NCBI GenBank assembly: GCA_963840645.1 | Contig: CAWIZL010000004.1 | Coordinates: forward strand, 153,121-201,469 | Direction of reading: 5' to 3' | Origin: Candidatus Doudnabacteria bacterium | GTDB lineage: Bacteria; Patescibacteriota; Doudnabacteria; UBA920; VMFF01 | Length of the DNA stretch: 48,349 nucleotides | In this document: positions 1 to 48,349 of the stretch, piece by piece | Numbering within the stretch: the stretch's first letter is position 1 | How the letters are laid out: the number at the start of each line of letters is the position of its first letter | The notes under the pieces: generated by a model | Told to the model about the DNA's origin: nothing | Databases searched by the model: none | What the model saw: the letters and a program-made list of their open reading frames with translations, nothing else | Position numbers and translations under genes: made by a program

Positions 1-18
1 ACTCTTTTGTTTTTTGTA

Positions 19-924
19 TTAAGCCTTCTTCAGCTTCGCACTCCCCTGCCACCTCTGCCACAAAACTAAGATTGGGCTGGCAATGAAAATTGAGCTGTAG
101 GTTCCAGCAATGATGCCGATGAACAGAGCGAGCACAAAGTAGCGAATAGTCTCGCCGCCGAAGAGCAGGAGCGAGAGCAGCACGAAGAGCACTGTGAGTG
201 AAGTGTTGAGAGAACGCACCACTGTCTGGTTGATGCTGTGGTTTACGACGTCTTCGAGGCTACGGCCGGCTTCTGTTCGCAGGTTCTCGCGGATTCTGTC
301 GAACACAACAATTGTGTCGTGCACTGAGAAGCCGAGCACTGTGAGCACAGCTGTCACGAACAAACTGTCTACCTCAACGTGGAAGAAGTGTCCGAGTATA
401 GAGAAGATTCCAATGACCACAAACAGGTCGTGCACGAGCGCAATAATTGCTGCCCAGCCAAAACGCCACGAGGTAACAGGCCTGGTTACTTTGCGGAACG
501 CGTACGCAATGTAGAACACAATGCCGAGCGTCACGAGCAGCAACTCCCAGAATGCGTTCTGCCTCAGCTCGTTGCCAATGGTTGGACCAACAGACGTGTA
601 CGAGCTTTCTGTAAACTTGCCGACCTGGGCTGTGAGGTCTGATTCAAGCTTGTCGTGCTGTGCAGTGGTGATGACCGGCGTCTCAATGAGCACGCCAGAT
701 GTGCCAACTTGCTGAATTTGCGTGTCGCCAAAGTTTTCAGACTTCACGACCTGTGCAATTTTGCTGTAGTCGGGAGCTGTTGCAAACTGGAGCTGCGTTG
801 TTGTGCCGCCGGTGAAGTCAATGCCCAGGCGCAGGCCGTACACGCAGAGCGAGACAATGCCAGCGACGAGCAAAATGCCAGAAACCGTGAACCAGAACTT
901 GTAGAATTTTATGATGTTCAGCAT
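19..924 (-). CDS. secF: Protein translocase subunit SecF
   Basis: LGIDFTGG, VGPTIGNEL, GFSVHDTIVVFDRIREN and RSLNTSLT motifs. The ATG at 924 (MLNIIK) follows the secD stop. Confidence 0.97.
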   Translation of the reverse strand: MLNIIKFYKFWFTVSGILLVAGIVSLCVYGLRLGIDFTGGTTTQLQFATAPDYSKIAQVVKSENFGDTQIQQVGTSGVLIETPVITTAQHDKLESDLTAQVGKFTESSYTSVGPTIGNELRQNAFWELLLVTLGIVFYIAYAFRKVTRPVTSWRFGWAAIIALVHDLFVVIGIFSILGHFFHVEVDSLFVTAVLTVLGFSVHDTIVVFDRIRENLRTEAGRSLEDVVNHSINQTVVRSLNTSLTVLFVLLSLLLFGGETIRYFVLALFIGIIAGTYSSIFIASPILVLWQRWQGSAKLKKA

Positions 925-926
925 GG

Positions 927-2447
927 CTATTCTTGAGTGGTTATGGGTGCATCTGTAGCTGGCTGCAGCTCCTTGCGCTTTGACACGCCGAACAGCCACG
1001 GGTGCGCAAGAATGTTGTGGCCCACGAACATTCTCAGGAACGTCTTGGTGACTGTAATAGCCGTGAACAGCGAGATGATGATACCAATTGCCAGTGTCAC
1101 GGCAAAGCTCTTAATTTCAGCTGTGCCGAACACGTACAGGATGAGCGTGGTGATGAGGCTCGAGATGTTTGAGTCGCGAATTGATGGCCACGCGCGGTTG
1201 AAGCCGTCTTCGAGTGCAAGGTCAACGTCTTTGCCGAGGCGGAGCTCTTCTTTTGTGCGCTCAAAGATGAGAATGTTTGCATCAACAGCCATGCCAATGG
1301 ACAAGATGAAGCCAGCAATGCCCTCGAGCGTTATGGTGACTGGGCTGAGGCCACCCAAGAAGATGAGCACAATGTACGAGAGCACTGCGAGCAAGCCAAA
1401 CACCCAACTGTACGTGAGCCCTAAAAAGAAGAACGCCCCAACGAGGATGACTGCTACGACAGAGATGCCAATCTTCAGAATGGCAAAGCTCAAGAGCGCG
1501 TACACTGCCAAGGCAAACACTGCGAGCAAGCCTGGAAAACGGTAGTACACGATCATGAACACTGCAATGAGGATGAGGCCAATGAGACCTGCGAGCATGC
1601 TCTCCTCTACAGACTGGTGGCCGAGCGTTGCGCCAACGTTCTCCTGGTCAACCAAGGTCAGGGGCACAGGCAGGGCGCCTGCGTTCAAACTGCTCGCCAG
1701 CTGCTTTGCCTGGTCTACCGTGAACTGCCCAGTGATGATAGCCTGGCCATTGGTAATGGCGCTCTGCACAGTTGGCGTTGAGAGCACGGTGCCATCGAGG
1801 AAAATTGCGACAGGCTTGCCAATGTTTGCACTGGTAATATCTGAGAACATTTTTGTGCCAGCAGCATTGAACTGGAGCGCAATTGTTGGTGCACCAGAGG
1901 TGGGGTCAAACTGAACAGTTGCGCTCGTGAGGTCTGCGCCGGTGAGCCCCGTTGGCGTCCACTGGTTGGCAGTTGCTGCATTCACGTCGACACTCGCCTG
2001 GCCAGAAGAGTTGACCGTGACAGGGGTTGCGCTTGGATTTGGGTTCTGCGTTTCAAACTGCAGGAACGGCGTCTGGCCAATGACGCTGATGGCCTGGCTA
2101 ATGTTCGTGATGCCTGGCAATTCAACGATGAGCCTGTCTGAGCCGCTCGTCTGCACCACAGGCTCTTCTTCAACGTTGAAAGATGCAATGCGGCGCTGGA
2201 TGGCCGTGCGGGCTGAATCCATGGCAGAGCCTTGCTCAGCTGCTGGGATTTGCGAGAGGTTACCCTGGTACTCTAAGTACGTGCCACCGACAAGGTCTAA
2301 ACCGAGGTGTGGTGGAAAAGCTTGGTCGTAGTTAATGTGGAGCGACTTCAGGTCAATTTTGCTGCCCTTTGGCAGGTCAATGTAAACGGCAAACGCGGCA
2401 ATCAGGATAATAGCCAGGAACGTGAGGTATAGCCTTAAATTTCTCAT
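927..2447 (-). CDS. secD: Protein translocase subunit SecD
   Basis: LGLDLVGG, LNAGALPVPL and IGMAVDANILIFER motifs; adjacent to secF. Confidence 0.97.
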   Translation of the reverse strand: MRNLRLYLTFLAIILIAAFAVYIDLPKGSKIDLKSLHINYDQAFPPHLGLDLVGGTYLEYQGNLSQIPAAEQGSAMDSARTAIQRRIASFNVEEEPVVQTSGSDRLIVELPGITNISQAISVIGQTPFLQFETQNPNPSATPVTVNSSGQASVDVNAATANQWTPTGLTGADLTSATVQFDPTSGAPTIALQFNAAGTKMFSDITSANIGKPVAIFLDGTVLSTPTVQSAITNGQAIITGQFTVDQAKQLASSLNAGALPVPLTLVDQENVGATLGHQSVEESMLAGLIGLILIAVFMIVYYRFPGLLAVFALAVYALLSFAILKIGISVVAVILVGAFFFLGLTYSWVFGLLAVLSYIVLIFLGGLSPVTITLEGIAGFILSIGMAVDANILIFERTKEELRLGKDVDLALEDGFNRAWPSIRDSNISSLITTLILYVFGTAEIKSFAVTLAIGIIISLFTAITVTKTFLRMFVGHNILAHPWLFGVSKRKELQPATDAPITTQE

Positions 2448-2519
2448 TGGTATCAGTGTATCTGTTACTTACGTCTTTGGTATTCTATAGCAATTAGCTG
2501 AAAAGGTCAAAAACGGGCG

Positions 2520-3132
2520 CTAGCTGCTGGTTATGGTTACAGTTGCGCCCACGACAGCCCACGGGTACAGGACTTCCATGTCAGCGTAGGTAGCATTTAT
2601 GCAGCCGTGGCTCTCTGGCGTGCCCATGTGGTGGTTCCACGGCGCGCCGTGTATGTACAGGTTATCGCCGCCGCCGCCAGAGTAGAAGAGCAGGTCGTAC
2701 TTTGTGTCTGGAAAATCGTACGTAGTGCCATCGAGGTTCGTGCCCTTAAAATCGTGGGATGGGATTTTTTGTAGAATGGCGTACGTGCCTGGAGGCGTTG
2801 CCAGCTGTCGAATGCCGCTCGAAATTAAGAAGCTGCCCATGAGCTCTGCACCATCGTAGTACGTGAGGGTTTGCGTCTTCAGGTCAATGTCAATGCGCTC
2901 GTCGGTGAGCTGCTTTGGGCCAACGAAGCCCAGTGTGCTTGGTGACCGGTCAAGCGTGCTTGTCAGTGATACTGGCTGTGAATTTCCCGGCTGTGGTTGG
3001 GCAGATTGGTTTTGGTTAGAAAATGATAGCTCCAGAGAGGCCATACTCAGCAAAAAGCACGTACCCGGCAAAACTGCCAGCCACGATCGCCACCACCAAG
3101 CAAATTAGCACGAGTGCATCCTGTCGCCGCAT
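2520..3132 (-). CDS. Membrane-anchored L,D-transpeptidase (YkuD family), apparent frameshift near 3020
   Basis: Catalytic YIHGAPW...SHGCIN motif. An upstream frame from the ATG at 3132 encodes a TM anchor (MRRQDALVLICLVVAIVAGSFAGYVLF) that stops right after a TTTT run. Confidence 0.85.
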
Positions 3133-3207
3133 AGAAAAAACGAGTAGATTAAATCTACGTTAAGTCTACTCGCTATATTTGATTTATACAAACTTCTGTG
3201 GGGAAAA

Positions 3208-3543
3208 CTACTCGCTGACTGGGTGCTCGTGGCCGTGGGCATGATCGTGCCCTTCGTGAGCCTCGCCACCTTTGGTCCCCTGCTCCGGGAACTTTGCTTT
3301 CTCAGCTGCTTCAATTTTGTCAATCTCGTCGTTCACCTGCTTGCTGAACGCCTTGATCTTGTCGTGGTCAGTGGTGAGGAGCTTTGCAATCTCTTCGGGT
3401 TTTGCCTTCAATAGAATGGCGAGGGCAGTGACAAACGATGATGTGCTCCACACGCGCCTGTCTAGCACGTCCATGCTCATCATTAAATCGTAGAACATCT
3501 TTTCATTTTTTGTTGGCTGTGGCTTCATGAAGTCTTTGGACAT
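3208..3543 (-). CDS. Hypothetical protein with His-rich C-terminus
   Basis: Fills the gap co-directionally; helical charged sequence ending HEGHDHAHGHEH. Confidence 0.75.
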   Translation of the reverse strand: MSKDFMKPQPTKNEKMFYDLMMSMDVLDRRVWSTSSFVTALAILLKAKPEEIAKLLTTDHDKIKAFSKQVNDEIDKIEAAEKAKFPEQGTKGGEAHEGHDHAHGHEHPVSE

Positions 3544-3561
3544 GGTGTAGGTAGTTAATAT

Positions 3562-4398
3562 TTAATGAAAAGAGGCCATTTTTTTGTTGTACGCCTCGAT
3601 CAGCCACTTTGTGACAGGGCCGACCTTGCCGTTGCCAACCCTCTTGCCGTCAACGGTGGTGATTGGCACAACACCTTTGTTTGTGGCTGTGAGGAACGCC
3701 TCGTCAGCTGCGGCCAGCTCGCGAACTGAAACATCGCGCTCTTCGACTTTGAACTTTTTCTTGGCGAGCGCCAGCACAGTGTTGCGCGTTGTCCCTATGA
3801 GCACGCCAGCTTTTGCGGTTAAAATTTTTCCATTCTTGACCATGCAAAAGTTGCTTGTTGTTGTCTCCAGCACCTTGCCGCTGTTCGTGTACAAAATCTC
3901 AAATGCACCAGCACGCCTACGCGAACCCTGGTTGCGCACAGCAACAATGTAGCTGTTTGTCTTTGCCTCTGGGTACGTGCGCTGGTGGTCTGTGGTGATT
4001 ACCCTCACGCCATTTGTGAAGAACTTTTTTGGCAGCGGCACAAACTCGCCCACGATTACAAAGAACGTTGGCTTTGACTTGTTGTACTCCAGGCCATTGC
4101 CAACTGTCTCGCCACCTGTAAGAACCATGCGCACTGTTGATTCTGCGTAGCCGTTCTTCTTGATGAGAGCATTGATGATTTTCTCCAGTACGCTTTTTGA
4201 AGCTGGCAGCGCAAGGTCGAGCTTCTTTGCAGAGCGCGTGAGGCGAGCAAAGTGCTCGTTGAACAGCGTGAGCTTTCCGTTGTGCGTGCGCGCAAAATCA
4301 AACACGCCGTAGCCACGCAAGATGCCAATGTCTGTGATGCTTATTTTTGCATCTTTCAGTGGTAAAAATTTTCCGTTCAGGTAGCAGAATTCTGTCAT
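3562..4398 (-). CDS. PLP-dependent aminotransferase class IV (probable D-amino acid transaminase; IlvE/Dat family)
   Basis: YLNGKF, DIGILRGYGVFD, HFARL, EAKTNSY (PLP lysine), LIGTTR and ADEAFLT motifs. Confidence 0.9.
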   Translation of the reverse strand: MTEFCYLNGKFLPLKDAKISITDIGILRGYGVFDFARTHNGKLTLFNEHFARLTRSAKKLDLALPASKSVLEKIINALIKKNGYAESTVRMVLTGGETVGNGLEYNKSKPTFFVIVGEFVPLPKKFFTNGVRVITTDHQRTYPEAKTNSYIVAVRNQGSRRRAGAFEILYTNSGKVLETTTSNFCMVKNGKILTAKAGVLIGTTRNTVLALAKKKFKVEERDVSVRELAAADEAFLTATNKGVVPITTVDGKRVGNGKVGPVTKWLIEAYNKKMASFH

Positions 4399-7153
4399 AA
4401 TTTTTTGTTAGCCATGTTTGCCTGGTGCTCTGGCGTGTTGAGCATGCCGCACCTCTTGTACTTCTTGCCTGAGCCGCACGGGCACGGGTCATTGCGGCCG
4501 GGTTCTTTGCCGTCACCGCTGAGCGCGCTCATTTCTGCCGCGCTCTGCTCAGTTGCAGCTGCGAGCGCCACCTGCTGAGCCTGCGTTGCCTGCGGCTGCG
4601 ACATGATGCCAACTTTGTAGATGGCGTACACAATCCCCTTGTCTATTTCTAAGAGGCTGCGCTTGAACAGGTCAAAGCCCTCACGCTTGTACTCAACGAG
4701 CGGGTCTTTCTGGCCGTAGCCGCGCAGGCCAACAGACTCGCGCAGGTGCTCCATTGTGTCGAGGTGCTCCATCCAAATGGTGTCTAGATTTTGGAGTGCC
4801 ACAATGCGCTCGAGCTGGCGTACCATGCCAAAATCATTTTCGCCGCGCGGCGCAAGCGTGCTGCTCACGTTTGCAGGCTGCTGCATCTCCGCTGCCTGCT
4901 TTGCGGTGAACTGCTCTTTTTGCACGTACAGGCATCCGCGAGCTTCTGGGCAAAATCAACTGTTGCAAAAATTTCATCCCCTGCCTGGGCACTGAACTCG
5001 GCCATTTTTGCCGCAGCTTCTGGGCTGACAGGAAAAATTGCATTGAGCTTTTCTACCAAATCTTTTGGCTCAGCTTCGGGATCTGCGTAGTACGCTTCAA
5101 CAACGTTTGCGATCTCTGCTTTGACGATTCCCATGATTTCTTCGCGCAAGTTTGCAGCTGGGTCAATCCAGGCGCGACGCTTCTTGTAAATAACCTCGCG
5201 CTGGCGGTTCATAATGTCGTCGTACTCGAGCACCTGCTTGCGGCTGTCAAAGTGCAGGCCTTCAATTTTTTTCTGTGCCTGTTCGATTGAGCGCGACACC
5301 AGGCCGTGCTCTATTGGCTGGTCATCTGGCATGCCAAGCACTTCATCACAGACTTCAGGCTCTAACCCCCAAAGAGCCTCATGAGGTCATCTTCCACTGA
5401 AACAAAGAATTGCGATGAACCTGGGTCGCCTTGGCGACCTGAGCGTCCACGCAACTGGTTGTCGATGCGGCGGGACTCGTGGCGTTCTGTGCCAAGAATG
5501 TGCAAGCCGCCAGCTCGCGAACTTTGGCTCTCTTCTTGATCAACAGGGTTGCCGCCGAGCAAAATGTCAACGCCGCGTCCGGCAATGTTCGTTGCAACTG
5601 TCACAGCGCCAAGCCTACCTGCCTGAGAAATGATGTGCGCCTCGCGCTCGTGGTTCTTGGCGTTCAGCAGCTCGAACGGCACGCCAGCACGCTTTAACTC
5701 TTCTGCCAAAATTTCATTCTTGGCAATTGACACTGTTCCTATGAGCACTGGTTGGCCAAGCCTGTGGCGCTCTGCGACGTCCTTCACGATTGCAGCGAAC
5801 TTTCCTTTTTCGCTCTTGTACACGAGGTCAGATTGGTCTTTGCGCACCATTGGCCTGTGCGTTGGAATTGCCACGACCTCAAGGCCGTAAATTTTGTAGA
5901 ATTCTTCCTGCTCTGTCATTCGCAGTGCCTGTCATGCCCGAGAGCTTCTCGTAGAGCCTAAAGTAGTTCTGGAACGTGATTGTTGCCAGTGTCTTGCTCT
6001 CCTGCTGAATTTTCACGCCCTCTTTTGCCTCTATTGCCTGGTGCAGTCCATCAGAGTAGCGACGGCCAAACATGAGGCGCCCCGTGAACTCGTCTACTAT
6101 AACCACTTCGCCGTTGCGAATGACGTAGTCGCGGTCGAGCAAGAAGTGGCGACGCGCACGCAGCGCCTGCTCAATGTGGTGGACGGTTACGATCCCGCCG
6201 TCTTCGTAAATATTCTTCACGCCTAGCTCTGCTTCAATTTTTTCAATGCCAGCTTCTGACAGCGCGATTGACTTCTTCTTGTCGTCGCCGGTAAAGTCCT
6301 CGCCGTCAACCAGCTTTCGCACGAGGTGTGCAAACTTCACGTACTTGTCTGTTGGGTCTGTGTCAGGAGCTGAAATAATGAGCGGCGTGCGCGCCTCGTC
6401 AATAAGGATGCTGTCTACCTCGTCGACAATGGCAAAGTACAGCTCGCGCTGCACGAGGTTCTCGACCGCTGGTACCATGTTGTCGCGCAGGTAGTCAAAG
6501 CCAAACTCATTGTTCGTGCCGTACGTGATGTCTGCTGCGTACGCTTCGCGGCGCGAGCACGGGCGCATGTGCTTAACGTCCATCACGAAACCCTCTGTCT
6601 CTGCTTCGAGGCGTTGGATTTCTTCTGTCTCGGGTTCGTAGGATGGGTCGTAGAGGAATGATTTCTGGTGCTGGATTGATGCAACGCTCAGGCCAAGCGA
6701 ATGGTAAATTGGCCCCATCAAAGACGCGTGCCAGCGGGCAAGGTAGTCGTTGACCGTGATAAGGTGCGCGCCGCGACCTGCGAGTGCATTCAGTGCGAGT
6801 GCCAGCACAGCTGTCTGGGTTTTACCTTCACCAGTTCGCATCTCCGCAATCTGGCCATTGTGGAGAACGATTGCACCCATGAGCTGCACGTCAAAGTGGC
6901 GCCTGTTGGTTAAGCGCTTTGTCACCTCGCGAGTAACGGCAAAGGAGTCTGGCAAAAGTTCTGTGAGCTTTGCCTTTTGCTCTTCTTCGTCTAGGTCTTT
7001 GAGCTCTGTGCGCCACGATGAAACTTGCGCTGCCAGTTCTGCGTCTGACTGGCTAGCGTACTTTTCTTCCAGCGAATTGATCTTCTGAACCTGCTTTTGG
7101 AGTTTTGCAACAGCTGCTGCGTTGCGGCTAAATATATTCTGTAGAAAGGCCAT
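4395..7153 (-). CDS. secA: Preprotein translocase ATPase SecA, split by several frameshifts (probable sequencing indels)
   Basis: Fragments carry [81 protein letters not shown] and SEC-C ([17 protein letters not shown]) in order. Start is the ATG at 7153. Confidence 0.96.
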
Positions 7154-7220
7154 GTAGAGAATTATACAGTTTTTTTGACGTACGAACAACAAAGCTTGGT
7201 AAAGCTCCACACACCAACAC

Positions 7221-7249
7221 TTGCAATATACCAATTTATGTGCTACTAT
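7221..7249 (+). promoter_or_regulatory. Sigma70-type promoter for the orphan gene at 7279
   Basis: TTGCAA-17 nt-TACTAT with an extended TG. Confidence 0.6.
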
Positions 7250-7278
7250 TTGATCAGAACTTCTACAGGAGGGAAACT

Positions 7279-7593
7279 GTGGCAAAAGAACCGGCTTTAA
7301 CTCTCTTTGCTGTCTGGATCAACCACGGAGAAAAATGGTATCGCACCGAAGCGGTTTCGGAAAAATGCGCGATCAGGAACGTGGTCTATCGAGAATTTCT
7401 TGAACCAAACTGTCCCAAAAAGGAAGAGTTCAAGGAGAACGGTGATACTCGCACTAGGCTGGTTATTTCGAGAGAAATTAACGAGGTCGCAAAGCTACTC
7501 CGAAACGGAGCGCGCTGCTACGCGGGCACAATAAAGGAAGCGAGGCAACACCTCGCAAGCCTAAGTCCTCTCAAGCTTAAGGAAGCAGCCTAA
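7279..7593 (+). CDS. Orphan hypothetical protein (only plus-strand gene called)
   Basis: GTG at 7279 preceded by AGGAGG, with a promoter upstream and a terminator downstream. Confidence 0.7.
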   Translation: MAKEPALTLFAVWINHGEKWYRTEAVSEKCAIRNVVYREFLEPNCPKKEEFKENGDTRTRLVISREINEVAKLLRNGARCYAGTIKEARQHLASLSPLKLKEAA

Positions 7594-7621
7594 GAGCATC
7601 CCACGAAAATAAACCCACCAC

Positions 7622-7657
7622 AAAACCCAGCGGAAGTTTCCGCTGGGTCATTTTTTT
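7622..7657. terminator. Intrinsic terminator between convergent genes
   Basis: ACCCAGCGGAA/TTCCGCTGGGT stem with a T7 run on the plus side and an A4 run on the other side. Confidence 0.8.
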
Positions 7658-7669
7658 AAAACTGAGAAT

Positions 7670-8029
7670 TTACTCTTCTAAATCTGCTTCTGTGCTCTCC
7701 TTGCGCGCTGCACCTTCACTGCGGCGCAGAGAAATTCGTTTGTCTTTTTCGCGTACGAGCTGCTCTTTTATTTTCGGGATGCACAGGTCAATGGCCTCGT
7801 ACAGATCTTTGCCCCGTGCCTCTGCGTAGTGGCCAGGTTTTGGCAGCACGGTGACCTCTGCGCTGAACCGCTCACCCTCGTTGTGCGTTGCCTCAAAGCC
7901 GAGCTCAACGTGCACCTTGTTCTCTGGCCGCAGGAAGCTGCCGAGCGCTGCGTCGAGCTTCCCCTCTGCGTACTCAACCATTGAGTCCGTGAGCGTGGTG
8001 TTCGTCGCCTTTATCGTGATGTGGTCCAT
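7670..8029 (-). CDS. hpf: Ribosome hibernation promoting factor (HPF/RaiA, short form)
   Basis: ITIKATNTTLTDSMVEYAEGKL and AEARGKDLYEAIDL..KIKEQL, typical of the S30AE family. Confidence 0.9.
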   Translation of the reverse strand: MDHITIKATNTTLTDSMVEYAEGKLDAALGSFLRPENKVHVELGFEATHNEGERFSAEVTVLPKPGHYAEARGKDLYEAIDLCIPKIKEQLVREKDKRISLRRSEGAARKESTEADLEE

Positions 8030-8046
8030 GCGTTTCCCTTTCGCAT

Positions 8047-8907
8047 TTAATGAGAAACCTCGTGCACCTCGAGCTTCAGCTCTACGCCAAACTTTTCCTT
8101 CACGCGCTCTTGGCAGATCTTGATGAGCGCCGTGATGTCACCGCTCGTTGCTGTGCCAGAATTAATGAAAAAGTTTGCGTGCTTCGTGGAAACTTCTGCC
8201 CCACCAAACTTTGCACCTTTCAGGCCGCACTGGTCAATGAGGTAGCCTGCTGACGTGCCATCAACATTCTGGAACATGCAGCCACAGTTCGCGGTGCCGT
8301 ACGGGTGCATCTCAGAGCGCTTCTTTAAGTAGCCTAGCAGGTCTTGCCGCGCTTTGCCAACGTCGCCCGGCTGCAGCTTGAGCCGCGCGCTCAGAGCAAC
8401 AACGTTCCGCTCTCTGAACACAGAGTGGTCATAGGCAAAGTGAAGGTCTTCTGGCACCAACGTAACCTTTTCAACTTTACCGCCATCAATAGATAGCGCA
8501 CCTACAGATACGACAAAATCTGATAAAAGAGTTTCGAGCCAGTGTGCGTTGTTGTAGAGCCCACCGCCGAGCGTTCCAGGCACTGTTGCCATTTTTTCAA
8601 ATCCTACTAGGCCGTTCGCATTTGCAAACGAGTTAATCTCAACCAGAGTTAATCCAGTTTCAGCTTCGATAACGTCACGGTCGTGGAGTTTAATCCCCTT
8701 CATTAAATTTTTAATCACAGTACCGCTGTACCCTGCGTCATTAAATAGCGTGTTCGTGCCGCCGCCGAGCACAAAAAAATTGTTGCTGCTAGCGGCAACT
8801 GCCTCTGCCATTTCATCTTGCGTGCGAACCTCTACAAATTTTCTAGCAGGGCCTCCGACCCTGAAAGATGAAAACTTTGCAAGGTTAACGTTCTCCTGAA
8901 AGTTCAT
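8047..8907 (-). CDS. murB: UDP-N-acetylenolpyruvoylglucosamine reductase
   Basis: SFRVGGPA, VLGGGTN, VPGTLGG, SAGYLIDQCGLKG, VSTKHANFFIN and FGVELKLEV motifs. Confidence 0.96.
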   Translation of the reverse strand: MNFQENVNLAKFSSFRVGGPARKFVEVRTQDEMAEAVAASSNNFFVLGGGTNTLFNDAGYSGTVIKNLMKGIKLHDRDVIEAETGLTLVEINSFANANGLVGFEKMATVPGTLGGGLYNNAHWLETLLSDFVVSVGALSIDGGKVEKVTLVPEDLHFAYDHSVFRERNVVALSARLKLQPGDVGKARQDLLGYLKKRSEMHPYGTANCGCMFQNVDGTSAGYLIDQCGLKGAKFGGAEVSTKHANFFINSGTATSGDITALIKICQERVKEKFGVELKLEVHEVSH

Positions 8908-10300
8908 TAAGAGATCTCCTTCAAATCGTTCACGAGCGTGTTGAATGAGCCAACAGCCATGACGACAACGACGTCACCTGGTTTTAACTCTGTTTTAATC
9001 TGGCTGAGAGCATCTTCGCGGTCTGCAACGTAGCGCACGTCAGCGCCTGGGTTTGCCGCCAAAATTTTGGCAACGACATCGTGCCCGGTAATGCTGCTCG
9101 GCAGCTTCTGCTCGCGGGCTGGGTACACCTCTGCAATGTAGGCCACGTCGGCACTGGTGAATGCACGGGCGAGCTGGTCAATGGTCTCGCGCGTGCGCGA
9201 GTAGGTGTGCGGCTCGAACACGCAGATCACCCTGCGGCCAGGAAACTTCAACCTCGTTGCAGCCAGTGTTTCTGCAACAGCTGTTGCGTGGTGCGCGTAG
9301 TCATCGATAATCGCAACCTTGCCGTTTGCCACAATTTGGTAGCGGCGCTCAATGCCGCTGTACCTCGCAAAGTGTGGCAGAAAATCTTCTGGGTCAATGC
9401 CCAAAGCGAACAGCACTGCAGCTGCTGCCATGTTGTCGTAGGCGTAAATTTTCCCTGGCAGCACAGTGGCAATCGTGAAATCTACAAACGGCAACCTGAA
9501 CACGCCACGCTCAATAGATTCTTCGCCGCCGCGTAGGTCAGCGAGTGCTCCAAAGCCAAACCCAATTTTCCGGCCTTTGAAATCTCGCAGAACATCGACC
9601 ACGTTCTCATCATCTGCGTTGAACACAACAGTGCCGCCTTCTGGCACGGTAGCCACGAGCCTGCGGAACGCATCTTTCACGGCATCGAGAGAGGCGAAGA
9701 CATCTGGGTGGTCAAACTCAATGTTGTTGATGAGGAGCACGTCAGGCTTGTAGTACAGAAACTTCGGCGTTGCATCGAACGCGCTCGACACGTACTCGTC
9801 GCCCTCGAGCACGAAGCGCTTGCCGTGGCCGAGGTAAAAGTTGGTGGCCAAATCTGTGAGCACGCCGCCAACAAAAAACGAATCGTCCTCTAAATTTTTG
9901 AGTGCGTAAGCAATGAGGCCAGAAGTGGTCCCTTGCCGTGCGTGCCGGCAACGACAATTCGCTGGTAGTCTCCCAGCAAGCTGCCCAGTACCTGCGGGTA
10001 CGATGCAACTGGAATTGCCTCTTGCTGTGCGTACGCGACCTCTGGGTTTGAACCATCGACAGCTGCTGTCACAACGGCAAAGTCTGGCTTGCCAAACTTC
10101 TCACAGAACGTCTCAAAATTTTCAGCCGCGTAGCCAACGGTGAACTGAATGCACCCAGCCTTCAGCACGCGCAGGCTGGGATCGTACACGTCCTTTGCGT
10201 CAGAACCTCCCACGGTCACGCCGAGCGCAGCGGCAATACCTGCAGTGGCAGACATGCCGATGCCGCCAATGCCTATGAAGTAGAGGGACTTTGGCGTCAT
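8907..10300 (-). CDS. murC: Mur ligase of the MurC/Mpl family, frameshifted near 9930
   Basis: FIGIGGIGMSA, VAGTHGK(TT) broken by the frameshift, EGDEY, NIEFDHPD, DDYAHH and EPHTYSRT. Some motifs are Mpl-like; the position between murG and murB favours MurC. Confidence 0.85.
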
Positions 10301-11241
10301 GCGAGTAGCTCCCTGATTCTCGGCAGCGCAGCTTCTGCGGCCAGCCTGCCTGCTTCATAAATTTTTTCAAAGTTCCGTATGTCCACCTTCCCGTAGCCTT
10401 CACCTTCAATTTCAACCATGAGGTCGCAGCTGTACTGCTCAGCCTTCTTGCGCTCTTCGATTGCGTAGTCCATTGAGCGGGCGAGCACCTCGACCAACCC
10501 AGGCGCTGTCGCCTCGTCAATGGTGGCAACCTCTGCCTCTTCTTTCTCAACGCCAACGAGCGACCTGCCGATGCGCGACGCGTACTGTCCGAGCTTCCTC
10601 ACCGGGTTGCGCAGGCTGTGGTTGTACCCATCTTTTGCCTGGAGGGCCTGAGAGGCAAACAGGTTCTTAGATGCGGCCGCCATGCGAACCGCGACGGTGC
10701 AGTCACACCCAAAGAGCTTTGCTGCCTCAACTGGGACAATTGAAAACAAGCCACCGTCTACCAAAACTTGCCGTCCCCACAGCACAGGCTCAAACAGTCC
10801 TGGCATTGAACAGGATGCGCGGATGGCCCGCAGAACATCGCCCATGCTGAAAACTACCTCTCTGCCGGTAACCAAATCCGATGCGACAATGACCGTGCGC
10901 ACTGGCAGGTCTTCTACGTGCTCAACCGTTATGAATTCTCCAATGGCTTCTTCGAAACTATCGAACGAGAACACGCCGCCATTGAGGCTCACGCCACCAA
11001 ACATGTCCAGCAGCTCGCTGCCCTTGAGCCCCATTGCCCGTTCCTTGAAGGCTGCCAGTGTTCCACACGCGTACGCGCCCGCAACAATGGCGCCGCTGCT
11101 GCACGCTGCAATTGCGTCCACGGGAATGCCGTTCTCCTGGAAAACTTCGAGGAGACCAATGTACGCAATTGCCTTGCCCGCGCATCCAGCGAGTGCCAGT
11201 GAAAGAGTTTTGCGATTTTTGGCAGCAGCTACTGGTTGCAT
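10297..11241 (-). CDS. Patatin-like phospholipase/esterase
   Basis: Variant Gly-rich loop (LAGCAGKAIAYIG), nucleophile ACSSG, AIRASCSMPGLF and LVDGG. Confidence 0.9.
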   Translation of the reverse strand: MQPVAAAKNRKTLSLALAGCAGKAIAYIGLLEVFQENGIPVDAIAACSSGAIVAGAYACGTLAAFKERAMGLKGSELLDMFGGVSLNGGVFSFDSFEEAIGEFITVEHVEDLPVRTVIVASDLVTGREVVFSMGDVLRAIRASCSMPGLFEPVLWGRQVLVDGGLFSIVPVEAAKLFGCDCTVAVRMAAASKNLFASQALQAKDGYNHSLRNPVRKLGQYASRIGRSLVGVEKEEAEVATIDEATAPGLVEVLARSMDYAIEERKKAEQYSCDLMVEIEGEGYGKVDIRNFEKIYEAGRLAAEAALPRIRELLA

Positions 11242-12296
11242 AGTGAGAGTATAACCTGCGAAACTGCGGCAGTCGAGTCGAGGGGCGTGAGCTTTTTAAT
11301 GTTTTCAGACAGTTCAAGTTTCAGCGGCTCGTTGTCCAACAAATTTTTAATTGCAGCAGCCAGGTTCGCTGCGGTCAAACCTTTCTGCGAGAGCACGACC
11401 GCAGCGCGCGCGCTCTCGAGCATTGCTGCGTTTGCCTCTTGGTGCGAGTCTGGCATGGACACAATAACTGCAACCTTCCCCGTAACAGACAGCTCTGTGA
11501 TTGTTGACATGCCAGCGCGGCTCACCACAACGTCTGCTGCTGCGAGCAGAGACGGCATGTCTTGGGTAAACTCTAGGCTCTTGTAGCGATCTAGTGCCAA
11601 AGCAGCAGCCTTACCTTTTCCAGTGAGGTGCACGACACAGCAAAACTTTGTGAGGTCTGGAAGCGCCTGGGCAACGATCTCATTCAAACCCGCAGCTCCT
11701 GTGCCACCACCGGTGATGAGCACTGTTGGGACAGCCTCGCCGTCAAAGAGCGCAGCAGGTTGGGCGTTTAAAATTGCGCTGCGGTACGGGTTGCCGGTGA
11801 GCACAACCTTGCCTTGGTCAAAGTCATTCACAGAGGCTGGGAGCGACACCGTAATTTTACTTGCGAGCGGTGCAAGGATCTGGTTGCTCATGCTCGGCTC
11901 AACGTCCTGCTGGTGGATGGCAACCTTTCGTCCCAACAGCCACGCCGCAATGACCACTGGCACTGACACGTAGCCGCCTGCGCTGAACACGACGTTTGGC
12001 TTGAACGCTGCGACCAGGTACAGAGACTTCAGAATGCCGACGAAGACCTCGAACGGTGCCGTGAAGTTGCGGATGGAAAAGTAGCGGCGAAGCTTTCCGT
12101 TCGGCACTGTGGCAAATTTAATAGACGTGTCGTGGCTTCCAACCATGGCAGCCTCTGGCCCACTCTTGGTGCCAATGAAAAAAAACTCTGCGTCTGGAAA
12201 CCGTGCTTTAATAAATTCTTGTACAGCAAGCAGTGGCACGACAGGACCGCCACTGCCGCCACCGGTGAGCAAAATTTTGATGCTGCTGTTCTTCAC
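11229..12296 (-). CDS. murG: Lipid II GlcNAc transferase MurG
   Basis: LLTGGGSGG, GKLRRYFS, GGYVSVP, TGNP, VVSRAG and HQEANA motifs. Confidence 0.96.
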   Translation of the reverse strand: MKNSSIKILLTGGGSGGPVVPLLAVQEFIKARFPDAEFFFIGTKSGPEAAMVGSHDTSIKFATVPNGKLRRYFSIRNFTAPFEVFVGILKSLYLVAAFKPNVVFSAGGYVSVPVVIAAWLLGRKVAIHQQDVEPSMSNQILAPLASKITVSLPASVNDFDQGKVVLTGNPYRSAILNAQPAALFDGEAVPTVLITGGGTGAAGLNEIVAQALPDLTKFCCVVHLTGKGKAAALALDRYKSLEFTQDMPSLLAAADVVVSRAGMSTITELSVTGKVAVIVSMPDSHQEANAAMLESARAAVVLSQKGLTAANLAAAIKNLLDNEPLKLELSENIKKLTPLDSTAAVSQVILSLCNQ

Positions 12297-13417
12297 CCTG
12301 CACCTCCAGCACCAGTGCTCTTGTAAATGGCAACTGTTTCAGCTGCTGCGCGGTCCCACGAGAACATCTTTGCGCGCTCGCGGCCATTGCCGGCAATTGC
12401 TGCACTGTACTTTTGGTCTGAGAGCAGCAAGTTTAACTTGTCTGCAATGTCGTCTGGTGACTTGCCATCAAAGTACACTGCGCCGTTGTCGTACACTTCA
12501 TTAAAAACTTCTGTGTTGGCGACAACAAGTGGAATGCCCACTGACATTGCCTCAACTCCAGGCAGGCCAAAACCTTCGTAGAGCGATGCGCTCACGAACG
12601 CCTGGCTGCCCTTCAACAGGGCGTACTTTTCGATTTCATTAACTCTGCCCGTGAAGATTAAATCTTTTGAAAACTTAATCTGCTGCGCCTGGGTCACGAC
12701 CTCTGGGTACCACGAATCAACGCTGCCAACCATTGCCAGCTGGATGTTCATCTCGTACTTTTCACGCAGCACCTCAAAGCCCTTTGCCAGGTTCACAATG
12801 TTCTTCTTCCGCTCCATCACCCCGACGAAAATAACGTAGGGCTTTGTTAGGCCAAACTTGTGGCGAGCAGCTGCCACGTCTGCATCGGTCACTGGCACTG
12901 GCGTTGCAGCCTCGTACACCACGCTAATTTTTTGATCAGCTATGCCGAGCACCTCCATGATTTCACGTTTAGAAAAATTCGAGACGGTGATAATTCGAGC
13001 CGAGCGACGTGCAGCGGTTCCAATGGCGTAACGGTACGCTAGCCGATGCAGCACGTGGCTGGGCTTGTTGCCCGGCAGCCTGTGGTGCACCACGTCGTGA
13101 ATGGTGACAACGTACGGCCTCGAGTACGCCACTGGCACGTTGAAGTTCATGAAGTGCACGAGGTCGAGCGAGTGCTCGTTGAGGAGCCTGCAGAACCATA
13201 CCTGCTCGCCAACGCTGTAGTGGCGGAAGTCTGCACCCACAATTTCTACGTTCGCGTGGATGGTCAGGCCAGCGTCAACGAACGGCGCAGCATCGCGCAC
13301 GAAGAGCACGTACGAGTTGTACCTATCTGCTGCCAAAATTGCTTTTGCCATTTCAAAACTGTACCGGCCAATGCCGTACGATTCACCTGCCATGCGTAGG
13401 TCCAGTCCAATCTTCAT
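12293..13417 (-). CDS. Glycosyltransferase family 4
   Basis: MKIGLDLR start, VVTIHD, RKKNI and SLYEGFGLPGVEAM. Confidence 0.93.
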   Translation of the reverse strand: MKIGLDLRMAGESYGIGRYSFEMAKAILAADRYNSYVLFVRDAAPFVDAGLTIHANVEIVGADFRHYSVGEQVWFCRLLNEHSLDLVHFMNFNVPVAYSRPYVVTIHDVVHHRLPGNKPSHVLHRLAYRYAIGTAARRSARIITVSNFSKREIMEVLGIADQKISVVYEAATPVPVTDADVAAARHKFGLTKPYVIFVGVMERKKNIVNLAKGFEVLREKYEMNIQLAMVGSVDSWYPEVVTQAQQIKFSKDLIFTGRVNEIEKYALLKGSQAFVSASLYEGFGLPGVEAMSVGIPLVVANTEVFNEVYDNGAVYFDGKSPDDIADKLNLLLSDQKYSAAIAGNGRERAKMFSWDRAAAETVAIYKSTGAGGAG

Positions 13418-14553
13418 GCAAGTAGTATAGCTGAAATTTGCTGTGCAGTGCTCTGCCAAGAAAAACTTTTCGCGCGGGCAACCCCGAATGCCACGTACTC
13501 TGACCGCAGCTGTGGGCTTTCCGTGAGCGCATTCAGGGCGGCGACCAAGTCTGTGAGCTGGTACGGATCAACGAGCAGCGCTGCGCCGCCTGCGACCTCA
13601 GGCATAGACGTGCGGCTCGACGTAATGACAGGCACGCCGCACGCCATTGCCTCTAAGACCTGGAAGCCAAAACCCTCGTAGAACGACGGGTAGCACACGA
13701 CCTCTGCGAGCGAGATGAGGTCTGGCTTATCTGCCTCGTCAACGTAGTCAGTGTAGTGAATTTTTTCATGTTTTGGCGACACCGAAATTGCGCGGAAAAT
13801 TTCTTCATAGAGCCAGCCGCGCCTGCCGGCAATTACCAGGTGAACGTCTTGGTCGTGGACGTGCTCGAACGCCCTCACCAAAGTGAGAATATTTTTTCGC
13901 GGCTCGAGCGTGCTGAGGGACAGCACGAAGCGCTGCGGGAACGCGTACTTCTTGCGCACCGCTGCACGCTCCTGCTCGCGCCCACGCTCTCTTAGATTTT
14001 CATTGAACCTGCTGTGGTCAATTGCGGGGTACACCACTTTAATTTTATCTGGGTCGAGCTTGAAGAACTGCACGAGGTCTGCTCTCGTGTACTCTGACAC
14101 TGCAATGACCACGTCTGCGCGAGCCAGCGCGCGACGGTACCCTGCAATGGAGTGCCAAATTCTGCGCTTCAGGGAGTAGAACTCTGGGTGCACGAACGGA
14201 GATATGTCGTGCACGGTGACCACGAGGCGCGTGCTGCCGCGCACGGCAAACGGGCGAATGTCTGGCATCCAGAGCGTGTCAAAGCTGCCGTACAAAGATT
14301 CAAATGTGGGCGTGTGCGCGAGCGTCAGCCCAGCGTTGAGCAGCTTGTTGGGGATGCTGCTCTTGCGAATGCTGCCTCCAACGTGCAGGCCGCTCGGCAG
14401 TGTTACGTTGCGGTACGCGTTCATCGTGTAGGTGAGCTCGCCACGATGCGCAGTGCGGTCGAGCTCGTTGGCTACGTGCAGGATGTAGTTCTCGACGCCG
14501 GAAATCTTGCCGCCAGTCTCCATGAGCGCGCGCAGGTCAATGGCAACTTTCAT
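13414..14553 (-). CDS. Glycosyltransferase family 4
   Basis: MKVAIDLR, TLEPRKN and PSFYEGFGFQVLEAMACG. Confidence 0.93.
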   Translation of the reverse strand: MKVAIDLRALMETGGKISGVENYILHVANELDRTAHRGELTYTMNAYRNVTLPSGLHVGGSIRKSSIPNKLLNAGLTLAHTPTFESLYGSFDTLWMPDIRPFAVRGSTRLVVTVHDISPFVHPEFYSLKRRIWHSIAGYRRALARADVVIAVSEYTRADLVQFFKLDPDKIKVVYPAIDHSRFNENLRERGREQERAAVRKKYAFPQRFVLSLSTLEPRKNILTLVRAFEHVHDQDVHLVIAGRRGWLYEEIFRAISVSPKHEKIHYTDYVDEADKPDLISLAEVVCYPSFYEGFGFQVLEAMACGVPVITSSRTSMPEVAGGAALLVDPYQLTDLVAALNALTESPQLRSEYVAFGVARAKSFSWQSTAQQISAILLA

Positions 14554-15671
14554 GCGCCCCCTCCAACGGCGTGCTCAACGAACGCAGAAATTTCACGCAT
14601 GAAGCGCGGCTTGCTGAACTCTTCAGCTCTTTCGTACAAGTCTTCTGCACGGAAGGCAGCGCTGCCACGCGTCACGTTGAACTTATCCAGCGCAGCCTGT
14701 AAAGCTGTGGCTGTCTGCTGGTCAAAGAAAATTCCAGTCTTGCCCTCAACCACGGTTTCCCTCACGCCGCCAGCTCCGTAGGCGATCACGGGCGTGCCGC
14801 ACGCCATTGCCTCGAGCGGCACAATGCCAAAGTCTTCTTCCTGTGGAAAAATTAGAGCAGCTGCCCCAGAGTACTCATCGCGCAGAACCTCGTCAGAAGC
14901 ACGCCCCAGGAATAAAATGTTCTCAGCAGCTGCAGACTCTAGCTCGTGCCGCTGCCTGCCGTCCCCCACAACGTGGAGCTCTTGGCCGTTTGCATTGAAC
15001 ACGTCAACGACAACCTGCACGCGCTTGTACTTCTGTATCCTGCCGGCGAACAGAAAGTAGCTTTCTTTTTCACGCGTTGGGTAGAAGAACTCTGTATCAA
15101 CGAACGGGTACACCACCTCGCTGTCGCGCCCGTAGAACTGCCTGACGCGCCGCTGCACGTTGCGCGAGTTTGCAATAAAAAACTTCACGCGCTGGGCAGC
15201 GCGAAAATCCCACGCCTTCAGCCTGCCCAGAATAAACGTATCAATGCCCAGCCAGCGCAGCAAAGTGGGAACCTCTTCACGTGAGTAGGATTCCCTGTCT
15301 GTCCACAGGAAGCGCGGCGGCGTGTGGCAGTACTCGATGTGCACGCACGCCCGAGGCACGCGGATCCCCTTCATGAACATTGATGACGATGAAATGACAA
15401 CGTCAAAGTTAGAAAAGTTGAAGGCGCGCAGCGCCCACGGAATGAACGGCAGCGTCCACATGAAATGGCCGAAGCGCGAGTAGAAGTACTGCAGAGGAGA
15501 CGCAATGACCACGGGTGCGCTCGCGCTGCTGCTGAAAACTTCATCGACGGTTTCCTGCCTGAACGCCAGCGTAAAAATTGGCGCACCTGGGTACAGCTCG
15601 TGGAGGGCCGCAAGCACGCGCTCTGCGCCACCGTTCTGCACCAGTGAGTCGTGCGCAAGTGCAACTCGCAC
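14550..15671 (-). CDS. Glycosyltransferase family 4 (WbaZ-like mannosyltransferase)
   Basis: GTG start (VRVALAHD..GGAERVL), YCHTPPRFLW and EEDFGIVPLEAMACG. Confidence 0.92.
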   Translation of the reverse strand: MRVALAHDSLVQNGGAERVLAALHELYPGAPIFTLAFRQETVDEVFSSSASAPVVIASPLQYFYSRFGHFMWTLPFIPWALRAFNFSNFDVVISSSSMFMKGIRVPRACVHIEYCHTPPRFLWTDRESYSREEVPTLLRWLGIDTFILGRLKAWDFRAAQRVKFFIANSRNVQRRVRQFYGRDSEVVYPFVDTEFFYPTREKESYFLFAGRIQKYKRVQVVVDVFNANGQELHVVGDGRQRHELESAAAENILFLGRASDEVLRDEYSGAAALIFPQEEDFGIVPLEAMACGTPVIAYGAGGVRETVVEGKTGIFFDQQTATALQAALDKFNVTRGSAAFRAEDLYERAEEFSKPRFMREISAFVEHAVGGGA

Positions 15672-15673
15672 GG

Positions 15674-17116
15674 CTAGTAGTCTTCCTCTTCCTTGTTGCG
15701 CTCCATGAACAGGTGCTTGAAAGTTTTGGCCAGCGTCGTGATGTCCAGCCACAGTGACCAGTTTTCTATGTAGTACATGTTCAGCCGAATTTCTTCTTCG
15801 AACGGCAGGTCTGGCCATGACATCTGGCTGATCTGCGCCAGGCCAAATATGCCAGGTTTCAGGGTGAAGATGCGGCGGTACTTGTTGCGGTAGCGCTCAA
15901 CTTCGTCTATGACGTGGGCGCGCGGCCCAACCATGCTCACGTCGCCGCGCAGCACGTTGATGAACGACGGGATTTCATCGAGCTTTGTCTTGCGCAAAAA
16001 CTTACCCACGCGCGTGACGCGCGGGTCACCTTTTATCTTCAAAAATGGCCCGTCTTCACCGCCACGTGCGTTCACCTTCCACAAATCTTGGCGAACCTTC
16101 AGTGCCTCTTCGCCACCGTAGCCAGCTCCAACAGACAGGTGCGAGTACATGGTGCGAAACTTCAGGAACGTGAAGTCGCGATCTTTGCCCGCGCGCGGTG
16201 CTGCGTACATCACCTTGCCTGGCGAGTCGAGCTTTATCCAAATTGAGATGACCAGGAACAGCGGTGACGTGATGACCAGGCAGATGCACGCGCACACAAT
16301 GTCAAACCCACGCTTGGCAACTTTCCCCCACCCATCGAGCGGCGTGTTCTTGAGGGTGATGTACGGCATGCCCTCAATTTCCTCTGTCTCCACAATGCTG
16401 CGCTGGACGTTGAACAGGTTTGGCACGAAGCTAAAGTTCAGGCCTTTGCTCTGGCTGAACTGGACAACCTCTAACGTTTTCTCGTCTGAGAGCTTTGGGT
16501 TAAGCTGGAAAATTTCTTCTACCTTGTGGTTCTTGTACAGGTTCTCGAGCTGCTCTACTAAATCTGATGCGCTGTTGAGCACCGCGGTAACCTTGTAGCC
16601 GAACGACTTGTTGTGCTGGAGCTGTCGCACCAGAAACTTGTCAGAGTCCTGGCTGCCATCAATGATGACGAGCGAGTGCAAGCCGTAGCCACGGTTCAGG
16701 CACGCAACCTGGATGGCTTTGAGAATTGCACGCAGGAGGGTGACTATGACAAGGGCTGCCGCCCACCCAATGAGGATGATGAGGCGCGACTGGAAAAACT
16801 GCTGGTCAAAGAAGAACAGCACCATTATGGCGAGCAGCGCAATGGACGTTGCGTTGAAAACTTTGATGAACTCTTGGGAAAACTTGCGCGTTGACTTTAA
16901 GTTGTAGAGGCCGAAGCACGCGTAAATTACAATGATGGTTGGCGCGGCAACTGCCACGAGGCGCAGGAAGTGGTGCAGGTCTGGGACAAACTCAACTGCC
17001 ACGTAGTGCGCTGCGTACCGCGTGCGAATGTAGAACGACACCAGGGCTGCCAGCAGCAGGCTCACGGCATCTAGCGGTATTGAGACAATGTTGAACAGGA
17101 GCTCTGAACGCTTCAT
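15674..17116 (-). CDS. Undecaprenyl-phosphate sugar phosphotransferase (WcaJ/CpsE-like priming glycosyltransferase)
   Basis: N-terminal TM helices, KRGFDI, FLKFRTM, DPRVTRVGKFLRKTKLDEIP, SMVGPR and YIENWSLWLD. Confidence 0.94.
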   Translation of the reverse strand: MKRSELLFNIVSIPLDAVSLLLAALVSFYIRTRYAAHYVAVEFVPDLHHFLRLVAVAAPTIIVIYACFGLYNLKSTRKFSQEFIKVFNATSIALLAIMVLFFFDQQFFQSRLIILIGWAAALVIVTLLRAILKAIQVACLNRGYGLHSLVIIDGSQDSDKFLVRQLQHNKSFGYKVTAVLNSASDLVEQLENLYKNHKVEEIFQLNPKLSDEKTLEVVQFSQSKGLNFSFVPNLFNVQRSIVETEEIEGMPYITLKNTPLDGWGKVAKRGFDIVCACICLVITSPLFLVISIWIKLDSPGKVMYAAPRAGKDRDFTFLKFRTMYSHLSVGAGYGGEEALKVRQDLWKVNARGGEDGPFLKIKGDPRVTRVGKFLRKTKLDEIPSFINVLRGDVSMVGPRAHVIDEVERYRNKYRRIFTLKPGIFGLAQISQMSWPDLPFEEEIRLNMYYIENWSLWLDITTLAKTFKHLFMERNKEEEDY

Positions 17117-17137
17117 GGAGGTATTATAGCATAATAC

Positions 17138-17163
17138 AAAAAACCGCCCTTGCGAGCGGTTTT
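17138..17163 (-). terminator. Intrinsic terminator after rnpB
   Basis: Minus strand reads AAAACCGCTC-GCAA-GGGCGGTTTTTT. Confidence 0.8.
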
Positions 17164-17168
17164 AAGTT

Positions 17169-17553
17169 TCCTGAGCTACCCGGTAAGCCGAATTCTGTTC
17201 CCAGCTACTGCTAGCCAGGAGATAGCCATCTATCTAAGCAGCCAACCCGCTCTTTCGAGCCTATTTGGCCTTGCACCGAGTTGGGTTTTCACCGCAGCAC
17301 GTTGCCGTGCCCACGCGTGGCTCTTACCCCACGATTTCAATCTTACCTGATCCGCATTGCTGCGGCCATCGGCGACATGTTTCTGTTGCACTGTCCCTGG
17401 GCTTGGGTGGCTTGAAAATTCACGTGAATTTTTCAAAACACTTGCTCCCGGCTGGATTTCCCAGTAACTCGCTTCCTGCACTCGCGCGCAGGGGTGTCCG
17501 GACTTTCCTCTGGGTACTTCGATTTCGCCAGTGGCTATCTGGATTGCTCAGGA
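17169..17553 (-). ncRNA. rnpB: RNase P RNA (bacterial)
   Basis: Minus strand has GAGGAAAGTCCGG near the 5' end and ACAGAATTCGGCTTA near the 3' end. The termini pair as P1 (TCCTGAGC...GCTCAGGA), with a promoter upstream and a terminator downstream. Confidence 0.96.
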
Positions 17554-17560
17554 CTAAGAG

Positions 17561-17589
17561 ATTGTATCAGGTTGGCAGGGAAAAGGCAA
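17561..17589 (-). promoter_or_regulatory. Sigma70 promoter of rnpB
   Basis: TTGCCT-17 nt-TACAAT with an extended TG, 7 nt upstream of the P1 start. Confidence 0.7.
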
Positions 17590-17601
17590 GGGTCTAGAAT
17601 T

Positions 17602-17631
17602 AAAAAAGACAGGCCGCGTAAGCAGCCTGCC
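17602..17631 (-). terminator. Intrinsic terminator of the orphan gene 17644-18120
   Basis: GGCAGGCTGC-TTAC-GCGGCCTGTC-TTTTTT. Confidence 0.75.
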
Positions 17632-17643
17632 GTTGTCATACCC

Positions 17644-18120
17644 TCAAGAAAAGAAATGGCCGGGCAAAATATCGACAGCCTTTCTCAGGAGCTGAGCTTT
17701 TGCCACAAGAGCGGTGGCGATCCACATGGCCACCATTTCGTCCAGAGGAGCCTCAAGCCCGCTCACGCCAACAGCAATGCCACGGTAGAAAATGCCTCCC
17801 TGGTACTTGGGATCCCCTGGCTCGCATTGATTTGGGCTCTCTGTGAGAATTCGGTTGGTATCCTGTTCACACTGCCACGAGAGACGAGCCTTTCCGAATG
17901 CGATACCTTCGTAGTGCGACTTGTTCGTGACGTCGCCCCACGGAGAGTTGTACGCCACACAGTCCATGAAGCCAAGCCCCTCTGCCTTTCCGTTCACGAA
18001 GGCAACCACTATGTGGAAACCCTTCTTCTCTGGATCTCCAATCCGTCGCGCGGTAGGCAAAGCATTCACAAGAACTGCCTCCACCACACTGGAAATAACT
18101 TCTTGCGTTAAAATGCTCAT
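17644..18120 (-). CDS. Hypothetical protein, possibly GlcG/HbpS-like heme-binding fold
   Basis: AAGGAGG ribosome-binding site. IAFGKA and GGIFYRGIAVGVSG resemble the KA..A / GG....GAIGVSG motifs of that family. Confidence 0.65.
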   Translation of the reverse strand: MSILTQEVISSVVEAVLVNALPTARRIGDPEKKGFHIVVAFVNGKAEGLGFMDCVAYNSPWGDVTNKSHYEGIAFGKARLSWQCEQDTNRILTESPNQCEPGDPKYQGGIFYRGIAVGVSGLEAPLDEMVAMWIATALVAKAQLLRKAVDILPGHFFS

Positions 18121-18153
18121 ACACTTCCTCCTTGCTTCCCGGTTTGAATACCG

Positions 18154-18189
18154 AAAAGACTACCCAGTGTACCACACGGGTAGTCTTTT
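18154..18189 (-). terminator. Terminator after the SIMPL gene, overlapping an extended -10 (TGGTACACT) for the next gene
   Basis: AAAAGACTACCC/GGGTAGTCTTTT inverted repeat. Confidence 0.7.
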
Positions 18190-18208
18190 GTCCACAAACT
18201 TTAGAAAC

Positions 18209-18982
18209 CTAGTTTATCGCGTACGTCACAGAAACATCAGCATTGATCTGCTGGGAGCCAGGCTCTGATGGAGGCGCTGGAATTGCCATAGCTCCGCCTG
18301 CTCCAGCTGCCATTGGCATAGCGCCGTTCAACTGGTAAGGCACAACAATTGGGGGCTGGCTCGAAGTTTCTGAAAACGTGACCAGCTTGCCCAAGCTAAC
18401 GCCAGCTGCTGATGCGAGCGCCTGCGCCTGGGTCTTTGCATTTGCCAGAGCCTGCTCGCGCGCCTGCTGCGTGAACTCGTCTGGGTTGCTGAACGTGTAG
18501 TTTGTACCGTCAATGCTGTTTGCACCATTCTGCACAGTGCCATCGAGTAGTGCTGGAACCTTGGTGAGGTCGTGCACTTTCACCTCTACAGTTTCATTCG
18601 CAGTGTAGCCTGTAATTGTTGGGGTACCTTGGTTGTTGTTGTAGTTGTACGATGGGTTGATGTTGTAGTTCTGGGTGGTGATGTCTGCTGCTGCAATCCC
18701 CTGCACCTTGAGGTAGCCAACCAGCGCGCTCGCCTGCGTGTTCACCTTTGCCGCAGCTGCTGTTGCCGTTGCGCCTTGCACCTGAACTGAAGCATCAATG
18801 GTCGCGAGGTCAGGCACTGCTGTCACCATGCCAGTAGCTGTAATGGTAATGGTGTGCTGGTTTGCAGCAGTCCCCTTCACCTGGGCATTAATTGCGTATG
18901 CTTGGCTGATGATGACCACGATAATGAGGACACCTAAGAGGACACCAACTGTCTGAACGAGCCACGAAGGAAGTTTTTCCAT
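18209..18982 (-). CDS. SIMPL-domain (DUF541) protein
   Basis: N-terminal TM, ITATGMVTAVPDLATI, GYTANETVEV, AREQALANAKTQAQALA and VSVTYAI. Confidence 0.92.
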   Translation of the reverse strand: MEKLPSWLVQTVGVLLGVLIIVVIISQAYAINAQVKGTAANQHTITITATGMVTAVPDLATIDASVQVQGATATAAAAKVNTQASALVGYLKVQGIAAADITTQNYNINPSYNYNNNQGTPTITGYTANETVEVKVHDLTKVPALLDGTVQNGANSIDGTNYTFSNPDEFTQQAREQALANAKTQAQALASAAGVSLGKLVTFSETSSQPPIVVPYQLNGAMPMAAGAGGAMAIPAPPSEPGSQQINADVSVTYAIN

Positions 18983-19010
18983 AGATTTATTTTAATTCTA
19001 TATCAAGTGC

Positions 19011-19811
19011 TCAGAGACCCTTGAGCACGTTGGTGATAATGGCGACCACGGCGTAGGCGAGCACCGTGATGGCGAGGCCGATGACGGCGTTGGTGATCTG
19101 GCCCTGCGCCTTCTTCATCGCGTCCTCGCTGCCGGAGTTGACGACCATCCTGAAGCCGGCGATGACGATCATGGCCACGGCCACAGCCGCGATGATGGCG
19201 AGCGCGTACGTCACCATGCGAACCACAAATGCGCCGATTGTCGCATCGGGCAGCGGGTTGCAGATGGTTGTGCCCGACCCGTTCACACCACAGTTTGATC
19301 CATTGGTGGCTGCGTACGCAGGTAAAGCAGCTGTGGCAGGCTGACTGGTGGTGACAGACGTTTGCCCTGAGGAAACAGGGTTCGAAGATGCCGGAGCAGC
19401 TGTGGATCCCGTAGATGGCGTTGTTGTTGTCGTCGCGCCAGCTGGAGGCGGCGTTTGAGGGTTTGTCGTTGCGGGCGCCTGTGGGGAAGTGCTCTGTGTT
19501 GGTACAGACGAAGACGCCAAGCCTTCGCACACAGAGTAGCCAGCAACCAGTGCTGTGCAGGTGAGGCCGCTTTCGCACTGGGCATCGAGGGTGCCGCCAC
19601 AGGGATCGCCAGTCTGCCCACTGCCAGGAGTCTCGCACTGTGAGTAGTACGCGTTGCACTCTAGGCCTTGGCTGCACTCATTGCCCATTGGGCATGCCCC
19701 GTTAACTCCAACTGTCCCAGCTGCTTGCACAGCAGGCACGTGCAAAGAAATTAAAACTACGAGCGCAAAGAAAGTTACAAAAATTTTAAAAACGGCTAGG
19801 TGCTTTTTCAT
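19011..19811 (-). CDS. CPR pilin-like protein (C-terminal TrbC/VirB2-like double TM) with Cys-rich N-terminal repeats and a Thr/Pro/Ser linker
   Basis: Signal peptide, two C-x5/7-C-xx-GL-x-C units, and a C-terminal ICNPL...MIVIAGFRMVVNSGSEDAMKKAQGQITNAVIGLAI. Confidence 0.8.
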   Translation of the reverse strand: MKKHLAVFKIFVTFFALVVLISLHVPAVQAAGTVGVNGACPMGNECSQGLECNAYYSQCETPGSGQTGDPCGGTLDAQCESGLTCTALVAGYSVCEGLASSSVPTQSTSPQAPATTNPQTPPPAGATTTTTPSTGSTAAPASSNPVSSGQTSVTTSQPATAALPAYAATNGSNCGVNGSGTTICNPLPDATIGAFVVRMVTYALAIIAAVAVAMIVIAGFRMVVNSGSEDAMKKAQGQITNAVIGLAITVLAYAVVAIITNVLKGL

Positions 19812-19925
19812 CTTAGAATGTTAGCTGCACGTAAAGTATAGCACATTGAATGAGATGGGTAGCCCAAAAAGAAAAACCCTCTGCAGCTTCTGAATCCGTT
19901 TCTTTTGCTAGGATAATGAGGCCAC

Positions 19926-20026
19926 GCCAAACAAAAAAGAACATTCCACGAGCTTCGAGTTTCGTTTTTTTCGCGAAGCGAAAGCCAAGAAACGAGCCGC
20001 GAGGGGAATGTTCTTTTTTGTTTGGC
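19926..20026. repeat. Long palindromic element, copy 1
   Basis: Outer stem GCCAAACAAAAAAGAACATTCC/GGAATGTTCTTTTTTGTTTGGC; interior nearly identical to copy 2. Confidence 0.9.
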
Positions 20027-20034
20027 CTACCAGC

Positions 20035-20055
20035 CTAGCGTTTCGCCCACTGTGG
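20035..20055. repeat. 21-bp direct repeat of the rpsI 3' end (att-like site)
   Basis: CTAGCGTTTCGCCCACTGTGG is identical to 22777-22797 and encodes PQWAKR* on the minus strand. Confidence 0.9.
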
Positions 20056-20210
20056 TATGCACGGCGAATGTTTTACAACAGGCAAAAATCTTTACTGCCT
20101 AGAGATGAAATTGAAAGGTTGGAAAGGAACTTACAGAAGTATTTTAGCACAAAAATTGTAAGTCAACAATCTCCTACTTCGTGGAAGCAAAACTCACTAG
20201 CGAGTTGAAA

Positions 20211-21034
20211 CTATTGAGCAGAACCATTCGGAGTTATAAACTGGAAAGTGTGAGCAATGCTTAACAGTGCCTGCCAGTCAGGGCTGCTCTCGATTTGGCT
20301 GACAGTCAGCTCTACAGGAGCTTTACCATTATCGAGATTTTTCATATAGGCAGCCTCCAGATCAGATTCGCCACCTAACTCACTGAAGGTCTCACCGTCA
20401 GAGCTGGTGTAGTTCATTTCAATTTTGTCCCCGCGACTGTTAAAAGCGACAAGCTCTAAGCTTACACCAGGGCCTCAACCCCGTGTGCTACAAACACGTC
20501 AACCTTGCTCGAACCCGTGGGGATTACTACATCGTAAACTTTGTAGCCAGTATCAGAGGCTGGGTCTGTGTTGCCTGAATCGGGAAAAGAACCACCAACC
20601 GGCGTATTTTCTAAAGCGGTTTTTTCATTTGCAAGATCTTGTCGGGTTACAGGGTTTGGGTAATCGTAATTAGGGCTTACGGGGAAGTAGTCCGCCGAAG
20701 TAACCCTAACACTAATGAAAGATCCTTGCAGTGGAGATGACGAGAGCCCGGAATCTAGCGACTGTATTTGAGAATCGTCTTCGGTGGTTTTGCCTGATGC
20801 CAAATTAAATTCCCCGTTGAGGTAGTCTTGCGGAGGGTACTTAAATTGAAACCCGTAAGTGGTGTTTGTGTAGGTTTTCCAATTGGCCGTCGCGTCTGGT
20901 GTTGGGGTAGGTGTCTGAGTGGTGGTTTGTGCAACTGATGTTGCGGCAGGTGTTTGGCTGGAAATCTGCGCGGAAGAATTGCATCCAGCAGCAATCAATA
21001 TAACAACTGGGATACCGAGTAGGAACTTTTTCAT
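20211..21034 (-). CDS. CPR lipoprotein (WKTYTN..YGF.FKYP, PsbP-like family), frameshifted near 20465
   Basis: Lipobox IAAGC, Thr/Pro linker and WKTYTNTTYGFQFKYP. The ORF at 20211-20417 supplies the family-typical end (SIAHTFQF). Confidence 0.75.
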
Positions 21035-21062
21035 TTTTTCAGTATTACTGGTTGAGGATGCT

Positions 21063-21907
21063 CTAACTACCAGCTGACCAATTCAAGTCAGTGTTATTCT
21101 TCCACCCAGAAATATGTAGGTCGCTGGAGTTATTTTGCTCGTAGGTGGTGATGGCTTTGCTGGCCAGGTCAACAACGAAGATTGTCGCCGCGTCCATGCT
21201 GACGCACCATCATTACCGTAGTACCCCTGAACGACAGCAACCTTGCTCTGATCGGGAGAAAACTTGATGTCGCCGACGTACGGGAGTTGACCATTTAAGG
21301 AAGCAGGTACACCTGGGAGAGCAACTGTTTCATCAGATTTCGTCGCGGTGTTCAAAATGTTCAAGGTATATGTAGTTGCACCATACTGAGTTCCTTTTGC
21401 AGTAGAAGAATAGGCAATGTACTGAAGGTTTGGAGTCCAATCAAGCCCAGCTGTGGCTGGATTAGCCAATGTTGTGACGGTATCGTTCTGGAGGTTCAGC
21501 ATATCAACTATGCCGTTATAAGCGAGGTCTCCTATACCGATCTCGGGGGTAACAACGAATAAAACTTCCTGGCTATTCCCTGCCTCAAACTGCACGACAC
21601 CCGAGGTGCTATTGTAGTCACCTGGCTCTTGGTTTGCGACTGTTGCCACTTTTTTTCCGTTTGCAAATAGGTTTAGGTCTTGCTCCCCTGACCCGTCTGC
21701 GCTTGGGGTTAAAGTAAATGTCATGCTGGGCATTGCACCCAGTGCCACTGTTGGGCTTGGCATTGGGCTAGGAGTGGACGTTGGCGTTACAGTTGCAGTT
21801 TGAGCAGCTGGAGTTACGACAGGTGTCTGGCTAGAAACTGGCTGTGACGAGTTGCAACCAGCGGCGATCAGCACAAGGACGGGCAGTGCGAGTATAAAGC
21901 TTTTCAT
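21063..21907 (-). CDS. Lipoprotein with beta-propeller-like (TolB-type) repeats, frameshifted near 21200
   Basis: Lipobox IAAGC, DWTPNLQYIAY and IKFSPDQSKVAV. An alternate frame gives the C-terminus ATIFVVDLASKAITTY...WSAGS*. Confidence 0.7.
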
Positions 21908-21974
21908 GGATTGAGATTATTTAATTGCCTATATTGTGACACGAATGACACATTTAAACAAATTTGCTTCTTGT

Positions 21975-22232
21975 TTATAAAAATCTTTTGAACTCTTCTA
22001 CCAAATCATCGCCACCCATCGCGCGCAACTCTTTGACTATTTCCATCTGCACGTGGAGTTCTTTATGCCTCGGAATCATTATAAAATGAGGCTGGGTAGA
22101 ATTCAGCCTGTCTGTTATTTTCTGAGGTGGAAAGTATTTATCGTGGTTGCCGCTGCGCTTGCCGTTCTCGAAAAAACCTAACTTTTTCAAAGCACGAATA
22201 CACTGCCTCGTGTTGAAGTTAAATTCTCCCAT
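21975..22232 (-). CDS. hicA: HicA-like toxin (mRNA interferase)
   Basis: IRALKKLGF...RSGNHDKY...IPRHKEL; 85 aa; next to a HicB-like gene. Confidence 0.75.
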   Translation of the reverse strand: MGEFNFNTRQCIRALKKLGFFENGKRSGNHDKYFPPQKITDRLNSTQPHFIMIPRHKELHVQMEIVKELRAMGGDDLVEEFKRFL

Positions 22233-22240
22233 GTAAAAAA

Positions 22241-22558
22241 CTACGCGGCTCTCAGCTGAGCCTCATACTGAACAACTGGCACTCCTGTGAATTTCAATTG
22301 GTTGTAAACCATGTCAGCCTGACTTTTTGGCACATCGAAGTACGTCAGCACGGCATCATTGACCATACTGAGCAGTTCTTCTTGGGTTTGTGCCTGCGTG
22401 ATCAACCCTGGCAGTTCTGGAACAGAGGCTGCAAACCAGCCGTCTTTGGTAAGGCGAACCTGCAAATTCAAAGTACGGGGAATGTGGTATTCCCTAATGA
22501 GGTCTTCTGAATCCTTTGCGGGGTATATAGCCCTATAAATTTTATGTAGCGTTGTCAT
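22241..22558 (-). CDS. hicB: HicB-like antitoxin
   Basis: DGWFAASVPELPGLITQAQTQEELLSMVNDAV; ATG at 22558. Confidence 0.8.
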   Translation of the reverse strand: MTTLHKIYRAIYPAKDSEDLIREYHIPRTLNLQVRLTKDGWFAASVPELPGLITQAQTQEELLSMVNDAVLTYFDVPKSQADMVYNQLKFTGVPVVQYEAQLRAA

Positions 22559-22581
22559 ATTCCATTTCTTTATCCAAATAC

Positions 22582-22611
22582 ATAATACCCTATTTAGATA
22601 TCCACTGTCAA
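22582..22611 (-). promoter_or_regulatory. Sigma70 promoter of hicB-hicA
   Basis: TTGACA-18 nt-TATTAT. Confidence 0.65.
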
Positions 22612-22659
22612 TGTTTTGCGTTGGCTTTCGTTTAACCAGGCGCTGGAATGAAGTGTACT

Positions 22660-22764
22660 GGCCAAACAAAAAGTACGCTGCCAACGAGCTTCGAGTTTCG
22701 TTTCTTTCGCGAAGCGAAAGCCAAGAAACGAGCCGCAAGGAGGCAGCGTACTTTTTGTTTGGCC
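22660..22764. repeat. Long palindromic element, copy 2 (possible terminator of the r-protein operon)
   Basis: Outer stem GGCCAAACAAAAAGTACGCTGCC/GGCAGCGTACTTTTTGTTTGGCC, 12 nt after the rpsI stop. Confidence 0.9.
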
Positions 22765-22776
22765 TACTAGTTCAAT

Positions 22777-23353
22777 CTAGCGTTTCGCCCACTGTGGGCC
22801 ACGTCTTGCGCGCTTCAAGCCTGGCTTCTTGCGTTCCTTCATGCGGCTGTCGCGGGTCAAAAGGTCATTCTTCTTCAGCAACCTTGCGGAACTCTGGGTC
22901 GTGCACCGAAATCGCAATTGCAATGCCGTGGGCAATTGCCTCTGCCTGAGAGTGCTTGCCGCCGCCCTTGACGTTGATGAACGCAAAGTACGACTTCTCT
23001 GTGCCGGTAACCTGCATTGGCCTGACCGCTGCATTGATGTACAGCTCGTAGCCGCCAAAGTAGTCTGGGAGGGTCTTGTGGTTCACCGTACTCGCACCTG
23101 CACCGTGGAACAGGCGGATGTTTGCAACTGCTGTCTTGCGACGACCTGTTGCAAAGGTGTAGCGCCCGAGAGCTGCCGCATCTTTTGCCACATGTGGAGC
23201 ATGCGCTGCTGCAGCCTCTGCCTTGTGCTCTGGTGCTGCCGCTGCCTCAGCCTTAGGAGCTGGAACTTTCTTAGGTGCAGCAGGCTTCTTTGCAGCTGCT
23301 GGCTTCTTCGCCACTTTCTCTTTCGCTTCTTTCGCTGTCTTCGTTTCTGCCAT
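22777..23353 (-). CDS. rpsI: 30S ribosomal protein S9 with an Ala/Lys-rich N-terminal extension; frameshift near 22870
   Basis: ATGRRKTAVA and VKGGGKHSQAEAIAHGIA; a second frame gives LLTRDSRMKERKKPGLKRARRGPQWAKR. Confidence 0.95.
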
Positions 23354-23357
23354 AAAA

Positions 23358-23780
23358 TTACGCTTTCTTATCAACTTTAAACTCGTGCTCTGTGCCGAGC
23401 ACCATCCTGAGGCGGCGCATCTGCAGCTTGCGCAGCTTGTTGTCGTCAATCATGCTGAACACGGCAGCGCGCAGAACCTTGTCTGGCTGGTCAACAATCA
23501 TGTCTTTCAAAGACTTCTCGCGCAGGCCGCCTGGGTAGCCGCTGTAGTGGTAGTACTTCTTCTGGGCAATTTTGTTGCCGGTAAACTTCATCTTGCCGAC
23601 GTTTGTTGCAACGACAAAGTCGCCGTTATCCAAGTGGTGTGTAAAGTCGCGCTTGAGCTTGCCGCGGAGTAGGTTTGCAATCTTTGTTGCAACTCGACCC
23701 ATTGAATTTTCAGAGGCATCAACCTCGATCCACTGCCTGACTGCCTTAACCTTCGGAATGTGTGACTTCTGTGATTTCAT
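23358..23780 (-). CDS. rplM: 50S ribosomal protein L13
   Basis: GRVATKIANLLRGK, DNGDFVV and YYHYSGYPGGL. Confidence 0.97.
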   Translation of the reverse strand: MKSQKSHIPKVKAVRQWIEVDASENSMGRVATKIANLLRGKLKRDFTHHLDNGDFVVATNVGKMKFTGNKIAQKKYYHYSGYPGGLREKSLKDMIVDQPDKVLRAAVFSMIDDNKLRKLQMRRLRMVLGTEHEFKVDKKA

Positions 23781-23814
23781 AAGTTTGCTAATAGTCTGCC
23801 CAAAACTGGACGAG

Positions 23815-24162
23815 CTAGACGAGCTCCACCAGGTACTTGTTCATGCCGTCCTTGTACTTGCCAGAAATAATCACGCGGGTGTAGCCACCGACGCGCTCCT
23901 TGAAGCGCGGAGCCAGAACCTCAATGACCTTCTTTGCAGCGTTCTTGGTGAGGCCAGCGTACACGAGGCGCTGGGCGTGCAGCGTGCCTGCCTTGCCCTT
24001 GGTGATCATGCGGTCAACGTAGCTGCGAATTGCCTTTGCCTTTGCGGTAGTTGTCTCAATGCGCTCGTGCACAATGACAGACGATGCAACGCTGCGCAGC
24101 AGCTTGCGGCGCTGGTCATTATTCTTTCCGAGCTTCTTAACTTTCTTTACGTGGTGGCGCAT
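23815..24162 (-). CDS. rplQ: 50S ribosomal protein L17
   Basis: MRH, HERIETTTAKAK and RVGGYTRV. Confidence 0.97.
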   Translation of the reverse strand: MRHHVKKVKKLGKNNDQRRKLLRSVASSVIVHERIETTTAKAKAIRSYVDRMITKGKAGTLHAQRLVYAGLTKNAAKKVIEVLAPRFKERVGGYTRVIISGKYKDGMNKYLVELV

Positions 24163-24168
24163 AAAATG

Positions 24169-25092
24169 TTACTCCTGCACCTTTCCAGTTGCTGCCAAAA
24201 CCTCAGCGCGGGTCTTTTCGCCGAGGCCGTCTAGGTTGCCAATGTCTTCTGCTGACATTGCCTGGAGCTGGTCAATGGTTGTGATGCCGTTCTTCTCGAG
24301 CGCGTTCTGCGCACGTACAGAGAGGTTCAAGCTCTTCACAGAGCCATCGCCATCTGCTGCTGCAGGTTCGCCTGTTGCTGAAATTTCAGCACCTGGCTCT
24401 AGTGCTGGTGCATCTGTGATGAACATTCTGAAGTGGTCAACCAAAATGTGGGAAGCAATGTTCAGGGCTTCGCGGCCATCAATGGTGCCGTCTGTTTCCA
24501 AAGTTACCGTCAGGCGGTTGTAGTTTGTGAGCTGGCCAACGCGCATGTTCGTGACTGCAAAGTTCGCGTTCTTGATTGGCGAGTAGATTGCGTCGACGGC
24601 AATCATGCCAACCTCGTGCTTCTCGTGCTCGCGCTGTTCAACTGGCACGTATCCGCGACCCTGCTGCACGATGAGCTCCATGTCGAGCTCTGCTGTCTTG
24701 CTGCCAAGGGTTGCAATGTGCAGGTCTGGGTTGATGACCTCAACCAGGTCAGTGCCCTTGATGTCAGCCGCAGTAGCGTTGCGCTCGCCTTTCACCTTGA
24801 GCGAGATGCGCACTGGCTCGTCTGTGTGGACGCGCAAGCGGAGCTGCTTGAGGTTCAGGATGATCTGTACAACGTCTTCCTTGATGTTTGGAATGGTTGA
24901 AAACTCGTGGTCAACCCACTTCATTTTCACTGCCACGACAGCTGCACCTGGAATGGACGACAGCAGCACGCGCCTGAGCGCGTTGCCGACAGTATCGCCG
25001 TAGCCTGGGTACAGAGGTTCCATTACAAACGTGTACTGGTTCCCCTTCTGTTCAACTAGCTGGACCTGGTTTGGGAGCTGAATTGCTTCCAT
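24169..25092 (-). CDS. rpoA: RNA polymerase alpha subunit
   Basis: EPLYPGYGDTVGNALRRVLLSSIPG, HEFSTIPNIKEDV, VDAIYSP and the CTD motif LNLSVRAQNAL. Confidence 0.97.
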   Translation of the reverse strand: MEAIQLPNQVQLVEQKGNQYTFVMEPLYPGYGDTVGNALRRVLLSSIPGAAVVAVKMKWVDHEFSTIPNIKEDVVQIILNLKQLRLRVHTDEPVRISLKVKGERNATAADIKGTDLVEVINPDLHIATLGSKTAELDMELIVQQGRGYVPVEQREHEKHEVGMIAVDAIYSPIKNANFAVTNMRVGQLTNYNRLTVTLETDGTIDGREALNIASHILVDHFRMFITDAPALEPGAEISATGEPAAADGDGSVKSLNLSVRAQNALEKNGITTIDQLQAMSAEDIGNLDGLGEKTRAEVLAATGKVQE

Positions 25093-25200
25093 GTGTTTCA
25101 CTGTTGCTTTCGGTGTGGACGGATCCTAGTTCGTGTAACGTCCACGCCTTATAACAGTGTTCCTTTAATAATTGCTTAATGAAACGTTAATCGTGTCGTG

Positions 25201-25812
25201 CTACCTGCTGTAGTACTCAACGATCAACTGCGTATTGATCTTGTTATCAATCTGCTCGAGGCTCGGAACGCTCAGCACTTTGCCAGACAGCTCGTTTGCG
25301 TTGAGCTCCACCCAGTCCTGTGTCTTCGCGCTCTTCATTTTCTGGGCCTGGGCTTCCATGTACTTGCTGGCTTTCTTGCCTTGCCTGACTGCCACAACTT
25401 CGCCAACCTTTGTGCGGTACGATGGAATGTCTACGTTCTTGGCGTTCACCGTGAAGAATCCGTGTGATACCAGCTGGCGTGCCTGCGCCCGAGTTTCTGC
25501 AAAGCCGAGGCGGTACACAACGTTGTCCAATCGCATCTCGAGCATCTGCAGCAAGGTGTCACCGGTAACTGTCTTCTTCTTGCTCGCCTCTTCAAAGTAG
25601 CGGCGGAACTGCTTTTCCATTACCCCGTACGTCCACTTTGCCTTCTGTTTCTCGCGCAGCTGCGTGCCGTACTCTGAAACTCTGCCTGGCCTGCCCTGGC
25701 CGTGAACACCTGGGCGATAGTTGCGCTTTGATAGAACCTTGGCGTCTTTGGTTGTGAACGGCTCACCAAAGCGACGTGCCTTCTTGGCTTTTGGACCTGT
25801 GTAGCGTGCCAT
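25201..25812 (-). CDS. rpsD: 30S ribosomal protein S4
   Basis: MARYTGP, SEYGTQLREKQK, LEMRLDNVVYRLGFA and IVEYYSR. Confidence 0.98.
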   Translation of the reverse strand: MARYTGPKAKKARRFGEPFTTKDAKVLSKRNYRPGVHGQGRPGRVSEYGTQLREKQKAKWTYGVMEKQFRRYFEEASKKKTVTGDTLLQMLEMRLDNVVYRLGFAETRAQARQLVSHGFFTVNAKNVDIPSYRTKVGEVVAVRQGKKASKYMEAQAQKMKSAKTQDWVELNANELSGKVLSVPSLEQIDNKINTQLIVEYYSR

Positions 25813-26264
25813 TAGACTCTCCTCACTTTCTTAGGCCGCACTCCACCGTGTGGAATTGGCGTCTCATCTTTAATGGAAAGCACTGTGAGGCCTGAGCCCT
25901 GCAGCGCGCGAATTGCTGACTCACGTCCAGAGCCAACGCCCTTAACGAACACGTCAACTTCCTGCAGGCCGCGCTCTTTGACGCGGGCAATCGTGTCTTC
26001 CATTGTCTTCTGCGCAGCGTACGGCGTTGACTTCTTTGAACCCTTGAAGCCAACCAAACCAGCAGAGCCCCACGCAATGACATTGCCAGTGGTGTCTGTG
26101 ACTGAAATGATGGTGTTGTTGTACGTTGACTGCACGTAGACCATGCCCTTGGCAACTTTAGCCTTTGCACCTTTGCGGGCGCGCTTAGGAGTGGCGACAG
26201 CTGTTGTAGTTGCTGCTGCTTTCTCTTCGGCTGCTGGTGTCTGATTTTCTTCTGCTGTGTCCAT
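25812..26264 (-). CDS. rpsK: 30S ribosomal protein S11
   Basis: STYNNTII, GFKGSKKSTPYAAQ, GSGRESAIRAL and TPIPHGGVRP. Confidence 0.98.
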   Translation of the reverse strand: MDTAEENQTPAAEEKAAATTTAVATPKRARKGAKAKVAKGMVYVQSTYNNTIISVTDTTGNVIAWGSAGLVGFKGSKKSTPYAAQKTMEDTIARVKERGLQEVDVFVKGVGSGRESAIRALQGSGLTVLSIKDETPIPHGGVRPKKVRRV

Positions 26265-26301
26265 ATGGAAGTATAAGTATCAAGTATAAGTATGGCGAGG
26301 A

Positions 26302-26691
26302 CTAGGTCTTGTCTGATGACTTCTTGCGTCCTGATCCTGCTGTGCGTCTCACGTTGCCACGGCGCGTTCTGGAGTTAGTCTTTGTGCGCTGGCCACGTGC
26401 TGGCAAACCTTTGATGTGGCGGCTGCCGCGGTAGGAACCAATTTCCTTGAGCCTCTTGATGTTGATCATGATCTGCTGGCGGAGCTGGCCTTCTACCTTG
26501 AACTTCTTGTCTACGTAGTCACGCAGCTTGTTGAGCTCGATTTCTGTGAGGTCTTTCGTGCGCTTGTTTGGGTCAACGCCAGTTTCCTTCAGAATTTTCT
26601 TTGAGAGCGGGGGCCTAATGCCGTAAATGTAGGGCAGTGATGCCTCAATTCTTTTCTCGTTTGGAATGTTTACGCCTGAAATTCTTGCCAT
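26302..26691 (-). CDS. rpsM: 30S ribosomal protein S13
   Basis: [10 protein letters not shown] and [24 protein letters not shown]. Confidence 0.98.
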
Positions 26692-26709
26692 AAGTATGAG
26701 TAAATTGAA

Positions 26710-26826
26710 TTAACCCTGGCGCTGCTTGTGCTTAGGGTTCTTTGGGCAGATAACAAAAAGCTTTCCGCTCCTGCGGACAATTTTGCAGTCTTTGCACATT
26801 GGCTTGATGCTTGAACGTACCTTCAT
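26710..26826 (-). CDS. rpmJ: 50S ribosomal protein L36 (Zn-binding type); not in the ORF track
   Basis: Manual translation: [38 protein letters not shown]. Confidence 0.96.
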
Positions 26827-26837
26827 TGTAATTCTTA

Positions 26838-27092
26838 TTAGTTTGCGTAGCTGCGCATTCTGCGCGTAATCCTGCCCCGGGTAAGGTCGTACGGCGTGAC
26901 CTCAACGGTGACCCTGTCTCCTGGCAGCACTCGAATCTTGTGGACGCGGAGCTTGCCAGCAATGTGCGCGAGGATAATCTGTCCAGAATCAATCTGTACA
27001 CGAAAAAGAGCATTGGGCAGGTTCTCGATGACCTTGCCCTCTAGCTCTATGACTTCCTTACTTTTGTCCGTCTCTTGAGCGCTGGTAGGTAT
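26838..27092 (-). CDS. infA: Translation initiation factor IF-1; no canonical start codon, ATA at 27092 proposed; not in the ORF track
   Basis: Manual translation: ...[73 protein letters not shown]. Confidence 0.93.
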
Positions 27093-27154
27093 GCTATTTA
27101 GCTTTAAACTTGGAAAATCTTTAAGAGATTCTGTGCAAATCTATTTGCTGGGTA

Positions 27155-27183
27155 ATTGTAACAAATGGCATGAGAAGTGTCAA
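27155..27183 (-). promoter_or_regulatory. Sigma70 promoter of the infA...rpsI operon
   Basis: TTGACA-17 nt-TACAAT with an extended TG. Confidence 0.8.
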
Positions 27184-27191
27184 ACTTCAAT

Positions 27192-27228
27192 AAAAAACGA
27201 GCGGCCAACTGGTGTCAGTCAACCGCCC
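27192..27228 (-). terminator. Intrinsic terminator upstream of the infA promoter
   Basis: GGGCGGTTGACTG-ACAC-CAGTTGGCCGCTC-G-TTTTTT. Confidence 0.75.
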
Positions 27229-27339
27229 TTAAGGTTTGCGCAACGTGGCGCTGCCTAAACCTCTTCATCGACATTGATTCGAAGGTACACCACCACCCAT
27301 CAACGCACGTGTCAAAAAGAACCTCCTGCTACCGGTACG

Positions 27340-27882
27340 TTACCCAATCTTTTTTAGTTCTGCATTTAAATCCTTGTAATTTGGAAGGCTCTTTGAAACC
27401 AAGGCCCAAAACCTTTTTGAGTGGTTCAGCTCAGCCAGGTGGCACAGCTCGTGCACCACAATGTAGTCCACCAATCTTTCTGGCAGCGCTGCTATCCTGT
27501 AGTTAAAGTTCAAGTTGCCTTTTCCAGAGCAGCTTCCCCAGCGTGTCTTCTGGCTCCTTATGCTCACCTTCCTGAACTTAAACTTGTAAACCTCATTGAA
27601 AAATTCAACTTTAGCGTACGCCAAGAGGAGCGCCCTATTTTTGTTCTGAGCGTAATCTAGCTGCGTGCCCTTCGAGAAAGCTTTGAAGTAATCTATTTTA
27701 CCCAAAACCCACCGCGATTTTTGAACTATGAACCCCTCGATAGTTTCTGGACTGGCAGATGGTGGCGCAGTCACCACAAAGGCACCCCCACGGTAAACCG
27801 ATAGGCGCAGGTGCTTGGCACGGTTGCTCAGCTTGAGGGTGTAGCCAACTTTTCTGTTGTGCAGCTCAATGCTCTTATCCAA
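27340..27882 (-). CDS. YgjP/DUF45-like zinc metallohydrolase (M48-related)
   Basis: RSQKTRWGSCS, LNFNYR and YIVVHELCHLAELNHSKRFW. Confidence 0.92.
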   Translation of the reverse strand: MDKSIELHNRKVGYTLKLSNRAKHLRLSVYRGGAFVVTAPPSASPETIEGFIVQKSRWVLGKIDYFKAFSKGTQLDYAQNKNRALLLAYAKVEFFNEVYKFKFRKVSIRSQKTRWGSCSGKGNLNFNYRIAALPERLVDYIVVHELCHLAELNHSKRFWALVSKSLPNYKDLNAELKKIG

Positions 27883-27904
27883 TGTTTTCTAAATTTTTCG
27901 TGCG

Positions 27905-29496
27905 CTAGTTTGTTGAAGAACTAGGCAAATCCAGCTTTGTCTGCATGTTCACCTTGCTCGCCCAACGCGGCACTGACTTTACCCAGAACGGCTTCAGCGT
28001 AACGTCCGCTGCGTCAATGCTGGGGTTTGCCAAAAGAATTTCTTTGACCTGCGCCGTGCTCTTGCCCAGCACCTGCTGCGTGATTGCGCCAGTGTCCAGC
28101 TTGGTGGCGAGCATGCTGACAAAGTGCACTGCCAGTGTGCCGTTGCCGGCAGCCAGATTAACCGTGCTGAACTGCTCTGAAATGTCCTCTTGCTGCTGGG
28201 TTACCAGGTACGTGTTCGCATTGAGCGTTGAGTTGATGCGCTGCTCAACGAGGTTCTTGAGGTCGTCCTCGCTGAACGCCAAGCCCGTGACGTGGCCCGT
28301 GATTGTTCCCGTGAACGTATCAACAGCATCGTTGACGGCGTGGTCAAACGTGATGCTCTTCACCTGGGTTGCTGTGCCAGAATCAATGAGGGTTAGGTTC
28401 TTGCTGCTGAGCTCCTGCTGCTCTGCTGCTGTGAGGAGCTGCTTCTGGAGCGCGTTGCCCGCACTGTCTAGGTCTTGCTGGCTGACCAGTGTCTTGAAGC
28501 GCGAGATGCCCCCCTGGGTTGGAACTGGGGACATTGCGTACAGCTCCTGCGGAACAGTGCCGAGCACGGCATTGTGGATCTCAAAGCGCGTGAGGGCAGG
28601 CGCATTGTACCCATCGCCCGGCTGGTCTGCAATGATGTCCACTGGTGCGCCCAGTGAGGTTGGGTCAACGTTCGTGGTACCTGGGATGTACTTTGTCTCG
28701 CCAATGCCGCTGACGTTTGATACGAGGTGGTAAACCTCAGTCCCCACGGTGAGGGTCGTTGTGGCAGCATCGAGCTTCAGCGTCTTGTTGGTGAAGTTGT
28801 AAATTTGGACTGTGCCAGTTGCCTTGTCGCCAACGTCCACTTTGCCAGTTGCGTTGAACGTCACTGTCTGGCTCTCGTCGCTGTCGAGAATTTGGCCTGG
28901 CAGCACGAGGTTCTGCACGTCTGGCTGGGTTGCCGTGGTGTCTACGGTCAAGTTGAGGTCGCGAGAAATTGGCTGGGTCTGCACGTAGATGGTGACGTCG
29001 CCTGTGGCAAGATGAACACCGCCAGAACTACGAGCAGCACGCCTGCGAGTACCGCAGCTGCAATGAAGTACCTGGTGAGGTTTCTTGACAGGCTCTTCTT
29101 CTGGCAGCGGATCAAAGGAAACTTCTGTGGCGCACGCGGAACGTGCAGCGGAACTGGAGGTCTCGGCGCAACAGGCGCGGAAGCAGGAACAGCGCGCGCC
29201 ACTGGCTTGCGCACAGTATCCATTGATGTGCGGCCAGTGTGCAAGCTTGCCACGCTGCCAAGGGCAAACCCTGCCTCCGCAGCTAAAGCCTGTCCCTTTT
29301 TATCAGCAGTCACAATGGTCACATCCTTGCCCAGCTCTATTGAGTGGGCGTAGAGCTTCTTGATGCTCGCCTCGTGCGCGAACATGAGGGCACCCTTTGG
29401 CAGTACGAGCACAACGTCAGCCGCTGGCTCGTGCGCCAGCTTCCGCGACGTGCGCGTGATGTCATCGTCTATGTTTACAAAAATTGTTTTAGGCAT
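27905..29496 (-). CDS. Conserved CPR single-pass membrane protein with a baseplate-J-like extracellular domain; frameshift near 28995
   Basis: N-terminal IFVNIDDDIT...VVLVLPKGA, a TM helix, then ATGKVDVGDKATGTVQIYN, ADQPGDGYN and LKPFWVKSVP. Confidence 0.75.
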
Positions 29497-30649
29497 GTTC
29501 GTGGTAGGCTTTACGCTTTGTCCAAGAAATCTTCTTTGAGGTCTCCACCTGTGGCTGATCGAACGGGTCAACGCCGCGCAGCACGGCTGAGTAAACAGCG
29601 TAGAGCTGCCAGAACGCGATGAACTCGCCGAGGTGTGCAGCATCGAGCACGAGCACGTTCTGCACCGCGCACGGGATGCCGTGCACCTTGGCGTCTTCGA
29701 GCGTGCCCCTGAACTCTGCCTCCATGGAAAACGAGAGCGGGAGCTTGTTCAGCCCAAAGAGGCTGCCGTCGCGGATGTGGATGCTGTGCATGGCTGCTGG
29801 CACCAGCGTGTGCGCGTCTGTGCGGAAATTTTCTACGTGGACAAAGAAGGCGGCAATGTTCCTGCGGCCACCAAAGAATCGCTGGTTTGTGTGGTGCTGG
29901 CTCTCCGGTGCCTCGTGCACAAAGTACGTCTGGCCAAGGCCTGCTTTGCCAAAGCTCTCGTGGCACAGCTGCACGATGAGGTTTGAGGCGCTGAACAGTG
30001 CGTTCGAGTAGAACGGCATGAACACGTCTACGATTCCGCTCTGCTCGAGCGACCACATTGCCTGGGCTGCGCGCATAGCTGGGTTCTTTGGGTTTGCGTA
30101 CTGGCTGTACACGCGCTGCGCACCTGTCCACAGCGCCCTCACGTCAATGCCGCAAATTGCTGCTGGCACCATCCCAACGTTGGTGAACGCCGTGTAGCGT
30201 CCGCCAATGTCTGGGTGCTCTATGAAGTGCGCGCGAGCTTTCTTGCCAATGCTATCGAGCGCGCTGCCTTTGCCCGTGATGAACAGCAGTGGGTAATCTA
30301 AAAAGTGCATGAGCGCTTCAATCTGAGACACTGTCTCCCCAGATTTTGAAATTGCAATGACCAAGGTTTCATCTTTCGCAAGGCTGCCCTTCAGGTGCGC
30401 GATGCGTTCAGGGTCAACCGTGTTCAAGAATTCCACGCGCTTGCCGCTCTGGTTGAGCACACGAATAATCGCCACGTTGCTCGTGATGCTGCCACCGTTG
30501 CCCACAATGAGGAGTGCCCTGTACGCTGCAAATTTTTTTGCCGTTTCTTCGAGGAAGCTAAAATCTGGCGCAACGTCCAAGAACGCTGCGTGCGGCAGGT
30601 CAATGTGTTGCTCTTCAAATTCAGGGATGTTTGCGAGCTCTAGTTCCAA
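29489..30649 (-). CDS. pgi: Glucose-6-phosphate isomerase-like (double SIS)
   Basis: VGNGGS, ISKSGET, IGGRYTAFT, QLCHESFGK and VDPFDQPQVETSK. Confidence 0.85.
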   Translation of the reverse strand: MELELANIPEFEEQHIDLPHAAFLDVAPDFSFLEETAKKFAAYRALLIVGNGGSITSNVAIIRVLNQSGKRVEFLNTVDPERIAHLKGSLAKDETLVIAISKSGETVSQIEALMHFLDYPLLFITGKGSALDSIGKKARAHFIEHPDIGGRYTAFTNVGMVPAAICGIDVRALWTGAQRVYSQYANPKNPAMRAAQAMWSLEQSGIVDVFMPFYSNALFSASNLIVQLCHESFGKAGLGQTYFVHEAPESQHHTNQRFFGGRRNIAAFFVHVENFRTDAHTLVPAAMHSIHIRDGSLFGLNKLPLSFSMEAEFRGTLEDAKVHGIPCAVQNVLVLDAAHLGEFIAFWQLYAVYSAVLRGVDPFDQPQVETSKKISWTKRKAYHEHA

Positions 30650-30662
30650 TTTTTTTTCTTAG

Positions 30663-32544
30663 CTACTCAATGGTGGCCTTGATTCTCCTCACGCCAGCTG
30701 ACACAGCCTCTTCTTTCGCGATCTTGAACTTGCCAATGGTGCCCGTGTGCTCAACGTGTGGGCCTCCGCAGAACTCGCGCGAGTAAACTTTGCCGCTGCT
30801 GTCAGCCACAGTATACACCGAAACAGTGTCGCCGTACTTTTCGCCGAACAGGCCAATGGCACCAAGCGCGCGGGCCTCGTCTGGCGTCATGATCGCTTTT
30901 GTGACGGTGAGGTCTTTTGCGATGAGGTCGTTCACGATTTTTTCTGTCTCTGCAATTTGCCCTGGGGTCATTTTCTCTGGCTGGGTGAAGTCAAAGCGCA
31001 GGCGCTCGTGCGTGATGTTGCTGCCCTTCTGCTGCACGTGGTCGCCCAGCACCTGGCGCAGCGCTGCCTGCAAGAGGTGCGTTGCTGTGTGGTAGCGAAC
31101 GACTACGTCAGAGTGATCTGCGAGGCCGCCCTTGAACGTTCCAGCTGACGACGTGCGCGAAAGCTCTTGGTGCTTTTTAAACTCAGCCTCAAACTCTTCG
31201 TGGTCTACTACGATGCCCCTCTGCTCTGAAAGCTCTCGCGTAATTTCCCACGGAATACCGAAAGATTGAAATAGGTTAAAAGCATCTTTACCTGTGATAC
31301 TTGCTAACTTGTATGACTCTTTCAAGCCAGCCTCCAATGTTTTTGAGAAACGCTGATCTTCTTCTAAGATCGTTGTAAAAATTTGGTCGCGGTTCTTTGC
31401 AAGCTCTGGGTACGCAGCAGAGTAGTTTGCAATGTAAAATTCCACAACGTCTTTCACCCACGTGCCAGTGAGCCCCAAAAGTTTTCCGTGCACGAACGCA
31501 CGGCGGAGCAAGCGGCGCAGAATGTAGCCACGGTCTTTGTTCGATGGCGCAATGCCATCAGCAGCAATGAACACTGATGCTCGAAGGTGATCGACAATGA
31601 TGCGCTCACGACGGGATGGGCTAATATTCATTACCTCTCCACCAACTCGATGCTCTGCCAGTATTTCAAACGCCCCGGTGAACAGTGCCGTATCAAACAC
31701 GCTGCTCTGGCCGTGAGTGAAGGTGAGCAGGCGTTCAAAGCCCATACCCATGTCAACGTTCTTCTGCGCAAGTGGCTCGTACTTGCCGCCACCCAAGCCA
31801 TTGAACTCCATGAACACGTTGTTGCAAATTTCAATGAAGCGGCCGCAGTCACAGTTGATGTGGCACCCTGTCAGGCTGCCTGTCTCACCCTGCCACTTCT
31901 CGTGCTTGGCGCACGCGCTGTCAGGCAGGCCGTGCTCTGTGTCAACGAACAGCTCTGTGTCAGGTTCGAGCTGGGCCTGTCTCGCCTGCCTGCCACCAGT
32001 TCTTGTCACGCCCGTACGCAAAAATTTTTGCATTCCCGCCAAACTTGAACACGTCGTCTTCAAACTCTGCCTCAATTGGCTTAGTGGCGTGCGAGCGGAA
32101 CGCCTTGCGCCACGCCTCAATTGCCACGTCATCGCGCGGCACGTAGTCGTCGCCGCGGAACACGGAAACGTACACTGTTGCTGGGTCAATGTCCAAGAAC
32201 TTCCCACCCGTCAAAAATTCAAACGTCTGCTCAACTGCCTGCTCTTTGAAGTAGTCGCCAAAGCTCCAGTACCCCATCATTTCGAAAAACGTCAGGTGCC
32301 TGTTGTCGCCGACCTCATCAATGTCGTTCGTGCGGATGCACTTCTGGATGTCTGCCACGCGCCTGCCGCCGGGGTGGTCTTCGCCGAGCAGGTACGGCAC
32401 GAGCGGGTGCATGCCAGCTGTGGTGAACAGAATGCTTGGATCGTTCTGCGGCACAACGGGAGCAGACGGAATGACCGTGTGCCCCTTTGATTGCAAAAAG
32501 TTCAGGAACAGTTCACGCAGCGGCTGTGGTTCGTAAATCTTCAT
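30663..32544 (-). CDS. alaS: Alanyl-tRNA synthetase, short form (catalytic plus editing domains, no C-Ala); frameshift near 31965
   Basis: LFTTAGMHPL, HLTFFEMMG, VDMGMGFER, IVDHLRA, GYILRRLLRR, HTATHLL, EFCGGPHV; ends GVRRIKATIE. Confidence 0.95.
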
Positions 32545-32566
32545 GGGACGTGTTGCTTCAAGCCTC

Positions 32567-33790
32567 TTACCTCAAGAGGTCGAGTGCTTTCTGGAGCTGG
32601 GGGTCAGCGCCGTTCGCAGTATTCGCCGTGGTGAGTGGAACCACGTAATCTGGAACCAGGCCGTGGCCGTCTATGTTCACACCTTTTGGCGTGAGCCACT
32701 TTGCAATGGTGATTTTTATTGCGCTGCCACCTTGCAGGTCGAAGAGCTGCTGCACAGAACCTTTGCCGTACGTCTGAACACCAACGAGCTTTGCGAAGCC
32801 GTAGTCACGCAGCGCGCCAGAGGTAATCTCAGATGCAGATGCTGTGCCAGCATCCACCAAAATTATAGTAGGAATTTTTGCCAAGGTATTGCCGCCAGTT
32901 GCTGGGTACGACTTTGTGAGGTCTGAGTTAGCCGCGTTGTGCTGCTCTGTCACAACCGTCTGTCCAGGCGTGACCCAGTACGATGACACTGCAACAGCAT
33001 CGTCTAGGTAGCCACCGCCGTCGCCGCGCAAGTCTAAGATGATGCCCGAAACGTTGTTCGACGTTGCCTGGGCTGCTGCCTGGGCAAACAGCGTGTCAGT
33101 GTCCGTGCCAAACGTCCCAATGGCAATGTACTCAACTTTCTTTGTGCCATCAATCTTGAGGCTGTACGTCACGCTCGGCACGTCTATGGTGGCGCGCGTA
33201 ATGGTGAAGTTCAGTGTTGCCTGCGTTGAAGGCCTGTATATAGAGAGCTTCACCTGCGTGCCCTTTGGTCCACGGATTGCTGTGACCGCGTTATCGAGGG
33301 TAATGCCTGCTGCGCTCGTGCCGTTGATGCTCAGAATTTCATCGCCAGTCTTCAGGCCAGCCTGCTGAGCTGGTGTGCCTGCCAGCGGAGACACAATCTC
33401 AACGTTGCCATCTGCAGCCAAGCCAACCTGCGCGCCAATGCCATCGAACGTGCCTGAGAGCTCTGAGTTAAACGCTGCAAGGTCTGTTGGGTCAAAGAAC
33501 TCTGTGTGCGGGTCACCAACTGCGTTCACCATGCCGTTCACGGCACCGTACAGCAGTGACTGCTGGTTAACCGAGCTCCAGTTAATGTAGTTCTGCTGGA
33601 GGTCTGTCATTGCATTCCACAACAGGCTGTAGTCTACGTTCGACGGTGCGCCATTCTCGTTGGTAATTTTAAAGCCACTTGGCTGAAACACGTAGCCTTT
33701 ATTGCCGAGGTGCAGGCCACCGAGGAATGAACCTGCGATCAAGATTACCGCTAAAACAATTGTGAATACGTACTTTTTTGTTGAAATCAT
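32567..33790 (-). CDS. ctpA: C-terminal processing protease (S41A, PDZ)
   Basis: GDPHT, FDGIG, ILDLRGDGGGYL, TASASEI, TYGKGSVQ and DPQLQKA. Confidence 0.93.
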   Translation of the reverse strand: MISTKKYVFTIVLAVILIAGSFLGGLHLGNKGYVFQPSGFKITNENGAPSNVDYSLLWNAMTDLQQNYINWSSVNQQSLLYGAVNGMVNAVGDPHTEFFDPTDLAAFNSELSGTFDGIGAQVGLAADGNVEIVSPLAGTPAQQAGLKTGDEILSINGTSAAGITLDNAVTAIRGPKGTQVKLSIYRPSTQATLNFTITRATIDVPSVTYSLKIDGTKKVEYIAIGTFGTDTDTLFAQAAAQATSNNVSGIILDLRGDGGGYLDDAVAVSSYWVTPGQTVVTEQHNAANSDLTKSYPATGGNTLAKIPTIILVDAGTASASEITSGALRDYGFAKLVGVQTYGKGSVQQLFDLQGGSAIKITIAKWLTPKGVNIDGHGLVPDYVVPLTTANTANGADPQLQKALDLLR

Positions 33791-33822
33791 AGGGGCAGTA
33801 TAAATGGTTTTGCGGGAAATGT

Positions 33823-33867
33823 AAAAAAGAGGGGCTCCAGTTCGGTTTTATCCGAACGCGGCGCCCC
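33823..33867 (-). terminator. Intrinsic terminator after the small orphan gene
   Basis: GGGGCGCC..GTTCGG/CCGAAC..GGAGCCCC followed by TCTTTTTT. Confidence 0.6.
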
Positions 33868-33885
33868 GAGGCTGTCACTGCTCAG

Positions 33886-34089
33886 CTAGAAACAGAAGAG
33901 CTCTTGTTTGCTTAGGTCGAGATGTGGGCGACGTTCTGTCTCCGGCAAGAGCTCGAGCAGCCCATGCTCATCAACCCAAGAATTTGGACGTTCTCTATCT
34001 CTGTACTGACGAATACCCTTTCGCAGCCGAACAATCTCAGCCTTCAGTTGCTGCCTGTCCATGTGCTGGATATCGTGATCGTTTTCCAT
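33886..34089 (-). CDS. Small orphan hypothetical protein
   Basis: AAAGGAGG before the ATG at 34089, TGGTAAGAT extended -10 upstream, terminator downstream. Confidence 0.6.
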   Translation of the reverse strand: MENDHDIQHMDRQQLKAEIVRLRKGIRQYRDRERPNSWVDEHGLLELLPETERRPHLDLSKQELFCF

Positions 34090-34134
34090 AATCCTCCTTT
34101 GCAAGGAAATCTTACCACCGAAAGAAGTGAACGT

Positions 34135-35013
34135 CTACTTGCTCACAAACTTCTCGCTCCTGAAAAAATTCATTACCGCAAGCGCACTGAATCGTGACCA
34201 AATGCCGAGCCAGACGAGCCAGTTCAGAACGAACGGGTAGCGCTGCCTATAGTGCTTGCGGTAAAAAATCCACATTGCATCATGGAACGCGTAGAGCGCT
34301 GAGTACGGCGCCTTGCGCGACGATGAACCTTTGTAGTGGTGACAAACAGTTTTCGGAAAGTACAGCACGCGGAAGCCAGCTGCCTTTGCGCGGTAGCACC
34401 AGTCAATGTCTTCACCGTACATAAAAAAGTCTTCGTCGAGGAGGCCGATTTTCTGGATGGTACTCGCACGAATTAACGTGAAAGCACCTGACACTGAATC
34501 AACGTCTATTTCTTTATTCTCATCTGTGAACGTGAGGTTGTAGTTTGCAGCGAGCTTGCTGTTTGGAAAAAGCTTGGACAAACCAGTGAAGCGAAGCAGC
34601 GCGTTGGCAGGATTTGGGAAGCTGCGGCGGCAGGCCAAATCTAAAGTACCATCACCTTTAATTAGCTTGCAGCCAAGAATGCCTACTGTCGCATCCGCTG
34701 AAATGCGCTCGAGGCACAGGCGCAGCGTATCTTTTTCTAGCTCTGTATCAGGGTTCAAGAGCAGCACGTACTCGCCCGCTGCGTGGCGAATGGCAATGTT
34801 GTTGCCCTTTGAAAAGCCATTGTTCGCATTGCGAATGAGGTGCGCTTGTGGAAATTCCGCCTCGACCATTTCAGCCGTGCCATCGCGCGAATCATTGTCT
34901 ACCACAAAAGTTTCGCACGTGTACTGGCCTAGCTCTGATGCAAAAACAGACCGCAGTGTTGTGTGCAGCTTATCTTGGCTTCGGAATGCAACAATGACAA
35001 TTGATAAATCCAT
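34135..35013 (-). CDS. Glycosyltransferase family 2 (WbbL-like)
   Basis: VVDNDSRDGT, LLLNPDT, VSGAF and DEDFFMYGEDIDWC. Confidence 0.93.
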   Translation of the reverse strand: MDLSIVIVAFRSQDKLHTTLRSVFASELGQYTCETFVVDNDSRDGTAEMVEAEFPQAHLIRNANNGFSKGNNIAIRHAAGEYVLLLNPDTELEKDTLRLCLERISADATVGILGCKLIKGDGTLDLACRRSFPNPANALLRFTGLSKLFPNSKLAANYNLTFTDENKEIDVDSVSGAFTLIRASTIQKIGLLDEDFFMYGEDIDWCYRAKAAGFRVLYFPKTVCHHYKGSSSRKAPYSALYAFHDAMWIFYRKHYRQRYPFVLNWLVWLGIWSRFSALAVMNFFRSEKFVSK

Positions 35014-35025
35014 GTACTATTAGGT

Positions 35026-35271
35026 TTACTTTGGGTGGCGCTTAATATCGTGAAAACGGTACTCACCTTCCTCAATGGTAAAGTAGGCACGCCAATCTCT
35101 GGTAACGCGTAGCTGCCACAGGCTAACCTTCTCGTCGTACTTTTTCGCGTGCAGTGATGGGTACCTCAAACCGACAAGCAGGAAATGTGTCTGCTTGTCA
35201 AAGGCGATTTGAACGGCAACAGGTGCAGCGCCGTAGCTTTTTGCAAAGCGATTGGAAAAACTCAGCTTCAT
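35026..35271 (-). CDS. RelE/ParE-superfamily toxin
   Basis: FSNRFAKSY, YPSLHAKK, WQLRVTRDWRAYF and C-terminal HPK. Confidence 0.75.
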   Translation of the reverse strand: MKLSFSNRFAKSYGAAPVAVQIAFDKQTHFLLVGLRYPSLHAKKYDEKVSLWQLRVTRDWRAYFTIEEGEYRFHDIKRHPK

Positions 35272-35283
35272 GCAACAGCAAGG

Positions 35284-35550
35284 CTAGTTTTTACCCTTGA
35301 GCTTGCTGGCCTGCCTGTGCAGGGCAGAGGTAAAAGCTTTGTGATCCTTGAAAGGCCCATGCGATCGACCTGCTTTGAAATCAGCCATGCTCTCCGCAAT
35401 GCCACGATCCATAACGGTCTGGGGTGTAAAAATTATTCTTCCTTTTTCTGCTTTGGCTTCAAAAATATCACCCACCTTGACGCGAATTTGATCACGCAGG
35501 AGCTGGGGTATAACGACCTGGTACTTATTCTTCACTGTGACAATTGACAT
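35284..35550 (-). CDS. AbrB/MazE-like antitoxin
   Basis: VKNKYQVVIPQLLRDQIRVKVGD...GRIIFTP swapped-hairpin signature; upstream TTGACA/TATACT promoter. Confidence 0.8.
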   Translation of the reverse strand: MSIVTVKNKYQVVIPQLLRDQIRVKVGDIFEAKAEKGRIIFTPQTVMDRGIAESMADFKAGRSHGPFKDHKAFTSALHRQASKLKGKN

Positions 35551-35625
35551 TGGTATATTGTTTAGTTGGAAAGTTGAACTGTTCAACTAAAGTATAGCAC
35601 CCCACGTGAGCCTGTCAATGGCAGC

Positions 35626-35955
35626 CTACTCTTTTACCCAGGTGCCACCAACGTACTTTGCGAGAGACGTACCCCAAACGTACTCATTGTTTGAAAACTC
35701 CGCGACGTGAATGGCAGTACCTGCGAAGTTACCTAACTGATACTCACCTTGCCTGACGTACTCGTACTCTGTAAAATCGTCCTCTGTCTCGGATGGGACA
35801 ATAACCTGTAAGTAAAAGAGACCTTTCTCATCTTCGCGGCTTTTCCCGATGGTAAAATCACCGCCTATTAAATCCCTCAACTGGGCGCTCACCTCTTCGA
35901 GGGTCGGGAAACGCTCTGGCGATATTTCAGAACTATGTGGACTATTTTCTGCCAT
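35626..35955 (-). CDS. Hypothetical acidic protein
   Basis: Co-directional ORF with an upstream TGTATAAT box; no motif recognised. Confidence 0.65.
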   Translation of the reverse strand: MAENSPHSSEISPERFPTLEEVSAQLRDLIGGDFTIGKSREDEKGLFYLQVIVPSETEDDFTEYEYVRQGEYQLGNFAGTAIHVAEFSNNEYVWGTSLAKYVGGTWVKE

Positions 35956-36007
35956 AGGATTGTATTTTTATGAATTAGAACCAGAGGCTTCATTATACAC
36001 CACGACC

Positions 36008-37009
36008 TTAAAACCACTTCGCCATTTGGCTGCCAGTGACCACTCGCCTGCTCTGAATAATTTTTCGCTTTGCCAACATCTTTGGCAGCAGGTTAAAAAA
36101 CTCTGGAACAGCTGGCAGCGTTGAACGTTCGAAAATTAAAATCCAGCAGAACATTGCCACTTCACGCGCTGCAATGAATGGGAAACCTAGCACGAGGGGC
36201 CACCCAAAATCATTTTTTATAATGGCGAACAAGTGGTTGCGCCAGTTCCAGCGACGAACGTTTACGGATAGCGTGCTGTGGTGCTTGTAGTACGCGACAG
36301 GGTTCTTGTACCCACCCTTGCTCGCACCTGCAACACGGCCGTGGTACACAACAGCTGCTGGCACGTAAGCACACTCGTAGCCAGCGAGGCGCAATCGCCA
36401 CGACAGGTCAAAATCTTCCCAGTATGCAAAAAAATCTTCGTCAAAGTACTCGTTGCCCGGAAGAGCAGCTGACTGCAGCGCTGATTTTCTGTACACAGCT
36501 GCTGTACCAGAAACGCCGAACACGTTTGGCTTACCATCAAACTGTCCGTGGTCTGCATCAAGCTGGCCACGCTCTTTGCCACGCCTGGCAATGTTCACCA
36601 AAATGCCAGTGCCATCTAAAATCCATTCGCCATTTTCTTTTTCTGGTCGCAACATTTTGCCGGTGGCAGCTCCAACCTTTTGATCATCAAACGCTCTGGC
36701 GATCGCAGACAGGAAACCTGGCGCCAGAACTGCGTCTGGGTTCAGCACCATGAGTAGCTCCGCATCGCTCTCTGCGAAAAATTTATTGTGGCCGCCAGCG
36801 TACCCTAAGTTTTTTTCATTCTGGACAACGTGCACGCGCTCGCCAAACTTTTCTAGCACAGCACCAGACACACTACTCCCTGGATCATTGTCCATGTACT
36901 GCAGAGAAAAATTCTCGTAGTCTTGTGCCAACACAGCCTCGATGACTGGAAAAATTTGTTCTGCCGGGTGCTTCCACCCGAGCAAGTTTACCACAATTTT
37001 TTTAGGCAT
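36008..37009 (-). CDS. Glycosyltransferase family 2
   Basis: NLGYAGGHN, VLNPDA, FGVSGTAAVYR and FDEDFFAYWEDFDLSWR. Confidence 0.93.
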   Translation of the reverse strand: MPKKIVVNLLGWKHPAEQIFPVIEAVLAQDYENFSLQYMDNDPGSSVSGAVLEKFGERVHVVQNEKNLGYAGGHNKFFAESDAELLMVLNPDAVLAPGFLSAIARAFDDQKVGAATGKMLRPEKENGEWILDGTGILVNIARRGKERGQLDADHGQFDGKPNVFGVSGTAAVYRKSALQSAALPGNEYFDEDFFAYWEDFDLSWRLRLAGYECAYVPAAVVYHGRVAGASKGGYKNPVAYYKHHSTLSVNVRRWNWRNHLFAIIKNDFGWPLVLGFPFIAAREVAMFCWILIFERSTLPAVPEFFNLLPKMLAKRKIIQSRRVVTGSQMAKWF

Positions 37010-38600
37010 TCTTTTCCTCTGTGTAAATCCTCAGCGCAACGCCCACCAGCGCGAGCATCACAAAGAAGTACATGAGCACGCGGTCATTGATGAGCGTGCC
37101 GTCAAACAGGGAGTACGCGTACAGCCACGTGAGCGTCAAGCCACCAGCTGCAACAAAGTGAACGAGTCCATCTTCTGTGTAAAGCACGTGGCCCCTGAAG
37201 AATTCCCAGCACGTCCTCACCGTACTCCAAGCAAACAGCACGAAGAACAGCAAGCCGAACACGCCAGTCTCAGTGAACACATCCAGGTAAAAATTGTGCG
37301 CCGTGATGTACTGCGACGGCAGGTTGTACACAGAATCTTTCGCAGACGCGAGCTGCGAGTAGCTGGCACCTTCAGCTGCCGCAACGCCAGTGTCCTGCGG
37401 CGACAGCGTGGTGATGAAGTTGCCGTACCCAACGCCCAGCAGCGGGTGGTGGATGTCTGCGAGCAGCGTGTCCTTCCAAATGTGGATGCGTCCTGCGTTC
37501 GACTGCTCTGCGAGGTCGTATATAGATGATGCCCGCTCAATGAAGTTGCCGTAGTTGCCGCGCGCGTGGATGAGCTGCAACCCCTTCTGTGCAAATGGGG
37601 ACAAGGCAACGAACAGCAGGAACAGGATGATCGGCCAGTACGTCCTGGTTAAAATTTTCCTGCCAATTTTTCTGGCGTACAGCACGGCGAGAATTAACAT
37701 TGGCGCAACAATCGCAACCCACGCGCCGCGCGTGCCAGACAGCGTGATGGCGAGCGATGCGAGCACAATGAAAATCCATACGCCAACTCGCTGCAGCCGC
37801 GTCTCTGCAAAATACAGGAGTGCTGTGGCAAACGGTAACGACATCACGGCAATGAGCGCGAACGCGTGCGAGTCTGGCAAAATTGAAAACATCCTCAGGG
37901 ATGGCGGCTGGTTCGGGTAGAACGAGAACCAAGAGTTTGAGTACGTCAGGGTCTGCGCGAGCTGCGTGCCGTAGTACGCCTTTGAAATCACGAGTGCCCA
38001 GTACTGCCAGAAGTAGTACGTGCTCGCGTACAGCGTAACGGCAAACTGCACGTAGCCAATGACGAGAATTGATGCGAACGAGCTGAGCGTTGCCCACAGC
38101 GCACGCACTACCTGCTGCTTTGTCTTGAGCGTGTTCACTGCCACAACGTACAGCACGTAGATGTTGCCGACGAACAGCAGCTTCTTCAGGCCAACAACTT
38201 TGAACTGTGCAACGAGGAGCGAGAGCAAAATGACGAGCGCGTAGCCGAGAAGGTACTTATCCCACTTTGAAAACTTCACGCTCGCGAGTGCCCGCCAATT
38301 GAACCCGTGCTCTCTGAAAAAGCTCCATGCAAACCTCAAAAATAGTGCGGCGAACACAATGCGCCAGCTCGACAGCGAATCGTAGCGCGGGTTTGGAATT
38401 GCCAGGTAAAACGGAATGGTGACAATTACACTGTATAGGGCGTACTCTGCATCGAACAGGAACAGCACCAAAATTTGGAGCGCGAGGTTTGCGTACACGA
38501 CCCAGCTAGGCCAAATTCCAACAGATACAACAGCCGCAACAAACAGCTGCGAAATGCCAAACAGCACGAGGCAAAAATTTTGGGTGAATGTTTTCTTCAT
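37002..38600 (-). CDS. O-antigen ligase/polymerase family membrane protein
   Basis: Many TM helices, SGTRGAW, GRIHIW, HPLLGVGYGNF and AHNFYLDVFTETGVFGL. Confidence 0.9.
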   Translation of the reverse strand: MKKTFTQNFCLVLFGISQLFVAAVVSVGIWPSWVVYANLALQILVLFLFDAEYALYSVIVTIPFYLAIPNPRYDSLSSWRIVFAALFLRFAWSFFREHGFNWRALASVKFSKWDKYLLGYALVILLSLLVAQFKVVGLKKLLFVGNIYVLYVVAVNTLKTKQQVVRALWATLSSFASILVIGYVQFAVTLYASTYYFWQYWALVISKAYYGTQLAQTLTYSNSWFSFYPNQPPSLRMFSILPDSHAFALIAVMSLPFATALLYFAETRLQRVGVWIFIVLASLAITLSGTRGAWVAIVAPMLILAVLYARKIGRKILTRTYWPIILFLLFVALSPFAQKGLQLIHARGNYGNFIERASSIYDLAEQSNAGRIHIWKDTLLADIHHPLLGVGYGNFITTLSPQDTGVAAAEGASYSQLASAKDSVYNLPSQYITAHNFYLDVFTETGVFGLLFFVLFAWSTVRTCWEFFRGHVLYTEDGLVHFVAAGGLTLTWLYAYSLFDGTLINDRVLMYFFVMLALVGVALRIYTEEKNA

Positions 38601-38609
38601 GGTGCTGGC

Positions 38610-39698
38610 TTACTTTAAAATAACATCGAGAGTCTTGCTCGCGCACTCTTGCCAGTTGAACAGCTTGAGGCGCTCTGTGCCCGCTTCAACGAGCTCTTTC
38701 TTTCGACTCTCGTCATCGACTACGCGACAGATTGCACTACCCATGTCTGCACTGTCCCGTGGGTCAAAGTACTCTGCTGCATCCCCTGCCACCTCTGGCA
38801 GTGACGAAACTTTTGAGCACGCAACTGGCACGTGCGCTGCGAACGCATCCAGGATCTGCAAGCCAAAGCCCTCGTAGAACGCTGGCTGCACGAGCAGGTC
38901 TGCGCGCTCTAGCACGGCAAAGCGACTCTGCACGTAGCCAAGGTACAGAACATCGGGACTGGCTGCTATCTGCTCAACTATGCCGCTATCTAGCCACCCA
39001 CGTCCACCGACGAGCACCAGGCTGTGGTTCGGCAAGCGTCCACCTGCCTTCAGCTCAGTGAACGCGTCTATTAAACCCTGTGGGTTCTTGCGCGGCTGGA
39101 GCGTACCCAGGTACAGGATGAAGTGCTCTGGCAGCTTTGCCAAAATCTTCCGCGTGTCTGGGTCTTCACCTGCGCCTGCCAAAAGCTCGCCCGGATCAAA
39201 CCCGTGGTACACCACCTTTATTTTTTCTGGTGCCAGGTTGTAGCGCGCAATTAAATCCTTCTTCGTCTGCTCAGAAATCGCGATGGTGCTCTTGGCAAAC
39301 TTGCACGCGTACCACGTTGAGAACTTCAGGTACCAGCGCATTGCCGTGCCGAACGTCTCTGGGTAGTACGCCCAGCCAAGGTCGTGGATTGTCACAACAG
39401 AATTTTTTGGGTGGATGATTGGCAGTGCAGACGCCATGACGAACAGCGCGTCTGGCCTGTGCAGCAGCACCTCTATCGACACGCGAACCTGCGTCCAGAA
39501 AATTGGGAACGGGATTACCTTGCATGAAAAATTTGGTGGCAGTGCCGCCATCCACTCTTGAGGCTCTGTGCGCAAGTACAGCACGTACGTGTTCACGCTA
39601 TCAACTTCTGCCAAGTGTTTGATGAGCTGCTTTGCGTAGTGCTCAACGCCAGTTGGCCTGCCGTGGTTTGCACGCTCTGCTTCTATGGCAATGGTCAT
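38610..39698 (-). CDS. Glycosyltransferase family 4
   Basis: TGVEHY, VVTIHDL, GTLQPRKN and FYEGFGL. Confidence 0.93.
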   Translation of the reverse strand: MTIAIEAERANHGRPTGVEHYAKQLIKHLAEVDSVNTYVLYLRTEPQEWMAALPPNFSCKVIPFPIFWTQVRVSIEVLLHRPDALFVMASALPIIHPKNSVVTIHDLGWAYYPETFGTAMRWYLKFSTWYACKFAKSTIAISEQTKKDLIARYNLAPEKIKVVYHGFDPGELLAGAGEDPDTRKILAKLPEHFILYLGTLQPRKNPQGLIDAFTELKAGGRLPNHSLVLVGGRGWLDSGIVEQIAASPDVLYLGYVQSRFAVLERADLLVQPAFYEGFGLQILDAFAAHVPVACSKVSSLPEVAGDAAEYFDPRDSADMGSAICRVVDDESRKKELVEAGTERLKLFNWQECASKTLDVILK

Positions 39699-41191
39699 GC
39701 TGCTGCCCTCCTGAGGTTCTTAATAGAATCAATGTCTGCGCGGCTCACAAAGCCTGTTGCCAGTGCCACGAGCGCGTACACAACGGCACCGAGCGGCAAC
39801 GTAACTGCCAAGCTGTCGTTCCGCAGTGGCCAGATTACGGCAAGCATCACAGCAGCTGCGAGCACTGCCTTCCACGTACCTGCCCAGAAAGAAAACTTCA
39901 CGATGCGCGTCTGCACAAAGTAAAAGTAGCACGATGCCTGGAACACCTCAGAGGCAACTGTCATTGCAGCTGCTGCCTTGAAGCCAAAGTGCGGAATGAG
40001 CAAAATGTTGCCGATTGTGTTTATAAAAATGTTGATGAAGGTGATTGCTGCTGCGTAGCGCGTCAGCTGGTTTATCATCAGGCTGTTCACGGCACCGTAC
40101 GTGAAGAGCACCGCTGTTCCGAACACAATAATCTGCAGCGCTGGGTAGCCGCCGTAGAACTGCGGACCGCCGAGCAGCAGCATCATGCGCGGTGCAACCG
40201 CAAGTCCGCCAACAGCAATTGGCAAACCTAGACCGAGCATGAGCTTAGTGTACCGCTCAAGGTACGTGCGCACAGCTACCAAGTTCCCAGCCTTCATCTG
40301 CGATGAGAAGAATGGGTAGAGGGCAGATGAAATAGTGCCAGGCACGAACGAGAGCAGATCAAAAAACTTGTATGCTGACGTGTACAGCCCTGTCTCTGCG
40401 TAGCCGCGGATGTGCGCCAGAATAACCACGTCAATTTTGTTGTAGATAATGCTGAAGCCAACGAGCATGCCGAATGGCAGCGCATCCCGCATGATGCGCA
40501 AGGTTTTGTCCCAGTTTAGGTAGCGAAAATGTATCCAAAGTTTGTACCCTGGCACGTACCGGTGCGTGACGCGAAGGTACACCACCAGGTGGATGACTGC
40601 GTTTGCCAGCTGCACGAACGCAAGGAACACAATCCACTTGTGGAAGAGCACTGCTGAGAAAATGAAGAGCGCGTTCACCACAGAGTCTGTAAAGTTCATT
40701 GTGGCAAGGATGCCCATGTCCTGGTGCGCAGAAATGACAGCTGTCATTGGAATGTCGAGCGCATCAAGGCACATGCCAGCTCCGCCAACAATAATTGCCA
40801 TGCGCACAAGTGGGTCGTAGCCAGCAGCAAAAGCAATGGCAACGAGCGCTGCGAACACGATGAGTGAAATATAAACCTCGACTGCAAAAAAAGTGCCCAT
40901 GTACTCACCTGCGCGATCTGGGTGCTCGCTCACCTGCTTGATGACGAGCGTCTCTAAGCCGAAAGATACCACGACGCTGAACAGCGTGACGTACGCGAGC
41001 GAGAACTGGAACTGCCCAGACGCGTACGTGCCGAGGTATCGGAACAAAGTTGCGTATGCCAGGAATACCAGAATGCTTGCTAAAACTTTTGATGCTATTA
41101 AAAAGAAGACGTTGCGGCCAACTTTGCCTGTTGGCTGCAGGACAGGAGCTATGACTGGTGAAAATGACGTGCTGGTTGCTTCGTTATCCAT
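39695..41191 (-). CDS. Wzx-like polysaccharide flippase
   Basis: Polytopic protein with RYLG, YNKIDVVIL, GLYTSAYK and NILLIPHFGFKAAA. Confidence 0.9.
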   Translation of the reverse strand: MDNEATSTSFSPVIAPVLQPTGKVGRNVFFLIASKVLASILVFLAYATLFRYLGTYASGQFQFSLAYVTLFSVVVSFGLETLVIKQVSEHPDRAGEYMGTFFAVEVYISLIVFAALVAIAFAAGYDPLVRMAIIVGGAGMCLDALDIPMTAVISAHQDMGILATMNFTDSVVNALFIFSAVLFHKWIVFLAFVQLANAVIHLVVYLRVTHRYVPGYKLWIHFRYLNWDKTLRIMRDALPFGMLVGFSIIYNKIDVVILAHIRGYAETGLYTSAYKFFDLLSFVPGTISSALYPFFSSQMKAGNLVAVRTYLERYTKLMLGLGLPIAVGGLAVAPRMMLLLGGPQFYGGYPALQIIVFGTAVLFTYGAVNSLMINQLTRYAAAITFINIFINTIGNILLIPHFGFKAAAAMTVASEVFQASCYFYFVQTRIVKFSFWAGTWKAVLAAAVMLAVIWPLRNDSLAVTLPLGAVVYALVALATGFVSRADIDSIKNLRRAAA

Positions 41192-41252
41192 GGAGCTATT
41201 TTACCAAGTTAAGCTCTAAGTAGCAAAAAAATTAAGATTTTAAAAATTGCAC

Positions 41253-41285
41253 AAAAAAGAGGAGGACACGTGGTGTCTCTCCTCT
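41253..41285 (-). terminator. Intrinsic terminator of the orphan operon
   Basis: AGAGGAGAGACAC-CAC-GTGTCCTCCTCT-TTTTT. Confidence 0.75.
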
Positions 41286-41343
41286 GCGATCTTCACGAAT
41301 AAACTGTTATCACCTCCTTTGGTGATGGCTCTAATCGACCTCC

Positions 41344-41733
41344 TTAGCTGGTCAGGCTGGCCGCTGGTCGGCTGCGCGCCTTGGCGAGCAGCTTTTCGAA
41401 CTTCTCGGGAAAACTCTGCATGGTCTCAGGGTCGTAGAACCTGATTCCATCGGAGTACCCCGCGAGGTTGTAGGCTTTGCTGCTGGCGATTATCGTGCCG
41501 CCGAGAATCTGGATCTGTCGGAGCATCCTCTCTGAACAACACTCGCCCTCGATGAGTATAACGACGTTGACGTTGTCCCCCAGAGTTCGGAGGACTGCCT
41601 CGTACGCTATATCGCCGCTATTACACTTCACGCACGTATCCTCTCCGAACTTTAGCATGACGTAGTCATACCCGAACCGCAGAGATGTTTGGCCGAGATT
41701 CGGTGCCGTAAAGTGCATGTCGTTTATACCCAT
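41344..41733 (-). CDS. Orphan hypothetical protein (alpha/beta pattern)
   Basis: ATG at 41733 preceded by GAGGG (alternative GTG at 41754); third gene of the orphan operon. Confidence 0.55.
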   Translation of the reverse strand: MGINDMHFTAPNLGQTSLRFGYDYVMLKFGEDTCVKCNSGDIAYEAVLRTLGDNVNVVILIEGECCSERMLRQIQILGGTIIASSKAYNLAGYSDGIRFYDPETMQSFPEKFEKLLAKARSRPAASLTS

Positions 41734-41807
41734 GATTGTACCCTCGTTCCACACCTGCCTTGCGGTCAGGATTTACTGGAGGTATTCTGTTTTGAAAGAA
41801 CCACAGG

Positions 41808-41878
41808 GATTGCTCCCACCTCAATAAACCATCGGGTGATTTTCTGAGGTGAGCGGGCGTTCTATGAGAGAACACCCG
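41808..41878 (-). ncRNA. Putative structured RNA motif, copy B (two abutting hairpins plus CAATC)
   Basis: Homologous to 42600-42670; stems are maintained with G-U pairs on the minus strand. Confidence 0.6.
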
Positions 41879-41959
41879 AGTTTGCCGCTTACTACTCCGG
41901 CTGCTGTGAAGGCTTATGAACTTCTTGCGCTGGCAAGATGGTAGCACTGAGATAGTGCG

Positions 41960-42538
41960 CTATCGATCTCCGCTGCGCGCGAAACAATCATTGAGCGGAC
42001 AACCCAGGGGCTTATACCCCTTCTCGTATGGGTGGTAGCTCGTTGTATTGATCAGGTGAGCCTTGTCCATGAGCTTTGGGAATACCCCGCTCAATGTCTT
42101 CTTGGTGAGGTTCACTTTCTGTTCGCTGGGCGGTTGTATGCTGACCCCGTACTCGTCTCGATAATTGGCTTTCCATTTTGCCGCGTCCCGATCTTTGAAC
42201 GTGATAACGTTGCAACCGCTGCTGCGCTTTGGATCGTCGCCGCACAGAACCACCTGGCGGAGGTACATGCTGTTAGGCTCGCCGCTGTAGATTCCCGTGA
42301 TGGAAGTTCGGCCTGCAATTTGGTGGAGCGACACCTCGTAGTCGTGGTGCTCCTTACCCAGTATCTCCTCAATGTCTACGTCGTACTCCGTAGTCGCACC
42401 CCTATACAGATTTCGGGTTGCAACCTCTTGCGCACGCTTCTGCGCGAGTTGGCTGTAATAGTGGTCGATAAAAAGCTTCGATCCTACCAAGCCACCTAAG
42501 ATCAAAAGAGCTACTACAACTATCGTAGAATTCTTCAC
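41960..42538 (-). CDS. Orphan membrane-anchored/secreted protein
   Basis: AAGGAGGG before GTG, an N-terminal TM helix, and four Cys. Confidence 0.7.
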   Translation of the reverse strand: MKNSTIVVVALLILGGLVGSKLFIDHYYSQLAQKRAQEVATRNLYRGATTEYDVDIEEILGKEHHDYEVSLHQIAGRTSITGIYSGEPNSMYLRQVVLCGDDPKRSSGCNVITFKDRDAAKWKANYRDEYGVSIQPPSEQKVNLTKKTLSGVFPKLMDKAHLINTTSYHPYEKGYKPLGCPLNDCFARSGDR

Positions 42539-42599
42539 AGTAAACCCTCCTTAAGGGCGAAAACTTCCAGTACTTTTAGGTCTCTGGATCCAGACCTGA

Positions 42600-42670
42600 G
42601 ATTGACCCACCTCAATAAACCAGAGACTGATTTCCTGAGGTGGGGCTCGCAGAAATAAATCTCTGCGAGC
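42600..42670 (-). ncRNA. Putative structured RNA motif, copy A
   Basis: Homologous to 41808-41878, with the same length and architecture. Confidence 0.6.
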
Positions 42671-42689
42671 GGGTTGTTGAGTTCGGTCG

Positions 42690-43106
42690 TTACGAATCGT
42701 ACTCAGTCGGCATCGCCATGCCGCGGATGAAGAACGCGACTGGAACGGAGAGCACGAGTGCAGCAGTGCCTCCGCAGAGGAGCCACACAGCCCACCTGTG
42801 TTCGATGCCGAACACCATGGCGGTTCCCAGAATCACGAATGCGATCAGGGCATCGAACAGTACGATGCGCGACGGCAGCCAGTTCGGGAAGTTCCTCTCG
42901 ACGCAGAAGTGGCTGCCGATGTAGTTGGCGAGCGCACAGGCCGAGAACAGCGCGGCGATGAACAGGCCGCCTGGCACGAAGTTGTAGAACAGGAGCGCCC
43001 AATCGGATGCGTGGAGCATCATCGTGATACCCTGCCCGAGAGCGGCCACCAGCAAGCCCGCAACGACCGCCGACCAAACCAACGGATTCTTGTAAGACTT
43101 TCTCAT
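42690..43106 (-). CDS. Orphan membrane protein (about 4 TM helices)
   Basis: TAAGGAGG before the ATG at 43106 (MRKSYKNP); four hydrophobic segments; GC-rich codons. Confidence 0.7.
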   Translation of the reverse strand: MRKSYKNPLVWSAVVAGLLVAALGQGITMMLHASDWALLFYNFVPGGLFIAALFSACALANYIGSHFCVERNFPNWLPSRIVLFDALIAFVILGTAMVFGIEHRWAVWLLCGGTAALVLSVPVAFFIRGMAMPTEYDS

Positions 43107-43152
43107 TTTGTAATGCCTCCTTAACCTTTCGCTACTGTCTGTAGCTATCAAA

Positions 43153-43182
43153 AGTATAACATGGATACTTGCTTTTTGTCAA
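43153..43182 (-). promoter_or_regulatory. Sigma70 promoter of the orphan operon
   Basis: TTGACA-18 nt-TATACT with an extended TG. Confidence 0.7.
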
Positions 43183-43197
43183 TAGCTATGGCTTAAT

Positions 43198-43225
43198 AAA
43201 AAAGCACCTTTTACAGTGCTTTTTT
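43198..43225 (-). terminator. Intrinsic terminator after the surface protein gene
   Basis: AAAAAAGCAC/GTGCTTTTTT inverted repeat. Confidence 0.65.
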
Positions 43226-43268
43226 GCTCGAAGCTTCTATTTAATACTTCTACTAACTACCGGCGCTC

Positions 43269-45179
43269 CTAGCTCCCCGCTTGATCCGCGCTCTGCGCTG
43301 ATGGCAGCAGGTAGCTGTCCACCTCAGCCTGCGGCAAAACAGTAGGCGCCTTCAACTTGTACGTTGTTTTCCACTGCGCGTACGTGAGCGGAGTTTTCTG
43401 ACCTTTCACAATTGCGTAGATTGCAGTAGATGCATCGCCCTTAATTAAAGTCCCGTCAACTGGCGGCAGCGGGCTGCCAGCAGTCAAATCCAATTCTTCT
43501 TCGAGCGACAGTGTCACAGCTTTCTTGGCCACACCGCGCTGCTGTGCAACGAACTTTGATATAGAGTGGCTTGTGCCGTTTGAGTACAGGAAGTACGTGC
43601 CGAGCTCTGTTGTGGTGAAGTACGTGCCATCTGGCGGCGCAACGAATGGTCCGAGCGCAGCAGATGAAACCTCAGTGGGCTTCACTGTCACAACGTTCGC
43701 AAAGCTGAACCCATCGAGCCAAACACTGTGCCTGAAATTGGGTGCAAGAAGCCTTCCTGAATTTCGTACACCTCTGGGCTCGTGGCGTACTTGATGAGCG
43801 TTCCATCTTTTGGCAGCAAGAACCCACCCTGCGTGTACGAGTTCACCTCTGCCTGTGGCAGCACGAACGGCGGAGCACTGTTGTAGCCGTACTGCTGGTA
43901 CGTGAACGGCGTGAGCAGCATGAGCTGGCCGCCCTGCACAACGTAAATGTTTGGAGACCCATCGCCTTTCACCACAGTGCCGTCAGATGGTGTGAGCTGG
44001 TTGCCAAGTGGGAATAGGTTTGCATCAGCAGTCGTCACGCTGAGAGCGTTCACCACGTTCAGCCCGCGCTGCTTGAGCACAAAAGTAGAAGCTGTGTGGC
44101 GCACGCCACTCTCGAACACGTACGTCTCGTGGGCAGCGTCATCGCTGATGCTGACCATCGTGTTGTCAGGCGGCGCGAGCGTTGGCCCTTTATCTAAACT
44201 TGCAAACTCTGTTGGCGAAATTTGCGTGATGCTGACTGTGGCAGGGTTAATCCCCTTTGCCTCGAGCACGAACGTTGGCGCAAACGACAGCTCGCCGTTC
44301 TGCACTATGTAAATGAGCGTGCCGTTCTGGAGCAGCGTGCCATTCGGGTACTGGAACCACTCTGTGAAAAATTTCCAAAAATTGTAGTTGCCGTTGTACA
44401 CGTGCGGCGTGTAGCGGTACAGCGCAGCTGTTGCCAAATCGCCAAGCGTCACAGCCTGAACTGGGGCTGCGTTGTTCGGCGGTCCCTGCGTGTTCTGCAC
44501 GTTGATCGTGTCTCCAACGCCAGACACTGTGATGAGCGGCGAGCCGAACGCGTTGTTGTTTACATCCACCATTGGGCCACGGCCACCTGGCGTGTTGAAG
44601 CTCCTCATGAGCGACTCAGGCGCTCCAAGGTAGCGGTTGCCCTGTGCATCTAAGTTCCCGAACAGCTGGAAGTAGAAGCCCTGGTACAGTGAGCCACAGC
44701 CACCAGAATCTGGACACCCAAAGCCCATGGCAAAATCGAGCGCGCCCTGTAAGTCAGTGTTATTGTCAAACGTTCCATCAATGAGGCTCTGCTCTTTTTC
44801 CATGGTCACCACAATCACCTGCGGGTTCAATCCACTCTCCTGTGATGCGTCCCAAATTAACTGCGCTGCCGTGCGCAGCTGCGGCAGGCTTGGCTCTGGG
44901 TCATTCAGCGCGCTCTTTATTAAATCTTCCTGTGGCTCTTTCAGCATGAGCAGGAACGATGGGCTCGTGTTTGCGAGCACGCTCCCCTTTGCGGCCAAGA
45001 ACTGCTGGATGCCAGCTGCGCCGCCAAACGTTTGCGTGTCTGAAAAAGCGCTGTCTGAAATGAGGTTGCCTGGGTCAAAGTCAGCCAGCGCCTGTAGCGC
45101 GTAGCCGCCAAACGTTAGCGACCACCAAGAGCACAGCAATTGTTGAACGTAGCTTACCCATGTTTGTTTTGCCTTTCAT
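43269..45179 (-). CDS. Secreted surface protein: 'hemagglutinin-related' putative lysozyme-like N-terminal domain plus multiple CPR P-x-DGTLIK repeats; frameshifts near 45110 and 43710
   Basis: FDPGNLISD, AAQLIWDASQESGLNPQVIVVTMEKEQSLI, AMGFGCPDSGGC and ALYRYTPH. Repeats (PSDGTVVKG, PKDGTLIK, PVDGTLIKG) continue into ORF 43269-43691. Confidence 0.75.
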
Positions 45180-45194
45180 TTTCATTCTACCACA

Positions 45195-47057
45195 CTACTC
45201 AACGTATGAGTTGCCCTGTGCAAAGCTCTTTAAATCACTGCTCGACATGACCATTATTGGAAAAACTTTCAAGCCGCGCTGCACGTAGAACGCGTAGTCC
45301 ACGGGGTGCAGCAAGCCGCTGAGCACCCAGTACACAGTTGGGTTTGACGCTGTCTTCACCAACGTTCCCTCAGTCGGTGGGAAGAACGTCGTGGTGAGCC
45401 AAGAAGAAACTTCCGCATCGCTGACGACGTTCACCTGCTGGGCCGAAACTTGCCGCTCCAAGAAAACTTGGTACGTGACAGGGTGCTTGCTACCGCTGTC
45501 CACCTCGTACACTGTGTTGCTGTCAGAGGTCTTCACGAACGTGCCGTCAGTTGGCATTGCGTACGATCCTGTTGGAATGGCATCCAGCTGGTACTGCTGC
45601 ACGATTGTCGGCGCCGTGCCGCTGAAGCGTTCACCCTGCACAAAGCTCGACACAGGCTCTTTTGTGCCGCCAGATACGTAGTAAATTGTTTGGCCTGGAC
45701 CTGCTGTTGTGACCAGCGTTCCATCAGGTATGGCTGGCACGAGGTTTGGGTTGAGTGCCGCAAACGCATCAATCTCGCCGCTGCCCAGCAAGCCCGCGCA
45801 CGGTCCACTGTTGCACTCTGTGGTGTTGAGCTCATCAATGGATACAGCAGAGCGCACAATTCTATCACGCACAGCAGCAGCGCTGATGCCCGGGAACTGC
45901 GCCTCAATGAGCACAGCCTCTGCGGCCACGAACGGCACGGCGAGCGACGTGCCAGCAGCGTACACGTAAGAATTTGGCGCTGGGGCATGCGTGTTTGGAT
46001 CAAAGCTTATGGTAGACAGAATGTGGTCTCCAGGCGCACTCACGGTGACGCACGTCTTGCCAAAGTCTGAGAACGAAGCTTTCAGGTCATTGATGTCTGT
46101 TGCTGCCACGCCTATGATTTCGCCCTGGCCACTGTTGTCGCACACAGGAAACTCTGGCGATGTATCGAGGTCATTGCCAGAGCCTGTCTCATCATTGCCA
46201 GCTGCTGCCACGAGCACCACGTTCTTGCTGTACGCGTAGCTGATGGCGCTCGAGAGCGTGGTGTCATTGGCAAAGCCAGTGCCGCCGAAGCTCATGTTGA
46301 TGACGTTCGCGCCGTGGTCAGCCGCGTACACAATGGCAGCTGCAACGTCTGCTGAATTGCCAGAGCCTGTTGAGTCCAGCGCCTTGAGCGGCATGAGGGA
46401 CACGTACCAGTCTGCGCCTGTTATGCCGCGGAAGTTGTTCGGCGTTGCGCCAATGACGCCGGCGACCAGCGTGCCATGCCCATTGTCGTCAGAATCTACC
46501 GATGGCTGAATAATGGTTTGCGTAAGAAAATTGTAGCCAGCTACCACTTGGCCTGCGTCCAAGCTCTGGTGCGTGCCGTCAATGCCAGTGTCTATGACGG
46601 CAACCTTGATACTGGAAGATCCTTTCTGAATGTCCCACGCATCTGGAAAATCTGCCTTTAAAAGCCCCCACTGGTGCGTTGGGTCTGTTGGGTCTGTGCT
46701 GAAGCCTGGGTTGTTCACAGAGGTGAAGCTCTCTTGAACTGGCGCGGTTGCCTGTGCGTACGCCACGGGGTAGGCTTCCTCAATTTGTCCAGGCGTGTAG
46801 GTTGTTGATACTTCGTAAATGTCGGCAAACTCGGAATCTTGGGGGTCAACAAAAAGTTTCTGCATTGAAAGAATGCGAGGATTTTCTGCCAGTGTGCTGG
46901 CACTGACAGACCCGAGCTTCACGACAACGGTCTCAACGGGCTGCACGCTCTGCACGGCGGCGGCGTACGACAAAAATGGTGCGCCGGCAAAGCCGATCAC
47001 ACCTACCAGCAACACTGCGCAAAGTTTTCTTGCCGAGCTACTTAGTGTAGTCACCAC
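45195..47057 (-). CDS. Secreted subtilisin-like S8 serine protease with C-terminal CPR repeats
   Basis: Triad VAVIDTG / NGHGTLVAG / GTSLAVP, oxyanion AAAGN, and a signal peptide. The GTG start near 47057 is approximate. Confidence 0.92.
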   Translation of the reverse strand: MVTTLSSSARKLCAVLLVGVIGFAGAPFLSYAAAVQSVQPVETVVVKLGSVSASTLAENPRILSMQKLFVDPQDSEFADIYEVSTTYTPGQIEEAYPVAYAQATAPVQESFTSVNNPGFSTDPTDPTHQWGLLKADFPDAWDIQKGSSSIKVAVIDTGIDGTHQSLDAGQVVAGYNFLTQTIIQPSVDSDDNGHGTLVAGVIGATPNNFRGITGADWYVSLMPLKALDSTGSGNSADVAAAIVYAADHGANVINMSFGGTGFANDTTLSSAISYAYSKNVVLVAAAGNDETGSGNDLDTSPEFPVCDNSGQGEIIGVAATDINDLKASFSDFGKTCVTVSAPGDHILSTISFDPNTHAPAPNSYVYAAGTSLAVPFVAAEAVLIEAQFPGISAAAVRDRIVRSAVSIDELNTTECNSGPCAGLLGSGEIDAFAALNPNLVPAIPDGTLVTTAGPGQTIYYVSGGTKEPVSSFVQGERFSGTAPTIVQQYQLDAIPTGSYAMPTDGTFVKTSDSNTVYEVDSGSKHPVTYQVFLERQVSAQQVNVVSDAEVSSWLTTTFFPPTEGTLVKTASNPTVYWVLSGLLHPVDYAFYVQRGLKVFPIMVMSSSDLKSFAQGNSYVE

Positions 47058-47760
47058 GTATTGCCTTGAATTTAATTTTGAGCAAATCTTCAAAGGATTC
47101 CACGTACGCCTTGAGCGGCACGTGGCCGCCACCGTGCTCTGTCCAAGAAACGGCTACCTCTTTAATTTTGTAGCCACGCGCTTCAGCAATGGTGAGCACC
47201 TCCATGTCAAAGCCCCAGCGGCTAATGGTCACGAACCGAAAAATATCCTTTGCTGCCTTTGCGCTGAAAGCCTTGAAGCCGAGCTGCGTGTCTTTAATTC
47301 CCGGCACGGCGAGCGCCCGTATGAGCAAGTTTGACATCCTGCTCAAGACAATTCTGTAGAGCGGCTGTGCAACCTTCACGGTTTTTGGGTCAAGGTAGCG
47401 AGACCCCACCACCACGTCGTAGCCCTGCTTGAAGAACGGCAGAAACTTTTCAACTTCAGAAACTGGCGTTGCGTTGTCAGCATCCATGAACATGACGACA
47501 TCGCCAGTTGCCCGCTCTAGAATCCCCTGCTTCACGGCATTGCCCTTGCCGCCCTTTTGCAAGTTCATGGCAAAAATGTTGTGAACCTTAGAACCAGAGA
47601 GCTGCTGCACGACTTCGTACGTTTTATCGCTGGAGCCATTTACAACAACGATGATTTCGTACTCGTAGCCACTCGACTGTAAGTACGCTCCAACGTCGAG
47701 CAAAGTTTCAGTTATCCTAGCTTCCTCATTGTATGCAGGAATTACTACTGAGAGTTTCAT
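47038..47760 (-). CDS. Glycosyltransferase family 2 (dolichyl-phosphate beta-glucosyltransferase-like)
   Basis: LSVVIPAYNEE, GKGNAV, FMDAD, DTQLGFKAF and WGFDMEVL. Confidence 0.93.
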   Translation of the reverse strand: MKLSVVIPAYNEEARITETLLDVGAYLQSSGYEYEIIVVVNGSSDKTYEVVQQLSGSKVHNIFAMNLQKGGKGNAVKQGILERATGDVVMFMDADNATPVSEVEKFLPFFKQGYDVVVGSRYLDPKTVKVAQPLYRIVLSRMSNLLIRALAVPGIKDTQLGFKAFSAKAAKDIFRFVTISRWGFDMEVLTIAEARGYKIKEVAVSWTEHGGGHVPLKAYVESFEDLLKIKFKAIRGDYTK

Positions 47761-47784
47761 AAGTAGATACTACCATAAGTTGTG

Positions 47785-47889
47785 CCCAAAGAAAAAAGCT
47801 CCCGCAGTGCCTCCACAGCAATTTCTGCAAGCCGCGAAGCGGATTAGCAGAAATGCGAGGACAGCACAAGGGAGCTGTTTTTCTTTGGG
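47785..47889. repeat. Long palindromic element, copy 3 (divergent)
   Basis: Outer stem CCCAAAGAAAAAAGCTCCC/GGGAGCTGTTTTTCTTTGGG, inner GCAATTTCTGC/GCAGAAATGC, apical CCGCGAAGCGG. Confidence 0.75.
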
Positions 47890-47905
47890 TACTTTTGGTT
47901 TTGCT

Positions 47906-48349
47906 CTACTTCTTGAACAGTTTAGTTAGCCATGTACGCTTGCGAATTGCTGCCGTAGCTGTTGTCACGAATCCTGCGAATGCGTAGGCGACTTCAGCGT
48001 CTGCACCTGTCTTTGGGGCAACAAACGTTGCGCCCAAAACCTGTGGCTGCTGCACCGCTGGCTGAACCTGCAAGATCGGCTGCTGAGGCTGGATGTAGAC
48101 AGGCTGTGGCTGCTGCTGAATGTAGATTGGGGGCTGCTGAGGCTGGATGTAGATTGGCTGAATGTTCGCGAGCGGAATGACAACCGTGTTGCCGAACGTG
48201 TTCACCATCTGCTGGTTGCCGTAGAAGTTTGTGTTTGACTTCACCTGAACCTCAAAGGTATCTGCAGTAGAGCTGCCAGGTGCAATGCTCACCTGTGGCC
48301 AGCTGATGACGCTGCCGTTCAGGCTGCCGCCGTTTGCGCTCACGAGTGA
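47906..48349 (-). CDS. C-terminal part of a surface protein (DUF11-like Ig domain, Gln/Pro repeats, LPXTG-like sorting signal); truncated by the window edge
   Basis: VISWPQVSIAPG..TFEVQV, (QP)IYIQ repeats, and VLGA...APKTG followed by a weakly hydrophobic stretch and a basic tail. Confidence 0.75.
   Translation of the reverse strand, partial: SLVSANGGSLNGSVISWPQVSIAPGSSTADTFEVQVKSNTNFYGNQQMVNTFGNTVVIPLANIQPIYIQPQQPPIYIQQQPQPVYIQPQQPILQVQPAVQQPQVLGATFVAPKTGADAEVAYAFAGFVTTATAAIRKRTWLTKLFKK

Follow-up and report, generated by a model that had tools for sequence, protein, structure and literature searches.

The window, that is, the whole stretch of DNA analyzed here (48,349 nucleotides), spans positions 153121-201469 of contig C4 in a four-contig, 985 kb assembly from a Candidatus Doudnabacteria bacterium (the source genome, G000). 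Its minus strand carries an operon of three orphan genes, W1 to W3, and each of the two spacers between them holds a pair of hairpins, H1 and H2, referred to below as module A and module B. The elements of the operon, in window coordinates and in the order of transcription, are:

43194-43226, minus strand: hairpin followed by a T run that ends the preceding gene, just 5′ of the promoter (read by eye; absent from the list of the terminator and promoter scan)
43153-43182, minus strand: strong operon promoter, TTGACA-18-TATACT with a TG extension, member of a six-copy family
42690-43106, minus strand: W1, orphan of 138 amino acids, membrane-protein-like by eye
42645-42670, minus strand: H1 of module A, variable GC hairpin of 11 pairs, starting 19 nt past the W1 stop codon
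42606-42644, minus strand: H2 of module A, conserved 39-nt hairpin of 16-17 pairs, 64 bits with model R1
42578-42597, minus strand: additional hairpin (AGGTCTGGATCCAGAGACCT) 3′ of module A; C4:436578 is the only other copy that shares it along with H2
41960-42538, minus strand: W2, orphan of 192 amino acids with a hydrophobic N-terminus
41854-41878, minus strand: H1 of module B, variable GC hairpin of 10 pairs
41815-41853, minus strand: H2 of module B, 59.1 bits with model R1
41344-41733, minus strand: W3, orphan of 129 amino acids, last gene of the operon
41252-41285, minus strand: canonical intrinsic terminator at the operon end, GC hairpin and T6

The scan found no promoter-like site between the genes of this operon. 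Searches of Pfam, PHROGs and NCBIfam with ten flanking proteins, W1 to W3 included, returned nothing above threshold, and a protein atlas search with W2 and A5 gave nothing usable; a search through the order (146 genomes) gave a single weak relative of W2 among the other 145. By blastp the three ORFs are mutually unrelated, as the preliminary description of the locus had held. The operon is not unique, being one of six ORFan units that share a type of promoter. Upstream of the operon, at 43269-45139 (minus strand), ORFs of 483 and 140 amino acids overlap by 4 nt and have repeat features in common (LPQAEV.SY..); they may represent one gene or a duplicated C-terminal domain.

Module A (42670-42606) and module B (41878-41815) are each composed of the variable GC hairpin H1 abutting the conserved 39-nt hairpin H2. 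The H1 arms of module A are GCTCGCAGAG/loop/TTCTGCGAGC, and its H2 contains a 1x1 mismatch and a U-G as third pair from the loop. On the 3′ side, H2 is followed in module A by a T and then by CAATC at 42604-42600, and in module B by AG and then by CAATC at 41812-41808. The two H2 sequences are identical at 33 of 39 positions, with four of the six differences in the loop, and the window contains two exact occurrences of the 17-mer from the 3′ arm of H2, against an expected 0.09. Folding of an 81-nt stretch around each copy with RNAfold gave exactly two abutting hairpins, the sense strands of A and B reaching -41.8 and -34.3 kcal/mol (z of -7.8 and -5.1, with none of 200 shuffles as good) and the antisense strands -36.4 and -27.2 kcal/mol (z of -5.4 and -2.1). 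Sequence and folding thus bear out the 71-nt two-hairpin architecture first noticed in both spacers, the extent and distribution of the H2 changes, and the maintenance of H1 pairing (hairpins of 11 and 10 pairs) under a changing sequence. Two details had to be revised: the CAATC tail, present in both window copies, is absent from the other nine copies of the genome, and the non-Watson-Crick stem pairs, described as all G-U, do include G-U pairs but also one purine-purine 1x1 mismatch in H2 (alignment column 13/31). At the gathering thresholds of Rfam 15 the sole match in the whole window was RNase P at 17168-17550, and at E ≤ 10 the segment 41200-43300 yielded only a chance match to STnc320 (E 6.9) placed off the modules, in agreement with the view that the motif lies outside known families.

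The source genome (0.99 Mb) contains 11 copies on the sense strand, all in polycistronic units. Nine were found by pattern search and regular expressions over the genome, and a covariance model built on the H2 of these nine (R1), which scores its founding copies at 55-66 bits, added C4:436578 (35.8 bits) and a weak match at C4:438257. A second model, R2, built from 18 copies, raised these two to 46.9 and 41.4 bits; the remaining matches in the genome tables of both models are these places read antisense. A census by structure only, in which CA-loop-TG had to close a stem with 14 or more of 17 positions paired, produced 57 raw matches compared with 14-22 in five shuffles, and returned the same 11 places with no new member. 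The layout of all 11 is a stop codon, 5-70 nt, H1, 0-2 nt, H2, 10-120 nt, and then the Shine-Dalgarno sequence (SD) and start codon of the next, co-oriented ORF, the distance of SD and start codon also being given as 0-60 nt for all 11. Every copy is single and co-oriented with its flanking genes. Since neither H1 nor H2 leads into a T run, the sequence on the 3′ side is rich in A, and a co-oriented ORF with SD stands behind all 11, an intrinsic terminator was rejected as the identity of the module.

Ten of the 11 copies lie inside ORFan operons with one shared type of promoter. This promoter family has six members, at window 43153-43182 (minus strand), C4:226549, C4:437100, C4:441346, C2:381801 and C2:228245, which conform to TTGACAAAWAGCAAG...TGcTAYNCT and have a conserved AT-rich upstream box; a small GCTA-loop-TAGC hairpin is seen at the predicted 5′ end of the transcript. 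Five members head the polycistronic ORFan units that hold the ten modules, and the sixth (C2:228245) precedes a single gene with no module. That all six head ORFan units suggests a common regulator. No module stands ahead of the first gene in any of the operons, the tight junctions A5|A6 and B5|B6 within the same operons have none, and the operon ends at W3, E2 and C2 have separate canonical U-tract terminators. Among the flanking proteins, blastp detected as paralogs only A1/B1 (40% identity) and A5/B5 (74%). A second array of six modules, at C4:436578-440828, is part of an island next to tRNA-Gly/Pro. Immediately 3′ of module C4:438252, at L008:3553-4110 (minus strand), adjacent ORFs of 84 and 96 amino acids were read by eye as the halves of an RdgB/Ham1-type NTP pyrophosphatase, and this pair may be a split or frameshifted gene. 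The tRNA-Glu island of the source genome contains a second, unrelated 39-nt palindrome (CAGGCAGGTG..CAGCTGCCTG) at C4:226673-226711 and C4:227329-227367, the two copies being 656 nt apart with similar upstream flanks.

Covariance-model searches, which the preliminary description had recommended, disclosed further copies not only in the source genome but in other Patescibacteria. R1 matched 6 of 61 relatives, G000 included. R2 matched 7 of 10 genomes of the family at E ≤ 0.01, the match in G004 being a 28-nt partial one and three matches falling inside ribosomal-protein coding sequence as read by eye. Over 146 genomes of the order, which are also the class-level set, it matched 19 (E ≤ 0.001 and stricter filters); 17 order-level matches were read at their loci, and four further listed matches are outside that reading. 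In a sample of 151 genomes of the phylum five had a match, G159, G233 and G249 being new. Convincing matches come from Patescibacteria only, on contigs labelled Candidatus Saccharibacteria, Doudnabacteria, Magasanikiibacteriota or 'Patescibacteria group', and outside G000 there are one to five per genome among the matches listed.

Patterns were also run over wider collections. A loose pattern found at least 119 stretches in genome contigs, and the 80 listed loci that were screened held chance matches only: against the model two matched partially (9-35 of 45), and eight CPR-labelled ones, inspected by eye, lacked the 5′ arm. A stricter pattern retrieved genomes of genus g2 only, already known. 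Core-only patterns gave 14 stretches, of which five were convincing full-length matches to the model, all labelled Patescibacteria, and eight were chance matches to the core only; matches of the latter kind in other phyla were counted as chance because they have no outer stem. The remaining stretch, from Oligoflexales at 22.6 bits, is probably a chance match. One metagenome scan returned four stretches, one on the same contig as L148 and the rest at 15 bits or less or unmatched by the model, and three patterns run over viral contigs gave 0 matches each. No published description of the module was found in the literature on Patescibacteria intergenic RNA motifs or Saccharibacteria intergenic hairpin repeats.

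The H2 hairpins of 42 copies were aligned with MAFFT. Standard pairs occupy 94.5% of the cells, and double-sided changes occur at 13 of the 16 pairs, in 106 cells. The covariation score, computed over copies that are phylogenetically non-independent, was 0.544, compared with 0.234 ± 0.015 for shuffled alignments (0 of 500 reached it) and 0.10-0.16 for slid partners; the 18-copy set gave the same picture. The outer stem covaries even between copies of one genome (G119a/b, G018a/b and G071a/b). Towards the apex the sequence is conserved, UAG-N-AAAUCA ... UGGUUU-N-YUG, and three positions carry habitual wobbles, U-G in 36 of 42, U-G in 25 of 42 and G-U in 21 of 42. The loop is free to vary, since that of G013b (L189) accommodates a structured insertion of about 40 nt. 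In 36 of 42 copies the sense strand folds more stably than the antisense (means of -34.7 and -28.5 kcal/mol, a difference of -6.2), statistics inflated by the relatedness of the copies and by their having been found with a sense-strand model.

H1, defined by a gap of 3 nt or less and a dG of -7 or lower, abuts H2 in 35 of 43 copies under this automatic rule. Three of the eight failures (G001a, G001b and G018b) are parse artefacts whose folds display the hairpin, three are marginal (G003a with a gap of 4, G233 with a gap of 6 and G005b with a weak hairpin), and a convincing H1 is absent in G066 and G097b. Across the family H1 has 7-15 pairs and no conserved sequence, as the comparison of the window copies had indicated. 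G056 and G071a, which belong to different genera, have an orthologous locus where H1 is 95% and H2 84% identical, and the upstream gene is 71-79% identical and 56% at third codon positions. The paralogs A1 (L008:6865-7281) and B1 (L009:5144-5485), small proteins with a C-terminal Cys cluster, are 40% identical in amino acids with modules 82% identical and promoters and modules together at about 77-82%, so that the non-coding scaffold changes more slowly than the coding sequence. Both comparisons, the orthologous locus of G056/G071a and the paralogs A1/B1, point to purifying selection on the module. Taken together, the data show that H1 and H2 form a conserved two-hairpin RNA module of the transcribed strand, sparsely distributed across Patescibacteria. 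The initial view of a cis element acting on that strand is sustained by covariation and strand bias, and the element, present in further copies, corresponds to neither an Rfam family nor an ordinary terminator.

The module is located 30-110 nt past the stop codon of a co-oriented gene. A crude stop-to-stop call placed the end of a co-oriented ORF upstream of 29 of 39 copies; among the ten others, three local ones reflect spurious antisense frames in GC-rich DNA, and when eight doubtful loci were looked at directly, G005a alone still lacked a co-oriented upstream ORF. The 3′ side is more diverse. In G056, G081, G071a, G071b, G119a and G109 only a few bases separate the module from an SD and start codon; in G003a, G087, G088 and G044 a canonical terminator stands directly behind the module; in G003b and G106 there is a hairpin without a clean U tract, and in G001b/G007 and G087 a convergent gene. 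The proposal that the element punctuates an array of orphan genes was correct in that array-like operons have the element between mutually unrelated orphan genes, but in other genomes single copies trail housekeeping genes, among them chorismate mutase, sigma-factor-like and MOSC-like genes; these neighbour names, like RidA, S12, EF-Tu and pcm, come from reading translations by eye.

Several comparisons place the limits of homology at the module itself. The G056/G071a alignment ends at the last base of H2, with a different gene beyond, and in G005b/G001c and G009a/G001c, where the module is 86-88% and the neighbouring genes 73% identical, homology likewise ends at the 3′ end of H2. Within the source genome the paralogy of the 226005 and 439180 units begins at the first bases of H2, and 226005 and 440785 have the upstream gene and H1 in common, their paralogy ending in H2; from these two paralogies the 226005 operon can be read as array 2 minus three internal genes, joined at H1|H2. 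Module A and the copy at 439708 share H1 and H2 (83% over 70 nt) and not their upstream genes, and the region of module A is 77% identical over 84 nt to C4:436578, covering H2 and the extra third hairpin, so that module A combines the H1 type of one with the downstream hairpin of the other. This mosaic sharing and the conservation of the modules imply that modules and promoters are a conserved scaffold around rapidly changing or exchanged genes. In G001 a segment of about 100 nt just downstream of a module (L020:1622-1721) recurs in G001, G005 and G009 at 72-77% identity, and is possibly another small repeat family of the g2 genomes.

We propose, as a reading that is quite possible though short of probable, that the module is a cis-acting mRNA punctuation mark, recognized by a trans factor as a site for processing or stability. 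In the model, a protein acting in trans, either a double-strand- or hairpin-specific RNase or an RNA-binding protein, would read the conserved apical stem of H2, recognizing the core UAG-N-AAAUCA / UGGUUU-N-YUG, in which one U-G wobble is fixed. H1, abutting H2, would stack on it and remain as a hairpin protecting the 3′ end of the upstream cistron, and H2 would then head the downstream cistron. Cistrons of long ORFan transcripts would in this way be processed in segments or differ in stability, with no termination of transcription. The geometry of H2 (16-17 pairs) stacked on H1 (7-15 pairs) is compatible with an RNase III site, which spans about two turns of dsRNA. Generic stabilizer hairpins and RNase III sites need no conserved sequence, so that the trans factor is a hypothetical one, and a protective H1 would be redundant at several loci, as a canonical terminator or hairpin stands directly behind the module in at least five genomes other than G000. 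It also counts against punctuation that the junctions A5|A6 and B5|B6 manage without a module.

Two other explanations consider the module as a DNA element. H2 or H1+H2 could be a selfish, REP- or MITE-like palindrome that spreads to tolerated sites behind genes, its RNA structure being a by-product. Its multiple copies in the source genome, the module-only homology of module A and 439708 in unrelated contexts, their mosaic sharing with 436578 and the repeat of about 100 nt adjoining a module in g2 genomes are what such an element would leave. However, no transposase is linked to it, the matches listed for genomes other than G000 are few, the cases examined are co-oriented with the gene ending upstream and form no inverted doublets, the conserved core is common to families of the phylum, and single-copy orthologous modules are far better kept than synonymous sites; we regard this explanation as unlikely. 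No empty site was found in the synteny of genus g2, where the loci compared were rearranged. The module could also be a joint at which folded single-strand DNA is recombined by a hypothetical recombinase, swapping ORFan cassettes in integron-like fashion. The unrelated small ORFs of the arrays, each divided by the same imperfect palindrome, the join at H1|H2 in the C4:226005 operon, the arrest of homology at the H2 3′ end with a new gene or rearranged segment beyond, and the presence of three of five loci in tRNA-adjacent islands with tRNA genes and integrases all point in that direction. Nevertheless, no integrase is next to any array: the tyrosine recombinase (PF00589) genes are only at C4:361290 and C2:159124, neither near C4:194931-195766 or C4:436578-440828, and the serine integrases target tRNA 3′ ends and end in tRNA-derived sequence unrelated to the module and to the promoter family; the idea that this family is identical with the serine-integrase tails was dropped, as their sequences are different. 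By eye no core of R′ (GTTRRRY) and R′′ (RYYYAAC) was seen, the only GTT, in TGGTTTATT, being at odds with GTTRRRY. Two side-by-side hairpins contrast with the one nested fold of attC, the frequent G-U wobbles favour RNA, single copies trail housekeeping genes in other genomes, and the stop of homology at H2 would be equally expected if an unconstrained spacer beyond it had diverged; recombination at the module is accordingly held to be very unlikely. A related version, in which Patescibacteria maintain promoter and H1-H2 as a fixed scaffold where ORFan genes are swapped, inserted or deleted at the edge or loop of H2, much as in an integron but with no known integrase, and the RNA fold might double as a processing signal for the gene that arrives there, is decidedly improbable too.

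The remaining explanations assign the module, as an RNA, to control of the distal gene. A tandem-hairpin terminator or attenuator devoid of a U tract, lowering distal expression, would suit GC-rich hairpins right behind stop codons and the modules placed at the end of a transcription unit in several genomes, such as that of G001b/G007 between convergent genes. It is highly improbable in view of the A-rich sequence, in place of a U tract, 3′ of H2, of the next SD at 0-15 nt in several copies with no promoter found, and of the canonical terminators used at operon ends and, in other genomes, directly behind the module; moreover, it leaves the sequence conservation of H2 unexplained. H2 might instead serve as a translational operator or enhancer of the downstream gene, a site for a protein or a stand-by site for the ribosome by the RBS. 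In 398923, 439180, 226005, G056, G081, G071a, G071b and G119a it ends 0-15 nt before the SD, in G249 the SD is inside its 3′ arm with the AUG 5 nt behind, and this arm is rich in purines and often resembles an SD. The start codon, however, lies anywhere from 11 to about 120 nt away, and at least seven copies have a terminator or convergent gene instead of a co-oriented downstream gene, which makes a translational role doubtful at best. Sequestration of SD/anti-SD by H2 was dropped, as many genomes have an outer stem that does not resemble an SD, and so was an internal promoter in or after H2, for which no match was found.

Patescibacteria account for a large share of bacterial diversity, and RNA-level gene control in them is almost uncharted. 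The module is an RNA motif supported by covariation, with a core common to families of the phylum, and it marks the borders of fast-evolving genes suspected to matter for the episymbiotic lifestyle. It offers a handle for locating ORFan operons, for fishing the factor that would read H2 and for testing gene turnover at the joints.

The module is an uncatalogued element, absent from Rfam 15, and its features recall in part those of several known systems. In integrons, attC sites are imperfect palindromes between mostly promoterless small ORFs served by one promoter; they function in the form of a folded single strand and have conserved outer boxes around a variable centre. The module likewise separates unrelated small ORFs behind one promoter by imperfect palindromes, but it has neither intI nor an R′/R′′ core and keeps one whole hairpin with a variable neighbour, and an attC identity was rejected. 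The put antiterminator RNA of HK022 consists of two stem-loops one base apart and is promoter-proximal, upstream of the terminators it overrides. Compared by layout alone, the module shares the two-hairpin geometry (gap 0-2 nt) but is not promoter-proximal, the first genes of the operons having no module before them.

The Correia elements (CREE) of Neisseria are mobile MITEs of 100-150 nt with terminal inverted repeats, inserted in either orientation; they fold when part of an mRNA, where RNase III can bind or cut them, altering the expression of neighbouring genes (PMC2649163). They resemble the module as repeats foldable in mRNA and differ from it in that the module is 65-75 nt long, comprises two separate hairpins and gives no sign of transposition. 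For REP-type palindromes of enterobacterial operons, organized as REP/BIME or REPIN-RAYT, a role in mRNA turnover has been proposed (PMC3116915, PMC3479197). The module is similar in being a conserved imperfect palindrome of about 35-40 nt that is transcribed, multicopy and placed after stop codons between co-transcribed genes. In malE-malF a REP serves as a stabilizer. The module differs from REP in having 11 copies instead of hundreds, no RAYT, inverted doublets or GTAG head, a strictly sense orientation, an obligatory abutting second hairpin and a core kept across families of the phylum at one to five matches per genome. A REPIN-RAYT system was rejected: the single PF01797 Y1 gene is flanked by CCGACCAGC..GCTGGTCGG hairpins unrelated to H2 and present in two copies only. 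This IS200-like transposase gene (148 amino acids), at C4:143725-144242 of the source genome, is located between two identical 20-nt hairpins with no further copies in the genome. The RNase III sites of the T7 early genes are single irregular intercistronic hairpins with an internal mismatch and are not known to have a conserved sequence common to a phylum. The module differs from them in its two hairpins and conserved sequence; like them, it places mismatch-bearing stem-loops between the cistrons of a long transcript, and its cleavage, if it occurs, would leave hairpin-ended monocistronic mRNAs.
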